DNA of 63,019 nucleotides, filler included, from Sandaracinaceae bacterium (GTDB lineage Bacteria; Myxococcota_A; Polyangia; Polyangiales; JADJQN01), in assembly GCA_947483975.1 (NCBI GenBank). It is 14 parts of 14 records of this genome, joined end to end, with 100 filler letters (N's around TTAATTAATTAA, not from the genome) between each part and the next. Parts side by side here need not be neighbours in the genome. Positions count along the whole stretch, not along the records: positions 9,274 to 13,771 come from CANKOL010000413.1; 13 more parts are not named here. One strand, written 5' to 3'. A program made the position numbers and the translations under genes. The notes under the pieces were generated by a model. It made no database searches, was not told where the DNA came from, and was given only the letters and a program-made list of their open reading frames with translations. Below, one piece after another: positions 1-63,019 of this stretch; the stretch's first letter is position 1, and each line of letters begins with the position of its first letter.

Positions 1-145
1 GCTCGCCTCGCCGCTGCACGCCGCGCCCGTGAGCGCGACGGCCGCGAACAGCAGCGCAGCGGCGGTGGGTAGAGGTCGCACGGCGTCCCGGACTGTAGCG
101 CGAGGCGCGCTGCGCACAGGAGCGCCGCGTGCGACCCTCGCGCGC

Positions 146-583
146 ATGACCGACGCGCTTCGTCCCTCGCTCGTCTCCGGTGCTGACTTCGAGCGCATCG
201 TCCGAGAGTCCATACCGCTCTCGGACGCGTTTCCTTGGACGGTCGCGTCGGTATCGTTCGGGCGCTGCGTGCTCCACATGGACTTCGACGCGCGGCACAC
301 GCGCGCGGGCGGCACTGTCAGCGGGCCCGCGCTGATGACGCTCGCCGACACGGCGATGTACCTCGTCACGCTGTCGGTCGTCGGGCCCGAGCCGCTCGCG
401 GTGACGAGCGATCTCTCGATCCGCTTTCTGCGCCGCCCGGCGCCCGCGCGCGTGCTCGCGGAGGCGCGCGTGTTGCGGGCGGGGAGGCGGCTCGTCGTCT
501 GTGAGGTGGCGCTGTACTCGGAGGGCGTCGAGGAGCCGATCGCGCACGTCACCGGGGCGTACGCGCTGCCGACGAAGCCCTGA
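146..583 (+). CDS. PaaI family thioesterase (hotdog fold)
   Basis: GGTVSGPALMTLADTAMY and AVTSDLSIRFLR motifs; ATG at 146 preferred to the upstream GTG. Confidence 0.85.
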   Translation: MTDALRPSLVSGADFERIVRESIPLSDAFPWTVASVSFGRCVLHMDFDARHTRAGGTVSGPALMTLADTAMYLVTLSVVGPEPLAVTSDLSIRFLRRPAPARVLAEARVLRAGRRLVVCEVALYSEGVEEPIAHVTGAYALPTKP

Positions 584-598
584 GCGCGCGCCCGGCGC

Positions 599-3500
599 TC
601 AGCGCGCGCCGGGAGGCCAGATCGTGAAGACGGCGCGCACCTGCGAGCTGTTCGTGGCGACGCGCGCGATGGCGTCGATGCGCTTGCCGTCCGCGTCGAT
701 CACGGCGCGCACGCGGGCCTCTGCGGACGCGAGCGAAGCGGCCGGGCCCTCGAGCCGAAGCTCGACGCGCGCTGCGCCGGCGAGCCTCGCGAGCGGGAGC
801 ATCGACGGGCTGATCTGGAGATTGAGCGCGCCGCCGAAGAGCGACACGCCGAGCAGCACCTCGACGACGATCGGCTGCGGAGGCGGAGGAGGCGCGACGT
901 AGAGCGTGCCGCTGCCGCCGACTGTGCTGCCGCCGACCGTGCCGCCGCCGCCGATGGTGCCGCCGACCGTGCCGCCGCCGCCGATGCTGCCACCGACCGT
1001 GCCGCCGCCGTTGAACGTGCCGCCCTCGAGCGGGCGCGGGACCGTCCTGCGCTCAGCGTCGCGCGCCTCCTGCTCGACGCGCCGGTGCGCGAAGCGGCAC
1101 CAGAAGCCGCCCTCGCCGATCGTGCGGCGGCCGCCCGCAAGCTCGCCGCCGAACGTGAAGAAGATGCCGTCGACGCCGCGGTTGTCGCCGAGGCCTACGC
1201 GCCCCTCGATGCCCGCCTCGAGCGCGCTGTCGCTCTGACAGAAGGTGACGCGGAAGCCGCCGCCGAACACCGCGAAGGGCGCGTCGGGGACGTAGTTCGC
1301 CAGCGTGCCGATGTTCGCTGCGTAGCCCGCGCCCGCCTCGAAGTAGAGCGGCGCGACGCGGTCGAGGCGCAGGCGCAGCAGGCCGGCGCCCGCGTACGAG
1401 AGCATCGAGCTTTGGTTCTTGGCCTCGAGAGTGCCCTGCGAGCGCTGGACGAGGTCTGCGCGAAGGCGCGCCTCGAGCCACGGGCCGATCGGCAGGCCGA
1501 AGCTCAGGCCGACGGCGCTGAGGCTGCCGGGCGAGAGCGGGCCCGGCGCGGCGAACGGCAGGCCATAGCTGCCGTGCAAGCCGAGCGTGTACGAGAAGCC
1601 GGGCGTGGTGTCCGGCTCGACCTCGGGGAGCGGCTGCGAGAGGCCGAAGCCGGCGCGCATCGTGAAGAGGAGCGCGCGGAAGTCCGACGCTTGGCCGAAG
1701 CCTTGCTGGTAGCGGAGCCCGACCGACACATCCCCCGAGGTGCCGCCCTCCGAGATGCCACCGACCCGCCGCTGGACGGCCGCCTCTGCGAGGAAGCCCG
1801 GCCCATCGAGGCGCGAGCCGCGCCCCATCCAGCCGCCGCCGAGCTCGAAGTCCCAGCCCTCGTGCGACGCCTCGTCGGTCCAGAGCGTGAAGCGTGGACC
1901 GGCGGAGACCTGCACCGCGGTGAAGTCGCGCTCGTTCGCGTCGTCGAGCGCGTCGAGGTTGAGGTCGGTCGCGACGTCGCTGCCCGTGATGACGCCGAAG
2001 CGCACCCCGAGCGCGAGCCAGCGCGTGATCTGCACGTCGACCGGCAGCGCGAAGCCGGCCGCGAAGTGGTTCACCGGCGTGCGCGCGTCGAGCCAGCCGA
2101 ACACCGGCTCGATGCTGAGGCGGAACGGGAAGCGCACGGCGACGCCGCCGCCCTCGTCCTCGACCTCGCCGCTCGCCGCAGGCTGCGGCTGCGGCTGCAC
2201 GTGCGTCTCGACCGGCGCGCTGACGACGACGTGCTCGGGCGGCGCGCTGACGACGACGTGCTCGGGCGGCGCGCTGACGACGACGTGCTCGGGCGGCGCG
2301 CTGACGACGACGGTCACTTGCTCGGGCGGCGCCTCGACGCAGCGCGGGCGCGCGTACGAGCGGCCCCCGACGTACTCGACCCCGAGCGTCGCGAAGACGC
2401 CGCTCAGGCTGCTCGCGTCGCCGAAGCCGAGGCGCCCGCGCGCCCCGAGCAAGACGGCGAAGTGCGCGCTGTCCTTGCAGGGCGTCAGGCGCAGCCCCGC
2501 GCCGAAGTCCGCGTACGCGCCCGCGTCGCCCTCGGTGAGCCACGCGTAGCCGCCGTGCGCCTCGACGTAGAGCGGGCTCCAGCGATCGAAGCGCACGCGG
2601 AGGCCCGCGGACGCGCCGTAGCCGTAGCGCGAGTCAGGAGCATCGCCGCCGGCGCGGCGCACGGCGTCGAGGCGGAGGCGCGGCTCGAAGACCGGACCGA
2701 GCGGGAAGCCCGCCCAAGCGCCGAAACCTGCCGAAAATCGCCCGGGGTCGCGCGCGCCATCGCGCCCGATCGCCACGCCACCGTAGGCGTCCGCGCCGAC
2801 GACGTAGCGCAGCGGGGCGGGCCCGGTGTGGCCTCCGCCCGCGCCCGGCAGGTTGAGATCGATGTCGACCTCGAGCCCGAGCGAGAGCGCGCGATAGCCC
2901 GACGTCGCGCCGACGCCCTGCTGCCCGCGCACTACGAGCGCCGAGCCCCAGGCCTGCGGGCCGTCGCCGTGCTCCGCGCCTGCGAGTCGCGCGAGGGCGA
3001 CGTCGAGCACGAGTCCGCTCGGCGCGAGGTGGTCGCCGACCATCAGGTAGCCCGCCCCTAGCTCGAGCGAGAAGCCCTGCCGGCTCGCGCGGTCGTTCCA
3101 GAGCCGGAAGATCGTGTCGCCGCCGAAGTAGTTGGCTTCGAAGGGGCGCGCGTCGCCGATACCGCCAGCGAACGTGTATTGCGCGCGCGCGCCGAGGGCG
3201 AAGAACGACGCGACGTCGACGTCGGCCCCCGCGCTGAGCGACAGCGATGGGCCGAGCAGGCGCATCCCCTCGGCGCCGAGTCCACCGAACGCGAGCCCCG
3301 CCCGCAGGCGCACCGGCAAGATCGGGATCGCGCTGACGGCGGCGTGCGCGGCGGCCTCGGAGGCGGCACGCGTGTCGACCTGCACGCGCACGTCCGTGTG
3401 CACGTCCGTGTGCACCTCGGCGTGCACCTCGGCGTGGGCTTCGCCGGTGACCAGCGGCGCACCAGGAGAAGGCGCGTCCTGCGCTGCGGCTTGCGAGCCT

Positions 3501-3619
3501 GCGCTGAGCGCGGCGAGCGCCCACAGGGAGGCCGCGAGGGCGCCGGCGCGGGTTCCGTGGAGCGGTAGCATGAGCGCGTGGACGGACGAGGCGGGTGCGC
3601 GATTCATCGGTGTCTGCAA
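599..3619 (-). CDS. Large secreted or outer-membrane protein with internally duplicated beta-strand-rich modules
   Basis: Signal-like N-terminus (LAASLWALAALSAGSQAAA), Gly/aromatic alternating strands, two homologous blocks of ~330 aa; start codon uncertain. Confidence 0.7.
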   Translation of the reverse strand: MQTPMNRAPASSVHALMLPLHGTRAGALAASLWALAALSAGSQAAAQDAPSPGAPLVTGEAHAEVHAEVHTDVHTDVRVQVDTRAASEAAAHAAVSAIPILPVRLRAGLAFGGLGAEGMRLLGPSLSLSAGADVDVASFFALGARAQYTFAGGIGDARPFEANYFGGDTIFRLWNDRASRQGFSLELGAGYLMVGDHLAPSGLVLDVALARLAGAEHGDGPQAWGSALVVRGQQGVGATSGYRALSLGLEVDIDLNLPGAGGGHTGPAPLRYVVGADAYGGVAIGRDGARDPGRFSAGFGAWAGFPLGPVFEPRLRLDAVRRAGGDAPDSRYGYGASAGLRVRFDRWSPLYVEAHGGYAWLTEGDAGAYADFGAGLRLTPCKDSAHFAVLLGARGRLGFGDASSLSGVFATLGVEYVGGRSYARPRCVEAPPEQVTVVVSAPPEHVVVSAPPEHVVVSAPPEHVVVSAPVETHVQPQPQPAASGEVEDEGGGVAVRFPFRLSIEPVFGWLDARTPVNHFAAGFALPVDVQITRWLALGVRFGVITGSDVATDLNLDALDDANERDFTAVQVSAGPRFTLWTDEASHEGWDFELGGGWMGRGSRLDGPGFLAEAAVQRRVGGISEGGTSGDVSVGLRYQQGFGQASDFRALLFTMRAGFGLSQPLPEVEPDTTPGFSYTLGLHGSYGLPFAAPGPLSPGSLSAVGLSFGLPIGPWLEARLRADLVQRSQGTLEAKNQSSMLSYAGAGLLRLRLDRVAPLYFEAGAGYAANIGTLANYVPDAPFAVFGGGFRVTFCQSDSALEAGIEGRVGLGDNRGVDGIFFTFGGELAGGRRTIGEGGFWCRFAHRRVEQEARDAERRTVPRPLEGGTFNGGGTVGGSIGGGGTVGGTIGGGGTVGGSTVGGSGTLYVAPPPPPQPIVVEVLLGVSLFGGALNLQISPSMLPLARLAGAARVELRLEGPAASLASAEARVRAVIDADGKRIDAIARVATNSSQVRAVFTIWPPGAR
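905..1025 (-). repeat. Imperfect 30-bp coding repeat (GGTVGGSIGG/GGTVGGTIGG)
   Basis: Repeated gccgccgaccgtgccgccgccg units; boundaries approximate. Confidence 0.75.
2214..2327 (-). repeat. 27-bp tandem repeat, three exact copies plus one variant (SAPPEHVVV linker)
   Basis: ggcgcgctgacgacgacgtgctcgggc repeated exactly three times. Confidence 0.9.
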
Positions 3620-3694
3620 GCAGCCTCGGTGGGGGTGCGTGACGGGGGGAGCGGCGGGAGAAGACGACGCACTCGCGGGGCGCGAGCGGAGCGG

Positions 3695-4543
3695 TCAGCG
3701 GAGCGTGATGCGCAGGGTCAGCGGGGCGTCGCGCAGGGGCTCGGCCTGCGCGGCGAAGGGCGCGGCGCCCGCGGGCACGACGACGATCTCGAAGGGGGCA
3801 TCGTCGCTCGCGCGGGCGAGCGCGACCAGGTCGGCGTGCCCGTCCGCGTCGACGTCCCCGACCGCGAGCGCGACCGGCATCGGGTCGCCGGCGTGCAGGA
3901 TGCGGAGCGTGCGGCGCGTCGGCGTCGCCCCCGCGAGGCCGCTGAACGCGACGTACTCCGGGTGCAGGTAGCCGACGAGCTCGCGCGCGCCGTCGGCGTT
4001 CACGTCCCCCGCCGCGAGCAAGCGCAGCCCGTTGGCCGCCTCGATCGGGCGCGCCTCGACCGCCTCCGCGCTCGCCACGGCGCGCACCAGCATCGTCGAG
4101 TCGCCGCCGAGCACGATGTCCATGGCGCCGTCCCCATCGACGTCGCCCGCGACCGCCTCCCGCGCGCCGCGCACCGCGAGCTCGCGGCTGCGCGGGAAGG
4201 CCGTCGCGCCGTCGCCGAAGAGCAGGTCGACGCGCGGCCCATCGCTCGTCGTGACGAGCACGTCGTCGTGCCCGTCGCGGTCGAGGTCGGCGACCGCGAG
4301 CGCCTCTCCGCCGATGCCGACGCGCTGCAAGGCGACGCGACTCGGCGCGGCACCTCCCCCGAAGACCCAGACCTCGCTCGTGCGTCGCGAGGCCGCCTGC
4401 GCGCGGTGCAGCGCGATGATCTCCGCGCCCGCGCGCACGTCGAGCCCGCGCACGACGGCCGCGATCGCCACGATCGGCCCGAGGCTGCGCGGCCGCGCGA
4501 AGCCGCCGTTGGGGTCCCGCGACACGAGGAACAGCGCCCCGCC
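3695..4543 (-). CDS. FG-GAP/VCBS repeat protein (5' truncated by contig end)
   Basis: ADLDRDGHDD, GDVDGDGAMD, GDVNADGA and GDVDADGHAD repeats. Confidence 0.8.
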   Translation of the reverse strand, partial: GGALFLVSRDPNGGFARPRSLGPIVAIAAVVRGLDVRAGAEIIALHRAQAASRRTSEVWVFGGGAAPSRVALQRVGIGGEALAVADLDRDGHDDVLVTTSDGPRVDLLFGDGATAFPRSRELAVRGAREAVAGDVDGDGAMDIVLGGDSTMLVRAVASAEAVEARPIEAANGLRLLAAGDVNADGARELVGYLHPEYVAFSGLAGATPTRRTLRILHAGDPMPVALAVGDVDADGHADLVALARASDDAPFEIVVVPAGAAPFAAQAEPLRDAPLTLRITLR

Positions 4544-4643
4544 NNNNNNNNNNNNNNNNNNNNNNNNNNNNNNNNNNNNNNNNNNNNTTAATTAATTAAN
4601 NNNNNNNNNNNNNNNNNNNNNNNNNNNNNNNNNNNNNNNNNNN
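4544..4643. other. Artificial contig linker; the same linker starts at 9174, 13772, 18360, 22925, 27480, 32030, 36560, 41087, 45571, 49974, 54348 and 58710
   Basis: 100-bp N44-TTAATTAATTAA-N44 with stops in all six frames, repeated 13 times. Confidence 0.98.
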
Positions 4644-5291
4644 CTGCAACGCGGCCGCGGGCGCGACCTCCGTCGGGGCGGCTGGCGCACCGTGCACGGG
4701 CGGGCAGGGCGACCCGCCGAGCTCCCGCCAGCTGTCGAGGAACACCGCCCGCAGTTGGGCCGCCGCCGGACCCTCGATGCGCACCGCGTCGTCGCGCCAG
4801 CCTTCGCCGCCGTCGCGCTCGGGCGCCCACGGTAGGCCGATGTTGATCCCGCCGGTGAAGGCGACCGCGTCGTCGACGACGATGATCTTGCGATGGTCGC
4901 GGTTGTTGAGCGTGCCGATGCGCCAGCGGTTCGCCCAGGGGGCGACCGGGTGGTACTCGAAGACCTCGGCGCCTGCCGCGCGGAGCCCGTCGAACATCGC
5001 GCCGTCGACGCCGAGGCTGCCGACGCCGTCGTAGATGACGCAGACGCGCACGCCCGCTCGGGCGCGCTCGGCGAGCGCAGCGGCGAAGCGCTCGCCGACG
5101 AGGTCGCTCTGAAACCAGTACATCTCGAGGAGCACCTCGACGCGCGCCTCCGCGATGGCCGCGAGCATCGAGGGGAACGCCTGCGCGCCGTCCTTCAGCA
5201 GCGTCACGGCGTTGCCGGCGACGGTCATGTCGCGCTCGCCCGGCGCGCGGTTCTTTCGAAGGAAGAAGCGGCGCAGCGCGAGCCCGCTCAT
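4644..5291 (-). CDS. Cardiolipin synthase ClsB-like phospholipase D family protein (3' truncated)
   Basis: GNAVTLLKDG, IYDGVGS, RDHRKIIVVDD (HKD) and FTGGINIG motifs. Confidence 0.85.
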
Positions 5292-6655
5292 ATGACCTCG
5301 GGCTCCGCGTCGGCCGCGCGCGCCTGCGCCACGGCGCGCGCCTCGTCGACGCGCAAGAGCACGACGAGCGCCACCACGAAGAACGAGCCGATGACGCCGA
5401 TGGCCACGCGATGCCCGAAGCCCGGATGGCCGGGGCGCGCCGCCGCGTCGGCGACCAGCCCGTAGATGGTCGGACCGAAGACCGCCGACGCCTTCCCGCT
5501 CAGCGTGAGCAGGCCCATGAATTCGGTCATCCGCGCGCGCGGCGCGATGCGCGCCATGAACGCCCGCGTCGCCGACTGCGTCGCCCCCATCACGACCGCC
5601 GCGAGCCCCGCCACGGGCCAGAACTGCGCCTTCGTCTGCGCGAGCATCGAGCCGACCACGACGAGCATCCAGAGCACGAGCGTCACCGCGATGGAGCGCC
5701 GTGCGCCGAAGCGATCGACCAAGATCCCGAAGACGAGCGCGCCCGGCGCCGCGATCACGTTGAGCACGAGGAAGAGGACGATGGTGTCCTTCGGCGTGAA
5801 CGCGAGCACCTCACCCGTGTAGACGCCGGTGAAGTCGATCACCGTCGTGATCCCGTCGGTGTAGAGAAACGACGCGATCAAGAAGAGCACGACGAACGGG
5901 AAGAGTCTGGCGTGTCGGAGCGTCGTGAGAAGCCCGGTGAACGCGCTGCCGACGACTCCGCCTCGCGTGGCCGGCGCTGCGGGCGCTGCGCCGACGCGCG
6001 GCGCGTCCTTCAGGAAGAGCATCGCCGGCACGCTGAAGACGAGATACCAGCCCGCGACGACGAGGAAGATCAGCGGCGCGCGCCCGACGTGCGCTGGGTC
6101 GAACTCCTTCGGCAGGAGCGGCAGCACGAGCATCAGCGCGAGCAGGCCGCCGACGTAGCCGAGGCCCCAGCCGTAGCCCGAGAGGCGCCCGAGGCGGTCG
6201 GACGTCGTCAGCTCCGGCAGGAACGCGTTGTAGAAGACGTACGCGCCCTCGAACGCGAAGTTCGCCACGACGAAGAGCGCGAACGCGGCGAACACCTGCC
6301 CCGGTCCGACGAGCGCGAGCCCCGCCGTCGCCGCCACGCAGAGCAGCGTGTAGCCCGTCAGCAGCGCGCGCTTGCTCGAGGTGCGGTCCGCGTAGGCGCC
6401 GACGACGGGCGCCGTCAGCACGACGAGCAACATCGCGAAGGAGACCGTCAGCCCCCAGGCGCTCGTGCCGCTGAGGTGAAAGGGCCCGACGTCGACGCCC
6501 GCGTCGCCGACGATGACCTTCTGAAAGTAGCGCCCGCCGAACGCCGTCAGCGCGATCGTCGGGAACGCGCTGTTCGCGAAGTCGAAGAGGCACCACGCGG
6601 CGCGCGCTCGGAACGGCGCGACACCGGGGACTGGCGCGGTGTCGGTGGGGCTCAC
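5288..6655 (-). CDS. MFS transporter (UMF1/ATG22-like)
   Basis: WCLFDFANSAF and FYNAFLPEL..GRLSGYGWGLGYVGG motifs; about 12 hydrophobic segments. Confidence 0.85.
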   Translation of the reverse strand: MSPTDTAPVPGVAPFRARAAWCLFDFANSAFPTIALTAFGGRYFQKVIVGDAGVDVGPFHLSGTSAWGLTVSFAMLLVVLTAPVVGAYADRTSSKRALLTGYTLLCVAATAGLALVGPGQVFAAFALFVVANFAFEGAYVFYNAFLPELTTSDRLGRLSGYGWGLGYVGGLLALMLVLPLLPKEFDPAHVGRAPLIFLVVAGWYLVFSVPAMLFLKDAPRVGAAPAAPATRGGVVGSAFTGLLTTLRHARLFPFVVLFLIASFLYTDGITTVIDFTGVYTGEVLAFTPKDTIVLFLVLNVIAAPGALVFGILVDRFGARRSIAVTLVLWMLVVVGSMLAQTKAQFWPVAGLAAVVMGATQSATRAFMARIAPRARMTEFMGLLTLSGKASAVFGPTIYGLVADAAARPGHPGFGHRVAIGVIGSFFVVALVVLLRVDEARAVAQARAADAEPEVI

Positions 6656-6679
6656 GGCGCCGAGGGTAGCAGGCGCGCC

Positions 6680-7036
6680 CTACGCGCTCTCGAGGATGCG
6701 CACGAGGCCGCGCGCTGACTCGGAGAGCACGGCGTCGCGCGCGAGGTTGCCGCCCTGCGACACGAGGAACAGCGGCTCGCCGAGCGCGCAGAGCGGGCGC
6801 GTCGCGAGGGAGCGCCCGACGCCCATCGCGAGGGAGCTTCGCCCGACGAGCGGCGCGAGCGCGGAGAGCTCCTCGCAGAGGACGTCCTCGCCCGCGGAGG
6901 CGACGAGCAAGCCGTCGGCGTCTGCGAGGGCGATGGCGTCGAGTCCGCCGCGCTTGCGGGCGTGCTCGAGCTGAAAGCGAAGCGCGAGCTGCCGGTCATC
7001 ACTGCGTTGGCTGCGTCGATCGAGTCGGAGCTTCAT
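6680..7036 (-). CDS. Roadblock/LC7 domain-like protein
   Basis: GLDAIALADADGLLVASAG..EELSALA pattern. Confidence 0.6.
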   Translation of the reverse strand: MKLRLDRRSQRSDDRQLALRFQLEHARKRGGLDAIALADADGLLVASAGEDVLCEELSALAPLVGRSSLAMGVGRSLATRPLCALGEPLFLVSQGGNLARDAVLSESARGLVRILESA

Positions 7037-7132
7037 GCGGGGCCTCGACTCGAATTGTCGTCAGTCCGCGCGACGCGCGTCCAGAAACGCGCGAGCGCCG
7101 CCGGGAAGCGGGCTGCTATGATCGCCGCTGTG

Positions 7133-7357
7133 GTGAAGCGAACCTGCCCGATCTGCCGACGCTCTGCGGCGAGCCGCGACGAAAATCCGTATTTCCCGTT
7201 CTGCTCGGAACGCTGCAAGCTCGTGGATCTCGGCAACTGGCTCGGCGAGGCCTATCGAGTGCCCGCGGAGCCGCTCGGGGACGGGGAGCTGCAGGTCGGC
7301 GACGGAGAGCTTTCAGTCCGGGACGACGACGGCGACGATCGAAGCGGGGGCGAGTGA
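7133..7357 (+). CDS. yacG: DNA gyrase inhibitor YacG
   Basis: CPIC...PFCSERCKLVDLGNWLGEAYRVP zinc-finger signature with acidic tail; start could be 7118-7133. Confidence 0.9.
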   Translation: MKRTCPICRRSAASRDENPYFPFCSERCKLVDLGNWLGEAYRVPAEPLGDGELQVGDGELSVRDDDGDDRSGGE

Positions 7358-7377
7358 CCCACGCGAGGAGGCTTGGC

Positions 7378-8172
7378 ATGCGAAATGACTTCCATGGTGC
7401 GCGGGTAGCCGCGGCGGTGATCAGCTGTGCGGTCTTGCTCGGCGGTGCGGTGAACGCCCGCGCGCAGGACACCGAAACGCGCACGACGACGACGCGCACC
7501 TCGACCGCGCCGGACGGCACGCGCACCGAGACGCGCACGAGCGAGGGGAGCGGCACTACGACCAACGACGGCGCCGCCGCGGCTGCGCCGCACGCCCCCG
7601 AGGCAGAGAGCGACGGGCGCGACGCGGACCTCGTCTGGCTCGAGGTGGTCGGCGGCTACAGCTTCGTCAACATGCGCGCGATCTCTTACAAAAACCTCTA
7701 TCCCGACGTCGTCGCGCTCTCGGGCTCGGGCTTCGCGGCGGGCGCCGCTGCCGGGGTTCGACTCTCGTTCCTCTCGATCGGCGGGCGCGCGACGCTCGCG
7801 AGCTATCCGGGCTTCGAGGTCGGCACCGCCGGCGCAGAGATCACGCTCCGCCTGCCGACGCCGACGGTCGAGCCTTGGGTGCGCGCGGGCTTCGGCTACG
7901 GCTGGCTCGGCACCGCGAATTACAACACGCCCGGCGCGAGCGAGACCTCGGTCTACGGCTACGTCGTGCAGGGCGCCGTCGGCATCGACGTCTACCTCGG
8001 CAAGGTCGTCGCGATCGGCGCGGGCTTCGACGTCGACATCCTCAACATGGCGCGGCAGCCGCTCACCGTCGGGGCTGACTTCGTGTCACCGACGGGCGTC
8101 GACCTCACCAAGGACGGCAACGCGGTCGGCCTGCAGCTCCGCGGGCACGTCGCGATCAGCCTGCATTTCTGA
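7378..8172 (+). CDS. Outer-membrane beta-barrel protein
   Basis: Signal peptide (ARA/Q), Thr-rich linker, amphipathic strands, C-terminal Phe. Confidence 0.65.
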   Translation: MRNDFHGARVAAAVISCAVLLGGAVNARAQDTETRTTTTRTSTAPDGTRTETRTSEGSGTTTNDGAAAAAPHAPEAESDGRDADLVWLEVVGGYSFVNMRAISYKNLYPDVVALSGSGFAAGAAAGVRLSFLSIGGRATLASYPGFEVGTAGAEITLRLPTPTVEPWVRAGFGYGWLGTANYNTPGASETSVYGYVVQGAVGIDVYLGKVVAIGAGFDVDILNMARQPLTVGADFVSPTGVDLTKDGNAVGLQLRGHVAISLHF

Positions 8173-8178
8173 GGCAAA

Positions 8179-9173
8179 TCACAGCGGCGCGTCGGCGAGG
8201 TAGGCGGTCGCGACGCGCGTGCGATCGTTCGGCGGGAGCAGCGCGCGGCGCGCCTCGATGAACGCCGTCAGCCGCGCGTGGAAGGGCTCGGGGCCCTGCC
8301 GCGCGGCGTCTGCGGCTCGGACGAGCGCGTCGGGATCGACCGAGAAGCGCAGGCGCTCCGCGAAGACGCCGAGCAGATCCGGCGTGCAGGCGGTGCGCTG
8401 TCGGTAGGGCTGCGCGAGCGCGAACGTGATGACACGACCGCCGTGCGCGCCGAGCCGATCGAGCACCTCGGCGAGCTCAGAAGCCGTGCGCGCGACGAGC
8501 ACCCCGTCCGGCACGCGCCCCACCGCCGGCAGGCTCAGCGTCGACACGCCGAGCGCGGCCGCGAGCGCGGTCGCGTAGGGCAGGGCGTCGTCGTCGATGG
8601 CGATGCACGCGGGAGGCTGGGCGCCGAGCAAGCGCAGCGCGACGACCGCGCGCGACAGCACGCGGGCTGCGTGCGCCGTGTCGAGCTCGAGCGCGCCGAA
8701 GCGCGCGGAGGGCACGGGCGCGAGCTCGAGCAGGAGCGCACCGTGCTCGAGGAAGAGAAAGTCGCGCGCGTCTGGCGGGTCGGCGTCGGGCGGGAGCTCT
8801 GCGCGGCGCAGCGTCGCGAGCAGCTTACGGCGCAGGTTCTCGGCGCTCGGGTGCCGCGCGAGCTCTTCGGCCGCGCCCGCCGCGGCGTCGGGATCGCCCG
8901 CGAGCAGCGAAGACCACGCGAATTGAAAGAGCGCGCCGGGGTCGTCGGCGAGGCAGGGGTGGAGCGACAGCGTCGCGACGGCGTCCGCGTGCCGACCCGC
9001 CAGCGCCTGCGCGAGCGCGCGCTCGCTGCGCACGACGGCGTCGAAGGGGGCCAGCGTCAGCGCGTGTCCGAGCACCGCGTCCGCGACATCGAGCGCGTCT
9101 TCGACGAGCAGCTGCGAGCCGAGCTCGAGGGCGCGCGGCACGTCGTGCGGCGCGTCGGCGACGAGCCGCGAGA
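8179..9173 (-). CDS. Hypothetical protein with TPR-like helices (5' truncated)
   Basis: Long ORF with GC-typical codon usage; Ala/Leu-rich helical segments. Confidence 0.5.
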
Positions 9174-9273
9174 NNNNNNNNNNNNNNNNNNNNNNNNNNN
9201 NNNNNNNNNNNNNNNNNTTAATTAATTAANNNNNNNNNNNNNNNNNNNNNNNNNNNNNNNNNNNNNNNNNNNN

Positions 9274-9400
9274 ATGGCGGGGTGACGGGCGGCGGGACGG
9301 CGGGCGGCACGGGGCGCGCCGACGGGACCGGAGGCGGCCGATTCGCGGCGAGCGGGGGCGGAGGCGGGGCCTTCGGCGGAGGGGGGCGCTTCGGGTCCAT
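9274..9400 (-). CDS. Proline-rich N-terminus of a protein truncated by the contig end
   Basis: MDPKRPPPPKAPPPP... runs into the gap. Confidence 0.4.
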
Positions 9401-9449
9401 GCGGGGGAGATGGTGCCATAGGCTCGGCGGCTATGGCACGCTGCCGCGC

Positions 9450-9833
9450 GTGTCCGCCGTCTGCAAAGGCCCGCCCGAGCGCGGCGCGCTGTGGCGCGTG
9501 GCCGCGAGCGCGCTCGCCGTGGTGCTCGCGGGCATCCCCTTCGCGCCGACGCTCGACTGGTACTCGGGCCCCTTCGAGTCGCAGACCGTCGAGCAACTCT
9601 CGTTCGCGCGCGCGCTCGCGATCGGCGCGCTCGAGGTGTTCTTCATCGCGAGCGAGCACCCGCGCTACGGCACCGCGCTCTACCGGGTGGGCCAGTTCTT
9701 CGGCATCCAAGGGATGAGCCCCGAGGACAACTACACCGCGCACGCCGCCACGCTCGTCGTCGCCGGAGCCGCGTGGCTCGCGGTGGAGGTCGTGCTGCGC
9801 GAGCGCGCGCGCCGTTCGACCAGCGCGCGCTGA
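9450..9833 (+). CDS. Hypothetical membrane protein
   Basis: Two or three hydrophobic segments; start uncertain. Confidence 0.45.
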   Translation: MSAVCKGPPERGALWRVAASALAVVLAGIPFAPTLDWYSGPFESQTVEQLSFARALAIGALEVFFIASEHPRYGTALYRVGQFFGIQGMSPEDNYTAHAATLVVAGAAWLAVEVVLRERARRSTSAR

Positions 9834-9848
9834 GCTGAGGAGAGGAAC

Positions 9849-10196
9849 ATGGCCAAGTCCGCTCACATCGGCTCGAGCTTCGAAGACTTCCTCCGCGACG
9901 ACGGCCTCCTCGAGGAGGTGGACGCGCGTGTCCAGAAGCGCGTGTTCGCGGAGCAGCTTCGCGAGGCGATGAAGGACCGATCGATCACCGAGGCGGCGCT
10001 CGCGCGCGCGATGAAGACGAGCCGCACCGTCGTTCGCTCTCTCCTCGATCCGGAGGCCGAGTCCGCGACGTTGCTGACGCTCACCCGGGCGGCGCGCGCC
10101 GTCGGACGCGAGCTGCGAGTCTCCCTCGAGCCGGTGGTCGCGCGGCATGAGGCACGCGTGCGGAGCCCACGCACGCGGACGGCAGCGGCTCGTTGA
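9849..10196 (+). CDS. XRE-type HTH protein, HigA-like antitoxin family
   Basis: HIGSSFEDFL..G..EEV N-terminus, HTH (ALARAMKTSRTVVRSLLDP), TLLTLTRAARAVG; RBS gagagg. Confidence 0.8.
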   Translation: MAKSAHIGSSFEDFLRDDGLLEEVDARVQKRVFAEQLREAMKDRSITEAALARAMKTSRTVVRSLLDPEAESATLLTLTRAARAVGRELRVSLEPVVARHEARVRSPRTRTAAAR

Positions 10197-10418
10197 TCGG
10201 GTTCGAGGGCTCCTGCGGCCTGCGGCGCCGCCCCTCCCCGTAATCGTGTCGACGTCGCGCAGGGCGAAGGCGCCGGCACCAAGCGCTGTCGCATACGCGA
10301 GCGTGGCGCCGTCGTTCCCTAGTCCGCTCGCGGGATCTCGCTGTCCCCGTGATCGTGGTCAACGTCGCGCAGAGCAGAGACGTGCACTCTGTCCCGACAC
10401 CAGCTGAGGGAGGCGTCG

Positions 10419-12878
10419 ATGCGTGTCGTGCTAGTTGGAGCGGACTTCGAGGAGAACCTCGGGATCGGGATGATCGCCGCGGTCGCGGAGCAGGCGGGGC
10501 ACAAGGTCGAGATCGTGCCCTTCGATCTCCCGGAGGACGCGCCGCACGTCGCCGCGCGCATCGTCGGCGCGGGGCCCGACGTCGTCGGGCTCGGCATCCA
10601 ATTTCAGCACCGCGCGGCGGAATTCCTCACGCTCGCGCGCGATCTGCGCAGGCGCGGCTACCGCGGGCACATCACCTGCGGCGGGCAGTTCCCGACGCTC
10701 GCGTGGCGCGAGGTGCTCGAGGAGCCGAACGGGCTCGACAGCGTCGTGCTGCACGAGGGCGAGCGCGGCTTCGTCGGGCTGCTCTCGGCGCTCGAGGCGG
10801 ACACTCCGCTCGCAGAGATTCCCGGGCTCGCGGTGCTCACCGGCGACGGCGCCGCGCTCCGCACGCCCGCGCTGCCGCTGCTCGAGCAGCTCGACGAGCT
10901 GCCCTTCCCGGTGCGCTATCGCGCGCACGCCAAGCACTGCGGCATCCCGTTCATCCCCGTCATGGGCAGCCGCGGCTGCTGGGGCTCGTGCACGTACTGC
11001 TCGATCACGAGCTTCTATCGCGACGCGCGCGCGCACGGCGGCGGCAAGACGCTGCGGCAGCGCACGCCGGAGAACATCGCCGAGGAGATGGCGGTGCTCT
11101 GGCACGACGCCGGCGGGCCCAGCATCTTCTGCTTTCACGACGACAACTTCTTGATGCCGCGCCCCGCGGACTCCGCTGCGCGCGTGCGCGCGATCCGCGC
11201 GTCGCTCGACGAGCTCGGCGTCGGCAAGGCGGGCTTCATCGGCAAGTGCCGCCCGGACAGCGTCACCCCCGAGCTGATGAAAGAGCTGCGCGAGCTCGGC
11301 GTGTTCCGCCTCTACGTCGGCGTCGAGAACGCGTCGCAGCACGGCTCGGATCACCTCAACCGGCGCACGCAGACGCTGCGCGTGCGCGACGCGCTCCGCG
11401 CATGCCGCGAGGCGGGGATCTTCGTCTGTTACAACATCCTGCTCTTCGAGCCGGAGGCGACGCTCGACGACGTGCGCGAGAACATCGCGTTCATGCGCGA
11501 GCACGCGCGGCATCCGGTCAATTTCTGCCGCGCAGAGCCCTACTACGGCACGCCGCTGCAGCTCTCGCTCGTCGGGCGCGAGAACGCGGGCGGCAGCTAC
11601 CTCGGCTACAACTACCGCATCGCGGACGACCGCACGGAGCTGCTCTTTCGCGTGTGCGCGGCGGCGTTTCGGCAGCGCAACTTCGACCCCGCGGGCGTCG
11701 CGAACCGCAACATGGGCGTGGGCTACTCGATCAAGGTGCTCGAGCAGTTCTACGAGGATCCGCACGGCAAGCGCGCCGCGCTCGAGCGTCGCGCGAGCGA
11801 GGTCACGCGCACCATCTCCAACGAGACGGCGGGCTTCCTCGAGCAGGCGCTCGAGCTCGTCGAGCGCATCGGCACGCGCAACTCCGATCGCATCGAGCGC
11901 GAGACGGCGCTGCTCGGGCTGCGCATCGCCGCGGCGGACCGCGAGCGGCACCTCGACCTCGACGCGATCTACGCCGACATGGAGGCGTTCGGCGCGCGCA
12001 CGCAGCTGCCGCGCGTGCTGCAAGCGGCGACGCGCAAGCTGAAGCACGCCGCGCAGAGCGTCGCGCTGACCGCGTCGCTCGCCGTCTGGGCGAGCGCGTG
12101 CAACGCGTGCGGCTCGGCGATTCTCCCGGCGGATCCCGTGCCCGCCGACAACAACCCGAACAACTTCCCGCCGCCCGACCCGGTGCCGCCGCAGCTCGTG
12201 GTGCCCAACGATCCGGTCCCGCCGACGGTCGACTTCCGCCCGATCCCGCCGAGCGATCCGGTGCCGCAGGACCAGGTGATGGTGCCCGATCCACCGCCGC
12301 CGCCGATCGACCAGCGGCAGATGATGCCGATGGACCCGCTGCCCTACGACCGCCCCGTCGTGCACGATCCGCTGCCGATGCCGCTCCCCCCGCACGTGCG
12401 CCCGCGACATCGGCACCTGCAGCCGCCGCCGCCCGACCCGCTCCCGCCGCAGCTGCCCAACGATCCGGTGCCGGGTCCCGGTCCGATGCCGATGGACCCG
12501 CCGCCGCCGTCGACGTCGTCGCTCGATCCCTCGGCGGCGAGCGCCGTGCTCGCCTCCGCGGCGACTCCGGGCCAGTCGCTCAAGCTGATCGATCAGTGGC
12601 GTGACACGACGACTCGCCTCGCCGGTCGGACGGACGATCTGGCGCTCGCGAACCCGCCGTGGATCACGCTCCGCACCCAGCGGGAGGGCGACCTCGTGCG
12701 CGTGACCGTCGTCGGTGGGCCGCAGTCCGTCAGCCTCCGCTGGGAGACGGACGGCGAGGTCGACGGCGCCGGGCGGGAGGTGTGGTGGAAGCCCGCTTCA
12801 GCGAGCGATCAGCTGCGCGTCGCCGTGCGCAGCGGCACGGGCGTCGCCGTGACGAGCGTCCGCGCGCGCGAGGTCTGA
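10419..12878 (+). CDS. B12-binding radical SAM protein fused to a DPxP-repeat tail
   Basis: N-terminal B12-binding-like domain (ENLGIGMIAA, ITCGGQFPT), GSRGCWGSCTYC (CxxxCxxC), FHDDNF, VGVEN; RBS ggagg. Confidence 0.9.
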   Translation: MRVVLVGADFEENLGIGMIAAVAEQAGHKVEIVPFDLPEDAPHVAARIVGAGPDVVGLGIQFQHRAAEFLTLARDLRRRGYRGHITCGGQFPTLAWREVLEEPNGLDSVVLHEGERGFVGLLSALEADTPLAEIPGLAVLTGDGAALRTPALPLLEQLDELPFPVRYRAHAKHCGIPFIPVMGSRGCWGSCTYCSITSFYRDARAHGGGKTLRQRTPENIAEEMAVLWHDAGGPSIFCFHDDNFLMPRPADSAARVRAIRASLDELGVGKAGFIGKCRPDSVTPELMKELRELGVFRLYVGVENASQHGSDHLNRRTQTLRVRDALRACREAGIFVCYNILLFEPEATLDDVRENIAFMREHARHPVNFCRAEPYYGTPLQLSLVGRENAGGSYLGYNYRIADDRTELLFRVCAAAFRQRNFDPAGVANRNMGVGYSIKVLEQFYEDPHGKRAALERRASEVTRTISNETAGFLEQALELVERIGTRNSDRIERETALLGLRIAAADRERHLDLDAIYADMEAFGARTQLPRVLQAATRKLKHAAQSVALTASLAVWASACNACGSAILPADPVPADNNPNNFPPPDPVPPQLVVPNDPVPPTVDFRPIPPSDPVPQDQVMVPDPPPPPIDQRQMMPMDPLPYDRPVVHDPLPMPLPPHVRPRHRHLQPPPPDPLPPQLPNDPVPGPGPMPMDPPPPSTSSLDPSAASAVLASAATPGQSLKLIDQWRDTTTRLAGRTDDLALANPPWITLRTQREGDLVRVTVVGGPQSVSLRWETDGEVDGAGREVWWKPASASDQLRVAVRSGTGVAVTSVRAREV
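12132..12530 (+). repeat. Ten D-P-[V/L/P]-P peptide motifs in a Pro-rich region
   Basis: ADPVP, PDPVP, NDPVP, SDPVP, PDPPP, MDPLP, HDPLP, PDPLP, NDPVP, MDPPP. Confidence 0.9.
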
Positions 12879-12942
12879 CGCTGAAGGACCAGCACGCCCG
12901 GCCCCCGTCAGGCTGCTAGGCTCGCGGCCCTGGAGGCCGACG

Positions 12943-13641
12943 ATGGCAGACGATGAGAGCACTCGACTCAAGCGAGACGCCGCCCACGCGGCGCTCGCGC
13001 TCCTCCCCGAGCGCGGCACGATCGGCCTCGGCAGCGGCTCGACCGCCAAGCTCTTCATCGAGGCGCTCGCCGAGCTAGTGCGCGGCGGGCGTGACCTCGT
13101 CGGCGTGCCGTCCTCGCGAGAGAGCGAGACGCTCGCGCGCTCGCTCGGCATCCCGCTGCTAGCGGACGACGGCCCGTGGGACATCGACGTCTGCTTCGAC
13201 GGCGCCGACGAGGTGGACCCGCAACTCGACGTGATCAAGGGCGGCGGCGGGATGCTGACGCGCGAGAAGATCGTGATCGCCGCGGCGCGGAGCACCGTCT
13301 TGCTCGTCGACGAGAGCAAGCTCGTCCGCGCCCTCGGCACGACGTGGCGCGTGCCGGTCGAGGTCGTCGCCTTCGGACACCGCGCGACGGCGGCACGGCT
13401 CAGCGCGTTCGGCGAGCCGCGCCTGCGCCTGACGCGCGAGGGCGCGCCCTTCAAGACCGATCAGAACTGCGTGATCTACGACGTCGCGACGGGCCCGATC
13501 GCCGACGCGCCTGCGCTCGAGCGCGACCTCGAGCACGTGCCTGGCGTCGTCACCGTGGGGCTCTTCACGGGGCGCGCAGACCGCGTGATCGTCGCCGCGT
13601 CGTCGGGAGTGCGCACGCTCGTCCGCGGCGCGCGCGCCTAG
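12943..13641 (+). CDS. rpiA: Ribose-5-phosphate isomerase A
   Basis: IGLGSGST, DGADEVD and IKGGGG..TREKIV motifs. Confidence 0.95.
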   Translation: MADDESTRLKRDAAHAALALLPERGTIGLGSGSTAKLFIEALAELVRGGRDLVGVPSSRESETLARSLGIPLLADDGPWDIDVCFDGADEVDPQLDVIKGGGGMLTREKIVIAAARSTVLLVDESKLVRALGTTWRVPVEVVAFGHRATAARLSAFGEPRLRLTREGAPFKTDQNCVIYDVATGPIADAPALERDLEHVPGVVTVGLFTGRADRVIVAASSGVRTLVRGARA

Positions 13642-13871
13642 CGCAGCGCCTCAGGGCGGGGTGTGACAGCTGACCGGCTCCTCGCTCCGCAGCGACGGAA
13701 TCGGGCGCACCGCGAGCGCGACGGCGCCGAGCGCGAGCGCCAGCGCCGCGAGGCGAAGCCCGACGGGCCCCNNNNNNNNNNNNNNNNNNNNNNNNNNNNN
13801 NNNNNNNNNNNNNNNTTAATTAATTAANNNNNNNNNNNNNNNNNNNNNNNNNNNNNNNNNNNNNNNNNNNN

Positions 13872-16108
13872 ACGATCGGCGCAGGCGCCGGCCCGAGCAC
13901 GCGCACCAGCCCGCGCTTGACGGCGGGGTGCGCCCGCGCGACCCGCGCGAGCTCCTGCGTCACCGCCTCCGCCTGCCCCTCGTCGCCCGCGTCGACGCGC
14001 ACCGCGACGAGCCGCGAGAACGGCGTGTACCCGAGCTCGCGCCGCGCCTCGAGCTCCACCGCGTAGAAGCCGAGGTAGTCGTGGCGGCTCGCCTGCACGA
14101 TGGCCGAGTGCTCGGGCTGAAACGTCTGCAGGATGACGCGCCCCTCCTCTTCGCCGCGCCCCGCGCGCCCCGCGACCTGCGCGAGCAGCTGAAACGTGCG
14201 CTCCGCCGAGCGAAAGTCCGGGAACGCGAGCGACTGATCCGCGAGCACGACGCCGACGAGCGTCACGCCCGGCAGATCGTGCCCCTTCGTGACCATCTGC
14301 GTACCCACCAAGATGTCGAGCTCGCGCCGCCGCATCCGATCGAGCACCGCCTCGACGCCCTCGACGCCCGCCGCCGTGTCGCGATCGAGCCGCGCGACGC
14401 GCGCCGGCGCGAAGGTCTGCGCGAGCGCCTCCTCGAGCCGCTCCGTCCCCAGCCCGATCGGCTCGAGCCCGAGCTCGCCGCACTTCAAGCAAGCGCCCGT
14501 CGAGGGCGCCGCGAAGTCGCAGTAGTGACAGCGCAGCGCGCGCGCGCGGCGGTGCTCGGTGAGCGTGACGCTGCACGCCGGGCACTCCATCACCTCGGAG
14601 CACGCCGGGCAGCGCAGCGTCGGCGAGAAGCCGCGCCGGTTGAGGAACAAGATCGCCTGCCCCTGCTGCGCGAGGCACTTCTCGAGCGCGCGATGGAGCG
14701 GCGTCGTGAGCAGCGGGTGCCCGCTCGGCGTGCCCTTGTACCGCGCGAGATCGACGATCTCGACGGCGGGCAGCGGGCGCGGCGTCGCGCGCTCCGGCAG
14801 CGAGAGCCGCGTCAGCTTGGCGCCCTCCGAGAGGCTGTACGTCTCGACGCTCGGCGTCGCGCTGCCGAGCACGCACACGGCCCCCGCGCGGTGCGCGCGC
14901 AGGAGCGCGAGGTCGCGCGCGTGATAACGAAAGCCCTCCTCTTGCTTGAACGAAGGGTCGTGCTCCTCGTCGACGACGATCACGCCGAGCCGCTGCACCG
15001 GCGCGAAGATCGCCGAGCGCGCGCCGATCGCGAGCGTCACCTTCCCGCTGCGGAGCGCCCGCCAAGCGTCGTTGCGCTCGCGCTCCTTCAGCCCGCTGTG
15101 CAGCACCGCGAGGTCGTCCCCGAAGCGCGCGCGAAAACGCCCGACGAGCTGCGGCGTGAGCGCGATCTCCGGCACGAGCAAGATCGCCCCGCGTCCCTGT
15201 TCGCGCGCCTCGGCGATCGTGCGCAGGTAGACCTCCGTCTTCCCCGAGCCCGTCACGCCGTGCAGCAAAAAGCCGTGATAGCCGCCCGCGTTCACCGCGC
15301 CGACGAGCGCGTCCATCGCCGTCTGCTGCGCGGCGTTCGGCACCGGCGCGACGTCGCGCTCGACGGGCACGGCGAAGTAGCGATCCGCGACGACCTCGCG
15401 CTCCTCTGTCGCGACGAGCCCGCGCTTGACGAGCGCGCGCAGCACCGTGCGCGGCTCCTCGAGGTGCTGCCGAAGCTCCGCGAGCGTCACCTCGCCGCGC
15501 TCCTCGAGCAGCGCCAAGAGCGCCCGCTGCCGCTCCCCGAGGCGCGCGTCCCCGACAGGCTCCGGCGTGCGCCGGGCGATCAGCTCGGTGCGCGTGCCGA
15601 GCGCCGCGCCGGGCAGCGCCTCGTCCTCTTCGAGAAAGCCGTGCTCCCGCAGCCTCGAGAACGCCTCGCGCGGCAGCGCGGGGGTCGCCGCGCGCAGCAC
15701 CTCGCCCACCGGATGCAGGTAGTAGTCCGCCGCCTCGACGAGCAGCGCGAGCAATTCCGCAGGGAACACGGGCTCCGCGTCCACGATCCCCGCGATGCTC
15801 CGCACGCGCCCGCTGCTCGGCGCCGCCTCGGCGCGCCCGAGCACGATCCCCGGCAATTTGCGCGGCCCGAACGGCACGGCGACGCGCACTCCAGGCGCGA
15901 TCTGCGCCACCAGCGCGGGCGGCACTCGGTACGTGAAGCGGCGCCGGATCGGCACCGGCATCGCGACCTCGACGAGGTACGCGTCCGCGTCGAGCGGCTC
16001 GACCTCGCGCTCGGCTCGCCCCGCAGACGGCGCGCGCGGCGGCTTCGGTCGCGGCGCGCCCGTGTCGAACAGCGTCGTCAGCGGCGGCTGTATCGGCGGC
16101 TTCGTCAA
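13872..16108 (-). CDS. priA: Primosomal protein N' (3' truncated)
   Basis: GVTGSGKTEVY, LVPEIALTPQ, DEEHD, two Zn knuckles, QVAGRAGR; TTG start at 16108 overlaps the upstream stop. Confidence 0.95.
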
Positions 16109-17178
16109 CGCGGCTCGCCTGCGTCGCGCCCCTCGGACGCCTCGCGCTCTTTCCACGCCGCGTGCAGCACGGCGGCGACCGCCTCGTAGAGCGCCTCGGG
16201 GATCTCGTCGCCCTCCTCGAGCCCGAAGAGCGCGTGCGCGAGCGGCACATCCCGCAGCACCGGCACGCCCGCCTCCTCGGCCGCGCGGATCATGCGCTGC
16301 GCGAGCTCGTCCATGCCCTTCGCGAGCAGCTCCGGCGCCTCTTGCTCGGCGGCCTCGTCGTACTTCAGCGCGATGGCGAGGTGCGTCGGGTTCACGACGA
16401 GCACGTCCGCCCGGCGCACGCGCTCGAGGACGCCGTGCTCGAGCAGCTCCCGCCGCAGCCGCTCGCGCTCGCCCTTCGTGTGCGGGTCTCCGTCGCTCTC
16501 CTTGTGTTCACGCTTCACCTCGTCCTCCGACATCTTCTGCTCTTCCAGAAAACGCCAGCGCTGGTAGAGCACGTCGAGCACGGCGACGACCGCGAGCGCG
16601 CCGCCCGCGCGAAAGAGCAGCGCCGAGAGGAGCGCGCCGGCGCCCGAGAGCGCCGCCTCGGCGTCCGCTCCCGTCAGCGCGAGCGTGCCGCGGAGCCCAT
16701 CGCGCAGGCTCGAGTACGCGACCCAGCCGATCAACGACAGCTTGAGCAGCGACTTCAGCAGCTCGATCAGCTGCTTCTTCGAGAACAGGTTCTTCGCGCC
16801 CGAGATCGGATCGACGCGCGAGAGTTGTGGCGCGACGGCGTCGAGCGCGAGCATCGGCCCGACCTGCAAGAAGCTCGCGAGCGTGCCCGCGACGAGCGCC
16901 GCGACGAGCACCGGCGCGACCGCCCGCAGCCCGAGCCCCAGCACCGTCTCGAGCACGGCGCCGGGCGACGCGACGAGCCCGCCCTCGATGCTGCGCAGCA
17001 CGAGCGCGAAGCTCGCGCGCAGCGCCTCGAGCAGCGGCGTCCCCGAAAACGAGAGCGCCCCCGCAGCCGCGAGGACGACCGCCGCCGTGCCGAGCTCGCG
17101 GCTCTTCGCGACCTGCCCCTTCTTGCGGGCGTCGCGGAGCTTCTTCTCGGTAGGCTGCTCTGTCTTCTCGCCGGACAC
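16105..17178 (-). CDS. EscU/YscU/FlhB family type III export switch protein
   Basis: EKTEQPTEKKLRDARKKGQVAKSRE, KMSEDEVKREHKESDGDP, NPTH autocleavage motif. Confidence 0.92.
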   Translation of the reverse strand: MSGEKTEQPTEKKLRDARKKGQVAKSRELGTAAVVLAAAGALSFSGTPLLEALRASFALVLRSIEGGLVASPGAVLETVLGLGLRAVAPVLVAALVAGTLASFLQVGPMLALDAVAPQLSRVDPISGAKNLFSKKQLIELLKSLLKLSLIGWVAYSSLRDGLRGTLALTGADAEAALSGAGALLSALLFRAGGALAVVAVLDVLYQRWRFLEEQKMSEDEVKREHKESDGDPHTKGERERLRRELLEHGVLERVRRADVLVVNPTHLAIALKYDEAAEQEAPELLAKGMDELAQRMIRAAEEAGVPVLRDVPLAHALFGLEEGDEIPEALYEAVAAVLHAAWKEREASEGRDAGEPR

Positions 17179-17247
17179 GGGGACGCGATGGTAGCGCGGC
17201 AGAGGGCGCTGCGCGGGCGCCGTCGCCCGCGACCTTCGAGGCTCAGC

Positions 17248-18030
17248 TCAAGGCGTGTTGTCGAGCTCGAGCGCGCGCTCGTGCAGCGGCTGCACCGGGC
17301 GGTTCGTGCCCGAGTAGAGCGCCGCGAACCGCGCGAGCTGCTCGGCCGACGCCTCGATCGGCTGCTGCAGCATGTGCCAGGCGACGCCCTCCGTGCAGGG
17401 CGGCGTCGTCAGCGAGCCGCTGTAGCGCGCGTAGGTGCGATCAGCGGGGAGGATCGTCGCCGGGTCGAGCGTCAGCCCCTCGGGCTCCGCCGTGCGCGCC
17501 TCTGCGGTCGGCATGTTGGCGAAGAAGCCCTCGAGCGCCGCGTTCTCGGCGCCCTCGCGGATCCACAGGCCGACGACCGCGAGCGAGCCGTCCTCGGCGC
17601 GGTGCACGAAGTGCATCTCCATCGGGAAGGACTGCCCATTCAGCGTGTGCTCGGACGGTCCATGCACGTGAAACTGCTTGAGCGTGTAGGTGCGCCCGCT
17701 CGACTCGAGCGTGCTGCCCTCGGGGAACTCCTGCTCGATCGCGTGCCCGTTGTTGATCAGCGACAGCGGCGCAGGTTGATAGTGGAAGACGAGCGCCGGC
17801 AGATCGGTGCCAGCCGCGCCGACGATGTCGATCGGCGACTGCGCCTGACCCGTGCCGCAGGTCGCAAACTCCTCGGAGAGCTCGCCCCAATGCTCCGGGG
17901 CGCCTTCGCCGGTGTAGGCCCAGTGCACCGCGCCATGGCCTGCGCCGCCGTGCTCCACCGGGGTCGACGCGCCACCGCACGCCGAGACCAACAACCACGC
18001 TGCCACCATCACGAGGGTCATTCCGCGCAT
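17248..18030 (-). CDS. Alpha-class carbonic anhydrase, lipoprotein
   Basis: LVSAC lipobox; QSPIDI, QFHVHGPSEH, EMHFVH and YSGSLTTPPCTEGV motifs. Confidence 0.92.
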   Translation of the reverse strand: MRGMTLVMVAAWLLVSACGGASTPVEHGGAGHGAVHWAYTGEGAPEHWGELSEEFATCGTGQAQSPIDIVGAAGTDLPALVFHYQPAPLSLINNGHAIEQEFPEGSTLESSGRTYTLKQFHVHGPSEHTLNGQSFPMEMHFVHRAEDGSLAVVGLWIREGAENAALEGFFANMPTAEARTAEPEGLTLDPATILPADRTYARYSGSLTTPPCTEGVAWHMLQQPIEASAEQLARFAALYSGTNRPVQPLHERALELDNTP

Positions 18031-18208
18031 CGTGCTCTCCTTGATCGCCGGGTAATCTCGCGGCTCGACAACGCGCCGAGGCCGCGCACGCCAGAACGGT
18101 CTGGCCGTCGATTCTCTGGAGGGTCTCTGCCGTCCGCCGTGTCGATTCAGTCGCCGGCGGGCGAGCACCCGCGTTGCACCTCGCGCCGACTCCCCGCACC
18201 GTCCGCGC

Positions 18209-18359
18209 GTGTCCCGCCCGCGATTCTCCGAGCGCAGCGCCCACGAGAGCACCCCCAACGCGCTCGCCCTCGCGCTCGCTGAGGCGCGCGCCGCCGGTCG
18301 CCCGCTCTACGACCTCACCGTCTCGAACCCGACCCGCGCGGGGATTCCCTACGACGCCG
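18209..18359 (+). CDS. PLP-dependent class I/II aminotransferase N-terminus (truncated)
   Basis: FSERS...PNAL...LYDLTVSNPTRAG N-terminal pattern. Confidence 0.55.
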
Positions 18360-18459
18360 NNNNNNNNNNNNNNNNNNNNNNNNNNNNNNNNNNNNNNNNN
18401 NNNTTAATTAATTAANNNNNNNNNNNNNNNNNNNNNNNNNNNNNNNNNNNNNNNNNNNN

Positions 18460-19264
18460 CGCCGTGCTCCCAGTGCTCGTGCACCACGACGCAGCGGTTC
18501 GTCTTCTTCACGCTCTCGACGATCGACGCGCCATCGAGCGGACGCAGCGTGCGCGGGTCGACGACCTCGCACGAGATGCCGCGCTTCTCGAGGGCAGCCG
18601 CCGCCTCGAGCACCGTGTAGAGCGGGCGCCCCCAGCTGACGATCGTCACGTCGGTGCCCTCGCGCGCGATGCGCGCTTTGCCGAGCGGGATGCACTCGTC
18701 CGCGTCCTCGTCGGGCACCTCGCCCTTGAGCCCGTAGAGCGTCTCGCCCTCGAGGAAGACCACCGGATTGTCGTCGCGGATCGCGGTCTTCAACAGCCCC
18801 TTCGCGTCCCGCGCGGTGCTCGGCGCGATCACGTAGAGCCCCGGGATGTTCACGTAGAACGGGTCCATCGAGTGCGAGTGCTGCGCCGCGACCTGCCGCG
18901 CAGAGCCGTTCGGCCCGCGAAAGACGATCGGCACCTTGTACTGCCCGCCGCTCATCTGAAACATCTTCGCCGCGCTGTTGAGGATCTGATCGAACGCGAC
19001 GGCGCTGAAGTTCCACGTCATGAACTCGATCACCGGGCGCAGCCCCACCATCGCCGCGCCGATGCCGACGCCCGCGAACCCCGACTCGGCGATCGGCGCG
19101 TCGACGACGCGGTCCGCGCCGAACCGCGCGAGCAGCCCCTCGGTCACCTTGTACGCGCCGTTGTAGTAGCCGACCTCCTCACCCATCACGAAGACGCGCG
19201 GATCCCGCGCCATCTCCTCGGCGAGCGCCTCGCGCACCGCGTCCCGATAGCGAAGCTCACGCAT
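18460..19264 (-). CDS. pdhB: Pyruvate dehydrogenase E1 beta subunit (3' truncated)
   Basis: [37 protein letters not shown] motifs. Confidence 0.92.
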
Positions 19265-20312
19265 GGTGCACCTCCGTCGGTGCCGCGTCGGCTGAGAGAG
19301 GGCTGCGCTTCTCCGCCGGATAGGACCCAGCCGGCGGTGGCGAATCCGCGTCGCCGTTCGGCGCGAGCGTCAGCGTGTGCAGCAGCGCCTCGTCCGGCTG
19401 CGCGCTCTCGTCGGCGAAGCGCACCGCGTCCTCGACCTCGGCTTCGACCGCCGCGTCGACCGCCGCGAGCGCCTCCTCGCTGACCCCCGCCGCGAGCGCG
19501 TGCCCGCGCCCGATGCGCACCGGGTCGCGCGTCTTGCGCTCCTCGACCTCCTCGGCGGTGCGGTACTTCCCGGGGTCGCTCATCGAGTGCCCGCGATAGC
19601 GATACGTCATCACCTCCACCATCGTCGGCCCCTCGCCGCGCCGCGCGCGCTCGATCGGCTCACGCAGCTGCTCCATCACGTCCGTGACGTCCTGCCCGCG
19701 GAAGCGCAGCCCGGGGATGTCGTACGCCTCGGCCTTCTTCGAGACGTCGCGCTGCGGCAGCGTCCGCTCCGCCGGCGTGCCCATCGAGTACTCGTTGTTC
19801 TCGCAGACGAAGACGACCGGCAGCCTCCAGAGCGCCGCGAGCGACACTCCCTCGTGAAAGCCGCCGATGTTCGTCGCGCCGTCGCCGAAGAAGCAGAGCG
19901 TCACGCGCCCGTCCCCGCGGTACTTGCTCGCCCAGGCGGCGCCCGCCGCGAGCGCGATGTGCCCGCCGACGATGCCGTGCCCGCCGAGCAGGTTGTGCTC
20001 GCGGTCGAACATATGCATCGACCCGCCCATGCCCTTCGAGCAGCCGCTCTCCTTGCCGTAGAGCTCCGCCATGCAGGCGCGCGAGGTCATGCCGCGCGCG
20101 AGCGCGACGCCGTGGTCGCGGTACGTCGTGACGAAGTAGTCCTCGGGTCGCATCACCGCGCTGACGCCGACCGCGACGGCCTCTTGGCCGATGTAGAGGT
20201 GCAAGAAGCCGCCGATTTTGCCCTGCGCGTAGGCGCGCGCCGCCTCCTCCTCGAAGCGGCGGATCAGGAACATCTGTCGGTAGAGCTGAACGAGCTCGTC
20301 CTGCGTGGGCAT
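19257..20312 (-). CDS. pdhA: Pyruvate dehydrogenase E1 alpha subunit
   Basis: [22 protein letters not shown] motif, [12 protein letters not shown]. Confidence 0.93.
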
Positions 20313-20499
20313 CTCGACGCCAATCTCCTCTCGGTGCGCGCTCAGCCAGGCGATGGCGCCCTCGAAGCGAACCCGACGCGTGTCTGTCGAGCGCTCTTTA
20401 CACCTGTCAATGGGCGAAATCGACGCCACACCGCGTCAAAAGCTACCTGTCAACGATACCCAGCCCGGCCCGAAGCCGAGCGCCGACGACGGAAAGACG

Positions 20500-20533
20500 A
20501 CGCCCCCGGGACCTGTTCGGTGCCGGGGGCGCT
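20500..20533 (-). terminator. GC-rich hairpin downstream of the metalloprotease gene
   Basis: cgcccccgg/ccgggggcg stem followed on the minus strand by tcgtctttcc. Confidence 0.55.
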
Positions 20534-20566
20534 GTTGGGGGGTCGACGGCTAGGCCGTCCGCACGC

Positions 20567-22924
20567 TCAGAGGTACGAGCTGATGCCGTACTGACGCTGC
20601 ACGTCGATCAGGTACTCGAGGAACGAGTCCTCCTGAGCGAGGCGCGTGCGAAGCTCGTGCATCCGAGCGATCTGCGCGGCGGTGGGGGTCGGGAGCGCCT
20701 CGAGCGTGCGCGCCTCGTCCTGGACGAGCCGAATGCGCTTGAGGAGGTTCACGCCGAGCTCTTCCTCGGGGAGGTTGTAGTCGTAGCGGGGCCGGATGGC
20801 GAGCGCGACGTACGTCGTGTGCAGGCGATCCGACGAGTACGTGATGTAGTCGGGCAGCGTGCAGCCCGGCGCGCCGTACGCGCAGGTCGGGGTGCCGTCG
20901 GGGTGCGTCGCCGGGATGTCGCCACCCTCGCCGGAGCCCGCCTTGTAGATCATCAGGCGCTGCTCGAACGAGGTGTCGTAGAAGACGGGGAACTGCGCGA
21001 GCGACAGGATCGCCGCCCAGTCGCGGAGCAGCTCCGTGCTCGTGCCGTCGATCGCCGGCTCCGGGTAGGTCGCGTCCACGGTGCCGCGGCAGGGCTCCAC
21101 GCCCGAGGCGCCGCAGTTCGTGTTGCCACGCCACCAGTTGAGGTGCTGGATGGTCGGGCCCGTCGCCGACATCCGAACGCGCGGGGCAAAGCCACGCGTG
21201 TCGTTCTGGATGTAGGCGCCGAAGAACTCGGTCATCTCGAGCGGGAACAGGTCGTAGAAGTTGATGTAGTAGCGCTCGTCGACCGAATACGAGAGGTTCC
21301 AGTCGCGCAGGGCGAGGGCGTACATCGCGAAGAGTTTGTCGTTGAAGACGCCCGCGCGCTCCATCCGGAAGAAGCCGTTCTGGCCCGTCTGGTACGCCGA
21401 CCACATGTTGAAGCCGGTGCCCGGGCGCAGCCCGAAGTCCGCTCCAGCCGCGTCCGGATTGTCGCTGACGCGACGGTAGACGTTCGCCGTGGTGTCGAGC
21501 GTGTAGGCGCCGACGTCCGGCAGCGCGACGATCTCGGCGAACCAGTTCATCGTGTCGATACACGCGCTGTACTGGTCGTCGATGCCGAGCGGACCGCTCT
21601 GCGACCGGAACTCCGGCTCGTTGAAGTAGCGGAAGTAGAGGTGCTGGTAGATCTTCGCCGCGTCCTGGATCGAGCCCCACGAGGCCCGGCCCTGCGCGCC
21701 GCCGCGTCGGTAGTTGCGGTAGTACGCGCGGGGGTAGCCCTCTTCCCAGGTGCGACGGTAGTTGTCGACCGACTCCTGGAAGGACTCGCCCGCGTCGAAG
21801 CGGTTGCACCACGAGATGTCGTCAGTGCGCTCGTCGCCGCAGAACAGGTACTTGATCGGGAAGACCGCCGGCGTGCCCGCCGCCGTGTAGTCCTTGAAGT
21901 CCTCGTCGAAGGTCGAGCAGATGCAGTTGCGGTCGCCGCCACCGGCGTCACACGCCTCCGGCACGGGCGCGTAGCGGGGGTTCTTGATGCACTTCTGGGC
22001 GAAGGGATTCGAGGCGGCCACGCGACCGGGGCCGGCGGGACAGTCCGAGTCCACCGTGCAGCTATCGCCGCCGCGGTAGGTCTGGAGGAGCGTGCGGCTC
22101 GTCGTGTCGGCGTTGACGAGGCCATCGAGGCTGTGGATCGGGCTGGAGGTCTCCGGGTCCGAGGTGTAGGCCTCCTTGACGCCGAAGTAGTTCCACATCG
22201 TCGCGGCGATGTCGTAGCGGCCGATGCCGGACATATCCGACAGGTCACCGTGGTAGTCCATGATCGAGCCGGACATCGTGTTGCCGATGCCGCGAGCGCC
22301 GCGGGCCTTGCGGGCCGCGCGCAGGTCGCGCGAGTAGTTGTTCAGCTCTTGGCCGTTCAGCTCACCGTCGCGGTTGCCGCCGTGCTCGAGGAGGTCGTAG
22401 TCGCCGTAGTACGGCAGCGGCAGATCGCGCGCGATGTTGAAGTAGCCGTCGTAGTAGTTGTTGCGGTCGTAGGTGCCGGCGAAGTTGTGCCGGAGACCGA
22501 CCGAGTGGCCCATCTCGTGATACATGACCGCGCGCAGGAAGGCCTGCTGCATACGGATGGAGGCTTCCTTGTTGCGGGTCGCGGCGTCGCCGATCGTCCC
22601 GAACGCGTTCGCCCAGTACTGCCAGTTGGTCGAGTTGTAGAGGGCAGCCTGCGTGTCGAGACGCGGGCAGATGTTGCGGCGCGACTCGAAGTCCATGCGG
22701 AGCCGGTCACGGTCCGCCGCGCCGAGCACGTTGCCCCGGAACGGCGAGGTGACGGCCATCACGCTCGGCTGAGTCGCGATGGAGTCCTGCGTGAGACCCG
22801 CCATGCTCGGGTCGAGGTTCTGCAGACCGATGCGCGCGTCGACGGCCTCGAGGCCGATGCCCGCCGAGAAGCGACGCTCGATGTCGGTCCCCTCGAGGTT
22901 GCGCATGCGATCCGAGTGGATGAG
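20567..22924 (-). CDS. Large zinc-dependent metzincin metalloprotease (5' truncated)
   Basis: HEMGHSVGLRH (HExxHxxGxxH), Met-turn SIMDY, FCGDE..CNRFDAG. Confidence 0.85.
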   Translation of the reverse strand, partial: LIHSDRMRNLEGTDIERRFSAGIGLEAVDARIGLQNLDPSMAGLTQDSIATQPSVMAVTSPFRGNVLGAADRDRLRMDFESRRNICPRLDTQAALYNSTNWQYWANAFGTIGDAATRNKEASIRMQQAFLRAVMYHEMGHSVGLRHNFAGTYDRNNYYDGYFNIARDLPLPYYGDYDLLEHGGNRDGELNGQELNNYSRDLRAARKARGARGIGNTMSGSIMDYHGDLSDMSGIGRYDIAATMWNYFGVKEAYTSDPETSSPIHSLDGLVNADTTSRTLLQTYRGGDSCTVDSDCPAGPGRVAASNPFAQKCIKNPRYAPVPEACDAGGGDRNCICSTFDEDFKDYTAAGTPAVFPIKYLFCGDERTDDISWCNRFDAGESFQESVDNYRRTWEEGYPRAYYRNYRRGGAQGRASWGSIQDAAKIYQHLYFRYFNEPEFRSQSGPLGIDDQYSACIDTMNWFAEIVALPDVGAYTLDTTANVYRRVSDNPDAAGADFGLRPGTGFNMWSAYQTGQNGFFRMERAGVFNDKLFAMYALALRDWNLSYSVDERYYINFYDLFPLEMTEFFGAYIQNDTRGFAPRVRMSATGPTIQHLNWWRGNTNCGASGVEPCRGTVDATYPEPAIDGTSTELLRDWAAILSLAQFPVFYDTSFEQRLMIYKAGSGEGGDIPATHPDGTPTCAYGAPGCTLPDYITYSSDRLHTTYVALAIRPRYDYNLPEEELGVNLLKRIRLVQDEARTLEALPTPTAAQIARMHELRTRLAQEDSFLEYLIDVQRQYGISSYL

Positions 22925-23024
22925 NNNNNNNNNNNNNNNNNNNNNNNNNNNNNNNNNNNNNNNNNNNNTTAATTAATTAANNNNNNNNNNNNNNNNNNNN
23001 NNNNNNNNNNNNNNNNNNNNNNNN

Positions 23025-23373
23025 ACTCTGCCGCGTCGCCCGCGTCGAGCTCGAAGCCCGCGTGAACGCGCCGCGCGAAGCCGAGGACCTCCGCGCAAAA
23101 CGGCACGACGAGCGAGTGGGCGGGCGGGCTCACCTCGGCCGCGCCGAGCCGCGCGGACGCGCCCACCGACGCAGCGCGCCGCAGCGTGTCCTGATCGACC
23201 GCGCCTGGGTCGCTGCGCTGCAGCGCGGAGTCGAGCGCCTGCACGAGCCACCGCGTCTGCGCGATGCCGACGGCGACCTCTGCGTGCGCGACGAGCCAAT
23301 CGACGCGCGCCGCCGCGACGGCCGCCTCCACGTCTCCGACGCTCGGAGGAGACACTGCTCGAGCCTGGTCCAC
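23025..23373 (-). CDS. Hypothetical protein (3' truncated)
   Basis: ORF directly downstream of the YbjN-like gene. Confidence 0.4.
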
Positions 23374-23380
23374 GCGCGGA

Positions 23381-23866
23381 TCAGTCGTGCGAGTCGTCGT
23401 CCGCGCCGTGCTCGTCGGCGCTGCGCGCGGCCCAGCGCTTGCGCTGCGCGGGCGTGCCGAGGCCGCGATCGAGCAAGTACGGCGCGAGGTCGTCGTCGAG
23501 CAGCTCGCGGATCGTGTCCGCTCGGTCGGCGAGGCGCTCCGCGAGCAGGTCGACGTCCGCGCTCAGGTCCGCGTCCACGTCGGCGTGCACGACCAACAGG
23601 CCCTCCTCGTCGAGCCCGATCTTCACGTCCCAGTACTGCGCGTTCGTCGCGAGGCACCACACGAGCAACTCCGGCCCTGAGCCGACGGCGGGCGGCAGAT
23701 GCGTCGCGACGCGGATCGACTCGGCCTCTTCGTCCCAGTCGAGCCGCAGCACGAGCATCCCGTAGCGAGCGTCGAGCGCCGCGCGCAAGCCCATGCCGCT
23801 GCGCGTGAGGCCGGGGAGGCGCCCTGCGAGTTTCTTGCGGAGCGCGTCGAGCATGGCTTCAGGCAT
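23381..23866 (-). CDS. YbjN/CesT-like chaperone-fold protein
   Basis: LLVWCLATN...VKIGLDEEGLLVVHAD pattern; small acidic protein. Confidence 0.5.
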   Translation of the reverse strand: MPEAMLDALRKKLAGRLPGLTRSGMGLRAALDARYGMLVLRLDWDEEAESIRVATHLPPAVGSGPELLVWCLATNAQYWDVKIGLDEEGLLVVHADVDADLSADVDLLAERLADRADTIRELLDDDLAPYLLDRGLGTPAQRKRWAARSADEHGADDDSHD

Positions 23867-23942
23867 GGCGGGAGGATGCGGCGCGCGACGGCGCGCGCAA
23901 GCGGGGAGCGCGACGGCAAGCGGAGCGGCGAGTGAGCCGCGC

Positions 23943-24575
23943 TCAGCGGCGCGGGCGCTGCTGCTGCTGCATCAAGGTCATCGCGAGCGCGAGCGCGCGC
24001 GACGCATCCCCGACGATCTTCAGCTTGCTCATGAAGAGCTGCTGCGGCGTCAGCGCACCGGCGCGCACCTCCTCGAGGTCGTCGTAGTCCACCGTCACGG
24101 TGAAGCCGGGCTTCTCGGGCGGGCCCTCGACGCCGATGCCGATGCGGATGGTCACGCTGTCGAGCTCGGGCACGTTCTTCAGGATGACGTGAAACGCCAG
24201 CTTCTCCTTGTCGACCAGCTTCTCGGTCTTTCCAGAGGCGAGCCCGGCGACCCGGAGCGGCGCGTCCGGGTGCGCGAGGCTGCCGCTCTCCTCGAGCAGC
24301 TCGAGCCCACCGCGCAACGCCTCGGCGGGCACCGCGATGCAGAAGCGCACGGGCAGCTCCGGGCGCGCGCGCTGCCCCTTCATCGTGCCCGCGTCGACTG
24401 CGAGATAGACCTCGCCGCCGCCCTCGCCCTCGAGCACGAGCTGCACTCCGCCGCGCGCCGCGCGGACGTCGGCGAGACGGCTCTGCGCCTCGGGCGAGGC
24501 AGCGAGCGCCTCGACGCCGCGCGTGAAGAGCTCAGGGAGGGTCTCGAGGAAGAAGGCGATCGGGTCGGTGCTCAT
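23943..24575 (-). CDS. SCP2 sterol/lipid-binding domain protein
   Basis: C-terminal GALTPQQLFMSKLKIVGDASRALAL SCP2-like signature. Confidence 0.75.
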   Translation of the reverse strand: MSTDPIAFFLETLPELFTRGVEALAASPEAQSRLADVRAARGGVQLVLEGEGGGEVYLAVDAGTMKGQRARPELPVRFCIAVPAEALRGGLELLEESGSLAHPDAPLRVAGLASGKTEKLVDKEKLAFHVILKNVPELDSVTIRIGIGVEGPPEKPGFTVTVDYDDLEEVRAGALTPQQLFMSKLKIVGDASRALALAMTLMQQQQRPRR

Positions 24576-24681
24576 GGCGCGTACGGATACGGCGCGAGAG
24601 CGCGCCCGGTCAAGGGGCGCGTGCGCGTTCTGCGTGAGCGTTCCCGTGGACAGTCCGCCCCGCCGAGCACAGAGAGCGAGC

Positions 24682-26907
24682 GTGAGCACTCCAACGCCCC
24701 CGACGACGCTCCGATTCCCGGTCGAAGGCATGACCTGCGCCTCGTGCGTCGGGCGAGTCGAGCGCGCGCTCGCGAAGGTGCCGGGCGTCAGCCAAGCGTT
24801 CGTCAGCCTCGCGACGGAAGAGGCCACCGTGCACCTCGGCGAGCAGAGCGAGGCGCTGCGCGCGGCGCTCACCGAGGCGATCGAGAAGGCGGGCTATCAC
24901 GCGCGGATGCCTGAGCTCGCGGTGGCGGGCGCGCCGCCTCGAGCGGCGGCGATCGAGGCGCCTCCCCCGAGCGGCACGGCGGCGAGCGCGAGGCTCTTCT
25001 TCGCGACGGCGTTGTCGGTGCCGCTGATGCTGCTCGCGATGGTCCCGGCGCTGCACTTCGCGGGGAATTCCTACGTGCAGGCGGTGCTCGCGGCGGCGGT
25101 CACGTTCGGCGCCGGCGCGCCGTTCTTCCTCGCCGCGGCGAAGAACCTGCGGCACCTGAACGCGACGATGGACACGCTCGTCGCGACGGGCTCGGGCGCG
25201 GCGTACGCGTACTCGCTCGCGGTGATCTTGCGCGCGGGCCCGCAGAGCGCGGCGCACCTCGGGATGCACGGCGCGGAGCACCTCTACTTCGAGACGGCGG
25301 GCATGATCGTGACGCTCGTGCTGCTCGGCAAGTGGCTCGAGGCGCGCGCGCGACGGCACGCGACGGACGCGCTCAGCTCGCTCGCGCGGCTGCAGCCGAC
25401 GACGGCGCGCGTCGTGCGCGGCGGGGTCGAGCGCGAGCTACCCGTCGCCGAGGTGCTCGCCGGAGACCTCGTGCGCGTGCGCGCCGACGAGCGCATCCCG
25501 GTCGACGGCATCGTGCGCGAGGGCACGTCGAGCGCAGACGAGTCGCTCGTGACGGGCGAGAGCCTGCCGGTGCTCAAGACGCCGGGCGACGCCGTGATCG
25601 GCGGCACGCTCGCCCTCGGCGCGCCGCTCGTGCTCGAGGCGACGCGCGTCGGCGCAGACGCGACGCTCGCGCGCATCGTGCGGCTCGTCGCGGACGCGCA
25701 GGCGTCGCGCGCGCCGGTGCAGCGGCTCGCGGACAAGATCAGCGGCGTCTTCGTGCCGGTCGTGGTGAGCCTCGCGCTCCTGACGCTGGTCGGCTGGCTG
25801 CTCGCGGGCGCGCCGCTCGACACCGCGCTGCTGACGGCCGTCTCGGTGCTCGTGATCGCGTGCCCGTGCGCGCTCGGGCTCGCGACGCCGACCGCGATCA
25901 TCGTCGGCACGGGGCTCGCGGCGCGGCACGGCGTGCTCGTGAAGGACGCGGAGGCGCTCGAGCGCGCGCGCCTCGTGGACGCGGTCGTGCTCGACAAGAC
26001 GGGCACGCTGACGCGGGGCGCGCCGGAGCTGACGGACGTCGTGTGTCTCGGCGCGATGGGTGAAGCCGAGGTGCTCGCGCTCGCCGCGGCGATCGAGGCC
26101 GAGAGCGTGCATCCGCTCGCGCTCGCCGTCGTGCGCGCCGCGCGCGCCAAGAAGCTCGTCGTGGCGCGGGCGGCGGGCGTGGTGTCGGAGCTTGGGGTCG
26201 GGATGCGCGGCACGGTCGGGACGCAGCGCATGTTCGTCGGCGCGGTGCCGAAGGACGACGCGCCCGACGTCGAGGCCGCGCGGGCGGCGCTGAGCGCTCA
26301 GGCGCGGAGCGTCGTGCTCGTGCGCGTCGACGACGTCGCGGTCGCGGTGCTCGGTGTGCGAGATCCGGTGCGCGCGACGAGCGCGGCCGCCGTCGCGCGG
26401 CTACGCGGGCTCGGCATCGAGGTGCACGTCGTCAGCGGTGATCACGCGGAGGTCGCGCGCTCGGTCGCGCGGGAGGTCGGCATCGACCCCGCCAACGTGC
26501 GCGGAGGCGCGCGCCCCGAGGACAAGGTCGCGGTGATCAAGGCGCTGCAAGCGCGCGGTCGGGTCGTCGGCATGGTCGGCGACGGCGTGAACGACGCGCC
26601 CGCGCTCGCGGCGGCGGACGTCGGCTTCGCGATCGGAGGCGGCACCGACGTCGCGACGGACGCGGCCGCGGTCACGCTCGTGCGCGGCGATATCAGCGCC
26701 GTCGCGGACGCGATCGAGACGAGCCGGCAGACGATGCGCACCGTGCGACAGAACCTCTTCTTCGCCTTCGCGTACAACGTCGCCGGCATCCCGCTCGCGG
26801 CGTTTGGCCTGCTGACGGCGCTCGGCGGGCCGATGCTCGCGGCGGGCGCGATGGCGATGAGCTCCGTCACCGTGGTCCTCAACGCGCTCCGCCTCGGGCG
26901 CCGCTGA
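24682..26907 (+). CDS. copA: Cu+-exporting P1B-type ATPase
   Basis: GMTCASC, TGES, CPC, DKTGT, GDGVNDAP, YN and MAMSS motifs. Confidence 0.9.
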   Translation: MSTPTPPTTLRFPVEGMTCASCVGRVERALAKVPGVSQAFVSLATEEATVHLGEQSEALRAALTEAIEKAGYHARMPELAVAGAPPRAAAIEAPPPSGTAASARLFFATALSVPLMLLAMVPALHFAGNSYVQAVLAAAVTFGAGAPFFLAAAKNLRHLNATMDTLVATGSGAAYAYSLAVILRAGPQSAAHLGMHGAEHLYFETAGMIVTLVLLGKWLEARARRHATDALSSLARLQPTTARVVRGGVERELPVAEVLAGDLVRVRADERIPVDGIVREGTSSADESLVTGESLPVLKTPGDAVIGGTLALGAPLVLEATRVGADATLARIVRLVADAQASRAPVQRLADKISGVFVPVVVSLALLTLVGWLLAGAPLDTALLTAVSVLVIACPCALGLATPTAIIVGTGLAARHGVLVKDAEALERARLVDAVVLDKTGTLTRGAPELTDVVCLGAMGEAEVLALAAAIEAESVHPLALAVVRAARAKKLVVARAAGVVSELGVGMRGTVGTQRMFVGAVPKDDAPDVEAARAALSAQARSVVLVRVDDVAVAVLGVRDPVRATSAAAVARLRGLGIEVHVVSGDHAEVARSVAREVGIDPANVRGGARPEDKVAVIKALQARGRVVGMVGDGVNDAPALAAADVGFAIGGGTDVATDAAAVTLVRGDISAVADAIETSRQTMRTVRQNLFFAFAYNVAGIPLAAFGLLTALGGPMLAAGAMAMSSVTVVLNALRLGRR

Positions 26908-26991
26908 GCGCCGCTGAGCGCCGCTCAAACGGCGAATTCCCTTCGTGCGAGCGTGCGCTCCGCTGCTAACCTCGGCCGCCCACGGAGCGAC

Positions 26992-27303
26992 ATGAAGCAC
27001 AGCGTCCCGCACGATCTCAGCCCCGAGCTCGCCAAGACCGCCGCAGAGAAAGCCTTCGCCGCCTACGCCGAGCGCTTCGCGGAGTACCGCCCGGTGATGC
27101 GCTGGCTGACCGACAAGCGCTCCGAGACGAGCTTCACGGTGAAGGGCATGACCCTGACGGGCACGATCGAGCTCGGCACGCGCGAGATCCTGATCGACCT
27201 CGAGGTGCCGTTTTTGCTCCGCCCGTTCAAGTCGAAGGCGATCGAGGTCATCGAGCGCGAGATCCGCGTCTGGGTCGGCCGCGCGCAGGCCGGGCAGCTC
27301 TGA
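26992..27303 (+). CDS. Polyhydroxyalkanoic acid system family protein
   Basis: MKHSVPHDL...LEVPFLLRPFKSK pattern; 103 aa. Confidence 0.6.
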   Translation: MKHSVPHDLSPELAKTAAEKAFAAYAERFAEYRPVMRWLTDKRSETSFTVKGMTLTGTIELGTREILIDLEVPFLLRPFKSKAIEVIEREIRVWVGRAQAGQL

Positions 27304-27579
27304 CGCCGCCCGGCGCGAGGTCACGCGCGCAGCGCGGGCGGAGTCACATCGGGTAGGAGTCGCGCGTGTTGGTCGTGGTGCCGGCGGCGCCGCTCGTGCC
27401 GCACGAGGTGCCGCCCGAGCCGCCCGCGCCGATGACGAAGACGCTCGCGCTGAGCTCGCGATATTGCGCGCTGGGCCCGNNNNNNNNNNNNNNNNNNNNN
27501 NNNNNNNNNNNNNNNNNNNNNNNTTAATTAATTAANNNNNNNNNNNNNNNNNNNNNNNNNNNNNNNNNNNNNNNNNNNN

Positions 27580-27748
27580 CGTCGCGCGCCATCACGGCGG
27601 CGTCGTCCGCGGTCGCGTCGAGCGTCCCGGCGTCCGGGTAGGCGCGCGTCGTCGGGAACGCGTCGTCACCCGCGCACGCAGCGAGCGTCAGCGCCGCGAG
27701 GAGCGCGCCCGTGAGCGAGAACGCGTAGGAATGTGCGAGTCGCCGCAT
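27580..27748 (-). CDS. Lipoprotein N-terminus (truncated)
   Basis: LTLAAC lipobox followed by PDAG. Confidence 0.55.
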
Positions 27749-27801
27749 GCGTGCCGAACCTGCGCAGGATGATACGCTGACCGCAACCAGCCGGAGGACC
27801 G

Positions 27802-29862
<2,061 letters not shown>

Positions 29863-29873
29863 CGCCCGACGAG

Positions 29874-29926
29874 GAAGCCCGCCGACCCTCCGCGGACGCG
29901 TTCACGCGCGGTAGGAGGCGGGCTTC
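29874..29926 (+). terminator. Hairpin after prkA
   Basis: gaagcccgcc ... ggcgggcttc inverted repeat; no U-tract. Confidence 0.45.
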
Positions 29927-29988
29927 GCCTGTGCTAGAGGACGGCGGCGTGCCCGTCGTGCGTGGGGGGCGCCGCGTGGAGGCTTCGC

Positions 29989-31365
29989 ATGGCGAATTCG
30001 ATCAGAGTGGCGCGCGTCGCGATCGTCGGTCTGTGCGGGCTACTCGGGCTCGGTGGCTGCAGCGCGATCGTCGGGGGAGTGCTCGACGGCAAGAGCGCCG
30101 ACGCGGGCGTCGCCGGCGACATGCTCCCGCCGGGGCGCTGCGCGACTGACGAGCAGTGTCGAAACGCCAACGCGTGCGACGGTGTCGAGCGCTGCGGAGA
30201 CGGCCTCTGCTTCGCAGGCACGCGGGCGGGGGACGGCACGACCTGCGACGCGGACTTCGATGCGGAGACGCGGGACCTCTGCCTCGCGGCGCACTGCGTG
30301 CAGTCGATCTGCGGGGACGGCTTCACCGACATGCCGAGCGAGGCTTGCGACGACGGGAACACGACCGACGGGGACGGCTGTGACGCGGACTGCACGACCT
30401 CGTGCTCGGGGCCCGCGGACTGCGACGACGGCGATCCGTGCACGGACGATCGGTGCTTCGAGGCGATGCGCTGCGAGCACGATCCGCTCGATGGCCCCTC
30501 CTGCGGCCTGGACGGCGTTTGCCAGAGCGGACTCTGCGTACCCGCCGGCTGCGGCAACGGCACGGTCGACATGGCGGTCGGCGAGCAGTGCGACCCGCCC
30601 GACGGCGCAGGCTGTATGCCGAACTGCCAGTGGCAGTGCGAGATCGACGCGCAATGCGAGGACGGGGACGTGTGCAACGGCGTGTCCACCTGCGACCTCG
30701 CCAGCCACAAATGCCAAGGCACCTCCGACCTCGTCTGCAACGACGGCAACGCCTGCACGCTGGACTCCTGCGATGCGCTCGCGGGCTGCCTGTATGCGAT
30801 CGAGGACGTCGACGGCGACGGCCACGCGGCGATGCTGTGCGGGGATGATTGCGACGACGCAGACGCCTCCGTCCATCCGGGCGCGCCGGAGACCTGCAAC
30901 GGCATCGACGACGACTGCAACGGGGCGGTCGACGACAACCCGGCGACGATCTCCTGGTTCTTCGACAAGGACGGGGACGGCTACGGCAACCCGATGGACG
31001 CCGTCTCGAGCTGCGTGCCTCCGGTGGGCTATGTGGCGAACTCGGAGGACTGCTACGACGGGAACTCGAACGCGCACCCGTACCGCGGAATCGTGCCGTT
31101 CTTCGCGGTCGAGCGCGGAGACAGCTCCTTCGACTACGACTGCAACGGGACCGAAGACCGGCAGTTCGGTCCGCCGATGTGCGCTGTCGGCGGGCGCAAC
31201 ACCTGCCCGGTCGGGCGCGACAGCTGCATCGGGACCGCGGGCATCATCGACGTTCGCTCGAACTGCGGCGCGTCCTATACGCTCGTGAGCTGCGCAAGCT
31301 GCGCGACGTCGCTCGGAGTGTGCGGCGCTGTGCCGGGCGCAACCGTTACTCAAGGCTGCAATTGA
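29989..31365 (+). CDS. Cys-rich lipoprotein with myxobacterial Cys repeats and MopE-type metal-binding motifs
   Basis: LGGC lipobox; CGDG..EACDDGNTTDGDGC; DVDGDGH..DCDD..HPGAPETCNGIDDDCNG. Confidence 0.85.
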   Translation: MANSIRVARVAIVGLCGLLGLGGCSAIVGGVLDGKSADAGVAGDMLPPGRCATDEQCRNANACDGVERCGDGLCFAGTRAGDGTTCDADFDAETRDLCLAAHCVQSICGDGFTDMPSEACDDGNTTDGDGCDADCTTSCSGPADCDDGDPCTDDRCFEAMRCEHDPLDGPSCGLDGVCQSGLCVPAGCGNGTVDMAVGEQCDPPDGAGCMPNCQWQCEIDAQCEDGDVCNGVSTCDLASHKCQGTSDLVCNDGNACTLDSCDALAGCLYAIEDVDGDGHAAMLCGDDCDDADASVHPGAPETCNGIDDDCNGAVDDNPATISWFFDKDGDGYGNPMDAVSSCVPPVGYVANSEDCYDGNSNAHPYRGIVPFFAVERGDSSFDYDCNGTEDRQFGPPMCAVGGRNTCPVGRDSCIGTAGIIDVRSNCGASYTLVSCASCATSLGVCGAVPGATVTQGCN

Positions 31366-31382
31366 GCCGCTCGCTTCGGAGA

Positions 31383-32029
31383 ATGAGACCATCCATGAAC
31401 ATCGCTCTTCAGACCACCTCGGTGGCAGTTCTGTGCGTCGCCCTGGCGCTCTCCTCAGCGCTCGTCTCTCCTGCGAGCGTCTCGGCGCAAGCGCATGGCG
31501 AGGACGCGCGGGCGCTCTTCGCGCGCGGGCAGACGGCGTATCGACAGGGCGACTACGACGCCGCGATCACCGCCTGGACCTCCGCGTACACGCAGGACCC
31601 TCGGCCGCTGCTCCAGTACAACCTCGCGCAGGCGTATGAGCGCCTGGGACAGCTCGTCGAGGCGAAGACCGCGCTCGAGAAGTACGTCGCCGAGGCGGAC
31701 CCGAGCGACCCCAACCAAGGCGACGCGAGGGCGCGCCTCTCCTCGTTGCGGGAGCGCCTCGCGCGCACCGGCGTCACGCTGACGGGCGGCCCCGAGGGCG
31801 CGACGATCCTGATCGACGGCGAGGACAAGGGCCGCACGCCGCGCCCGGACGCGATCTCCGTGGCGCCAGGGAATCATCGCGTCGTCATCCGCCTCGCGGG
31901 CTATGCCGACTTCAACTCGACGGTCGTCGTGCCGGCGGGTCAGGCCGTGGCGGTGGCCATCGAGATGACCGCCAGCGCGGTGAGCGGCGGCAACGGCGAC
32001 ACCGGCAGCGGCGACACCGGCAGCGGCGA
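31383..32029 (+). CDS. TPR plus PEGA domain protein (3' truncated)
   Basis: Signal peptide, ARALFARG..LLQYNLAQAYE TPR, PEGATILIDG..GRTP; start 31383 or 31395. Confidence 0.85.
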
Positions 32030-32129
32030 NNNNNNNNNNNNNNNNNNNNNNNNNNNNNNNNNNNNNNNNNNNNTTAATTAATTAANNNNNNNNNNNNNNN
32101 NNNNNNNNNNNNNNNNNNNNNNNNNNNNN

Positions 32130-33033
32130 TCAGATCAACGAGGCGAACCAGGCGTTCATCGACCGCACGCTCTACACGCCGCAGCAGCCTGATCGCTTGG
32201 CGCTGCGCTACCTGAGCCCGCGCGACGTCGGGCTGATGTTCACGGGGCTCGTCGGCAACACCGACCCCGACGTGGAGTCGCCCGCGCTGCAGTACTGGGC
32301 AGGCGTGTTCCTCGGGCGCGGCGCGAACCAGGTCGTCAACGACGACAACGCGTTCCTCTACTCGGCGCGCGTGAACTTTCACGTCCTCGGCCCGCCGAAG
32401 GGCGCCGACCAAGAGAGCGACCTCGCGCACAACGAGCACCCGCACGTCGCCGCGGGCGCTGGCCTCTACACGAACTGCGACGACCGCGGGAACTACAACC
32501 GCGGCATGACGTTCGACTCGGAGTTCCGCTATCGCGGGTTCTACGCGTACGCGAGCTTCGTGCGCTTCTACAACGGGGCCGTGCGCAACGACTCGCTCGG
32601 CAAGTTCCTCGCGTACGACGGTTCGTGCGGCGGCGGGATCGCCGGCGCCGTGGACAGCGTCGCCTGGGGCGCGAGCGTGCAGGCGCAGTACGTGCTGCCG
32701 CAGAGCGTGTTCCCCGTCGCCGATCAGGCGCTCGAGGTGCTCGCGCGCTTCGACACCGTCGCGCCGCTCAACCCCGCGGACGGCTCGTTCCTCGGCGGCG
32801 GCACGAGCACGCCGGGCTATGCGGCGCCGCCCAATTACAAGGACTCCGACAACGCGCCCTCGCGCTGGCGCCTGACCTTCGGGCTCAACTGGTTCCCGAC
32901 GCACGAGCAGACGATTCGCCTGTCCGTGAACTATCAGCTCAATCGCGAGCTAGAGAACGCCGTCATCGCAGGGCGGGAGTTCGTCGGCGTCAAGAACGAC
33001 ATCCTCTGGCTGCAAGGCACGGTTGGATTCTGA
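32130..33033 (+). CDS. Porin, OprO/OprP phosphate-selective-like (5' truncated)
   Basis: RDVGLM, YSARV...ESDL, TFGLNWF..IRLSVNY, C-terminal Phe. Confidence 0.6.
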
Positions 33034-33124
33034 GGGGCTGTGTCGCGCGTCGAGTGGACTCCGACACACGCTCGTTGCCTGAAGTTCGCAGTCCTGCGCA
33101 GGGGCGTCTGCCACCTTCAGCGCC

Positions 33125-34558
33125 ATGAAGTCTCTACGCTTGCTCGCTCTGTGTCTGGCGCTCGCGTCCGTTTCCGTCGCCGCCGGCTGTGAGAACACCG
33201 GCACTCCCGCGACGCCCGACGCGGGCGCGCCCGTCGACGGCTCCACGCCCGTCGCGCGCCAGGTGACCTACACGCCCGAAGGCTGCGGCTACGAGGTCGT
33301 CTCTGCGCAGGTGTCGAGCGCGGCGCTGCACTCGGCGGTGCTCGGCGCGACGCCCGCGCCCGACCACGTGCACGTCAGCTTCAGCGGCCCTGCGACGAGC
33401 ACCTTCGCCGTCAACTGGCGGACGGTCGGCGCCGACACGCTCACGTCCCAGGTGCTCTACGGCGCGGACGAGGCCGCGGTGCTCGCCGCCGACGGTCCTG
33501 GCGTGGGCGTCACCGTGCAGAGCGGTCACTGGATGAAGTACGACCGCGCGGGCGGCTTCCTCGTGCACGAGGCGCACGTCTGCGGGCTCAGCGCCTCGAC
33601 GCGCTACTTCTACAAGGTCGGCGGCGCGGGCGCGTGGAGCGGCGTGTTCGACGTCTCGACGAGCCCGACCATCGGCACGAGCGAGGTGTGGCGCTTCGGC
33701 GTGACGGGCGACTCGCGCAACGAGCCGACCATCTTCGCCGAGACGCAGGCGCGCCTTCAGGCGGCGGCGGTCGACATGCAGATCTTCAGCGGCGACGCCG
33801 TCGTGCTCGGCCCCAATCAAGGCGAGTGGGACGCGTTCTTCGAGGCGACCAACGGGACCGTGTCGGTGCAGGACGTGCTCGCGCGCATCCCGTTCATGGT
33901 CGCCAACGGCAACCACGACGGGCTCGCGACGAACTTCCTCGCGCAGTTCGCGCTGCCGCAGCAGGTCAGCCCGGGCGAGCGCGGCGAGGGCGAGGAGTGG
34001 TACTCGTTCGACTACGGCAACGCGCACTTCATCGTGCTCAACGACACCTCCACGGCCGACCTGATCGCGGGCGCGCAGCGCGACTGGCTGCGCGCGGACC
34101 TGACGGCCGTGGACCGCGCGGTGACGCCGTGGGTCTTCGTGATGCACCACTCGCCGATGTACACGTGCGCGACGGCGCACGGCCCCGAGACGACGCTGCG
34201 CGCCTCGTGGCAGCCGCTCTTCGACGAGTTCGGCGTGGACTTCGTGTTCAACGGGCACAACCACGAGTACGAGCGCAGCCTGCCGATCCGCGGCTTCGCG
34301 TCGGGCACGACCGAGGGGCAGGTCCAGCCCTCGGGCGCGCACGGCATCCCGCAGGCGGCCAACGGGACCGTCTACGTCGTCGCGGCGGGCGCGGGCGCGC
34401 CCCTCTACGGCGTCGACCAAGCCTCGACCGGCTACACCGTGTTCGCGGAGTCGACGCGCAACTACGTCGTCATCGAGCTCGAGGGCAAGACGATGCGCTA
34501 TCACGCGTACCGCCTCGACGGCACGGACCTCGACGTCTTCGAGTACACACGCCCGTAA
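33125..34558 (+). CDS. Metallophosphoesterase lipoprotein (purple-acid-phosphatase-like, FN3 N-domain)
   Basis: AAGC lipobox; GDSR, SGDAV, GNHD, WYSFDYGNAHF, GHNH. Confidence 0.88.
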   Translation: MKSLRLLALCLALASVSVAAGCENTGTPATPDAGAPVDGSTPVARQVTYTPEGCGYEVVSAQVSSAALHSAVLGATPAPDHVHVSFSGPATSTFAVNWRTVGADTLTSQVLYGADEAAVLAADGPGVGVTVQSGHWMKYDRAGGFLVHEAHVCGLSASTRYFYKVGGAGAWSGVFDVSTSPTIGTSEVWRFGVTGDSRNEPTIFAETQARLQAAAVDMQIFSGDAVVLGPNQGEWDAFFEATNGTVSVQDVLARIPFMVANGNHDGLATNFLAQFALPQQVSPGERGEGEEWYSFDYGNAHFIVLNDTSTADLIAGAQRDWLRADLTAVDRAVTPWVFVMHHSPMYTCATAHGPETTLRASWQPLFDEFGVDFVFNGHNHEYERSLPIRGFASGTTEGQVQPSGAHGIPQAANGTVYVVAAGAGAPLYGVDQASTGYTVFAESTRNYVVIELEGKTMRYHAYRLDGTDLDVFEYTRP

Positions 34559-34609
34559 CCTCGATGTCACGTATTGCTACGGCTCGTGGCCTCTGCGAAA
34601 GTGGGCGCC

Positions 34610-36049
34610 ATGACGTTTCGCCGTGCTGCTCTGCTGTGCCTCGTCGGTGTCCTGCCCGTCTTCGCCGCCTGCGGCGACGACGACTCTCCCGCAACGGTCG
34701 ACATGGGCGTGACGGCGGACCTCGGTCCCTCGGACGCGGCGGTGGTGGTGCGGCAGGTGACGTACACGCCCGAGGGCTGCGGCTACGAGGTGACGTCGGT
34801 GCTCGGTCGCTCGGCGTCGCTGCACGCGGACGTGATCGGCGGCGCGCCGACGCCCGACCACATCCACGTCAGCTTCAGCGGCCCGGCGACGACGACGTTC
34901 GCGGTCAACTGGCGCACCTCGGCGAACGACACCCTCGCGAGCCAGGTCCTCTACGGCACCGACCAAGCGGCGGTCACGGCGGCCGAGGGGCCGGGCGCGG
35001 GCGTCTCGGCGCAGAGCGGGTACTCGGTCGCGTACGAGCGCGACGAGTCGTTCCGCGTCCACGAGGTGCACGTCTGCGGCCTGACGGCCTCGACGCGCTA
35101 CTTCTACAAGGTCGGCGGCGCCGGCGCGTGGAGCGCGGTGTTCGACGTCTCGACGAGCCCCGCCATCGGCACCAGCGAGGTCTGGCGCTTCGCGCTCACC
35201 GGCGACTCGCGCGGGCAGCCGGATGTGTTCGCCGAGACGCAGGCGCATATCCAGGCGGCGGGCGTGGACCTCGAGGTCTTCAGCGGGGACGCCGTCACGC
35301 TCGGGACCGATCAGCCCAGCTGGGACGCGTTCTTCGAGGGCACCTCGGGCAGCGTGACCGTGCAGGACGTGCTCGCGCGCACGCCGTTCATGGTGTCGAA
35401 CGGCAACCACGAGAGCCTGGCGATCAACTTCCTCGCGCAGTTCGCGGTGCCGCAGCAGGTCTCGCCAGGCGAAGAGGGGCAGGGCGAGGAGTGGTACTCG
35501 TTCGACTACGGCAACGCGCACTTCGTCGTGCTCGACGACCAGGCGGACCCGGGCGTGATCGCCGACCAAGAGACCGCGTGGCTTCGCGCGGATCTGACGG
35601 CGGTGGACCGCGCGGTGACTCCGTGGGTCTTCGCGGTGCACCATATGCCGCTCTACACGGACTCCACGGCGCATGGCCCGGCGCTCGACCTGCGCGCCGC
35701 GTGGCAGCCGCTCTTCGACGAGTTCGGCGTCGACCTCGTGCTCAACGGGCACAACCACGGCTACGAGCGCAGCGCGCCCATCCGCGGCTTCGCGGCGGGG
35801 ACGACCAACGGAGTGATTCAGCCCGAGGGCGCCAACGGCATCCCGCTCGCCGCGAACGGCACCGTCTACGTCGTCTCGGGTGGCTCGGGCGCGCCGCTCT
35901 ACGACGTCGCACCGCTGACCCCCTACACGATCACCTCGGAGTCGACCTATCACTACGTGATCCTCGAGCTCGAGGGCAAGACGCTCCGCTATCACGCGTA
36001 TCGCCTCGACGGCAGCGAGCTCGACGTCTTCGAGTACACGCGCCCCTGA
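34610..36049 (+). CDS. Metallophosphoesterase lipoprotein, tandem paralog of 33125-34558
   Basis: FAAC lipobox; same motifs (GNHE); near-identical C-terminus ending LDVFEYTRP. Confidence 0.88.
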   Translation: MTFRRAALLCLVGVLPVFAACGDDDSPATVDMGVTADLGPSDAAVVVRQVTYTPEGCGYEVTSVLGRSASLHADVIGGAPTPDHIHVSFSGPATTTFAVNWRTSANDTLASQVLYGTDQAAVTAAEGPGAGVSAQSGYSVAYERDESFRVHEVHVCGLTASTRYFYKVGGAGAWSAVFDVSTSPAIGTSEVWRFALTGDSRGQPDVFAETQAHIQAAGVDLEVFSGDAVTLGTDQPSWDAFFEGTSGSVTVQDVLARTPFMVSNGNHESLAINFLAQFAVPQQVSPGEEGQGEEWYSFDYGNAHFVVLDDQADPGVIADQETAWLRADLTAVDRAVTPWVFAVHHMPLYTDSTAHGPALDLRAAWQPLFDEFGVDLVLNGHNHGYERSAPIRGFAAGTTNGVIQPEGANGIPLAANGTVYVVSGGSGAPLYDVAPLTPYTITSESTYHYVILELEGKTLRYHAYRLDGSELDVFEYTRP

Positions 36050-36051
36050 TC

Positions 36052-36559
36052 GTGCGCGCTCGGTCCTGCCTGGTTGCTCTCGCGCTCGCGCTGACCACCG
36101 TCACCGCGAGCGCGCTCGCGCAGGACGCGGGCGCTCCGACGGCCGCGGACGGACGCGCGCGCCAAGCGTCGCTGGTGCGCGAGGCGGATCGCGCGGAGAG
36201 CGAGGCGCGCCCGGCGGACGCTGTGGCGCTGTGGCGCGAGGCGTTCGCGGCGGCGCCGACGTCGCGCGTCGCGGGGCGCTGTGAGACGCGCGTCGCGTAC
36301 CTGACGGCGCACGCAGAGGGGGGCTATGGGCCCCTCGCCGACTTGATGCGCATGCGGCAGCTGCCGACGAGCGCGCTCTCCGCGCAGGTGCTCGATGACT
36401 ACACGCGCAGGCTCGACGGCTACCCGCGCGGGCGCGCGCGCCGCGAGGGTCGGGAGCTCGTCGCGGACGCTTGGCTCGGGCGCCTCGGGGACCTGGCGCG
36501 CGCGGAGGGCGCCTATCAGCGGTGGCTCGCGGAGCCGGGCGTCGAGGACGTCGAGCGCA
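36052..36559 (+). CDS. Secreted TPR-like hypothetical protein (3' truncated)
   Basis: Signal peptide ALA/QDAG; helical sequence. Confidence 0.5.
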
Positions 36560-36659
36560 NNNNNNNNNNNNNNNNNNNNNNNNNNNNNNNNNNNNNNNNN
36601 NNNTTAATTAATTAANNNNNNNNNNNNNNNNNNNNNNNNNNNNNNNNNNNNNNNNNNNN

Positions 36660-37383
36660 CGTGCTCGTGTCGGGCGAGCCCGCAGAGGGCAAGCGCCTCG
36701 CCGAGGGCGCGCTCGCGCTCGACGCGCACGAACCGACCGCGCACTACCTGCTCGCCGAGCTTGCGATGGGCACCCAGGACGCGCGCGGCGCCGACGCGCA
36801 TCTGCGCGACTTGCTCGCGAATCATCACGACGGCTACGACGTCCGGACGCTCGCTGCGCGGGTCGCGCTCGCGCTCCACGACCGCCCCGGGGCCATCGCG
36901 CACCTCGAGGCGGCGACGGCCATCGACGCCGAGCGCGGCGAGGCGTGGCAAGGGCTGCGCGAGCTTTCGCGCGCAGCGCAGGACGCCGTGCGGCTGACGA
37001 CGGCGCTCGAGCGGCTCGCGAACATCGATCAGCATGACCGCGCGAACTACGCAGAGTTGCTGACGACGCTGGCGGACGCGCATCGCTGGCCCGACGTCGT
37101 GCGCTACGGCGAGAACGCGGTGTTCGTCGAGCCCGGGCGCGCAGAGACGCACCGCCTGCTCGGCGAGGCGTATGTGCGCACGGGCAAGGCGCGCGAGGGC
37201 CTCGTCGAGCTCGATCAGACGCTGCGCCTCGCGCCGGAGCACCCGGGGCTCGTGCACCTCGGACGCGAGCGCGCGCTCGTCGCGCTCCATCGCCTGCCTG
37301 ACGCGCGTCACGCCGCCGACGACGCGACGCGCGCCGACGCGACGCTCGCCGCCGAGGCGCAGGGCATCCTCGCGGGGCGATGA
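36660..37383 (+). CDS. TPR repeat protein (5' truncated)
   Basis: Several TPR-like repeats (AHYLLAEL, THRLLGEAY). Confidence 0.75.
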
Positions 37384-37429
37384 TCTTCGGCGCGCCGCGC
37401 GTAGAACGCAGCTAGGATCGCGCACTCGT

Positions 37430-39466
37430 ATGCGGCCGCGCTTCAGCCTGTCGATCCCCTCGCGCACGTTCGCGGGCTTCGCGCTCGTCATCTGCGCGTT
37501 CGGCGCCGTCGCGCTCGCGTCGATCGTGCAGCACGAGCAGACGGCGCGGACGCTCGGGTTGCTGCCCGAGGGCTATCTGCCGCTCGCCCTCGACGTCGCG
37601 GAATTGCGCGCGAATCACGGCGTCTTTCTCACGCGCATGGACGGCATCCTCGAGGAGCAGGACACGACGCCGACGGTCGCGTATCTCCGCTCCGCGCGCC
37701 TGCTGCGGCAGTCGCTGCTCGAGCGCACGCTCACCGGCATCACGCGCGCCTACGCGATGCAGCCGCCCGAGGACGCGGCGTCGGTGTTGTCGGCGGTGCG
37801 CGCGGAGCTCTCGAGCGTGCGCGCCGTCTACAGCGCGGACGAGCGACGCTTCGACGACCTCTCCCGCGCGCTCCTCGGCCGCGATCGGTCCCGCGCCGAG
37901 CAGATCCTCGGCGACCTGCGCACGCGCGAGCGCACCGTCGAGCGGCATCTGCGGCGCGCGTCGGACTCGATGCAGGCGGGCATCGCGGCGATGAGCGCGG
38001 ACGCCGAGCGCGAGGAGCGTCGCTCGGTGCAGATCCTCGCGCTGCTCGCGCTCGCGGCGCTGCTCGTCGGCCTGCTCGTCACGTTCTACACGCAGCGCAC
38101 CCTCGCGCCGCTGCCGCGGCTTCAAGAGCGCGTCGCGGCCGTCGCGCGCGGGGACCTCGACGCGCGCCGGCTGTCGCTGACGGGCGACGACGAGATCGGG
38201 CGACTCGCCGCGGAATTCGAGCGGATGGTCGACGCGCTCGCCGCCCGCGACGCGCGCCTGCACGAGGCCGCCGACCGCCTGCGCGCCTTGCAGCGCATGC
38301 AGGAGCAGATCGTCGAGGGGCTCCGCGCGGCGGTCGTGCTCGTCGACGAGGGCGGGGTTGTCCGATCGGTCAATCCATCTGCCGCGCTGCTCTTCGGGGT
38401 CACGCCCGCGGACGTCGGTCGGCCGCTCGCGGCGCTGAGCCTCGGGGCGCGCATCGCCCCGCTCGAGGCGGCGATCGGCGAGGTGCGCGCCGGCAGCGAG
38501 CGCGCGGTGCTGACGGCGACGCCGCTCGCCTCGACCGATGTGCTCGCGAAGCCCGAGCCGCGGCTGCTCGATGTGTTGGTCACGCCGTTTGGCGAACAAC
38601 CGATGACGGGCGCCGAGCGACCGGTGCTGATCGTCGCCGAGGACGTGACCGAGGACCTGCGGACCAAGGCGCGGCTGATCCACAGCGAGCGACTCGCGGC
38701 GATCGGGCGCATGGCGGCGCACGTCACGCACGAGGTGCGTAATCCGCTCTCGTCCATCGGGCTCAACGTCGAGATGCTCGAAGAGGAGACGAGCGAGAGC
38801 GGGCCCGAGGTGCAGGCGCTGCTGCGCGCGATCCACCGCGAGGTCGATCGCTTGACGGCGGTGACCGAAGAGTATCTCCGCCTCGCGCGCTTGCCGGAGC
38901 CGCGCCTCGAGCAGGGCGACCTCGGCGAGACCGTGCGCGAGGTCGCGCAATTCGTGCGCGCGGAGATGACGAACGCGGGCGTCGTGTTCGTCGTCGACGT
39001 GCCGGGCGCGCTGCCGCACATCGCGTACGACGAGGCGCAGCTGCGGCAGGCGCTGCTCAATCTGCTGCGCAACGCGCGCGAGGCGATGCCCGCGCCGGGC
39101 GGCACGGTGCGCGTGTCGGTCGAGGTCGAGGGCGGCGACGTCGTGCTGCGCGTCGCGGACGACGGCCCCGGCATCGCGCCCGAGGTGCAGGCGCGCATCT
39201 TCGATCCGTTCTTCACGACGAAGGAGCGCGGCACCGGCCTCGGTCTGCCGCTGACGCAGCAGATCGTCGCGGCGCACGGCGGGCGCATCGGCGTCCACGG
39301 GGCGCCGGGGCAGGGCACCACGTTCGAGCTCGCGTTCCCGATCGCGGGCGACACCGCGGTGGCGAGCGACCTCGCTCTTAGTCGCGACACGGCGGCGCGC
39401 GATGCGCTACACGAGGGCGCGCAGGCGCTCGAGGCGACGACTGCAGCACCGGAGGCGAGCGAGTGA
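37430..39466 (+). CDS. Sensor histidine kinase (HAMP-PAS-HisKA-HATPase)
   Basis: [48 protein letters not shown]. Confidence 0.92.
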
Positions 39467-40218
39467 CGACCAGAAGCGATGGACGGTCGGCGGGCGCGCT
39501 ACGCGCGGTGACGATCGAGACGGGCGTGCAGAAGAACCCCGAGGGCTCGGTGCTCTATCGCTCGGGAGGCACGCTCGTGCTGATCGGCGCGAGCGTCGAG
39601 CCGGGCGTGCGCGATTTCCTGCGCGGCACCGGGCGCGGCTGGGTGACGGCGGAGTACGCGATGCACCCGCGCTGCGGCCCTGCGCGTCAGGCGCGAGACG
39701 GGCGGCGCAACGGCGGGATCGACGGACGCGCGCAGGAGATCCAGCGCCTCGTCGGTCGCGCGCTGCGCGCCGCGATCGTGCCGGAGAAGCTCGGTGAGCG
39801 GACGATCACCATCGACTGCGACGTGCTCGACGCGGACGGCGGCACGCGCACGGCGTCGGTGACGGGCGGCTTCATCGCGCTCGCGATGGCGCTCGACTCG
39901 CTGCGCAAGCGCGGGCTCGTCGGCTCTGGCGTCCTGCGCGCGCCGATCGCCGCGGTCAGCGTCGGGCTCGTCGCGCACGTGCCGCTGCTCGACCTTTGCT
40001 ACACCGAGGACCGCGACGCGCAGGTCGACCTCAACGTCGTCGCGACCGAGCACGGCGACCTCGTCGAGGTGCAGGGCACGGCGGAAGAGGCGCCGATGAC
40101 CCGCGCGGAGCACGACGCGCTGCTCTCGCTCGCGCTCGGTGGCGTGCCGGCGCTCGTCGCCGCGCAGCGCGCAGCGCTCGCGAAGGTGGACGTGGACCTC
40201 GACGCGCTCCTCGGATAG
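39463..40218 (+). CDS. rph: Ribonuclease PH
   Basis: [42 protein letters not shown]. Confidence 0.95.
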
Positions 40219-40233
40219 AGATCCCCTGAGCCG

Positions 40234-40866
40234 ATGACCACGAAGCTACTCGTCGCGACACGCAACAAGGGCAAGCTCGCGGAGCTACGCGAGCTCGTCA
40301 CGGACCTCGACGTCGAGCTGCTCTCGCTCGACGACACGCCGAACGCGCCCGCGGATGTCGTCGAAGATGGCGCGACCTTCGAGGCCAACGCCCGCAAGAA
40401 GGCCTCGGAGTACGCGCGCGCGACGGGCCTGCTGACCCTCGCGGACGACAGCGGCCTCGAGGTCGACGCCCTCGGCGGTGAGCCTGGGGTCCGCTCGGCG
40501 CGCTTCGCCGGACCGCACGCGACCGACGGCGAGAACAACCGCCTCCTGCTCACCCGCCTCGTCTCGTTCGAGCGCGGCGAGCGCACCGCGCGCTTCCGCT
40601 GCGTCCTCGCCGTCGCCGACCCACTCGGGCCCCTCGGGGCCGACGTGCACCTCGAGAGCGGCGCGTGCGAGGGACGCATCGTCAGCGGTCCGCGCGGCAC
40701 CGGCGGCTTCGGCTACGACCCGCTCTTCGTGCCCGCTGCGGCTGGCGAGCGCACGTTGGCCGAGCTTCGCGGCGAGGAGAAGAACGCGCTCAGCCACCGC
40801 GCCGAGGCGTCCCTCAAGACGGTGGCGTTCCTCAGAACTTATCTACGAAATCGCCTGACTCCTTGA
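40234..40866 (+). CDS. rdgB: Non-canonical purine NTP pyrophosphatase
   Basis: [35 protein letters not shown]. Confidence 0.95.
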
Positions 40867-40891
40867 GCCCGGGCGCTGCGAGTGGTAAGAG
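40863..40891 (+). promoter_or_regulatory. Sigma70-like promoter for the tRNA pair
   Basis: TTGAGC-17 bp-TAAGAG with TG extension, 12 bp upstream of tRNA-Pro. Confidence 0.5.
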
Positions 40892-40903
40892 CCGCGCCTC
40901 CTT

Positions 40904-40980
<77 letters not shown>

Positions 40981-41011
40981 ACCCTCCGCGCGCGTCGCTC
41001 GTGCGCGCCCC

Positions 41012-41086
41012 GCGCCCATAGCTCAGCTGGATAGAGCAGCGGCCTTCTAAGCCGACGGTCCCGCGTTCGATTCGCGGTGGGCGCGC
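41012..41086 (+). tRNA. tRNA-Arg(TCT); the contig ends at its 3' terminus
   Basis: gcgccca/tgggcgc acceptor stem; cggc-ct-TCT-aa-gccg anticodon arm; GTTCGATT. Confidence 0.92.
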
Positions 41087-41186
41087 NNNNNNNNNNNNNN
41101 NNNNNNNNNNNNNNNNNNNNNNNNNNNNNNTTAATTAATTAANNNNNNNNNNNNNNNNNNNNNNNNNNNNNNNNNNNNNNNNNNNN

Positions 41187-41888
41187 CACATGCGCGCGAC
41201 CGCGGCGCCCGTGCCGCACGCGGCGGGCACGAGCGGCGCGACGCCGCGCGCGTATTCGAGCGGGATTCGCTCGCTGGAGCTGCTGCGCACGGCCGACGAT
41301 CCGAGCCCAGCGCGCATCTTCTCGTACGGCGATGGCTACGTGGAGGCGAGCTACGACGACGGCGCCGACACCATCGTCGGCTCAGCCGCCATCGCGGACC
41401 TGCCGACGGGCACGTTCACCTGGGCGCGCGCGGTGCACACGCACGTGCGCTTCACGCTCCCGGCGACCGCGCACACGCCCTATGGCGTGCTGCCGGGCGA
41501 CCTCGACGCGCTCCTCGTGCTGAGCGACCGCACGACGCTCGACGGGGTCGCGCGCGCGCACGGCGACTATCGCTATGTGTTCCGCTACGCGGGCATGGCG
41601 CTGCCGTCGGAGGGCGCGGGCTTCCCGATCCCAGCGGTCGAGAGCGGCGGCTTCACGATGCGCCTCGAGGCGGGCGAGACGTCCTACGCGTTCCCCGTCG
41701 CGCTCGAGGTGCGCAACGACCTCGCGGACGACGTGCACGTGGTCTTCGAGATCAACACGCACGAGAGCTTTCGCTGGACCGAGCAGGACGCGCCGGGCTA
41801 CGTCGCGGGCGCGTTCGACCTGAGCGCGCTCGGCACGGAGCCCATCGTGCAGGCGGGCGCGAACAGCTACCGCTACTTCCCCGAGTGA
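41187..41888 (+). CDS. Hypothetical beta-rich protein (5' truncated)
   Basis: ORF with GC-typical codon usage; no motif recognised. Confidence 0.5.
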   Translation, partial: HMRATAAPVPHAAGTSGATPRAYSSGIRSLELLRTADDPSPARIFSYGDGYVEASYDDGADTIVGSAAIADLPTGTFTWARAVHTHVRFTLPATAHTPYGVLPGDLDALLVLSDRTTLDGVARAHGDYRYVFRYAGMALPSEGAGFPIPAVESGGFTMRLEAGETSYAFPVALEVRNDLADDVHVVFEINTHESFRWTEQDAPGYVAGAFDLSALGTEPIVQAGANSYRYFPE

Positions 41889-41915
41889 GCGCTCGACGGG
41901 CTATGCTGCGCGCCC

Positions 41916-42758
41916 ATGTCGCAGGCCCAACAAGGACGAGAAGAGATCATTCTGACGGCCGCGATCGTCGGCGCGGAGGTGACGCGCGAGCAGACGCCGC
42001 ATCTGCCGATCACCGCCGACGAGATCGCCGCCGAGGCCAAGCGCTGCCGCGACGCGGGGGCGTCGGTGCTGCACCTGCACGTGCGCGAGGCGGACGGGCG
42101 CCCGACGCAGTCGCGGGACCGTTTTTACGAGGCGATCGAGGCGATCCGCGCGGTCACCGACATCATCGTGCAGACCTCGACGGGGGGCGCCGTCGGGATG
42201 AGCATCGACGAGCGCGTGCAGCCGCTCGACTGCGCGCCGGAGATGGCCTCGCTCAACTGCGGGACGATCAACTTCGGCGACGAGATCTTCGAGAATTCTC
42301 TGCCGCAGATGCGCGCGATCGCTGAGCGAATTCGGGCCGCGGGCGTCGTGCCGGAGCTGGAGCTGTACGAGCTCGGGCACCTCGACAACGCGCTGATCCT
42401 CGTCCACGAGGGGCTGCTCACCGCGCCGCTGCACGTGCAGTTCGTGCTCGGCGTGCGGGGCGCCCTCGGCGCGCGCCCGGAGGTGCTGCGCTTCCTCGTC
42501 TCGCAGCTGCCGAGCGACGGAACGTGGGGCGTCGCCGCGACGGGGCGCCATCAGCTGCCGATGGCCGAGCTCGCGACGGAGCTCGGGGGCAATGTGCGCG
42601 TCGGGCTCGAGGACAACCTCTACCTCGAGAAGGGCGTGCTCGCGGAGGGCAGCGCCCCGCTCGTCGCGCGCGCCGCGCTGATCGCGAGGGCGCGCGGACG
42701 CGAGCCGGTGTCGCCGACGCGGGCCAGGGAAATCCTCGGGATTCGCGCGGCGGGGTAG
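41916..42758 (+). CDS. 3-keto-5-aminohexanoate cleavage enzyme family (BKACE)
   Basis: AGASVLHLHVR, STGG, PEMASLNCGTINFG, GGNVRVGLEDN. Confidence 0.9.
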   Translation: MSQAQQGREEIILTAAIVGAEVTREQTPHLPITADEIAAEAKRCRDAGASVLHLHVREADGRPTQSRDRFYEAIEAIRAVTDIIVQTSTGGAVGMSIDERVQPLDCAPEMASLNCGTINFGDEIFENSLPQMRAIAERIRAAGVVPELELYELGHLDNALILVHEGLLTAPLHVQFVLGVRGALGARPEVLRFLVSQLPSDGTWGVAATGRHQLPMAELATELGGNVRVGLEDNLYLEKGVLAEGSAPLVARAALIARARGREPVSPTRAREILGIRAAG

Positions 42759-42764
42759 ACGCCT

Positions 42765-44291
42765 TCAAGCGCTCGGAGGCGCGGGCACCGAGAGCGCGGT
42801 GCCGTCGTGCCGCTCGACGCGATCGCGGCCGTGGCGCTTGGCGGCGTAGAGCGCTTCGTCGGCGCGCGCGAGGAGCGCGGCGACGTCTTCACCCGGGAGG
42901 AGCGCGGCGACGCCGAGGCTGATCGTCAGGCGGCCGAGGGGCTGCGTCGCGCCGCCGGGGATCTCGTGATCGGCGACCTGCACGCGCAGCTTCTCGGCGA
43001 CGCCGAGGGCCTCGTCGAGCGTCGTGCCGGGCAAGAGCACCAGGAATTCTTCGCCGCCCGTGCGCGCGACGGTGTCGATGCGGCGCACGACCGCCTGCAG
43101 GTGCTCAGCGACGGCGCAGAGCGCGGCGTCGCCCGTCGGATGACCGCAGGTGTCGTTGAGGTTCTTGAAGTGGTCGATGTCGATCGCGATGACGGAGACC
43201 GCCTGATGAAAGCGCTGCGCTCGCTCGAGCTCGCGCTCGAGCTGCCGGCCGAGCGCGCGGCGGTTGGCGAGGCCCGTGAGCTCGTCCGTCGTCGAGAGCG
43301 CGCGGAGCTCGTCGACGACCTGCGCGTGCCGGATGGCGAGCGCGGCCTGGTCGGCGATGGCGCCGAGCAGGCGGAGGTGCGCGTCGGTCAGCGGATCGCT
43401 GACGTCGCGCGTGACGCCGAGGATGCCGAGGAGCGAGCCCTGGAGCGAGATCGGGAACGCGGCGAACGAGCCCTCGCGGACGGCCTCGCCCCAAAAGGCG
43501 AGGTATTCAGGGGCGTCGGAGACGTCCGTGCGGACGACGGGCTGACCCGTGCGCGCGACCTCGCCGGCGATGCCGAGCCCCGCCTCGACGAGCCGCCCGA
43601 GCACGCGCTGCGGCGCTTGGAAGCCGTGCACGGCGCGCACGAGGTAGCGGCGCGAGCCGTCCGCGGCGCGCAGGAAGATCGCCGCCTCGCGGAGGTGCAG
43701 CCCGGTGCCGATGCGCGTGACGAGCTCGCGCAGGACCTTGTCGAGCTCGTTCTCGGTGACGCTGACGCGCAGCAGATCGAAGACCAGCTGCCGCTCGGCG
43801 AGGCGCGCCTCGAGCTCGGTCGTCTTGGCGGCGAGGGTCTCCTCGAGGCGCAGCTTCTCGCGCGTGCGGACGAGCTCGCGGGACTGATCGATCATGCTGC
43901 CGCGCAGGCTCGTGATGCGCGCGAGGAGGCGGTTGAGCGCCTCGCTCGTCTCGGCGAGCTCGCCGTGGCCTTTGACCGGAATTCGCAGGAGAAAATCGCC
44001 CGCGTCGGCCTCGTCGACGAACTGCGAGAGCGCGCGCAGCCGCCGCGCGACGAGGTGCTCGACCATCAGCGCCGCGACGACGGCCGCGACCAGGGCGCTC
44101 GTCAGGATCGTGCCGAGCACGAAGGGCGTCGGCAGCGACTCGACGAAGCCGAGGGTCACCGCGAGCTGAATGGACGCGCCGAGCGCCGAGCCGACCCCCG
44201 CGACGACCGCGGCGATACGCCAAAGCCGCTCTCGGCGCGCGGGTCGGGGGTCCACGAGGCGGAGCGTTCGATCGGGGTCGTGGCTCGTCAA
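42765..44291 (-). CDS. Membrane HAMP-GAF-GGDEF diguanylate cyclase
   Basis: DELTGLANRR, DIDHFKNLNDTCGH, RRID I-site, GGEEF; start uncertain (TTG at 44291). Confidence 0.9.
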   Translation of the reverse strand: MTSHDPDRTLRLVDPRPARRERLWRIAAVVAGVGSALGASIQLAVTLGFVESLPTPFVLGTILTSALVAAVVAALMVEHLVARRLRALSQFVDEADAGDFLLRIPVKGHGELAETSEALNRLLARITSLRGSMIDQSRELVRTREKLRLEETLAAKTTELEARLAERQLVFDLLRVSVTENELDKVLRELVTRIGTGLHLREAAIFLRAADGSRRYLVRAVHGFQAPQRVLGRLVEAGLGIAGEVARTGQPVVRTDVSDAPEYLAFWGEAVREGSFAAFPISLQGSLLGILGVTRDVSDPLTDAHLRLLGAIADQAALAIRHAQVVDELRALSTTDELTGLANRRALGRQLERELERAQRFHQAVSVIAIDIDHFKNLNDTCGHPTGDAALCAVAEHLQAVVRRIDTVARTGGEEFLVLLPGTTLDEALGVAEKLRVQVADHEIPGGATQPLGRLTISLGVAALLPGEDVAALLARADEALYAAKRHGRDRVERHDGTALSVPAPPSA

Positions 44292-44354
44292 CAGGACGCG
44301 GCCGTTATCTCGCGCGTTCTGTCTTGGACGTCTCGCAGGGGCGAAGCGGCCCGA

Positions 44355-44542
44355 TCCGAGACGCGTGAGTGGGGGGGACCCGACTGGCTTCGCCAGGCGG
44401 GGGGAGCGGGCGCGACGCGGCCGCAAGCTTCGCGCGCGCGCCGCAGTCGACGGCCGCCGGGCGGGGCGCAGGGGACCCGTCCGAAACGCGTGGGTGGGGG
44501 GCCCCGACTGGCTTCGCCAGGCGGGGGGAGGGGGCGCGACGC
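44355..44542. repeat. Two ~63-bp direct repeats (44355-44418 and 44480-44542), each with an internal hairpin
   Basis: tccga.acgcgtg.gtgggggg..ccgactggcttcgccaggcggggggag.gggcgcgacgc occurs twice. Confidence 0.85.
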
Positions 44543-44559
44543 ACCCTCCGCAAAAACTG

Positions 44560-44633
44560 TGGCGATGGAGGGACTCGAACCCCCGACCTAGCGCGTATGA
44601 AACGCCCGCTCTAACCGGCTGAGCTACATCGCC
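44560..44633 (-). tRNA. tRNA-Met(CAT), probably elongator; CCA not encoded
   Basis: Reverse complement GGCGATGTAGCTCAG...TT-CAT-AC...GGTTCGAGTCCCTCCATCGCCA; G1-C72 pair. Confidence 0.92.
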
Positions 44634-44645
44634 AAGAGGCGGCGG

Positions 44646-44673
44646 AGTATAGGGAGGGGGCCCCAACTGTCAA
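44646..44673 (-). promoter_or_regulatory. Near-consensus sigma70 promoter of tRNA-Met
   Basis: TTGACA-16 bp-TATACT on the minus strand, 12 bp upstream of the tRNA. Confidence 0.8.
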
Positions 44674-44802
44674 ACGCGGTTTGCGCGCGCCTCGTTTCGA
44701 AGAACCTGCGGGCACCTCGCGCGTCGGAGCGTGGCATCATCCCGCCGCGCCGGTGGACGGCGCCTCGGGGGCCGCGCGCGCGCGGCGGAGGCATCTCATC
44801 GT

Positions 44803-45570
44803 ATGCAGCGCTCACTCGCTGGACGTCGGTCGCTCTATCTGCCGTTTCTCGTGTTGGCGCTCGGCGCGCTCTTACCGACGCTCCGCGATGCGGAGGCGCA
44901 GGACGCCGGGCGCGCGGGGGCGGTGGGCTACGAGCTCGCGCTCTTCGGCACGCCGCAGGGGACGTACGGCGAGACGCTGCGCGTGCAGGGCATCGCCTAC
45001 GAGGTGCGCGGGCTCGCGGACCTCGTGCCGCTCGCGCAGGGCGAGATCGTCGCGCGGCTGACGTCAATCGCGAACCCGCGCACGGGCTCGCGCGACACGG
45101 TCGTCACGCGCACGGTCGTGCCGGGCGCGGCGGGGCGCTTCGAGGTCACGCTCGATGTGCCGGAGCGCGCGCTCGCGGCGCCGATGCTCGAGCTCGTCGT
45201 CAAGCGGCGCGGCGCGCAGGGGCGGGAGTACGCGTACTCGCTGAGCCTCGGCTCGCCGCTCGGCGTCGACCTGCTGACGGATCGCGTCCTCTACGAGCCG
45301 GGCGAGACCCTGCACGCCTGGTCGCGCCTCGTGCACGCGGCGGACGGAGCGCCCGTCGGCGCGCGGCGCGTGACGCTGAGCGTCGCGGATCCGAGCGGTC
45401 GGCGCATCGCGGAGCAGGTCGTCACGACGAGCCCGGCGGGCGTCGCCGTGCTCGACGCGGCGCTCCCCGCGAGCGCGACCGACGGGATGTACGCGGTGTC
45501 GGCGCAGGCGCTCGACGGCGTCGCGACGGCGTACGCGACGCGGCAGGTGCGCGTCGGGCGGCGGACGGTC
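44803..45570 (+). CDS. MG2-domain (alpha-2-macroglobulin-like) protein (3' truncated)
   Basis: Signal peptide; LLTDRVLYEPGETLH, DPSGR, TSPAGVA..LP...GMY. Confidence 0.75.
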
Positions 45571-45698
45571 NNNNNNNNNNNNNNNNNNNNNNNNNNNNNN
45601 NNNNNNNNNNNNNNTTAATTAATTAANNNNNNNNNNNNNNNNNNNNNNNNNNNNNNNNNNNNNNNNNNNNCGGGGTCCACTCCTCGACGCACGACGAC

Positions 45699-46289
45699 GT
45701 GACAGTGACCCAGCGCAACCTCGACGATCCGACGACGACGACGCTGCTCGTCGCTGACGCGCTCGGCGCGGCGGGCATCGACGCGGTCGTCTACGGCGGG
45801 CTCGCGCTCGCGGTCTGGGGCGATCCGCGCGAGACGAAGGACGCCGACTTCGCCGTCGCCGCGGCCTCGCTGAAGGACGTCCTCGCCGCGCTCCGGCACT
45901 TCGGCCTCGAGGCCGAGACGAGCTTCGACTCGGTGCGGTTCGGCGGGAACGACCTCACGCGCGTCGCGCTCCTCGGCGGGCTCGACACGACGGGTCTCAA
46001 CGTCCTCGATCTCGTGCGCCCCCGCTCGGAGCGCTTCGCGCTCGGCGTACTTCGGCGAGCGCTCGCGGCCCCGATGCGCGGTCGAGAGGTTCGCGTGGTC
46101 TCGCCGGAGGATTTCGTCCTCTTGAAGACGTTGTCGACGCGGGAGCGCGACGTGGAGGACGCGGCGAGCGTGCTGCGGTCGCTGCGAGGGAGCCTCGATG
46201 ACGCGCTGATCGACCGGGAGGCGCAGCTCCTCGCGGCCGAGATCACCGACCATCCAATCCTCGACCGTTTGTCCCGCGCGCGAACGTAG
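45699..46289 (+). CDS. Nucleotidyltransferase-fold protein (DUF6036/AbiEii-like)
   Basis: VYGGLALAVWGDPRETKDADF; SPEDFVLLK...RERDVED. Confidence 0.7.
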   Translation: MTVTQRNLDDPTTTTLLVADALGAAGIDAVVYGGLALAVWGDPRETKDADFAVAAASLKDVLAALRHFGLEAETSFDSVRFGGNDLTRVALLGGLDTTGLNVLDLVRPRSERFALGVLRRALAAPMRGREVRVVSPEDFVLLKTLSTRERDVEDAASVLRSLRGSLDDALIDREAQLLAAEITDHPILDRLSRART

Positions 46290-46468
46290 CTCTCGGCGGA
46301 TGAGGGGCTCGAGCGTTGCGCTTCACTCTGCTCGCTCGCTGACGAAGGCGATGGGAACGCGCAATGGGGGCGCCGGCGGCTGCGGCAGCGCGCGCTTCGA
46401 CTCCGCGGCCTCCACCGTCACGCTGTCGCCGTGAGGCGGCAAGGCGCCTCGGCGAGCGGCGCCCAGCG

Positions 46469-47395
46469 TCAGGAGTCGAAGTAGTCGCTGTCGATCTTGG
46501 GCACCTTGAGCGTCTGCGCGGTCTGCACTCCTTGCCCGTGCTCGATCATCAGGTTCACGAGGCGCTTGCCGTCGATCAGGATGAGCGAGCCCGACACGCT
46601 CGCCGCGTACTGCTCGGCCTCCTTCGTGAAGGACGACGTGGTGATGAACAGCCCCTTGCTCGCCCGCTGCCCTGCGAGCGCGCCGAAGAACGTCTGCACG
46701 TCGGGGCGCCCAATTTTGTTCGCGGGATCCCAGCGCTTGGCCTGGATGTAGATCTTCTCGAGCCCGAGCTTGTCGAGGGAGATGACCCCGTCGACGCCTC
46801 CGTCACCCGAGCGCCCGACGCGCAGCCGCGAGTCGTCGGACGTGCCGTAGCCCATGCGCCCGAGCAGCTCGATCACGATCTCCTCGAAGAACGTCGGATC
46901 GGTCCGCTGCAGCAGCCGCGCGAGTTCATCCGCGACCGAAGCGACGATGCGCTTGTGCGCAGTCAGCATCTGCTCCTCCGGCGTGCTCTCGCTGGGTGCG
47001 GCGTCGTGCGGCCCAATCGCCTCGTCCGAGACGGAGCCGCCCTCGTCCGTCGCGCGCGACTCGAGGTACGCGGGGATCGTCTGCAGGACTCGGAGGTCGA
47101 TACCCCCGCTGTGCGCGGCGAGGAAGGTGCGCCCCGCGGGGGTGATGGCCCAAGCACCCCGCGAAGGCGCGTGCACGAGCCCCGCGAAGCGGAGGTACGC
47201 GGACGCCCAGCCGATTCGGTTCTGGTACGTGCGCTGTTTGCCGCTCGGCAGCAGCTGCGCGCGTGCCTCTTCCGAGAGCTTCACCGCGTCGGCGAGCTTC
47301 GCGTAGGCATCGCGCGCACGGAGCGGCGCGGGCTCGTTGGCGAGCAATTCGAGCAATGGCCGCATGAAGTCTTGAAAGCCGGGAACGTCGATCAT
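46469..47395 (-). CDS. mrr: Mrr restriction endonuclease (type IV)
   Basis: PGFQDFMRPLL, NRIGWA..YL, FFEEIVIELL..MGY, DGGVDG, IQAKRW, LIDG. Confidence 0.92.
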   Translation of the reverse strand: MIDVPGFQDFMRPLLELLANEPAPLRARDAYAKLADAVKLSEEARAQLLPSGKQRTYQNRIGWASAYLRFAGLVHAPSRGAWAITPAGRTFLAAHSGGIDLRVLQTIPAYLESRATDEGGSVSDEAIGPHDAAPSESTPEEQMLTAHKRIVASVADELARLLQRTDPTFFEEIVIELLGRMGYGTSDDSRLRVGRSGDGGVDGVISLDKLGLEKIYIQAKRWDPANKIGRPDVQTFFGALAGQRASKGLFITTSSFTKEAEQYAASVSGSLILIDGKRLVNLMIEHGQGVQTAQTLKVPKIDSDYFDS

Positions 47396-47670
47396 GCGCA
47401 GGGAGGGTACACGTATGGGCTCACTCCCCGTGCCTTCCGCGCTCGACAGCGCCTCCCACAGCGAAGGCCGGGTGCCGAGCGCAGGCGGATGGGCGCGCTC
47501 GCAGCGATGGTTTGCCGGGGAGCTCGACCGACGTCTCACGCCCCTCGCGAGAACGCGGGCCCCGTCCGACGAGCACGGTGCCCGGCCGGCGCGGTCGCGC
47601 AGCGCGTTGCGCGGCGCAGGGCGCCGCTCGGCCGCTGCGCAACCCCGCGCGTCTACGCTATCCTCCGCCA

Positions 47671-47895
47671 ATGTCGTCTTCGCCGGAGCGCATCACGATC
47701 GACCTCGAGCAGTGCGGCGGGCGACCGTGCGTCCGCGGGATGCGGATCCGTGTGACCGACGTGCTCGACCTGCTCGCTTCGGGGCTGTCGCACGCGGAGG
47801 TGCTGCAAGAGCTCCCTGACCTCGAGCCCGACGACCTCGAAGCGTGCCTCCGCTTCGCGAGCCGACGGCTCGATCACCCGATCTTGGCCGCGTGA
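47671..47895 (+). CDS. DUF433 domain protein (putative antitoxin)
   Basis: RITID..QCGGRPCVRGMRIRVTDVLDLLASG...PDLEPDDLEACLRFA. Confidence 0.9.
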   Translation: MSSSPERITIDLEQCGGRPCVRGMRIRVTDVLDLLASGLSHAEVLQELPDLEPDDLEACLRFASRRLDHPILAA

Positions 47896-47939
47896 AGCTC
47901 TGTCGACTCGCTCGGCGATGGCGCCGCTCGACCACATAG
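47892..47939 (+). pseudogene. Possible remnant of a DUF5615/PIN toxin
   Basis: GTG overlaps the DUF433 stop; gtgaagctctg/tcgac resembles MKL(W)VD, then the frame closes after 15 codons. Confidence 0.35.
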
Positions 47940-47979
47940 CGCGTCCGGTGCATAGGAGCGGAGCCTTCGACGCTCACGA

Positions 47980-48183
47980 ATGGGTGCAGACGTGCCTCGC
48001 AGAAACCTCGCAGATCCGAGCTACGAACCGAGCGACGACGAGCTGCGCGAGCTGTCGCAGCGCGCGTTCGCGCACATTCCCGCGCAGCAGGCGCGGGTCG
48101 CGCGCGAGCTGAGCGAGCGCATCGCGGTGCTCCGCGAGGCCGCCGCGACGGCCGCGCCGTCGGCGAAGGCCAAGGCTCCGTGA
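47980..48183 (+). CDS. Small hypothetical protein, putative partner of the downstream P-loop gene
   Basis: 67-aa ORF whose stop overlaps the next GTG. Confidence 0.5.
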   Translation: MGADVPRRNLADPSYEPSDDELRELSQRAFAHIPAQQARVARELSERIAVLREAAATAAPSAKAKAP

Positions 48184-48440
48184 GCCCGGTGCTGATCGTC
48201 ATCGCTGGGCCGAACGGCTCGGGGAAGACGACCGTCACGGAGCGCTTGCGGGCTGACCATTGGAGCGACGGAGTCGAGTACTTGAACCCCGACGAGGTCG
48301 CTCGCGATCGCTTCGGGGACTGGAACTCCCCCGCCGCCGTGCTCCGCGCCGGGAGTGTCGCGCTGCGGTCGTGGATCGACAGCGCCTTGGCTGGGCTGCC
48401 TCGGCATCCGGAGCACCGAGACCCTCGCACGGCGGAGTAG
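48180..48440 (+). pseudogene. Truncated zeta-toxin/AAA P-loop protein
   Basis: LIVIAGPNGSGKTT and YLNPDEVA are intact, but the ORF is only 86 aa and lacks the downstream FET motif. Confidence 0.7.
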
Positions 48441-48497
48441 CCGCCTCGCGCGTTTGAGATTGCCCGCGCGCCGCGCAAATCGTAGCGTCCGCGCGCA

Positions 48498-49106
48498 ATG
48501 AAGTGCCCGTTCTGCGCCACGCTCGAGAACAAGGTCATCGACTCGCGGCTCTCGGCCGGCGGTGAGGTGACCCGGAGGCGGCGTGAGTGCGAGGCCTGCG
48601 CGCGCCGGTACACGACCTACGAGCGCGTCGAGCAGGTGCTGCCGCTCGTCATCAAGAAGGACGATCGGCGCGAGGCGTTCGACCGCATGAAGGTGCTCGC
48701 CGGGCTGCGCCGCGCGGTCGAGAAGCGGCCCGTCTCGTCGGAGGACCTCGAGCGCTTCGTCGACACCATCGAGCGGGAGCTGGTCGAGACCGGCGAGAAG
48801 GAAGTGCCCTCCTCGGCCATCGGCGAGAAGGTCATGCAGCACCTCCGCGAGCTCGATCAGGTCGCGTACGTGCGCTTCGCGAGCGTCTACCGCGAGTTCA
48901 AGGACATCCACGAGTTCATGGAGGCGCTCTCGACGCTGCTGAAGGCGTCGACGGGCGCGGGCGGGACGGCGGCGCCGCTCGCTGCCGCAGCGACGCCGGT
49001 GTTGGGGACGCCCGTGTTGGGGACGCCGGTGTTGGGGACGCCCGTGTCGGCGATGGGCGCGCGTGGGATCGCCGCGCCGGAGCGGAAATCGGGCGGAGAC
49101 GACTGA
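48498..49106 (+). CDS. nrdR: Transcriptional repressor NrdR with a C-terminal extension
   Basis: MKCPFC..KVIDSR..RRRREC..RYTTYE, ATP cone, [13 protein letters not shown]. Confidence 0.95.
48993..49046 (+). repeat. 15-bp tandem repeat (TPVLG x3 plus a partial copy) in the nrdR tail
   Basis: acgcc(g/c)gtgttgggg repeated three times. Confidence 0.85.
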
Positions 49107-49973
49107 TGGCCGGCGGCGACCTGTCCGTGCTCGACGTGCAGCTGATGAGGGCCGCGCTCAAGGCGGGGGCGAGCGGGCGACCGAGCCCGTCCCCGCACGT
49201 CGGCGCGGTCCTCGCGCAGGGCAGTGAGGTCGTCGGCGTCGGGCACCACGAGCGCGCTGACACGGTGCACGCGGAGGTCGCGGCGCTGCGCGCGGCGGGC
49301 AAGCGCGCGCGGGGCGCGACGCTCTACACGACGTTCGAGCCTTGCGATGACCCCGGCAGCACCGGGGCGTGCACGCAGCTGCTGCTCGCGGCGGGCGTCG
49401 CGCGCGTCGTGATCGGCGCGCGAAACCCCGCGCTCCCTGTGCCGGGCGCGGTCGAGCGCTTGCGGGCGGCGGGGCTCGAGGTCGTGCTCGGCGTGCAAGA
49501 GCACGCGGCGCGTCGGCTCGTCGCGGACCACCTCAAGCACCGCCTGCGCGGGCTGCCGTTCGTGCAGCTGAAGGGCGCCGTCACGCTCGACGGGCGCATC
49601 GCGACGCGCACGGGGGACTCGCGCTGGATCACCGGGCTCGACGCGCGCAAGGAGGCGCATCGCCTCCGCAAGGCGAGCGACGCCGTCCTCGTCGGCGTCG
49701 GCACCGTGCTCGCCGACGACCCCGAGCTGACCGTGCGGCATATCCGCGGGCGGGACCCGCTGCGCGTCGTGCTCGACAGCGCGCTGCGGACGCCGCTCTC
49801 GGCGAAGCTCGTGCGGCATCGCTCGACCGCGGCGACGCTGATCCTCCATGGCCCCGACGCGCCCGGCGAGAAGCGCGCCGCGCTCTCGGCGCTGCCCGGC
49901 GTCGAGCTAGTCGAGGTGCCGCGCGCGGCGGGCGGCGGGCTCGACCTCGACGCGGCGCTCCGCGAGATCGCCC
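49106..49973 (+). CDS. ribD: Riboflavin biosynthesis deaminase/reductase RibD (3' truncated)
   Basis: HAE..EPC...C; LDGRIATRTGDSRWIT; GVGTVLADDPELTVR; follows nrdR. Confidence 0.9.
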
Positions 49974-50073
49974 NNNNNNNNNNNNNNNNNNNNNNNNNNN
50001 NNNNNNNNNNNNNNNNNTTAATTAATTAANNNNNNNNNNNNNNNNNNNNNNNNNNNNNNNNNNNNNNNNNNNN

Positions 50074-50396
50074 CACGTGTAGGTCATCGTCCGGAACTTA
50101 CGGATGACGAACGGCCGCCCATGACGGCCGGGGCGCTGCTGCTCGAAGAGCACGGGCGCGCCCATCGTCACGCGGACGGCGCACGCGGCGCCGGCGAGCA
50201 GCGGCGCGACGGCGACGAGGCCGCTCGCCGCGACGCTGACGTCGAGCGCCCGCTTGACGGCGAGGCGCCAGCCGCGCTGCTTGTGGGTCGGTTGGCTCAC
50301 AGGGGGCTTCGATGCGCGGTCGGGGCTGGGGCGTTCAACGGCCGCTCGAGCGCGCTCTGAAGCGGCCCGCGCGAGGTCGGTGACGAGGGGCAGCAT
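50074..50396 (-). CDS. Sugar (phosphoglycosyl) transferase (3' truncated)
   Basis: KRALDV...PVLFEQQRPGRHGRPFVIRKFRTM. Confidence 0.85.
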
Positions 50397-50485
50397 GGGG
50401 GCGTGGTTCTACTATGGACGGGACTGGAATGCTGCGGTTTCGCCTGCTGCCTCCCGTGACGCTGCAGCGGCTTTGAGCCGGTTGC

Positions 50486-51427
50486 TCACCCCCGCAGCGT
50501 CGCCTGATGCTCGAGGAACCACTGGTAGGTGCTGCGCACGCCCGCTTCGAGCGCGATGCGGTGGCGCCAGCCTGCTGCGTGGAGGCGCGTGACGTCGAGC
50601 AGCTTGCGGGGGGTGCCGTCGGGCTTCGTGAGGTCGTGGATGATGGTGCCCTCGAAGCCGACGACCGCCTTCACTAGCTCCGCGAGGTCGCGGATGGTGA
50701 TGTCCTCGCCGGTGCCGACGTTGACGATGTCGGGGGAGTCGTAGTGCTGCATCAAGTGCACGCAGGCGTCGGCGAGGTCGTCGACGTGGAGGAACTCGCG
50801 GCGCGGCGTGCCGGTGCCCCACATCACGACCTCGCGCGCGCCGCTCAGCTTCGCCTCGTGGAACTTGCGGAGCAGCGCGGGCAGCACGTGGGAGGCGTCG
50901 AGGTCGAAGTTGTCGCCCGGGCCGTAGAGGTTGGTGGGCATCAGCGAGATGGCGTGGAAGCCGTACTGCGCGCGGTAGGCCTGGCAGAGCTTGATGCCGG
51001 CGATCTTGGCGATGGCGTACCACTCGTTGGTCGGCTCGAGCGGACCGGTGAGGAGGGCGTCCTCGGTGATCGGCTGGGGTGCGAGCTTCGGGTAGATGCA
51101 GGAGCTGCCGAGGAAGAGCAGCTTCTTCACGCCCGCTGCGTGGCTCGCGTCGATGAGGTGCGTCTGCATGAGCAGGTTCGCGCGGAGGAAGTCGACGGGG
51201 CGCGTCGCGTTGGCGAGGATGCCGCCGACCTTCGCCGCGGCCATGAAGACGTACTCAGGCGCCTCTTCGCGGAAGAGCCTGGACACCGCGTCGGCGTTCT
51301 CGAGGTCGCACTCTGCGCGGCTGCGCGTGATGAGGTTGTCGAAGCCCGCGGAGACGAGGCGACGCACGATGGCGCTGCCGACCAGCCCGCGGTGGCCGGC
51401 TACGTAGATGCGGCTGTTGCTATCCAT
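50486..51427 (-). CDS. fcl: GDP-L-fucose synthase
   Basis: [46 protein letters not shown]. Confidence 0.95.
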
Positions 51428-51521
51428 CGTCCGTCTTTCTTGCGGTAGATGCCTCCGAAGGGCTCAGATACCCCGCAGGTCGCTCGACTATGCTGCACTC
51501 TGCCCTCGAGGAGCACGTTCC

Positions 51522-52550
51522 GTGAAGAAAGCACTCATCACCGGCATCACCGGCCAGGACGGCAGCTACCTCGCGGAGCTGCTGCTGCAGAAGGGCTACG
51601 AGGTGCACGGGGTGATGCGTCGCGCCTCGACGTTCAACACCGAGCGCGTGGACCACATCTACCGCGACCCGCACCTGCCCGGCACGCGGCTCTTCTTGCA
51701 CTTCGGCGACCTCAACGACGCCTCGTCGCTGAACACGATCTTGCGGAAGGTGCGGCCCGACGAGATCTACAACCTCGGCGCGCAGAGCCATGTGCGCGTG
51801 TCGTTCGACGTGCCGGAGTACACCGGCGAGGTGACGGGGCTCGGGACGGTGCGGCTGCTCGAGGCGGTGCGTGACACGGGGCTCGAGGGCACGCGCATCT
51901 ACCAGGCGTCGTCGTCGGAGATGTTCGGCTCATCGCTGCCGCCGCAGAGCGAGGAGACGAGGTTCCACCCGCGGAGCCCGTACGGCTGCGCGAAGGTGTA
52001 CTCGTTCTGGATCTCGGTGAACTACCGCGAGTCGTACGGGATGCACGTGTCGAACGGGATCCTGTTCAACCACGAGTCTCCACGCCGCGGCGAGACGTTC
52101 GTCACGCGCAAGATCACGCGCGCGGCCTCGCGCATCAAGCTCGGCCTGCAGAAGAAGCTGTTCCTCGGCAACCTGGAGGCGAAGCGCGACTGGGGCTACG
52201 CGAAGGACTACGTCGAGGCGATGTGGACCATGCTGCAGCAGCCGCAGCCCGACGACTACGTCATCGCGACGGGCGCAGCGCACAGCGTGCGGGACCTGTG
52301 CGAGCGGGCCTTCGGGCACGTCGGCCTCGACTACCGCGACTTCGTCGAGGTGGACCCGAAGTACTACCGCCCGACGGAGGTGGACTACCTGCTCGGGGAC
52401 GCGAGCAAGGCGGCGAGCGTGCTCGGCTGGAAGCCACGCACGACCTTCGCGGAGCTCGTGCAGATCATGATGGAGAGCGACATGGCGCTCGCCCAGCGGG
52501 AAATGCGAGCGGGCGGCGACGGGCCCGGAGCGCACGGCTCAGGCGAGTAG
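51522..52550 (+). CDS. gmd: GDP-mannose 4,6-dehydratase
   Basis: [43 protein letters not shown] start with gagga RBS. Confidence 0.95.
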
Positions 52551-52623
52551 GGCGGCCTCAGGGGAGGGGCGCGCAGCTCCCGCCGCTCCCCGCCCCAAGC
52601 CGCGCCCATGCACAGGGCGCCCG

Positions 52624-52890
52624 ATGTCGACGACGCCGCATGACACGCGGACCGAGGCGATCCTCGGCAAGCCTGAGCACGGGGCGACGGTGCTACGGGA
52701 CGCGCGGAGCGCCAACGACTTGATGGCGTACGCAAAGCGGCTCTACGACCTGCTCGTGGCCGCGCACCGCCAGGATGGGCACGCGTTTGTCGAGCTCGTC
52801 GGCTACCTGATTCGTACCCACAACCCGACCTCGCCACCGCGCGCAAGGTCGCTGCTATGCTTCCGCCAGAGGCACGGGAGGACGTCGTGA
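52624..52890 (+). pseudogene. Rpn copy 1: internally deleted and frameshifted nuclease portion
   Basis: MSTTPHD...ILGKPEH is joined directly to TVLRDARSANDLM; 1-bp deletion near 52826 relative to copy 2. Confidence 0.85.
52853..52883 (+). promoter_or_regulatory. Internal extended -10 and RBS (Rpn copy 1)
   Basis: TGcTATGCT ... GGGAGGA, then GTG at 52887. Confidence 0.65.
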
Positions 52891-53075
52891 ACGCCTATGA
52901 TGAACTCAGGGCCGAGGGCCGTCGCCTGACGCTCGCGAAGCTGATCCGCCTGCGCTTCGGCGCGCTCAGCGACACCGCGCGCGCCTGCCTCGACGCGGCG
53001 GACGAGGCCAGCCTCGACCTCTGGACCGAGCGCATCCTCTTCGCGGCGACGCTCGACGAGCTGTTCGCGGGCTGA
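52887..53075 (+). CDS. Small C-terminal Rpn protein (RpnS-like, DUF4351-like), 62 aa
   Basis: Intact frame: NAYDELRAEGRR..LAKLIRLRFGAL...LDLWTERILFAATLDELFAG. Confidence 0.7.
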   Translation: MNAYDELRAEGRRLTLAKLIRLRFGALSDTARACLDAADEASLDLWTERILFAATLDELFAG

Positions 53076-53139
53076 GGAGCGTCGGCCCGCAAATCCCCGC
53101 CCGCTGCCGCCGACAAGCCGCCCATGCCGAGGGCGCCCG

Positions 53140-54153
53140 ATGTCGAACACGCCGCATGACGCGCTGATCAAGGCGATCCTCGGCAAGCCTGAGCACGCGG
53201 CGACGGCGCTGCGCGCCATCTTGCCGGCGGCGCTTTGCGAGGCGCTCGACTGGAGCGCGCTGCGCTCGGAGCCGACGGAGTACGTGCGCGTCGACGGCGG
53301 GACGCGGCGGTCGGACCTGCTGTTCTCTGTTCCGTTCCGCGCAGAGCCGCTGTGCGAGGCGCCGGAGCGCGAGGCGCCGGAGCGCGAGGCGGCAGCGCTC
53401 GAGGTGCCAGCGCCCGAGGCGCTGATCTACGTGCTGTTCGAGCACCAGAGCACGCCCGACCCGCTGATGGCGCTGCGGCTGTTCGTGTACGTGGCGCGCA
53501 TCTTCGAGCAGCGCGTGCTGCGGGCGGGCAGCGCCCGCGTGCCGCTGGTCGTGTCGGTCGTGCTCTCGCACACCGAGCGGCCGTGGACGGGCGCGCTCGC
53601 GCTAGATGAGCTGTACGACGCGCCGCGCGCGCTGCTCGACGCGCTGGGGCCGCTCGTGCCGCGGCTCAGCTATGCGCTCGAGGATCTGACGGCGATGAGC
53701 GACGCCGAGATGGAGGCGCGCATCGCCGACGCCGTCGTGCGGACGACGTGGACGGTGTTACGCGATGCGCGGAGCGCCAACGACTTGATGTCGTACGCGC
53801 TGCGGCTGCGGGACTTGCTCGAAGCGGTCTTCCGCAGCGACCGGTCCGCGCTCCAGGAGCTGTTCGACTATCTGGTAAGCGTCACGAACACCGACCTCGC
53901 AACCGCCCGCAGGGTCACTGCTATACTGCCGCCAGAGGCACGGGAGGACATCGTGAACGTGTATGACGAGCTCAAAGCCGAAGGACTAGCCGAGGGCAGC
54001 CGCCGGACCCTCGCCAAGCTTATCCGCCTCCGCTTCGGCGCGCTCAGCGACGGCGCGCGCGCCTGCCTCGACGCGGCCGACGAGGCCAGCCTCGACCTGT
54101 GGACGGAGCGCATCCTCTTCGCGGCGACGCTCGACGAGCTGTTCGCTGGCTGA
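53140..54153 (+). CDS. Rpn family recombination-promoting nuclease / putative transposase (PD-(D/E)XK)
   Basis: PHDALIKA, RRSDLLFSV, IYVLFEHQSTPDPLMALRLFVY; DUF4351-like C-terminus. Confidence 0.92.
   Translation: MSNTPHDALIKAILGKPEHAATALRAILPAALCEALDWSALRSEPTEYVRVDGGTRRSDLLFSVPFRAEPLCEAPEREAPEREAAALEVPAPEALIYVLFEHQSTPDPLMALRLFVYVARIFEQRVLRAGSARVPLVVSVVLSHTERPWTGALALDELYDAPRALLDALGPLVPRLSYALEDLTAMSDAEMEARIADAVVRTTWTVLRDARSANDLMSYALRLRDLLEAVFRSDRSALQELFDYLVSVTNTDLATARRVTAILPPEAREDIVNVYDELKAEGLAEGSRRTLAKLIRLRFGALSDGARACLDAADEASLDLWTERILFAATLDELFAG
53919..53948 (+). promoter_or_regulatory. Internal extended -10 and RBS (Rpn copy 2)
   Basis: TGcTATACT at 53919-53927, GGGAGGA, in-frame GTG at 53953. 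Confidence 0.7.
53953..54153 (+). CDS. Nested in-frame small Rpn protein (RpnS-like), 66 aa
   Basis: Internal promoter, RBS and GTG are conserved with copy 1. Confidence 0.6.
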   Translation: MNVYDELKAEGLAEGSRRTLAKLIRLRFGALSDGARACLDAADEASLDLWTERILFAATLDELFAG

Positions 54154-54215
54154 GAGCGTCGGCGCGCAACTCCCCGCCCGCTGCGCCGACAAGCCGCCCA
54201 TGCCGAGGGCGCTCG

Positions 54216-54347
54216 ATGTCGAACACGCCGCATGACGCGCTGATCAAGGCGATCCTCGGCAAGCCTGAGCACGCGGCGACGGCGCTGCGCGCCATCTTGC
54301 CAGCGGCGCTTTGCGAGGCGCTCGACTGGAGCGCGCTGCGCACGGAG
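54216..54347 (+). CDS. Rpn copy 3, N-terminus (truncated by contig end)
   Basis: Nearly identical to the start of copy 2 (MSNTPHDALIKAILGKPEH...). Confidence 0.9.
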
Positions 54348-54447
54348 NNNNNNNNNNNNNNNNNNNNNNNNNNNNNNNNNNNNNNNNNNNNTTAATTAAT
54401 TAANNNNNNNNNNNNNNNNNNNNNNNNNNNNNNNNNNNNNNNNNNNN

Positions 54448-54964
54448 GGCCGTCCGAAGCGCCGGGCGCGACGACGTCGACGCCGAGCAGCTCCGCCGCG
54501 TGCAGCGTCACGGTGCGCACGGGCGCCTCCACGTCCTCGCCGCGGCGCGCGCGCTTGTGCAGCGCCTCGCCGTCGCGCTTGATGGCGCTGACGATCGGCG
54601 CGACCTGCTGCGTCTCGCCGTAGAACGCGAGCAGCGCGCGCTCGACCTCGGCGCGCGTCAGCGGCGGCACCGGCGCCGTCGCGGTGACCTCGCCCTCGGC
54701 GTCGAGCGTGTGCGTCTCGCTGCCGAGGCGCACCGTCGCGTCGTAGCGCTTGTCGTCCGCCGTCAGGTACGCCGAGAGCTTCGCCGCCTCGCCGACGAGC
54801 ACGACGAGCACGCCCGTCGCCATCGGATCGAGCGTCCCCGCGTGACCGACGGCGCGCGTCCCGAGCGCGCGGCGCACCCGCGACACGACGTCGTGCGAGG
54901 TCGGCCCCGCGGGCTTGTCCACGATCAGCACGCCATGCGGCGCGAGCGACGCGTCCGCGCTCAC
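54448..54964 (-). CDS. truB: tRNA pseudouridine55 synthase (3' truncated)
   Basis: VDKPAGPTSHDVV, GHAGTLDPMATGVL, SAIKRDG. Confidence 0.93.
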
Positions 54965-55941
54965 GCGTCGAGCAGCCTGGCGGACTCGGCGACCACGCGC
55001 GCGCGCACCTCGTCGACGGTGCCCTCGACGGTCGCGCCCGCCGCCGAGCGATGCCCGCCGCCGCCGAGCGCGACGGCCACGCGGGAGACGTCGATGCTGC
55101 CCCGCGAGCGCAGGCTGACCTTCGTCATCGGCGCGCCGTCGGCGCCGACGCGCCACTCCCACACCAGCGCCGCGACCTCGACGCCGCGCAACATCCGGGC
55201 GTAGTTGACCAGCCCCTCGACCATGTCGTCGTCGGCGCCGGTGTGCGCCATCATCGCGCGCGTCACCGTGAGCGAGGCGATCCGCCCCGCGTGCCACGTC
55301 TCGAGCGACTCGAGCACGAAGCCGAGCAGCTTCATGCGCTCCGGCGCCCAGCCCTCGAAGACGTTGTACGCGACCGTCCAAGGGTCAGCGCCCGCCTCGA
55401 CGAGATCCGCGGCGAGCCGCATCGTCGTCGGCGTCGTGCCCTGGTAGCGGAAGCCGCCCGTGTCCGTGACGATCGCGGTGTAGAGCGGGACCGCCGCCTC
55501 GGTCGGCACGCGCTCGAGCCCGAGGTCCGCCATCAGGCGCAGCACGACCTCGCCCGTCGCGACGGCGTCGGGCTCACGCACGACGACATCCCCGAAGCCG
55601 TCATGCGCCGCGTGATGATCGATGACGACCCACGGCCCCGAGACCTCGGGCGGCGGCAGCACCGCCGGCAGGAGCGCGCGCGACGCGGTGTCCGTGACGA
55701 AGGTCGCGTCGAAGGTCTCGCCCTCCGGCACCGCGCGGACGACCTCCCCCGAGCGCGGGAGAAACCGCAGGTACTCGGGGAGCGGATCCGAGCTGAACAT
55801 CACGACCTCTTTGCCGAGCGCGCGCAGGATCGCCGCGAGTCCGAGCATCGAGCCGAGCGCATCCCCATCGGGGCGCAGATGACACGTGAGCAAGAAGCGC
55901 CGTCCGCCGTGGACGAGCTCCACTGCACGCGCGCGCGTCAC
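54961..55941 (-). CDS. DHH family oligoribonuclease/PAP phosphatase (NrnA-like)
   Basis: HLRPDGDALGS, IDHH, TDTGGFRY, SLRS, GGGGH. Confidence 0.9.
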   Translation of the reverse strand: MTRARAVELVHGGRRFLLTCHLRPDGDALGSMLGLAAILRALGKEVVMFSSDPLPEYLRFLPRSGEVVRAVPEGETFDATFVTDTASRALLPAVLPPPEVSGPWVVIDHHAAHDGFGDVVVREPDAVATGEVVLRLMADLGLERVPTEAAVPLYTAIVTDTGGFRYQGTTPTTMRLAADLVEAGADPWTVAYNVFEGWAPERMKLLGFVLESLETWHAGRIASLTVTRAMMAHTGADDDMVEGLVNYARMLRGVEVAALVWEWRVGADGAPMTKVSLRSRGSIDVSRVAVALGGGGHRSAAGATVEGTVDEVRARVVAESARLLDA

Positions 55942-56363
55942 GTCGCGGCCTTCTTCTTCTTGGCAGGCGCGGCGGTCCGCGGCGGCAGCGCGTCCGGGTC
56001 GTCGCGCCGGATCTCCTCGAGCAGCGTCTCGATCCGCAGCGCGTGATCGACGCCCGAGTCCCAGTGAAAGCGCAGCTCGGGCGTGTGCCGCATCGACAGC
56101 CGCGACGCGAGCTCCCGGCGCAGCAGGCCCTTCGCGCGCTCGAACGCGCGCACGACCCGCTTGCGCTGCGGCTCGTCGACCTCGCGGTTGTAGATGCGCA
56201 CGCGCACGTCGGCGACGCTGAGATCGGGCGACACGCTCACGCCGGAGACGGTCGCGCCCGCGACGCCCGGATCGTGGACCGCGCCGCGCAGCAGCAGCCC
56301 CTCGAGCTCTTCGCGGATGCGCTCGGCCACGCGCACGGGGCGCTTCTTTTCCTCATTCGCCAT
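55938..56363 (-). CDS. rbfA: Ribosome-binding factor A
   Basis: RVAERIREEL, VSPDLSVA, MRHTPELRFHWD; infB operon context. Confidence 0.9.
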   Translation of the reverse strand: MANEEKKRPVRVAERIREELEGLLLRGAVHDPGVAGATVSGVSVSPDLSVADVRVRIYNREVDEPQRKRVVRAFERAKGLLRRELASRLSMRHTPELRFHWDSGVDHALRIETLLEEIRRDDPDALPPRTAAPAKKKKAAT

Positions 56364-56745
56364 CGTCGTTCTCCGAGTCTTCGTCGTCGGCGTACGGCCC
56401 GCCAGCCGAGCCATCTTCCGCTGCATACGGATCGCCGGCGAGCCCGAGCGAGTCCGCCGAGTAGGTCGTCACCTCGACGCGGCGGTCGACGACCTGCGCC
56501 TCGGTCGCCCCGGCGACGAACGAGGTCAGCTTGTCGAGCATCGACATCGCGTGCCGCCGGTCGTTCGAGAGCACCACGAAGCCGATCACCGCGCGCCGAT
56601 GCGCGTCGAGGTCCTCGAGCTCCGCCGCCGCGACGTTGAAGCGCGCACGAGCGCGCTCGATGATCTTGCGGACCACCGAGCGCTTGCCCTTCAGCGAGTT
56701 ATTCCAAGGGAGCGCGAGCACGATCCGCAGGAGGCCGACGACCAT
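56353..56745 (-). CDS. DUF503 (YlxP) family protein
   Basis: MVVGLLRI..SLKGKRSVV..RFNVAAAE; lies between infB and rbfA. Confidence 0.88.
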   Translation of the reverse strand: MVVGLLRIVLALPWNNSLKGKRSVVRKIIERARARFNVAAAELEDLDAHRRAVIGFVVLSNDRRHAMSMLDKLTSFVAGATEAQVVDRRVEVTTYSADSLGLAGDPYAAEDGSAGGPYADDEDSENDDGE

Positions 56746-56781
56746 GTTCGCTGTCCGTTGCGCGAGCTACCCGGAGGCAGC

Positions 56782-58709
56782 TCAGAGCACGCCGGCGACA
56801 GCCTCGAGCTCGTAGGCGTCGAGGATGTCCTTCTCCTTGACGTCGTTGAAGCCGTCGAGGGTGACGCCACACTCGAAGCCGGCCGCGACGTCGCGCACAT
56901 CGTCCTTGAAGCGCCGCAGCGACGCGATCTTGCCGTCCCAGACCTGCACCGAGTCGCGCACGACGCGGACCTTCGCGCCGCGGACGAGCTTGCCGTCGAG
57001 CACGTAGGTGCCGGCGACCGTGCCCGCCTTCGGGATGGTGAAGACCTGCCGGATCTCGGCGCGACCGAGGTGCTTCTCGACGTAGGTCGGGGCGAGCATG
57101 CCGGTCATGCCCTTCTTCACCTCGTCCACGGCCTCGTAGATGATGTTGTAGAGGCGGACGTCGACGCCCTCGCTCTTCGCCGTCGCCGCAGCGGCGCCCG
57201 CGGGGCGCACGTTGAAGCCGATGATGATCGCGTTGGACGCGCTCGCGAGCATGACGTCGTTCTCGGTGATGCCGCCGACGCCCGTGTGGATGACGACGAC
57301 CTTCACCTTGTCGGTGCTGAGATCGGTGAGCGCCTTGATGACGGCCTCGACCGAGCCAGAGACGTCGCCCTTGATGACGAGGCGCATCTCCTGCACTTCG
57401 CCGGCCTGCATCTTCGCGTAGATCTGGTCGAGACCGATCTTCGCCTGCGAGCTCGGCGAGATGCTGCGTCCAGCCGCCTTCGTGCGGGCGCGGCCGTCAG
57501 CGATCTCTTGCGCCTTCTTCTGGTCGGTGACGACGTAGAAGGAGTCACCCGCGCCCGGCACCTCGGAGAGACCGAGCACCTCGACGGGGGTCGAAGGTCC
57601 GGCCGCCGTGCAGGGCTTGCCGCGGTCGTCGGTCATCGCGCGGACCTTGCCCCACGCGGCGCCCGCGATGACGATGTCACCCGTGTGCAGCGTGCCGTTG
57701 CGCACGAGGACGTTCGCGACGGGGCCGCGGCCCTTGTCGAGATACGCCTCGAGCACGAGGCCCTCGGCGGGGATCTTCGGGTTGGCGGTGAGTTCGAGCA
57801 CCTCGGCCTGGAGCGCGACGCTCGCGAGCAGCTGATCGATGCCGACGCCGGTCTTCGCCGAGACGTCGAGGAACATCGTGTCGCCGCCCCACTCCTCGGG
57901 CTGAAGGCCTTCGTTCGCGAGCTCGCGGCGGACGGCCTCGGGCCGCGCCTCGGGCTTGTCGACCTTGTTGACGGCGACGACGAGCGGCACCTGTCCGGCG
58001 CGCGCGTGGTTGATGGCTTCCTTCGTCTGCGGCATCACGCCGTCGTCGGCGGCGACGACGAGGATGACGACGTCGGCCGCGTGGCCGCCGCGGGCGCGCA
58101 TGGCCGTGAAGGCCTCGTGGCCCGGCGTGTCGAGGAAGACGACGATGCCCTTCGGGGTCTCGACGCGGTAAGCGCCGATGTGCTGCGTGATGCCGCCCGC
58201 CTCGCCCTTGACGACGTTGGCGTTGCGGATGCGGTCGAGCAGCGAGGTCTTGCCGTGGTCGACGTGACCCATGACGGTGACGACCGGCGGACGGAGCTTG
58301 CGGTCCTTCTCGCGGTCCTCGAACGTGCCGCGCGCCTCGACGATGACCTCATCCTCGCTCTTGGCGACGTTCTCGACCTCGTAGCCGAACTCGTGCGCGA
58401 GGATCTTCGCGGTGTCCGCGTCGAGCGTGCTGTTGATGTTCACGCCGGTCATGCCGAGGTGAATCAGCTTCATCAGGACGTCGGTCGCCTTCAGCGACAT
58501 ACGACCCGCGAGCATCTGCAAGCCGATCGACTCTTCGATGCGGATGACGCGCTTCTGCGCGCTCGGCACGGTGATCTCGGGCTTCGCGCCCTTCTTGCCG
58601 GGCGGGAGCTTCTTGCCCGGACGGCCGATGCCGCCCGCGCGCCCTGCTGGCGGCTGACGACCGGTCGGCCCGAGCGCGCCTCGCGTGATCTCGACGCGGC
58701 GCTGCGGCA
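56782..58709 (-). CDS. infB: Translation initiation factor IF-2 (5' truncated)
   Basis: [47 protein letters not shown]. Confidence 0.97.
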
Positions 58710-58809
58710 NNNNNNNNNNNNNNNNNNNNNNNNNNNNNNNNNNNNNNNNNNNNTTAATTAATTAANNNNNNNNNNNNNNNNNNNNNNNNNNNNNNNNNNN
58801 NNNNNNNNN

Positions 58810-59714
58810 CCGAGCCTGCGCCCGCCGCGCCGTCGCCGCAGCTCGTCGCCGCGCGGCTGCACATCGCGTCGGGCGAGGCGTTCCTGACCGCCGAGAACTA
58901 CGACGCCGCGCTCGTCGAGTTTCAGCGCGCGTACGACCTGCTCGAGGGCAACCCGATCCGCTTCATCGTGCTGTTCAACATCGGGCAGTGCCACGAGCGG
59001 ATGTTCCGCTACGACCTCGCGCTCGACTTCTATCGCCGCTACCTCACCGAAGGCGGCGATAACGCCGAGGACCGCGCGACCGTCGAGGCGACGATCCGAG
59101 CGCTCGACGGGCTGCTGACGACGCTCGTCATCACCTCGAACGTCCCGAACGCCGAGGTCTGGGTCGATCAGCGGCAGGTCGCGACGCTGAGCCCCGACGA
59201 CCGCGAGGTGCGCATCCCCGGCGGCGTGCACACGGTGGAGCTTCGCCTGCGCGGCTATGTGCCGGAGCAACAGCAAGTGCAGGTCGCGGCGCGCGCGACG
59301 ACGACCGTGTCGTTCACGCTCGCGCGGCTCAGCGACGAGTACAAGGGCATCCGGCCGTGGCTCTTCTGGACCTCCGGAGGCCTCGCGCTCGCGGCGGTGA
59401 TCGGCGGGGGCGTCGTCGGCGTGCTCGCGCTGACCGAGAGCCAGAGCCTGCGCGCCCGCCGCGACGACGTCACGAACCCCGACCGCTTCCTGATCACGGA
59501 CGCCGACAACCAGCGCGTGAGGTCCCTCGCGCTGACCGCGGACATCCTCTTCGGCGGCGCGGTCCTCTTCGGCGCGACGGCGTTCACGCTCGCGTTCCTC
59601 ACCGACTGGGGCGGCGCGCGCCCGGGCCCGACGATCACGACGGGCCCGCAGGTGCGGCTCACGCCCGCCTTCGGTCGCACCGCCGCGGGGCTCTCGCTCA
59701 GCGGCAGCTTCTGA
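58810..59714 (+). CDS. TPR plus PEGA domain membrane protein (5' truncated)
   Basis: LFNIGQCHE TPR; SNVPNAEVWVD..GVHTVELRLRGY PEGA; C-terminal hydrophobic hairpin. Confidence 0.8.
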
Positions 59715-59722
59715 CGAGCGCG

Positions 59723-60466
59723 CTACTGCCGGACGATGCGGTCGGGGTCCCCGAGGAACTCGAAGTGCATCGTGTCCATCAGCTGATCGTGCCCGAGCCA
59801 GTAGAAGCCGTACTTCTCGAACGAGTGCACCCAGCACTCGGGCATCGCCATCCGTTGGTAGGTGGTCAAGCCTTCTTGGTGGCAGAGCGGCGCGTCGTTC
59901 CACGGCGGCACGCAGCCGCAGCAGGTGTTCTTCATCGGGTCGATGTCCATCGCGATCCCGAAGACGTGGTTCGACACCTCGCCGCCGCGGTAGGTGTTGT
60001 GATCGCGGAGCCCCGACAGGCGCTCGGGCACGTACGGGGATCCGCCGCACGCGCGCACGATCTCGCGCTCAGCGCACTTGATCGCGGGGGCGATCTTCTG
60101 ATTCACGCGGGTGCGCAGCCCAAAGAAGCGCACGGTCGTCGCGAACACGCTCGGCGCGCTCGCGTTCCAGTCCGCGCGGCCAAAGGGCGCGAACCGCCCG
60201 TATTGCTCGGTGCGGTAGCGGATCGCGTGCTCGGCGTTGTCGTGCCGCTGCCGTAGCTGCTCGGGCGTGAAGCGCCCGCGCCCCGCGAAGTTGCCGCGGA
60301 CGAGGAAGTCCTGCGGTTGCTGCTCGTTGCACTCGACGACGGGCTCCGCCGCGTGCGCGCCGGCGTCTTGCGCGTGCACGACCAAGGTGACGGCGACGAG
60401 CGCGCTCGCGAGCACGAGCGCGAGGTTGGGGACGATGGAACCGAGCAGACGGAGGGGGCGCGACAC
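59723..60466 (-). CDS. M15 family metallopeptidase (D-Ala-D-Ala carboxypeptidase-like)
   Basis: SNHVFGIAMDID, FEKYGFYWLG and DTMHFE motifs. Confidence 0.85.
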   Translation of the reverse strand: MSRPLRLLGSIVPNLALVLASALVAVTLVVHAQDAGAHAAEPVVECNEQQPQDFLVRGNFAGRGRFTPEQLRQRHDNAEHAIRYRTEQYGRFAPFGRADWNASAPSVFATTVRFFGLRTRVNQKIAPAIKCAEREIVRACGGSPYVPERLSGLRDHNTYRGGEVSNHVFGIAMDIDPMKNTCCGCVPPWNDAPLCHQEGLTTYQRMAMPECWVHSFEKYGFYWLGHDQLMDTMHFEFLGDPDRIVRQ

Positions 60467-60533
60467 GGCCGCTATTTAGCACGCGCGGTCGCCCGCCGCG
60501 CGCGTCGGCGATTGGGCTAAGCTGCGCGCCGCC

Positions 60534-61862
<1,329 letters not shown>

Positions 61863-61887
61863 GCGCGCGCGGCGCTGCGTGCTGCGC

Positions 61888-62175
61888 TCAGGCGGGGCGC
61901 AGCGCAGCGTCGAGGCGCAGGCGTAGCTCGCGGCGCAGGTTCATCGCGCGGGCGCGGACCTGAAACAGCGCGTCCCCCTCGGCGCGGCGCGAGCCGATCG
62001 CCTTGAGCTCGAGGTCTGCGGGGCTGTCGGCGAGCGCGAGCGAGAGCTTGATCGGGGCGCCGGGCGCAAAGGCGCGCGGCGAGGTGAAGACGAGCACGGC
62101 GCCGTCCCAAGCGACGACGGCGCCGGACTCTCCCGTGCTCAGCGTCAGCATCACGGTCTCGGTCGGCTCGCTCAT
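61888..62175 (-). CDS. Small hypothetical protein (PilZ-like beta barrel)
   Basis: ATG overlaps the smpB stop; SPRAFAPGAPIKL..FQVRARAMNLRRELR. Confidence 0.5.
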   Translation of the reverse strand: MSEPTETVMLTLSTGESGAVVAWDGAVLVFTSPRAFAPGAPIKLSLALADSPADLELKAIGSRRAEGDALFQVRARAMNLRRELRLRLDAALRPA

Positions 62176-62657
62176 CGGCGCTTCGCTCCCAGCGCGGCGC
62201 GTGTCTCGCGGGCGGCGGCCTTCTTCTTCAGGTCCTCGCGGCGGTCTTCTTTGTGCTTCGGCCAGCCGAGGCCGAGCTCGATCTTCGCGCGCCCATCCTT
62301 GAAGTAGACGGCGAGCGGCACGAGGGTGCAGCCGCGGAGGGCGAGCTTGCTCGCGAGCTTCTCGATCTCTTGCTTGTGCGCGAGGAGCTTGCGCGTGCGG
62401 CGCGTCTCGTGACCGAAGATGCCCGCCTGCTCGTAGGGGGCGATGTGCAGCTTGTGCAGCAGCAGCTCGCCCTTCTCGACGCTCGCGTAGGCGCCGTCGA
62501 GGTCGGCGCGGCGCGCGCGCAGGCTCTTGACCTCGGAGCCCATCAACACGAGCCCCGCCTCGAGCTTGTCCTCGATGGTGAAGTCGAACGTCGCGCGCGC
62601 GTTGCGGCACACGATCACGAGGCCCGCGTCCCGCCCCTTGTTGGTCTTGCCAGCCAT
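62172..62657 (-). CDS. smpB: SsrA-binding protein
   Basis: NARATFDF..LEAGLVLMGSEVKSLR, HIAPY, RTRKLLAHKQEI, LVPLAVYFK. Confidence 0.95.
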   Translation of the reverse strand: MAGKTNKGRDAGLVIVCRNARATFDFTIEDKLEAGLVLMGSEVKSLRARRADLDGAYASVEKGELLLHKLHIAPYEQAGIFGHETRRTRKLLAHKQEIEKLASKLALRGCTLVPLAVYFKDGRAKIELGLGWPKHKEDRREDLKKKAAARETRAALGAKRR

Positions 62658-62723
62658 CGTCGCTCGCCGGCGCCTTACCACCGGCCTGCGCGGATGTCAC
62701 GCGAGGCGGCGCTTCGTCGGCGC

Positions 62724-63019
62724 TCACTCCCCCGCGAACGCTGCGTGCGCGGCGTCGATCAGCGCTTGCTGCGCCGCGCCGAGGGAGAGCCCCGCGATGC
62801 TCGCATCGTACGCGCCGCGCTGCGCCGACGCGCTCTCGCCCGCGAGCCGCGCGATCAGCGCGAGCTCGACGCCGATCGTATGAGCTCCAACGAAGTCGCG
62901 CTCGCTGAGCGCGTGCGCGAGCAGCTCCGCGCGCGCGCGGCGCTCGCTCTGCCAGTAGCTCGCGGGCGGCGCGACGTAGACGAAGCCCGTCTCTCCGGGC
63001 GCGAGCGGGACGCGCACCG
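62724..63019 (-). CDS. Hypothetical protein C-terminus (truncated by the window end)
   Basis: Open frame running to the window edge. Confidence 0.4.
   Translation of the reverse strand, partial: VRVPLAPGETGFVYVAPPASYWQSERRARAELLAHALSERDFVGAHTIGVELALIARLAGESASAQRGAYDASIAGLSLGAAQQALIDAAHAAFAGE

Follow-up and report, generated by a model that had tools for sequence, protein, structure and literature searches.

A single gene of this Sandaracinaceae bacterium (10419..12878, plus strand; 819 aa plus stop codon) encodes on one chain a predicted cobalamin-dependent radical SAM enzyme, an internal lipoprotein-type signal and a tail with ten DPxP motifs, and this tail is probably the enzyme's own substrate. 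The explanation that fits the sequence best, to which we give about an even chance of being correct, is that the enzyme modifies the DPxP motifs of its own tail, which would then be exported by Sec and processed as a lipoprotein. The gene was analysed in a stretch of 63,019 nucleotides (the window), made of short contigs chained with N joins; it occupies G000:C413:1146-3602 on a contig of 4,498 bases. A Shine-Dalgarno-like sequence, GAGGGAGG (10406..10413), was read by eye 5 nt upstream of the ATG; this and all features below lie on the plus strand. All elements listed in the initial annotation, namely the 819-aa ORF with B12-binding domain and CxxxCxxC motif, helical extension, segment ending in ASAC, ten DPxP motifs and beta domain, were recovered. 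Its remark that no separate precursor, protease or transporter occurs on the contig carries little weight, because the contig is only 4.5 kb long.

The fusion is real and no assembly artefact, since a 2,459-base contig from a separate study spans positions 11800-12900, including the fusion junction, and differs from the window gene by 10 substitutions and a compensating pair of a 1-base deletion and a 1-base insertion. In addition, positions 11858-12829 are matched without a difference by a contig of 972 bases from another sample, so that the assembly error with which the initial annotation had reckoned finds no place in these data. An internal translation start at the GTG at 12012-12014 was considered and rejected, as no Shine-Dalgarno-like sequence precedes it; a conserved Met or Val was not found at this site in the homologs.

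Residues 1-552 are best explained as a cytoplasmic class B (cobalamin-dependent) radical SAM enzyme with predicted cofactor binding and SAM cleavage, because Pfam domains, predicted structure and PDB matches all point to this class. A cobalamin (B12)-binding domain at aa 11-121 (10449..10781; PF02310, E 3.4e-17, 62.9 bits against a cut-off of 32.1) is followed by the radical SAM core at aa 184-354 (10968..11480; PF04055, E 1.1e-19, 71.6 bits against 29.5), which carries the cluster motif CWGSCTYC at aa 187-194 (10977-11000). All 120 listed homologs retain Cys191 and Cys194, and at least 90% of them retain Cys187; aa 355-436 are likewise rich in invariant residues. The C-terminal subdomain and a long helical extension (aa 404-552; 11628..12074) comprise AF2 helices at 404-444, 452-484, 489-528 and 539-552, modelled, like the enzyme head as a whole, with pLDDT values of 84-99. 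With this model as query, Foldseek retrieved OxsB (1.3e-22), MgmA (9ccb; 7.4e-19) and TsrM (9e-18), as well as TokK and CysS, at just 13-20% identity in the structural alignments to solved class B enzymes; the top PDB sequence match was likewise 9ccb, the protein-modifying glutamine methylase MgmA (E 1.2e-8). None of 21 matches to NCBIfam equivalog models reached its curated cut-off, the best being HpnR (91.8 bits against 650), followed by ApyD (89.5 against 750), HpnJ (74 against 577.6) and BchE (72.4 against 481).

The end of the enzyme part overlaps a lipoprotein-type signal, TRKLKHAAQSVALTASLAVWASAC (aa 538-561; 12030..12101), with the n-region RKLKH, the h-region AAQSVALTASLAVWA and a lipobox-like ASAC ending in Cys561 (12099-12101). 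In the window gene it lies about 540 aa inside the chain, and only in split relatives is it N-terminal. A Cys stands directly after the hydrophobic run in all 120 listed homologs, preceded in 119 of them by G (67), A (48) or S (4) and in one by R; the uncharged run extends over a median of 20 residues, and the 12 aa ahead of it contain a median of 4 R/K. At the signal site, 88 of these homologs match a PROSITE-like lipobox pattern, which occurs elsewhere in the protein in four. The 32 homologs that miss the pattern count against lipoprotein processing, and so does the imperfect lipobox of the window gene, with Ala at position -3, which is usually Leu. Pathway genes in the genome include two LspA matches and eight Lgt-family matches. 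The "signal-like segment" of the initial annotation is thus present but was under-read, the 120 listed homologs marking it as lipoprotein-type (SPII); on this sequence evidence the tail is therefore most likely exported and lipidated. This changes the biology, as the product would be a modified lipoprotein and no small freed peptide.

No SPII signal is known to us that has been demonstrated to function 540 residues into a protein. Lgt and Lsp may refuse a buried signal, and the segment would then be an uncleaved anchor. Such a type II signal anchor is central to an alternative that we regard as unlikely, in which the enzyme is held at the membrane and acts there on another substrate, for example a lipid, as do the hopanoid methylases HpnR and HpnP, while the Pro-rich tether and the Ig-like end domain reside in the periplasm and localise or regulate the enzyme in a TonB-like manner. 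The best NCBIfam match is indeed HpnR, but its score, like that of every other such match, is far below the cut-off. The long helices of aa 452-552 run stalk-like into the hydrophobic segment, and the absence of the Cys from 18 of 115 sister-family proteins indicates that lipidation is not universal. TonB consists of a membrane segment, an extended Pro-rich spacer and a small C-terminal domain, and the same order follows the cytoplasmic part here; however, an enzyme of 550 aa makes up the N-terminal part, the membrane segment closes with a lipobox Cys, the spacer is built of a specific repeated motif instead of (EP)n/(KP)n, and Pfam and NCBIfam models detected neither TonB_C nor any other domain in the tail. 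Moreover, the h-region is short and rich in Ala, Ser and Gly (best 17-residue window with a mean hydropathy of 1.48, beside the median run of 20), which makes a cleavable signal likelier than a transmembrane helix, and a simple anchor leaves without explanation both the [GAS]-Cys conserved in 119 homologs and the clade-specific short motifs right past this Cys.

Of these motifs, the window gene carries ten copies of DPxP in aa 572-696 (12132..12506), a region predicted to be disordered, starting at aa 572, 587, 598, 613, 624, 639, 650, 673, 682 and 693. The spacing had been described as irregular in the initial annotation; contrary to this, the first six intervals alternate between 15 and 11 residues and form a 26-aa double unit. 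Tandem Repeats Finder returned 0 rows for positions 11900-12880, from which we conclude that the DNA itself contains no tandem repeat here. The ten DPxP are more than chance would give, as shuffling the linker at constant composition yields 1.83. The copy number varies from 2 to 14 (median 5) among the 120 listed homologs, with the first DPxP a median of 8 aa past the Cys. Counting was limited to the 97 of 120 linkers that the parser could handle, and in these 563 DPxP stand against 94.2 in shuffles, an approximately 6-fold enrichment. The motif has the extended form [M/P]VVDPxP(P)D(A), and tails contain the pattern [VIMA][VIA]D[PLAM]xP 380 times, as against a single occurrence in heads. Judged from these counts, DPxP is a conserved, tail-specific motif and no generic Pro-rich linker, so that the loss of the motif from homologs, which the initial annotation had named as grounds for abandoning its proposal, is not what is seen. 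It should be noted that aa 553-726 have pLDDT values below 50 in the full-length AF2 model and that no DPxP motif is placed in the enzyme, which counts against modification of the tail by its own head.

A sister family, represented in the same genome by a paralog on another contig (G000:C95), carries the motif [ST]HPTEMxAxP in place of DPxP. Its signal is buried in the same way, and 97 of its 115 proteins of at least 600 aa have a Cys after the h-region. Sister tails contain the pattern H.[STC]E[MTIV] 89 times and sister heads twice, as against one occurrence in the tails of the window gene's family; enzyme clade and tail motif thus covary. The database matches number 626 for the clade of the window gene and 814 for the sister clade. 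A TonB_C-like reading of the paralog's end domain was rejected for want of Pfam or NCBIfam support.

Beyond the motif region, the tail of the window gene contains a highly conserved linear segment, SLKLIDQWRDTTTRLAGRTDDLALANPP (aa 720-747; 12576..12659), with the pattern L-I-D-Q-W-R-D-T...R..D-L-P-L..P-P, in which W and R are invariant among 40 aligned domains; in the full-length model its residues 731-740 reach a pLDDT of 80. It is followed by a C-terminal seven-strand Ig-like beta sandwich (aa 749-815; 12663..12863; pLDDT 94-98), whose HMM matches all 120 listed homologs. Foldseek returned nothing for this domain at E <= 0.001 and VIA-align only generic Ig-like, PKD and FN3-type domains (best Z 7.4), and a specific fold was therefore rejected; the ESM Atlas, queried with the tail, gave no usable match. 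A clearly free-standing Ig-like domain was found neither in a search restricted to shorter proteins nor in a profile search of 1.84 billion representatives. The 13 matches of the former all begin in the helical part of the enzyme or in the linker and were taken as fragments. The latter gave 151 matches, and among those listed the domain sits at the C-terminus or close to it; three of 20 short matches examined (P0148, P0149 and P0167) start at or in the signal but are indistinguishable from truncated gene calls.

The segment and the end domain bear on two further alternatives. According to the first, which seems to us improbable, the enzyme targets the lipoprotein module elsewhere, at aa 720-747, at the lipobox Cys or in the signal region, and the DPxP repeats are a rigid periplasmic spacer. 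Within the tail no part is better conserved than this segment, which is predicted to be unstructured when the domain is modelled alone and offers invariant W and R, and class B enzymes reportedly methylate Trp (TsrM) and Arg (Mmp10), while MgmA is described as methylating Gln in a folded protein. However, none of 120 sister-family proteins contains the segment or the Ig-like domain, and neither do two fused relatives (L107 and L110), in which the tail is a motif-bearing tether alone; in split forms it is [AV]VDPxP, unlike the segment, that persists.

According to the second, which we hold to be slightly more improbable still, the protein is wholly cytoplasmic and has no signal: the Ig-like domain would be permanently docked, recognising the substrate or regulating the enzyme, and the DPxP stretch would be a flexible linker or a platform for binding partner proteins. 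The full-length AF2 model has a pTM of 0.80, above the 0.67 of a head-only placement (552/819), which hints that the Ig-like domain is placed with confidence against the enzyme; a permanent contact, if so, would argue against export. For aa 731-746, too, the full-length model gives pLDDT values of 80-94, compared with about 49-62 when the domain is modelled alone, although this rise may come from the deeper alignment (120 rows against 40). A cytoplasmic protein is difficult to reconcile with the positive n-region and [GAS]-Cys kept in 119 of the 120 listed homologs, and with split forms in which the segment opens a protein of its own and shows the classic anatomy of a signal. Furthermore, a lipobox followed by a Pro-rich tether and an Ig-like sandwich, as found here, is typical of envelope lipoproteins.

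The split forms emerged from the loci of 39 relatives, ten of which had been picked for their short reading frames; in the phylum, 39 of 401 sampled genomes hold a relative, and of the 58 matches in this sampling all but 16 were examined. In 26 of the 39 loci the gene is fused and has a lipobox-like Cys (25 by pattern, L103 by eye), and in 13 the reading frame stops soon past the enzyme. The split relatives are more distant (32-40% identical). In eight of the 13 tail-less relatives, a proportion that is no unbiased frequency given the choice of loci, a same-strand gene for an SPII-type lipoprotein begins -3 to +45 nt from the enzyme stop, with an ATGA stop/start overlap in five (L109, L115, L118, L119 and L124), the other three being L120, L122 and L111. 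In six of the eight lipoproteins [AV]VDPxP lies past the Cys, separated from it by a spacer of about 65 aa in L119 and L122; L118 has an additional DPVP two residues past the Cys, L115 has CDPTPEP right at the Cys, and L120 has ADPAF only. The initial annotation had asked whether the tail also occurs as an adjacent gene, and in these more distant relatives it is a separate, immediately neighbouring one. Because the two chains would be separated by the membrane, a split enzyme and its lipoprotein can meet only before export. A tether is impossible in these eight relatives, yet the pairing is kept, which speaks against the membrane-anchored enzyme considered above. Conserved motifs and split pairs are, as far as sequences can tell, the pattern expected for an enzyme and its substrate. 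They lend partial support to the self-modifying one-gene system proposed in the initial annotation, with the amendment that a lipoprotein takes the place of a small released peptide. The remaining five tail-less relatives have no clear adjoining lipoprotein gene, and this counts against the proposal.

No recurrent neighbour gene was detected by clustering around 80 related loci with a crude GC3-based gene caller, by which small genes may be missed, nor by Pfam in 81 neighbouring ORFs of 32 loci; MNIOs were absent from the same 81 ORFs. Scattered Ser/Thr kinase genes were observed around the related loci, together with local synteny among close relatives. Among the sequencing runs found for the gene, none of RNA is listed as containing it.

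The gene product would accordingly be a two-part precursor, composed of the enzyme (aa 1-552) and a lipoprotein module (aa 538-819) with an SPII-type signal including C561, a disordered tether with ten [V/P][V/P]DPxP, the linear segment and the Ig-like domain. The enzyme would fold in the cytoplasm and modify in cis the DPxP repeats that its own tail carries; the putative chemistry, most likely for class B enzymes, is C-methylation (+14 Da per site) at or beside Asp/Pro, with Asp, Pro and the preceding Val as candidate target residues. The internal signal would then insert in N-in/C-out orientation and Sec would translocate the tail, after which Lgt would lipidate C561 and signal peptidase II would cleave ahead of it, releasing the modified lipoprotein into the envelope and leaving the enzyme behind. 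Against this scheme stands its cost, as a cofactor-rich enzyme of 550 aa would be fused one-to-one to each substrate molecule. That a bacterial "polyprotein" route is at work, in which a B12 radical SAM enzyme modifies, at the carbon level, a lipoprotein attached or translationally coupled to it and signal peptidase II is the processing protease, we propose only tentatively, as a possibility that is less likely than not.

Enzyme and core on one polypeptide are known from the borosin OphMA and from BURP-domain cyclases, in which the C-terminal core can be repeated and there is no separate precursor gene; such fusions are mostly eukaryotic, although bacterial borosins exist. The one-polypeptide layout is shared by the window gene, in which autocatalysis is putative. 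In contrast to the latter, OphMA is a SAM N-methyltransferase and BURP a copper domain, no export signal lies between enzyme and core, and the cores are released by proteases as small peptides. The N-terminal B12-binding domain and CxxxCxxC core are shared with class B modifiers of peptides and proteins (MgmA/QCMT, Mmp10, TsrM, PoyB/PoyC, CysS and ApyD), none of which is described as fused to a substrate or signal peptide. ApyD methylates the beta-carbon of Tyr8 in a RiPP (PMC13192836), and a reading of ApyD as an Asp methylase was therefore rejected. The available text of a 2026 review of class B enzymes (PMC12931638) makes no mention of fusion, lipoproteins or membranes.

The nearest precedent in processing is provided by the DAG-RiPPs, for which modification of precursors in the cytoplasm and subsequent maturation by the lipoprotein pathway were shown experimentally, as laid out in the main text of PMC13056109 (PNAS 2026), and which we count as support for modification of the DPxP tail before its export. 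According to that text, the SPII signal resides on the precursor and the cytoplasmic enzyme is signal-less, an arrangement predicted here from sequence; the order is modification, export, lipidation of the lipobox Cys and cutting by signal peptidase II, and the modified motifs are short, conserved and can repeat (PMC13056109). The DAG-RiPP enzymes are, however, MNIOs of the ChrH/DybH type that act on Cys motifs, whereas the window gene encodes a B12 radical SAM enzyme, and the main text of PMC13056109 mentions neither radical SAM, cobalamin nor fusion. Their precursor is a separate gene, while here it forms one polypeptide with the enzyme, hence the internal signal, and the exported part would comprise about 260 aa with a folded domain, unlike DAG-RiPPs (PMC13056109).

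The initial annotation had recognised no characterised system in this architecture, and we likewise found no description of it in the literature outside subscription journals and preprint supplements; the one-gene design of a B12 radical SAM enzyme with a signal-bearing lipoprotein appears not to be in print yet. Exported structural or surface proteins have, to our knowledge, hardly been explored as targets of radical SAM chemistry, and an enzyme and its candidate substrate on one conserved stand-alone gene offer an unusually direct handle on a new protein modification. The gene would also test whether Sec, Lgt and Lsp process a lipoprotein signal buried 540 residues deep and, if they do, this would be the first functional lipoprotein signal deep within a polypeptide. 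The "RiPP-lipoprotein" logic would then reach beyond MNIOs and small peptides and include class B radical SAM enzymes and folded proteins, and the products would be the first radical-SAM-modified lipoproteins. If our reading holds, Myxococcota and, going by the names of the sources from which the sister family comes, also Planctomycetota and Acidobacteriota would possess a new modification of an Asp/Pro/Val-type motif and a new route of envelope-protein maturation, in which [V]VDPxP or, in the sister clade, [ST]HPTEMxAxP motifs are modified.

The 819-aa ORF at 10419..12878 (+), read from the window sequence with a GAGGGAGG site 5 nt upstream of its ATG on the same strand, encodes two domains that clearly exceed their Pfam cut-offs, a B12-binding one (aa 11-121) and a radical SAM core (aa 184-354); the cluster motif reads CWGSCTYC (aa 187-194). 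These domains, together with a fold that agrees with class B structures, bear out the class B assignment made in the initial annotation. Structurally, the enzyme resembles OxsB, MgmA, TsrM, TokK and CysS, and MgmA was its top PDB sequence match (E 1.2e-8); it falls in no subfamily covered by curated family models. In a full-length AlphaFold2 model, with 120 homologs as alignment input, the enzyme part (aa 1-552, including long helices at 452-552) has a pLDDT of 84-99, residues 553-726 lie below 50, and the seven strands of the C-terminal domain (aa 749-815) reach 94-98. Those seven strands make up an ordinary Ig-like sandwich without a specific relative: the best VIA-align Z was 7.4, and Foldseek had no hit at E <= 0.001. 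Ig-like sandwiches following a disordered tether are frequent in lipoproteins.

Ten DPxP motifs (aa 572, 587, 598, 613, 624, 639, 650, 673, 682 and 693) were located where the initial annotation had placed them; their spacing, described there as irregular, in fact alternates between 15 and 11 residues six times. Shuffles of the linker's own composition gave 1.83 motifs against the ten observed, and Tandem Repeats Finder reported no tandem repeat in the motif region at the DNA level. A search of 5.8 billion proteins, from which 7,999 candidates were scored, yielded 626 relatives. The best 120 of these 626 are all 715-856 aa long, and every one carries DPxP (2-14 copies, median 5), and the 97 of 120 homolog linkers that the parser handled hold 563 motifs, versus 94.2 in shuffles; the refuting case named in the initial annotation, that homologs lack a conserved DPxP, is thus contradicted. 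The extended consensus of this family (family 1) is [M/P]-V-V-D-P-[PVLA]-P-[P]-D-[A], and the pattern [VIMA][VIA]D[PLAM]xP occurs 380 times in its tails and once in its heads (the enzyme parts). An HMM built from an alignment of the C-terminal domain detected that domain in 120/120 homologs. All family 1 records bearing names are metagenome-assembled Myxococcota (Sandaracinaceae, Polyangiaceae, Polyangiales).

The segment joining head and tail, previously called signal-like, is present and can be read more specifically as a lipoprotein signal, with a Cys directly after the hydrophobic run in 120/120 homologs. The run has a median length of 20 uncharged residues and a basic stretch ahead of it (median 4 R/K in 12 aa), and the residue before the Cys is G in 67, A in 48, S in 4 and R in 1; the first DPxP follows this Cys at a median of 8 residues. 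A PROSITE-like lipobox pattern, written from recall, matched here in 88/120 homologs and elsewhere in the protein in 4/120. Against a lipoprotein reading counts the imperfect lipobox, which is ASAC in the window gene and fails the pattern in 32/120 homologs; moreover, we know of no precedent for an SPII signal that functions when buried 540 residues deep in a polypeptide. In the source genome LspA (signal peptidase II) is matched twice and the Lgt family eight times; at G000:C343:3458-5512 (a contig of this genome), two LspA genes form a tandem pair and an Lgt-like gene comes next. The eight Lgt-family matches and the tandem LspA amount to an unusually rich lipoprotein-processing set.

The fusion of enzyme and tail is genuine: the junction is crossed by one 2,459-base contig from a different study, which covers 11800-12900 and differs by ten substitutions and by a 1-base deletion at 12356 that a 1-base insertion at 12364 compensates. 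This speaks against the assembly error considered in the initial annotation, and a 972-base contig of another sample matches 11858-12829 without any difference. In two runs of another study, strain variants within 12353-12382 (a 1-base deletion at 12356, a 1-base insertion after 12364, and substitutions) all fell into the spacer that follows the DPLP motifs of aa 639 and 650, and left frame and motifs intact. The window itself strings together short contigs with runs of N between them, which are read as X in ORFs near 9220, 13800 and elsewhere. Since the gene's contig (G000:C413) has only 4,498 bases, synteny inside the window is meaningless beyond approximately 9274-13771, and the earlier remark that no partner is visible on the contig therefore carries little weight. 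Ribose-5-phosphate isomerase A lies downstream (12943-13641, +; Pfam 180 bits), a PriA helicase lies on the next contig of the window (13880-16156, -), and a 115-aa ORF upstream (9849-10196, +) has a weak Cro/C1-type HTH match (E 0.0012, below cut-off); none of the three recurs beside homologs.

No clear case of a free-standing family 1 tail was found, and the 13 shorter database matches are read as fragments. When 1.84 billion representatives were searched with the end-domain profile, only 151 proteins matched; among the matches listed, the domain sits at the C-terminus or close to it, and 0/20 short end-domain proteins had an unambiguous start of their own upstream of the signal. The domain occurred in 15/401 sampled genomes of the phylum, all 18 matches lying in open frames of 544-1,346 aa. 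Around 80 related loci, compared with a crude gene caller over up to 10 kb on each side, local synteny and scattered Ser/Thr kinases were the only recurrences among neighbouring genes; when 81 neighbouring ORFs of 32 loci and two ORFs of the window were scanned with Pfam, the result was a heterogeneous mix.

Searching with the enzyme part (aa 1-540) gave 58 matches in 39/401 sampled genomes. We examined 39 loci (29 from the search and 10 fetched for short open frames; 16 matches were left out), of which 26 are fused and have a lipobox-like Cys (25 by pattern, L103 by eye), and in 13 the frame ends within 116 residues past the enzyme alignment. The question of whether tails occur as separate adjacent genes could be answered positively for 8 of these 13 tail-less loci, where a same-strand gene starting -3 to +45 nt from the enzyme stop encodes a product with an N-terminal SPII-type signal. 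Stop and start overlap as ATGA in L109, L115, L118, L119 and L124, and the lipoprotein gene begins at +3 in L120, +21 in L122 and +45 in L111. Examples of the residues past the Cys are ..STC|SGIGAVDPAPPP, ..TGC|TGFGVVDPLPMD and ..TAC|GCDPVPHP...VVCDPMPAP; in L115 the motif lies directly at the Cys (..TAC|DPTPEP), and in L119 and L122 YAVVDP[LM]P[PA]P follows approximately 65 residues downstream of it. The precursors of L119, L122 and L124 share an unusual N-terminal extension of ~35 aa that precedes the signal and contains L-[LM]-P-E-[VI]-L-P-x-P, a candidate recognition leader by its appearance; the corresponding enzymes end in ..PLT.IGD[RI].[AM]TPLQ.., and the two may form a leader-like recognition pair. 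The remaining five tail-less loci (L114, L116, L121, L125 and L127) have no clear adjacent partner gene. In a maximum-likelihood tree of 37 enzyme parts, fused, split and four partner-less forms fell into well-supported clades (100/100 or 100/99), with the between-clade order not resolved and the root arbitrary. In L121 (G230:C2), a member of the partner-less clade, a 356-aa ORF comes directly after the enzyme, the two overlapping as TTGA; its signal is atypical (..TAALVC), it contains a PEEMPSMPIPEP stretch, and it may represent another split form.

The source genome holds two paralogs of the window gene. The one on G000:C79 (L002:1501-3816; 771 aa) belongs to family 1 and has PVDPxPxDAG-type motifs. 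The other, on G000:C95 (L003:1435-3690; 751 aa, 37% identical), represents a sister family: enzyme and helices again lead into a buried signal (..LSLGTAGC), behind which comes a Pro-rich stretch. It lacks DPxP but has THPSEMIAPP close to its end, and its end domain is unlike that of family 1 and has no Pfam or NCBIfam match. The sister family comprised 814 matches, with source names including Myxococcales, Planctomycetota and Vicinamibacteria. A Cys follows the hydrophobic run in 97/115 members of at least 600 aa, and most members carry 0-3 copies of [ST]-H-[PA]-[TS]-E-M-[VAI]-A-x-P, usually 5-11 residues after it. Matches to H.[STC]E[MTIV] number 89 in sister-family tails and two in heads; one sister-type motif was seen in family 1 tails, and 15 of the VVDPxP kind in sister-family tails. 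In fused L112 (G262:C303), a 959-aa frame has four THMCEMAPPP between repeated modules of ~110 aa, so that its exported part would be like a multi-core precursor; L123 ends in five tandem x-x-x-E-M-x-P-x-P units, and in L107 and L110 the tail is a motif-bearing Pro-rich stretch without end domain. Because the sister family and these four loci vary the rest, the conserved unit is enzyme, signal and a short acidic/Pro motif that varies with the enzyme clade.

Judged from sequence, head and lipoprotein tail are best read as enzyme and substrate. A split enzyme without a signal and a lipoprotein can meet only in the cytoplasm, before export, and yet both partners are retained together, in many cases with translational coupling; conservation of the motif beside the lipobox, its covariation with enzyme clade and the lack of any other recurring gene argue for the same relation. 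A rival explanation is that nothing is exported and the Ig-like domain is docked permanently on the enzyme. The full-length pTM of 0.80 exceeds 552/819 = 0.67, the most that the enzyme alone could give, and hints at docking of the Ig-like domain on the enzyme; this contact, if permanent, would favour the rival, and it also counts against an enzyme-substrate relation that AlphaFold positions no DPxP motif in the enzyme. Under the enzyme-substrate reading, the window gene would unite both partners in one chain with an internally acting signal, and signal peptidase II would also cut the product free from the enzyme. C-methylation is the commonest reaction of class B radical SAM enzymes, and our guess is therefore a modification of +14 Da that hits the Asp/Pro itself, a residue next to it, or the Val in front.

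We found no description of an enzyme-lipoprotein fusion in full-text literature outside subscription journals and supplements, and in a 2026 review on cobalamin-dependent radical SAM enzymes (PMC12931638) the words 'fused', 'fusion', 'lipoprotein' and 'membrane' occur 0 times. The closest experimentally shown logic is that of DAG-RiPPs, whose precursors bear SPII signals and are modified by cytoplasmic MNIO enzymes; neither radical SAM enzymes nor fusions come up in the main text of that paper (PMC13056109). We see in the window gene a new form of known kinds, namely protein modification by class B radical SAM enzymes, the fusion of enzyme and precursor, and RiPP-lipoprotein maturation, and there is a fair chance that the fused enzyme-lipoprotein system is a new maturation route in its own right.
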